NCBI GenBank assembly: GCA_030740155.1
Contig: JASLXV010000091.1
Location: 1 to 11,125 of the forward strand
Source: Dehalococcoidia bacterium
Lineage (GTDB): Bacteria > Chloroflexota > Dehalococcoidia > Lucifugimonadales > UBA3495
Length of the DNA: 11,125 bases
Direction of reading: 5' to 3'
Shown: positions 1-11,125 of the stretch, one piece after another
Numbering within the stretch: the first letter of the stretch is position 1
Layout: each line of letters starts with the position of its first letter
Made by a program: the position numbers and the translations under genes
The notes under the pieces: model-generated
Database searches by the model: none
What the model was told of the DNA's origin: nothing
Seen by the model: the letters and a program-made list of their open reading frames with translations, nothing else

Positions 1-141
1 TACAGCGCAGAAAGGAGGTGAAGGCTCAAACGATCGATAGGCGAAGACTTCATAACCGGACCCTCAGGCAGCTCACCCAAGCTCTTCCACACATCTGATC
101 TCTCGGGTCCCAAACTGTCCCATTTGTGCTGGTTGCCAACA
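1..141. mobile_element. Putative end of an insertion sequence (TGT...ACA-type terminus, IS21/IS481-like); rest of element outside the window
   Basis: Read on the minus strand from 141 the sequence is TGTTGGCAACCAGCACAAATGGGACAGTTTGGGACCC: a TGT terminus with a subterminal repeat (GTCCCA at 107-112 and 117-122 on +). Protein-like sequence of the downstream LLM fragment starts right after this point. No transposase or second end is visible. Confidence 0.45.
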
Positions 142-142
142 G

Positions 143-358
143 CGCAAAATTCTCGACATTTTGGCCGCCGAACGGGGCCGGGACCCGGCATCGCTATCCA
201 TCTCGGTGTTCGGTCAGCCCACCGATACCACCAGGGAGCAGGTAGAAGACTTCCTGAACGCCGGAGCGGAGCGGGTTTCAGTGTGGGCTGCCCATTGCGA
301 AACCGAAGAGGAGATGGCCGAGCAGTTGGAGCGGATGGCGGACGCTTTGGTACGGTAG
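143..358 (+). pseudogene. 3' fragment of an LLM-class (luciferase-like, probably F420-dependent) oxidoreductase, 5'-truncated
   Basis: Frame reads RKILDILAAERGRDPASLSISVFGQP...FLNAGAERVSVW...EEEMAEQLERMADALVR*. The 'AAExGRDP', 'AGAERV' and 'LERxA' pattern is typical of LLM C-termini. Upstream the frame is not LLM-like and has a TAA at 53-55; there is no good RBS before the TTG at 161. Confidence 0.65.
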
Positions 359-468
359 AGCATTCGACCGCGCCGGAGGGGATGACGTTAAGGCGGTCTA
401 ACTCTCCCGAGGTGGGAGGTGGTTTTCCCTCCGCAAGTGGTCCGGAGCCGCTGGCCCGATGCTCGCCC

Positions 469-498
469 TTGTGGTACCGATACATCGAGTGGTATAAA
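469..498 (+). promoter_or_regulatory. Candidate sigma70 promoter for hisG
   Basis: TTGTGG (469-474), 18-nt spacer, TATAAA (493-498), with an extended -10 TG at 490-491; 43 nt upstream of the ATG. Confidence 0.4.
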
Positions 499-541
499 CA
501 TTGGGTTGAGTCAACCCGGGCGGTATGGAGACCACAGGATA

Positions 542-1417
542 ATGAGCGATAAGGTCAAGTTGGGGATTCCCAAGGGAAGCCTCGAAATCCCTACTGTTGC
601 CCTGTTCCAACGGGCTGGTTGGAAGCTGGACCTCGACGGTAGGAGTTACTTCCCCAGGATCGATGATGAGCGGCTCGAATGCTTCATCTGCCGGCCCCAG
701 GAGATGTCGAGGTACGTAGAGAACGGCGTCCTCGATGCTGGCATCACGGGCAAGGACTGGGTGGCGGAAAACCAGTCCGACGTGCACGTGGTAGCTGACC
801 TGGTTTACTCCAAGACCAGCAGTCGCCAAACTCGTTGGGTAGTTGCGGTCCGGCGAGACTCGCCAATCAGGCAGCTAGCCGACTTGAACGGAAAACGAGT
901 GGCGACCGAGTTGGTGGGATTTACGAATCGGTACTTCGCCGAGCGCAATATCGACGTGACCGTTGAGTTCTCCTGGGGCGCCACCGAAGCCAAGGTCGCC
1001 ACCGGCCTGGTGGACGCCATCGTAGACGTCACGGAGACAGGCAGCACCATAGAGGCCCAAGGTCTACGGATCCTCCATGAACTGATGGACTCCAATCCAC
1101 AACTCATAGTGAACCATGACGCCTGGAGCAACCCGGCAAAGAGGGAGTTGGTCGATCAATTGGGCCTACTTCTAAAGGCGGCGCTGCTGGGCGGAAGAAT
1201 GGTGGGGCTGAAGATGAACGTGCCTCAGGAGTATTTGGAGCGGGTCATCTCCATGCTGCCCAGTCTGACCGCCCCTACGATAGCGCACCTATATGGGAAG
1301 GAATGGTTATCCGTGGAGACCGTGGTCGGCTCGGATCTGGTCCGGGACCTCATCCCGAAGCTTCTCTCCATTGGCGCTGAGGGGGTCATCGAATACCCCT
1401 TGAACAAGGTGGTTTAG
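542..1417 (+). CDS. hisG: ATP phosphoribosyltransferase, long form (291 aa)
   Basis: Motifs LGIPKGSL, RPQEM..YVENG.LDAGITGKDW, VEFSWGATE, DAIVDVTETGSTI, and a C-terminal regulatory domain (LPSLTAPTI...GAEGVIEYPLNKVV). Start set at ATG 542 (GGAG at 527-530) instead of 419. Confidence 0.96.
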   Translation: MSDKVKLGIPKGSLEIPTVALFQRAGWKLDLDGRSYFPRIDDERLECFICRPQEMSRYVENGVLDAGITGKDWVAENQSDVHVVADLVYSKTSSRQTRWVVAVRRDSPIRQLADLNGKRVATELVGFTNRYFAERNIDVTVEFSWGATEAKVATGLVDAIVDVTETGSTIEAQGLRILHELMDSNPQLIVNHDAWSNPAKRELVDQLGLLLKAALLGGRMVGLKMNVPQEYLERVISMLPSLTAPTIAHLYGKEWLSVETVVGSDLVRDLIPKLLSIGAEGVIEYPLNKVV

Positions 1418-1782
1418 GAGCCGGCCTCGCGGACGTCGGCCGTCGCCTTCTGAAGCTGGGCCAAGCTGCCGGCATCTGGGGATCCTTCGCCGCTCCCGTC
1501 GCCCTCGATTAGGGGTTGGGCCAAGACCAGATCCCTTCCAGGGGACCACGTGGGCGAAATGCCGGGTACGGCTGCTATGGCTTATCGGTGACCCGCAAGA
1601 TTGGGAGATAATCGAACCTGACCTCGGCGACAACAAGCCCCAATTGAGTTCCACCCCACGGGGACGAAAGGGGCCTCGACCTAATCGAGCCACCACCGTC
1701 AAACCCGCCTTTTTACCATCGAACCGGCGGTCCTTCGCCTCACTTGATGCCCCGGCGGAAATAATACTTGGGAGAAGAAACA

Positions 1783-2304
1783 ATGGACGTCTTTCAATGC
1801 ATCCGCTCCCGCCGAACGGTGCGGAGCTACAGACCCGACCCGATTTCTCGAGAGGTGCTCCACAAGATCCTTCAAGCCGGGCGGTGGGCGCCCAGCTCCA
1901 GCAACACCCAGAAGTGGAACTTCATCGCGGTTCAAAATCGGGAAACCCTGGCGACCCTGGGCAAAATCGCCACCCATGGCACGTTCATCGGCCAAGCGCC
2001 CTTGGTCATTGCTCTCGTCATGGACAATGCGCCCAGGCCGCAACTGGATGCCGGAAGAGCTTTGCAACAAATGGAGCTGATGGCCTGGTCCCAAGGCGTT
2101 GGGATGTGTTTCGTGGGCGTGCGTGAGGCGGAGCAGCAGCAGGCGGTGAAGCAGCTCTTGAGCATTCCGGAAGCCATGGAGCTGATAACCCTACTGCCCT
2201 TCGGCTACCCTGGCGAGGCCACGAAGAGCAAGGGCACTCCAAGGACGCCCATGGAAGAAATAGTCCATTGGGAGAGCTTCGGAGAGAGGATAAGGCCCGC
2301 TTAA
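1783..2304 (+). CDS. Nitroreductase family protein (173 aa)
   Basis: FMN-binding motifs IRSRRTVRSY and AGRWAPSSSNTQKW, plus DAGRALQQMELMAWSQGVGMC and LPFGYP. GGGAG RBS precedes ATG 1783. Confidence 0.92.
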   Translation: MDVFQCIRSRRTVRSYRPDPISREVLHKILQAGRWAPSSSNTQKWNFIAVQNRETLATLGKIATHGTFIGQAPLVIALVMDNAPRPQLDAGRALQQMELMAWSQGVGMCFVGVREAEQQQAVKQLLSIPEAMELITLLPFGYPGEATKSKGTPRTPMEEIVHWESFGERIRPA

Positions 2305-2441
2305 ATAGAATCAGGCCGCCGGTGTCGGCGCCCACTTTCGCCCCGGTGACTGCGAGGCCATACCGCTCACCCGGCAGGTTGATTTGTTGGGGCAGGCCCG
2401 CCGGCGCCACCAGTAGCCAGGATCAAAGCCGGAAACCAGGC

Positions 2442-2774
2442 CTAATCTCTTAGCAATATGTAAACGGCGGTGTTGTGGCTCAGATCACGATGCGTATGGC
2501 CGCGTCCGGTTACGTCTTCCATCAGCCGAATGTCGCCGGGCCGGAAGATGTGTTTCGTCCCGTCGCTGAGTCCGATCTCCGCCTCCCCTGAAACATGGAT
2601 AATCAATCTCCGCTCCGGCAAGGGGTGGAAGTCCATGTTCCTCAACTCGGGAAAATGCTGGATCCTTGCCTCCGTTGGGTTCTCGAAGGACCGGTATTCG
2701 GGGTGTCGGTCCAGGTCCAGCTCCTCGATATGGCTCTCCCCATCGGCTCCGGCGTACACTCGGAAGATTCCCAA
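2442..2774 (-). CDS. Small cupin-like protein (110 aa), function unknown
   Basis: N-terminal 'VYAGADGESHIEE' and cupin-type motifs DFHPLPERRLIIHVSGEAEI and F.PGDI.LMEDVTGRGHTH. TTG start preceded by GAGGTGA on the minus strand. Confidence 0.85.
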   Translation of the reverse strand: MGIFRVYAGADGESHIEELDLDRHPEYRSFENPTEARIQHFPELRNMDFHPLPERRLIIHVSGEAEIGLSDGTKHIFRPGDIRLMEDVTGRGHTHRDLSHNTAVYILLRD

Positions 2775-3084
2775 AGCAACTCACCTCTCGACTGTAATAG
2801 CACGAGTAGAACACCCGGTTCTATTGGCGGTCAAGCGAGCGCGACGAAACCTATTCAAAAGCAACGATACCCGCAGGACTATCCGGGCGGTGCGGCACGA
2901 GGACAAAAAAGAGCCCGCCGCTGCATACGGCGGCACGTCCTGGGACGCGGCGTAGCGGCCTGCTGATCCGGGTGTCGCGGGATCGCTCCCCGGACGGACG
3001 GCCATCTCCAGGCCACTGAGCACTTCAAGGGCCTTGCTCTTGCAGGCATGATCTTGTCTCGCAGACGCCGGCTCGAAGCCGGAA

Positions 3085-3113
3085 TTGACAATACCCCGAT
3101 GGCTGGTTACCAT
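3085..3113 (+). promoter_or_regulatory. Sigma70 promoter upstream of the hydantoinase/oxoprolinase genes
   Basis: TTGACA (3085-3090), 17-nt spacer, TACCAT (3108-3113); 114 nt upstream of ATG 3228. Confidence 0.7.
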
Positions 3114-3227
3114 TTCGTTCGCCGGACCCAGCCCGAAAGCCAAGTCCGCCATCGGCCGCGGCAGCGAGACCCTTTCGCCGGAATGGCGCCGGCGTGGCCT
3201 GCCAGTCCATCACCGGGGAGGTAAGCT

Positions 3228-4982
3228 ATGACCACATCGATCGATCCCATCCGCATGGAGGTCGTCAGAAACGCCCTGGAGAGCATTGCCGACGGCATGG
3301 CGCTCACCGTGGTGCGGACCTCTCGTTCTTCTGTAGTACGCACCAGTCTGGACTTTTCCACCGGCGTCCTCGATTCCAAGGGAGAACTGGTGGGCCAGAG
3401 CATGTGCTCTCCCACCCACCTGGGCGGGATGATGCCCGCGCTGAAGTCCTGCTTGGACCAATTCGAGGGGCGTATCTACCCCGGCGACATACTGGTTACC
3501 AACGATCCCTACGAAGGGGGAAGCCACCTCCCCGACATATTCCTCTTCAAGCCTGTCTGGATCGGCGACCGGATCGTGGCCTATCTATGTGCCATGGCCC
3601 ACCATACCGACATCGGGGGCCGTGTCCCCGGAGGGAACGCCTGCGACAGCACGGAGATATACCAGGAAGGGCTTCGCATCCCGCCCCTCAAGCTGCAGGA
3701 GCGCGGCGAACCCAACGAGACCCTCATGCGCATCTTGGAGAAGGCGGTGCGGGTGCCCGATAAAGTCCTGGGAGACCTCAAGGGCCAGGAAGCCGCCCTG
3801 TACTACGGTGAGCGGGAGTACAACAAACTGGTGGCCCAGTACGGGATCGAAGGGCTGGAGTCCGCCGTGGAGGAGCTTCTGGACTACACGGAGGAGCTGA
3901 CCCGGAAATCCATCTCCTCCATGCCCGACGGCACCTGGACCTTCACCGATGTGGTGGACAACGATGGCTTCGATGACGTGCCCATCAAGATCGTGGCAAC
4001 CGTAACCAAAAAGGGCGACGAGATAGAGGTGGACTTCGAGGGCACCTCACCCCAGTGCAAGGGCGCGATCCAGCCGGTATTCGCCACCACCAAGGCGATG
4101 GTGTACGCGATACTTCGCTCGGTTATGGAGGGCGAAATTCCGAACACCGGCGGGTACTTCCGGCCGGTGAGTGTCTACGCCCCCGAAGGGACCTTCGTCA
4201 ATCCTCTTCCCCCGGCCCCGGTCGCCGCCCGGGCGCTGGGGTGCCGGCGCATAACCCATGCCATCCTGGGCGCCTTTGCCCAGATGCTCCCCGATCGGGT
4301 TTTCGCTTGCCCAGGCGGGTCCGAGGTTGGGGTGGGTGTCGGGGGGTACGATAAGAGCATTACGCCCTGGAAAGCCTGGGTACAGCTCGAGTTTCACAAC
4401 GAGACCGCCTGCGGCGGACGCCCGACCATGGACGGCACCGATGGCCAAGGGTCCAACATCTCCAACCTGGCGAATATTCCGGCGGAGACCATCGAGGCCG
4501 AGCAACCCATCCAAATATTGGAATACGCCCTGATTCCCGATACCGAGGGCGCCGGGAAATACCGTGGCGGGCTGGGCATGGTACGCACCTACCGGTATTT
4601 GCTGGACGACACCCTCGTGCAAGTACGCGCCGACCGGGAGAAGACGGCCCCCTACGGCCTCCATGGCGGTCTGTCCTCCACGACAACCGAGGTCACCGTC
4701 ACCAAGGGTGGCGAGACGAAAGCCATGCCCACCAAGTTCCTCGACACCCTCAATTCCGGTGACTCCCTCCGCATCAAATGGCCGGGAGCCGGCGGCTGGG
4801 GTGATCCCCTGGATCGGGACCCGGAAGCGGTGCTTTGGGACGTCGTCGAAGATAAGGTGTGCGCGGAGCGGGCCCGGGACATCTATGGCGTCGCCCTGGA
4901 CATGGAGCATCGCGCCGTCGACTGGGATGAGACGCGGCGGATGCGGGAGAAGATCATCGCGGGACGCCGGGAGGCCTCGTAG
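3228..4982 (+). CDS. Hydantoinase B / oxoprolinase family subunit (HyuB-like, metal-binding; 584 aa)
   Basis: Motifs RTSRS....LDFS, NDPYEGGSHLPD, AHHTDIGG..PG, STEIYQEG..IPP, VDFEGTSPQ, GAGKYRGG.G and GAGGWGDPLDRDP. GGAGG RBS at 3217-3221. Confidence 0.95.
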   Translation: MTTSIDPIRMEVVRNALESIADGMALTVVRTSRSSVVRTSLDFSTGVLDSKGELVGQSMCSPTHLGGMMPALKSCLDQFEGRIYPGDILVTNDPYEGGSHLPDIFLFKPVWIGDRIVAYLCAMAHHTDIGGRVPGGNACDSTEIYQEGLRIPPLKLQERGEPNETLMRILEKAVRVPDKVLGDLKGQEAALYYGEREYNKLVAQYGIEGLESAVEELLDYTEELTRKSISSMPDGTWTFTDVVDNDGFDDVPIKIVATVTKKGDEIEVDFEGTSPQCKGAIQPVFATTKAMVYAILRSVMEGEIPNTGGYFRPVSVYAPEGTFVNPLPPAPVAARALGCRRITHAILGAFAQMLPDRVFACPGGSEVGVGVGGYDKSITPWKAWVQLEFHNETACGGRPTMDGTDGQGSNISNLANIPAETIEAEQPIQILEYALIPDTEGAGKYRGGLGMVRTYRYLLDDTLVQVRADREKTAPYGLHGGLSSTTTEVTVTKGGETKAMPTKFLDTLNSGDSLRIKWPGAGGWGDPLDRDPEAVLWDVVEDKVCAERARDIYGVALDMEHRAVDWDETRRMREKIIAGRREAS

Positions 4983-5286
4983 CCTGGACTGGATAACTCT
5001 CCATCGCCGCGGAACCCGCCGCAACAAAATCCACGGACCGGAACGAGTAAGCCCACCGTTCGTGGCTGCCCGGCAAGTCGGCGCCCGCACCCGGAGCGTT
5101 CGGTGCCCCGGGACGGCCCCTCGAAGTATCGCGCAACACACAGATCGTGTTGGTTCAAATCCGGTGGTTAAATGCCGGGTAGCCCTTCGGTAGGGCCGCT
5201 AACCGAACAAATTGGTCCCCCCGGATGGGGGATGTTCACCAGCTACGTGCGCCAGTTCAAGAGCGCCTGAGGAGGTCTGGATCGTT

Positions 5287-7380
5287 ATGTCAGAGGATAT
5301 CCGGCTTGGAGTCGATGTGGGCGGCACTTTCACCGATGTAGTACTGTTGAGGGCCGACGGGACTGCCCTTCCGATGAAGGTGCTCTCGTCGCCGCCGGAC
5401 TTCGGCACCGCAATCAAGGCAGGCGTGCAGGAGATACTCAAGAGCAACAGCATTGACGCCGGCCAAATTCGGGAATACACCCACGGAGCCACCGTGGCCA
5501 CCAACGCCATCCTGACCCGGACCGGCGCCCGCACCGGCCTGATTACCACGCAGGGCTTTCGAGACGTGCTGGAAATCCGCCGTATGCGGATGCACCGGTT
5601 GTATGACATGAACTGGCAGAAGCCCACGCCGCTGGTGCCTCGCCACCTGCGCATGGAAGTGCCCGCCCGGATGGACGCCAGCGGCGCGGAGGTGATAGCC
5701 CTCGATGAAGATGCCGCCCGGCTGGCCATCCAGCGGTTGATCGAGGAAGGCGTAGATTCCATAGCGATCTGCTACATCAACTCCTACGCCAACGGCGCCC
5801 ACGAGTGGCGCACCCGAGAGTTGGTCCGCGAGTTAGCCCCGAGACTGGCGGTGTCGACCTCCAGCGAAGTCCTGCCGGAGATCAGGGAGTACGAGCGCAC
5901 CAGCACCACGGTCATCAATGCCTATGTCCAGCCGGTGGTAGACGCCTACTTCCGGTCCATGGAATCCGACGTCAAAGAGATGGGAATGGACACCCCCATC
6001 ATGGTGATGCAGAGCAACGGCGGCATGATTCCTTCCGAGACGGCCCGGCAGTTCCCCTGCCACGTCATCGAGTCCGGTCCCGCCGCCGGGGTAACCGGGG
6101 CCTACCACCTGAGCAAACGGATGGGCATCGAGAACGTCATTACCCTGGACATGGGCGGCACGACGGCCAAGGCGGCCATGATCGAGGACGGAGAGATATC
6201 CCGCTCCCCAGAATACGAAGTCGGGGGAGAACTCAGCATCGGGCACCGCCTCTTGAAGGGCAGCGGGTACCTCTTGCGGGTACCCTCCATAGACATCGCC
6301 GAAGTGGGCGCGGGCGGCGGCAGCATCGCCTGGGCCGATGCCGCGGGGGCTCTCAAGGTGGGCCCCAGCAGCGCGGGCGCGAAGCCGGGTCCCGCTTGCT
6401 ACGGCCTGGGCGGGGTGGAACCCACCATCACCGACGCCAACGTCCACATGGGCCTGACCAACCCGGAGTACCTGGCCGGCGGCGCCCTCAAGGTTCACCC
6501 GGACCTGGCCGACAAGGCGATCAACGACGGCGTGGCCTCCCGGCTGCGCCTCGACATAACCGCCGCCGCTTGGGGTATCCGCACCGTGGCCAACTCCAGC
6601 CTCATCCGTGCGTTGCGCGCCGTGTCCACCGAACGTGGCCGCGATCCCCGGCGGTTCACCCTGGTCGCTTTCGGAGGCATGGGTCCGGTCCACGCCCTGG
6701 ACCTGGCAGCCGAGCTGGGCATCACCAAGGTCGTCATTCCCCCACTTCCGGGGCTGTTCAGCGCGCTGGGCCTGCTCCTCGCGGACGTGGAGCACCACCT
6801 GATCCAGACCCAGTACAGCAACACCGCCAGTCTGGACTACGATTCAGTCCACGGCGTCATCGACAAACTGATGGATGATGCGGCCGGAATGCTGGAGCGG
6901 GAAGGGTACGACGCCGCCCACCGTTCCATTGCACTCTCCGCCGACACCCGCTACGTGGGCCAGGACTTCGCCCTCACTATACCCCTGCCGGGCCGGAAGC
7001 TGGACCCCGCCATGATGGCCCGGTTCGTCGAGGAGTTCCACCAGGAGCATGCCAAGACCTACGGGTACGATTCCCGGCATGAAGATGTGCAGATCGTCGC
7101 GCTGCGATGCGTGGCCAGGGGACTGACCGACACGCCGAGGGTGCCGGAGCAGCTCAAGATCGACCCCCTGAAAGGCTGGAAGCCGTCGCCTTCACGAAAG
7201 TGTTATTTCGGGCCGGACCGGGGCTGGATTCAGACGCAGGTCATGACCCGGCACGATTTGGGGGCCAAGCCGGTGGACGGACCTGTCATCATCGAAGAGG
7301 ACAACTCGCTGACAGTCGTGTTACCCGATTGGAAGGCTAACCTGGACGAATGGTCCAATATCGTGGTGGAACCAAAATAG
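5287..7380 (+). CDS. Hydantoinase A / oxoprolinase family subunit (HyuA-like, ATP-binding; 697 aa)
   Basis: Motifs GVDVGGTFTD, HGATVATNA, TTQGFRD, EIREYERTSTT, ESGPAAG, DMGGTTAK, VGAGGGSIA, VGPSSAGAKPGPACYG and PG.FSALG. Start at ATG 5287 after GAGGAGG (5269-5275) rather than 5212. Confidence 0.95.
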   Translation: MSEDIRLGVDVGGTFTDVVLLRADGTALPMKVLSSPPDFGTAIKAGVQEILKSNSIDAGQIREYTHGATVATNAILTRTGARTGLITTQGFRDVLEIRRMRMHRLYDMNWQKPTPLVPRHLRMEVPARMDASGAEVIALDEDAARLAIQRLIEEGVDSIAICYINSYANGAHEWRTRELVRELAPRLAVSTSSEVLPEIREYERTSTTVINAYVQPVVDAYFRSMESDVKEMGMDTPIMVMQSNGGMIPSETARQFPCHVIESGPAAGVTGAYHLSKRMGIENVITLDMGGTTAKAAMIEDGEISRSPEYEVGGELSIGHRLLKGSGYLLRVPSIDIAEVGAGGGSIAWADAAGALKVGPSSAGAKPGPACYGLGGVEPTITDANVHMGLTNPEYLAGGALKVHPDLADKAINDGVASRLRLDITAAAWGIRTVANSSLIRALRAVSTERGRDPRRFTLVAFGGMGPVHALDLAAELGITKVVIPPLPGLFSALGLLLADVEHHLIQTQYSNTASLDYDSVHGVIDKLMDDAAGMLEREGYDAAHRSIALSADTRYVGQDFALTIPLPGRKLDPAMMARFVEEFHQEHAKTYGYDSRHEDVQIVALRCVARGLTDTPRVPEQLKIDPLKGWKPSPSRKCYFGPDRGWIQTQVMTRHDLGAKPVDGPVIIEEDNSLTVVLPDWKANLDEWSNIVVEPK

Positions 7381-7415
7381 TGTAGGCCACGGCCACACCG
7401 ACGCGAGGTAGCGAA

Positions 7416-8219
7416 ATGGTACTGACCCGCCAAGATATACCCGCAGTTCCCGCCGAGGCCCGAGGGTTGTTCCGCCAAGGCAGATGGACCCAACGTACCA
7501 GCGGCCTATGCGTGGGCTATGCCAACGCAAACCTGTGCATCGTGCCCCGGGAGCTGGCCTTCGACCTCCTCCTCTACTGCCAGCGCAACCCCAAGCCCTG
7601 CCCGGTGCTGGAGGTGCTGGACCCCGGAGACCCCATGGTCAAGAGCCTGGCCAACGGCGCCGACATCCGCACCGACCTGCCCCAGTACCGGGTACTGGTC
7701 CGGGGCGAAGTGGTGGACGAGCCTTCGGACATAACCAAGTATTGGCGGGACGACCTGGTGACCTTCCTCTACGGTTGCAGCGGCACCTTTGAAGGTGCCC
7801 TGGAGGGCGCGGGGATTCAGCCTCGCTGGCGGCAGGGGGACGAGTCGGGGGCGGGAATCTACCGCACCAACATCCCCACCATCCCCGCCGGGAAATTCCG
7901 CGGGAACCTGGTGGTCTCCATGCGCCCCATTCCCAGCCATCAGGTATCCCGGGCGGTACAGGTAACCTCCCGGTTCCCCAGCCACCATGGCGCCCCCGTG
8001 CACATCGGTGACCCGGCTGCCATCGGCATTCCGGACCTGTCCCAAGCGGAGTGGGCCCCCGGGCCGACGATTCAGCCCGGGGAGGTGCCCGTGTTCTGGG
8101 CCTGTGGCGTAACCCTGCAGGTGGTTGCCCAGGAGAGCAAACCGGAGTTCATGCTCACCCATTACCCCGGCCGCATGTTCATCTCCGATATCCCGTCGGA
8201 ACAGCAGGCCGTCCTCTAG
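7416..8219 (+). CDS. DUF1445 family putative hydro-lyase (D-glutamate cyclase / YcsI-like; 267 aa)
   Basis: Motifs TSGLC.GY.NANL, CQRNPKPCP, DIRTDLP.Y, GCS.TFE, VVSMRP, HGAPVHIGDP..IGI.DL, VPVFWACGVT and TH.PG.MF. 35 nt downstream of the A subunit, with a GAGGT RBS. Confidence 0.92.
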   Translation: MVLTRQDIPAVPAEARGLFRQGRWTQRTSGLCVGYANANLCIVPRELAFDLLLYCQRNPKPCPVLEVLDPGDPMVKSLANGADIRTDLPQYRVLVRGEVVDEPSDITKYWRDDLVTFLYGCSGTFEGALEGAGIQPRWRQGDESGAGIYRTNIPTIPAGKFRGNLVVSMRPIPSHQVSRAVQVTSRFPSHHGAPVHIGDPAAIGIPDLSQAEWAPGPTIQPGEVPVFWACGVTLQVVAQESKPEFMLTHYPGRMFISDIPSEQQAVL

Positions 8220-8251
8220 CGCCCGGTCTCGGAAGGAACGGAAAGGATTAT

Positions 8252-8314
8252 CCGTTCGCCCTGAGCGTGTCGAAGGGCCTCGGACTGGTGGTTCGACAAG
8301 CTCACCACGAACGG
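8252..8314. repeat. REP-like palindromic element, type 1 (CCGTTCG..TGAGC.TGTCGAA ... TTCGACAAGCTCACCACGAACGG)
   Basis: Arms 8252-8274 and 8292-8314 are inverted repeats matching at 19 of 23 positions; resembles a widespread intergenic palindrome family. Confidence 0.75.
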
Positions 8315-8379
8315 GGTTGGTTGCGCCCACCTTCGGAAGGAAGTACCGGGTATCGCTCAACCCGCCGGCGCGTTGATCT

Positions 8380-8473
8380 GACGAGGGCCATCGCCATGAA
8401 ACCGGCCCCCAACGATGGCCGGCCAGCCCCGGCAAGAATTGACCTCAACCAACATGGCCCCACCCTTGGTGGG
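8380..8473 (+). repeat. 94-bp direct repeat, copy 1
   Basis: Matches 8856-8949 with two substitutions (offset 476 nt). Confidence 0.95.
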
Positions 8474-8539
8474 ACCACACTGGTTTCGCCCTCTGGCTCT
8501 CGCTTATTACCTCGGGCGATGAAAGACTGTCCCCCACCT

Positions 8540-8606
8540 CGTCTTTCCGGCGAAGGCCGGAATCCAGAGAAGCATTGGCTGGATCCCGGCTTTCGCCGGG
8601 ATGACG
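8540..8606. repeat. REP-like palindromic element, type 2 (CGTC.TT.CCGGCGAA.GCCGG.ATCCAG inverted pair)
   Basis: Arms 8540-8567 and 8579-8606 are inverted repeats matching at 24 of 28 positions. Each arm is itself a small hairpin (CCGGC-GAAG-GCCGG); similar to GTCATTCCCGCGAAAGCGGGAATCC-type repeats. Confidence 0.8.
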
Positions 8607-8670
8607 GGCCGGCGGTAAAGCCATCTACAAGCCGCTGGGCCAGTACTCAGCCTCCTTGAATCTTTCAAAA

Positions 8671-8761
8671 TGTCATTTCTAGCGAAGCGAGGAATCTCAG
8701 CGTAACAACGAGGTCCCCCGCGGAGTCTATCTTGAGCCGGGCCGACGGGCTCGGAATGACA
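8671..8761. repeat. REP-like palindromic element, type 3 (TGTCATT....GCGAAGCGA.GAATCT ... CTCGGAATGACA)
   Basis: Terminal inverted repeats TGTCATTTCTAG / CTCGGAATGACA (10 of 12 match), with an internal GAGCC...GGCTC hairpin; looks like a degenerate copy. Confidence 0.7.
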
Positions 8762-8855
8762 ACGGTCTTACCTCACTCCCAAGGGTCAATTTACTGGAAC
8801 AACGATTATCAGCATTAAGCTGACTGCACACCAGAAATGCCAGCGCGACAAATTC

Positions 8856-8949
8856 GACGAGGGCCATCACCATGAAACCGGTCCCCAACGATGGCCGGCC
8901 AGCCCCGGCAAGAATTGACCTCAACCAACATGGCCCCACCCTTGGTGGG
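8856..8949 (+). repeat. 94-bp direct repeat, copy 2
   Basis: Matches 8380-8473 with two substitutions. Confidence 0.95.
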
Positions 8950-9055
8950 GCAACATTACATCCGTCCTCTATTTCTCGTTCATTGACTCTGGCCGAGATT
9001 GATTCTCCTTGATTTTCCCCAGCTCGCACCCCATTTCCGCCCGCCACACGGGCGA

Positions 9056-9084
9056 TTGACACTGCCGCTGCGGGCAACTACACT
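9056..9084 (+). promoter_or_regulatory. Sigma70 promoter upstream of the grdB-like gene
   Basis: TTGACA (9056-9061), 17-nt spacer, TACACT (9079-9084); 90 nt upstream of ATG 9175. Confidence 0.72.
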
Positions 9085-9174
9085 CGTGCTCATTAGAGGC
9101 GGCGCGCCGGCCAACCACGGGAAGCCGGCGGCAAAAAGACCCGAAACAGATCTGCATAGGTTGGGAGGTGAGCC

Positions 9175-10527
9175 ATGGCGGGACCGGTTCGCATCATCCA
9201 TTACCTGAACCAGTTCTTCGGAGGTGTCGGAGGCGAAGAGAAGGCCAACGCGCCGGTGGAGGCACGGGAAGGACCCGTTGGGCCCGGTCGTGCTCTTCAA
9301 CTGGCTCTTGGCGACCAGGGAACGGTGGTTGCCACCGTGATCGGGGGAGACAACTACGTCGTCGAGGAACAGAGCACGGCGGTAGAGGCCCTGGAAGACG
9401 CCATCACGCGTTTCAAACCGGACGTGTTGGTCGCGGGCCCGGCCTTCGACGCCGGCCGGTACGGCCTGGCCTGCGCGCTGATGTGTCAGGCTGCCCAGGC
9501 AAAGGGAGTCCCGTCGGTGGCCGCCATGCATCCGGAGAACACCGGAGTCCTGACCCTGAGGAAAGAGTTGGTGGTGGTATCCACCGGCACAGAGCTGGCC
9601 GAGATGCAGTCCATTCTGGCCCGGGTGGTGCCGCTGGCGGTGAAACTCGGCCAGGGCCAGGAGCTGGGACCGGCCCTGGAAGAGGGTTACCTGCCCCGCG
9701 GGTTCCGGCGTCAGGTGATTCGGGAGAATACCGGCGCGGAGCGGGCCATCGACATGGTGGAAGCCCGGATGGCGGGCCGGCCTTTTGAATCGGAGGTCTT
9801 CCGCCGCGACTTCGATCTCGTGCAAGCCCCGCCCCCGGTCCCCGATCTGTCCCGGGCCACCCTGGCCCTGATCAGCTCCGGCGGGTTAGTGCCAAAGGGC
9901 AACCCCGACCGTCTGGAATCAGGGCGGACCACCGAGCTGGCTCACAAGTACTCCATCGCCGGATTGAAGGAGTTCACCGTCGAAGACTGGGAGTGCATCC
10001 ACACCGGCTTCCACGCCGGCATCGTTAACGCTCGGGACACCAACTACGTGCTCCCCTTACGGTCCATGAGGGAGCTGGAAAAAAGGGGAGACATCGGGGA
10101 GATTTACCCGCTCTTTTACTCCACGGCGGGGAACGGGATGGCGGTGAGAGCGGCGCGCAGTATAGGAGAGGGGATAGCCAGGGAACTCAAGGAAGCCAAG
10201 GTGGACGGCGTGGTGTTGGTCGCAACTTGAGGGAGCTGCAATCGTTGCGGTGCAACGATAGCGAAGGAGCTGGCGCGGCTGAACATTCCGGTTGCCCAGA
10301 TCAGCGCCGTGCCCATGATTCCTCTGTCCGTGGGCGCCCACCGCGTGGTGCAGGGAATAAGCGTCGAGCATGTCTGCGGTGAGCCGGAGCTTTCGGTGGA
10401 GCGGGACCACGATCTGATGATGCGCATCACCCAGGCCGCACTGACGGCGCTGGTAACCAAGGTGGACGCGCCGACGCTGTTCGAACCTTCAGACGAGCCC
10501 ATGAAGGAGGCCGTCCATGCATCTTGA
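9175..10527 (+). CDS. grdB: Glycine/sarcosine/betaine reductase selenoprotein B family protein (450 aa, selenocysteine at residue 352)
   Basis: Motifs IIHYLNQFFGGVGGEEKA, AGPAFDAGRYG, EEGYLPRG.R and SSGGLVPKGNPDRLES. The in-frame TGA at 10228-10230 is followed by GSCNRCGATIAKELARLNIPVAQI...VGAHRVV...HVCGEP, open to TGA 10525-10527. GGGAGGTG RBS. Substrate (glycine, sarcosine, betaine or other) cannot be determined here. Confidence 0.92.
10235..10262 (+). promoter_or_regulatory. Bacterial SECIS-like hairpin
   Basis: Perfect 8-bp stem ATCGTTGC (10241-10248) / GCAACGAT (10252-10259) with a GGT apical loop starting 18 nt after the UGA; extendable by GCT/AGC pairing around a 3-nt bulge. Confidence 0.8.
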
Positions 10528-11125
10528 AATGGGCACCTTCCCGGTTAAAAACATCGTGTTCGGATCGAGGACCAGGTGGGACGACGGCGTCCTGGAACTG
10601 GATGCCGACGAGCTGCTGGGCCCTATCCTGGCCGAGCCGAGCATCGAAACGGCCATGCTGGAGATAGGTAAGCCGGGCGAGTCGACGCGGATCATCAATT
10701 ACCACGACATTCTGGAGCCTCGAATCAAGGTTGAAGGCCCGGCCATGACTTACCCCGGATGGTGCGGCCGGCCCGCGGACACGGTCGGGTCCGGCCGCAC
10801 CCACCGGCTGGGCGGCATGACCATCATGACCTGCGTCGATGATCCGAATGTATGGGCGGCGCGGGGTTGGAGCGTGGACCAGAAAGATGACGTGCCGCGA
10901 CCAGGGCGGGGGAAACCCTGGTCGTGGCAACGTTTCGTCGACATGTCGGGTTCCGGCGCCTTGCTGCCCTACGCGTCGACCTACAATCTGTGCCTGGTCC
11001 TCCGGCTCAAAGGAGGGCTGGACTCGGGAAACAGCTCGAATATCTTGCAGTCGGCCATACTATCGCTGTCGGACAAGCTGGCGGAGACCACCCTTGGATT
11101 GACGCCACCCGAAGTGGAGGTGTTC
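10517..11125 (+). CDS. Glycine/sarcosine/betaine reductase component B proprotein subunit (GrdE-like), 3' partial; absent from the ORF track
   Basis: Manual translation is open for 203 codons to the window edge: MHLEMGTFPVKNIVFGSRTRWDDGVLEL...KPGESTRII..HDILEPRIKVEG...YPG...TVGSGRTHRL...FVDMSG.GA..PYA..NLCL...PEVEVF. AAGGAGG RBS at 10504-10510; overlaps the grdB end by 11 nt. Confidence 0.88.
   Translation, partial: MHLEMGTFPVKNIVFGSRTRWDDGVLELDADELLGPILAEPSIETAMLEIGKPGESTRIINYHDILEPRIKVEGPAMTYPGWCGRPADTVGSGRTHRLGGMTIMTCVDDPNVWAARGWSVDQKDDVPRPGRGKPWSWQRFVDMSGSGALLPYASTYNLCLVLRLKGGLDSGNSSNILQSAILSLSDKLAETTLGLTPPEVEVF

Follow-up and report, generated by a model that had tools for sequence, protein, structure and literature searches.

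The window, a stretch of 11,125 nucleotides that constitutes contig C91 of a 3.6-Mb genome in 108 contigs (a bin with 93.7% completeness and 7.65% contamination, in which some contigs are strain variants), carries on its forward strand, at 9175..10527, a grdB-like gene for a 450-aa selenocysteine (Sec) subunit of protein B (TIGR01918/PF07355, UGxCNRC clade). Judged from the sequence, this is one intact gene whose internal UGA is almost certainly decoded as Sec, and it is part of an uncharacterised variant of a known system. That GrdB-family proteins contain Sec is textbook knowledge, and the recoding here is ordinary; by itself it amounts to an annotation fix, and the GrdD-less variant matters more. 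With modest confidence, the protein is proposed as the Sec-bearing member of a protein B pair whose likely reaction is the cleavage of a pre-activated carboxymethyl compound; the pair is predicted to supply a shared GrdA-GrdC back end, devoid of GrdD, that would yield acetyl-CoA rather than acetyl phosphate.

The selenoprotein gene and its in-frame UGA

Two open reading frames, 9175-10230 (351 aa) and 10309-10527 (72 aa), are present in the same frame, as the original prediction had it, and the TGA at 10228-10230 is the sole stop that interrupts this frame on the way from 9175 to the terminal TGA at 10525-10527. Read-through gives ..VLVAT-U352-GSCNRCGA.. in a protein of 450 aa in total, in which the putative Sec352 (UGA codon at 10228..10230) opens a U-x-x-C355-x-x-C358 motif encoded by 10228-10248. 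The 72-aa 'second ORF' at 10309..10527 is a gene-calling artefact, being the C-terminal part of the selenoprotein; no Shine-Dalgarno sequence was found in the 24 nt upstream of it, and the 26 codons between the two frames look coding, with a GC3 of 0.73 against 0.79 before and 0.78 after. The gene itself is preceded by a Shine-Dalgarno sequence, GGAGGTG at 9164..9170, read directly in the sequence, and by a sigma70-like promoter candidate, TTGACA-17-TACACT at 9056..9084, about 90 nt 5' of the start codon. The putative promoter matches at 10 of 12 positions (one such site against 0.7 expected by chance), and L027 and L028, the orthologous loci, retain both its hexamers and the 17-nt spacing amid diverged flanks.

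The read-through protein matches TIGR01918 with 402.6 bits (cut-off 65.45) over model positions 1-431 of 431, the part before the TGA covering 1-345 and the part after it 347-431. In an AlphaFold model of the 450-aa protein (mean pLDDT 91, pTM 0.57), Sec352 lies between a strand (345-350) and a helix (353-367), and the residues after the UGA contribute further strands and helices; the search with this model gave no meaningful fold match (TM <=0.26), and the sequence search found no solved relative. The expectation that automated annotation would split the gene is borne out by databases that hold separate 351-aa and 72-aa pieces. About 350 aa is the length of 118 of the 120 best database homologues, and the whole active-site motif is missing from 118 of the 120 nearest entries; these entries end at a conserved ..VAT-type motif, since that is where gene callers stop. 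At the Sec column the full-length entry P0050 has C, and P0039 has S.

Predicted decoding of the UGA as selenocysteine

Alignment with homologues, which had been named as a check, places TGA at the Sec column in every one of 51 distinct full-length homologues, which come from Chloroflexota, Bacillota and, in one record, Myxococcota (two rows of one contig-cut gene having been dropped), as well as in all seven PF07355 copies of the own genome. In all 51, the 98 aa that follow are conserved and keep the frame, always after TGA and never after TAA or TAG. Since every one of the genome's copies and of the homologues has TGA, the codon is no chance event or sequencing slip. One site, L052, has TGC and then, one codon on, a stop, which is probably a misalignment. 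Moreover, two RNA-library contigs from one study, X2 (10168-10532) and X4 (10189-10341), run across the TGA without a single difference, and a contig of a second study, X1, agrees at the TGA, which it reaches only near its contig end; with patchy coverage at a depth of 2-4, these contigs argue against a sequencing error at the TGA and are no proof of transcription.

A bacterial SECIS-type hairpin, ATCGTTGC-GGT-GCAACGAT, lies at 10241..10259, with its loop 18 nt after the UGA. The consensus given in PMC13188914 asks for a loop 16-37 nt after the UGA, a loop of 3-9 nt with G, a stem of 4-16 bp and an MFE of -7.5 or lower; the hairpin fits it with 18 nt, a GGT (or C-GGT-G) loop and 8 bp, and stretches of 45-63 nt around it fold with -16.7 to -20.7 kcal/mol. 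Across alignment A1, which takes in 38 of the 44 TGA sites, six distant rows being excluded, 92.1% of cells pair and five of the eight pairs have changed on both sides (50 cells), with none of 500 shuffles as high and slid registers at 21-56%. The six distant TGA-bearing rows, PrdB/UGSC-like (L050, L055, L056, L058, L059 and L060), lack the stem in this register (P = 1). The stem is built from the rare codons AAT, CGT and GCA, and when synonymous codons were substituted with the protein fixed, a stem as long appeared in 0.11% of 20,000 recodings (P = 0.0011, for a register picked after the fold was seen). The folding energy of the whole region is unremarkable (z -0.77, -0.93, -1.72, -1.04 and +0.14), the support for a SECIS coming from the register-specific tests only, and Rfam models found nothing in the window.

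The host had also been predicted to encode the Sec machinery, and selA (548.6 bits), selB (322.8), selD (376.8) and a tRNA-Sec(UCA) were indeed found in the genome, each located outside this contig, in a bin whose contamination is 7.65%; selD itself has one in-frame TGA. With the whole TIGR01918 model covered, the TGA column conserved, the hairpin in place and the machinery present, the claim of an intact 450-aa selenoprotein is supported.

Position within the GrdB family

The original prediction had called the protein a GrdB-family enzyme, and this stands for the broad family TIGR01918 and falls for GrdB, GrdF and GrdH proper, all three cut-offs being missed: 364.6 bits against 602.2 for GrdB (TIGR01917), 416.4 against 800 for the sarcosine reductase GrdF (NF040794) and 364.9 against 775 for the betaine reductase GrdH (NF040795). 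A published GrdB motif (PMC9751293) is matched in one of six blocks, and in six of six by the control L157; the published GrdF motif is matched neither by the 450-aa protein nor by any of the 51 rows, and hence has no positive control. In a quick tree, the UGxCNRC branch (12 rows, SH-aLRT 100) is separate from the Bacillota rows that resemble GrdB and GrdH. The clostridial motif STUGTCTRC was recovered in L157, a canonical clostridial-type GrdB that passes the cut-off, reads STU-GTCTRC and is about 40% identical to the 450-aa protein.

Compared with the GrdB/GrdE glycine reductase of Peptoclostridium acidaminophilum and C. difficile, the present system has in common the family, the length, the Sec position, the UxxCxxC motif, the downstream SECIS and the adjacent E subunit. 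It differs in a partner without the Cys242-type pyruvoyl site, in a genome without detected GrdD, ackA or pta, in the order grdB-grdE away from grdA and grdC, and in a host that encodes cytochrome oxidase. GrdH/GrdI (NF040795) and GrdF/GrdG (NF040794) share the family and the Sec motif, whereas the present protein lies on a separate tree branch; GrdI likewise lacks the processing cysteines, according to a passage in PMC10838667. The fluoroacetate reductase FarE/FarB and Cloacibacillus porcorum MFA1 offer a further parallel, in that a single A/C back end is predicted to serve many Sec-containing B pairs and, as that source has it, FarE too is an E subunit without pyruvoyl cysteines. In contrast, FarB lacks the CxxC that the 450-aa protein retains, the GrdE orthologue reaches only 93.5 of 675 bits against the FarE model, and grdD is among the genes mapped in MFA1 (figure legend in PMC10838667), whereas GrdD was not found here.

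The GrdE-like partner and the paralogous pairs

The grdE-like gene at 10517..11125 on the forward strand (PF09338, E 8e-34) starts with an ATG at 10517, so that it overlaps the end of the grdB-like gene by 11 nt; its Shine-Dalgarno sequence, AAGGAGG at 10504..10510 by direct reading, lies inside the post-UGA coding region. After 203 codons the contig ends and the gene is truncated. Contig C11 (1-523) is 96.6% identical to window positions 10603-11125 over 523 nt and continues the grdE gene, and C108:1-303 is 96.4% identical to C11 further on; the three are probably two strain haplotypes of one locus in the bin. The window's own grdE ends before the pyruvoyl site. Where canonical GrdE has SGNCVSACDK, the C11 copy and the orthologues L111 and L028 read AVT(A/G)G.-.HVTW and thus miss the pyruvoyl-forming cysteines, which are present in 4 of 58 GrdE rows, none of them from the own genome. 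The pyruvoyl group of C. difficile GrdE is formed at Cys242 (passage in PMC9908766), and GrdI and FarE are described as lacking such cysteines (passage in PMC10838667).

Six full-length grdB genes are present in the genome, with 39-54% mutual identity and each adjoining a grdE-like gene, along with one further, shorter PrdB-like copy. The six likely share one grdC-grdA pair, and L012, of the same clade as the 9175-10527 protein, sits on contig C54 in a grdB-grdE...grdC-grdA cluster. The grouping of many B pairs around one A/C back end and the E subunits without Cys both have a precedent in PMC10838667, where eight grdB paralogues are given for MFA1.

Several features of the paralogues deserve mention in their own right. 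L016 (G000:C59:42825-43545) is a shorter PrdB-like selenoprotein reading T-U-PRCHQS with the same hairpin register, and short forms resembling it are found in many relatives that have neither grdA nor grdC. The paralogues L010 and L011 (G000:C69 and C17) have lost both cysteines of UxxCxxC (U-GTGTRS and U-GTSTRS); these types make up 30 of the 51 homologues and keep the hairpin via compensatory changes.

A predicted GrdA-GrdC back end without GrdD

The single grdA and the single grdC of the genome lie side by side on C54, and both products exceed their family cut-offs (GrdA 183.5 bits, with CFV-U as its CxxU motif; GrdC 655 bits). Protein C consists of GrdC plus GrdD, as stated in a passage of PMC9908766. 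The own genome gave no GrdD, its only match being PlsX-like (E 2e-5), and neither acetate kinase nor Pta was found in it. Among 41 genomes of relatives, grdA and grdC occur in the same 11, three of which are single-contig; GrdD over the cut-off was found in none of the 41 and ackA in none of the 11 Grd-positive genomes, in a search whose acetate kinase control was positive in 9 of 14. Because these relatives have both grdA and grdC and neither GrdD nor ackA, the lack of GrdD, ackA and Pta is not explained by genome incompleteness. The class-wide survey of Dehalococcoidia gave GrdC in 39 and GrdD in none of 401 genomes, while the same model found GrdD in 84 of 85 GrdC-positive genomes of a 251-genome Bacillota control sample. 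GrdD carries the thiol that forms acetyl phosphate. Clustering of gene neighbourhoods showed no conserved gene in place of grdD, and among the best 80 of 576 metagenome GrdC loci, many of them short, none had GrdD within the fetched stretch.

The GrdC proteins also differ. The C-terminal tail has a median of 3 aa in GrdD-less GrdC (n=118) against 32 aa in GrdD-paired GrdC (n=32), all 32 of which carry the tail of about 32 aa, and the GrdD-less proteins differ at fixed positions (K300 vs N, H379 vs Q). They form their own branch on one side of the tree, a split that is partly by construction, the tree having set Bacillota against sequences chosen by closeness to the query; for its metagenome rows, GrdD-less refers to the fetched locus. 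Cys264 of GrdC aligns with the catalytic Cys of FabH, and the GrdC model matches FabH structures; the same Cys is found in canonical GrdC, which needs GrdD, so it is no proof that GrdC works alone. A Cys-Cys motif at the nucleophile was considered as a signature of GrdD-less GrdC and rejected as not diagnostic, FCA occurring there in 21 loci without GrdD.

Among single loci, G457:C20:11713-13122 is from the one Bacillota genome of the sample that has GrdC without GrdD, in a short GrdC frame (497 aa), and several Bacillota have GrdC-GrdD fusion frames of 856-953 aa (L159 in G044:C52, and G522, G680, G634, G504, G479 and G637). L150 (G064:C3:1861-7934), from Dehalococcoidia, combines a pyruvoyl-type GrdE, a GrdB over the TIGR01917 cut-off and a short-tailed GrdC in a genome without GrdD; loss of GrdD therefore need not imply a new substrate, and the two losses are separable.

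Proposed mechanism and alternatives

Since no subunit was detected for the step by which the family usually gains ATP, the enzyme likely acts on a substrate other than the family's usual. In the proposed sequence of events, SelB would bind the hairpin 18 nt downstream of the UGA and deliver Sec-tRNA, and the product would pair with the translationally overlapped GrdE-like subunit, the gene order being observed and the pairing suggested by analogy. The Sec selenolate would then attack X-CH2-COO- with a good leaving group, for instance an onium or a halide. Such attack on a pre-activated substrate, to which an even chance may be given, is suggested because GrdE has no pyruvoyl site, as in GrdI for betaine and FarE for fluoroacetate. 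The carboxymethyl group would move to the genome's single GrdA, whose motif is CxxU, and GrdC, with its FabH fold and its nucleophile Cys264 kept, would cleave it and transfer the acetyl group to CoA. That GrdC alone releases acetyl-CoA is put forward as a tentative suggestion, with rather more doubt than confidence. No conserved neighbour pointing to the substrate was found; the D-glutamate-cyclase-like gene of the window is kept in L027 and L111 only, and not in L028.

Two alternatives accept the Sec, and each is improbable to a similar degree. According to one, the protein belongs to a conventional glycine, sarcosine or betaine reductase in which a housekeeping PlsX or an unrecognised protein replaces GrdD and acetyl phosphate is the product. 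The GrdA and GrdC scores and the intact UxxCxxC are as such a reductase would have them, a PlsX-like GrdD homologue is present in 33 of the 41 genomes, betaine reductase needs no pyruvoyl group (passage in PMC10838667), and in G064 a B pair of the canonical type occurs in the absence of GrdD. However, the 364-416 bits stay below cut-offs of 602, 775 and 800, the GrdB motif matches in a single block of six, neither ackA nor pta was found in the genome to use acetyl phosphate, and the tail of all 32 GrdD-paired GrdCs is missing.

According to the other, which would likewise come as something of a surprise, the paralogue works without GrdA and GrdC, like D-proline reductase, in a Sec-dependent reductive cleavage of C-N or C-S bonds with thioredoxin or another donor and without acetyl transfer. 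A pair that is unclustered with grdA and grdC and has its own promoter candidate speaks for this, and so do the PrdB-like relatives in many genomes without grdA and grdC, TIGR01918 matching in 32 of 41 genomes against 11 of 41 with grdA; yet of the 12 genomes that have full-length B genes, 11 also carry grdA and grdC and the remaining one, G022, is 67% complete, and L012 of the same clade is clustered with grdC and grdA on C54. Scarcely credible, finally, is a TGA that is a true stop, pseudogene lesion or sequencing error with a 351-aa product, as the roughly 350-aa length of 118 of 120 database homologues and the end of Pfam PF07355 at the UGA might suggest, since those short entries reflect gene callers stopping at the ..VAT-type motif, and the conservation of the 98 downstream residues behind TGA in 51 of 51 homologues, the SECIS covariation, the Sec machinery and the identical independent contigs all stand against it.

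Relation to known systems, host and significance

Sec in the family, split annotation and paralogue expansion are already known. GrdB has been recorded in SAR202 bins of the Lost City metagenome (Fig. S11 legend, bioRxiv 10.1101/2022.01.25.477282); these too are Dehalococcoidia, with two copies in one bin, a separate clade and clusters written GrdEBCA by the authors, and the main text of the preprint speaks of glycine reductase, with no occurrence of GrdD there. A passage in PMC9321204 mentions grdH homologues in open-ocean metagenomes. No description of a GrdD-less variant was found in the open literature, subscription journals being outside the scope of the search.

The nearest orthologues are Dehalococcoidia records with 92% and 77% identity, the latter a protein labelled SAR202 cluster by NCBI and already named a family selenoprotein B. 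The genome gives 34 matches to luciferase-like monooxygenase, a SAR202 trait, and a gene for cytochrome oxidase subunit I lies on the same contig as grdC-grdA; the host is likely an oxygen-respiring marine bacterium. It is conceivable, though less likely than not, that SAR202-type oxygen-respiring Chloroflexota possess an undescribed Sec-dependent carboxymethyl salvage, in which an enlarged set of B pairs, six in this genome and each specific to its substrate, removes acetate units from onium or halogenated compounds of marine origin, to be converted straight into acetyl-CoA by a distinct GrdC independent of GrdD. If so, this would be an aerobic, assimilatory use of a chemistry so far known only from anaerobic ATP-yielding fermentation. 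Should GrdC work without GrdD, the mechanism of protein C would have to be revised, and 'glycine reductase' calls in marine and subsurface genomes need not mean ATP-yielding glycine fermentation or the reductive glycine pathway; it would also hint at an overlooked path by which an abundant lineage of the deep ocean handles betaine-like or halogenated C2 compounds.

Other features of the window

Upstream of the grdB-like gene, window positions 3228-8219 hold genes for hydantoinase/oxoprolinase B and A and, after them, a D-glutamate-cyclase-like gene that passes the PRK05463 cut-off; the genome has about nine copies of the A-type oxoprolinase and three of the cyclase. A functional link of these genes to grdB was considered and is unsupported: the cyclase is found only in the own locus and in L027 and L111 among 269 loci, about 950 nt and a separate promoter candidate intervene, and paralogues are many in the genome. 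Positions 1-143 are taken up by a non-coding repeat, about 140 bp long, which blast matched 29 times in the genome; 16 of these matches lie at contig ends, and next to two internal copies no ORF large enough for a transposase was apparent. A 153-nt direct repeat lies upstream of grdB at 8380-8532 and 8856-9008, its copies 84% identical and 476 nt apart, and between them, at 8530-8640, lies a dispersed REP-like element that recurs across the genome.
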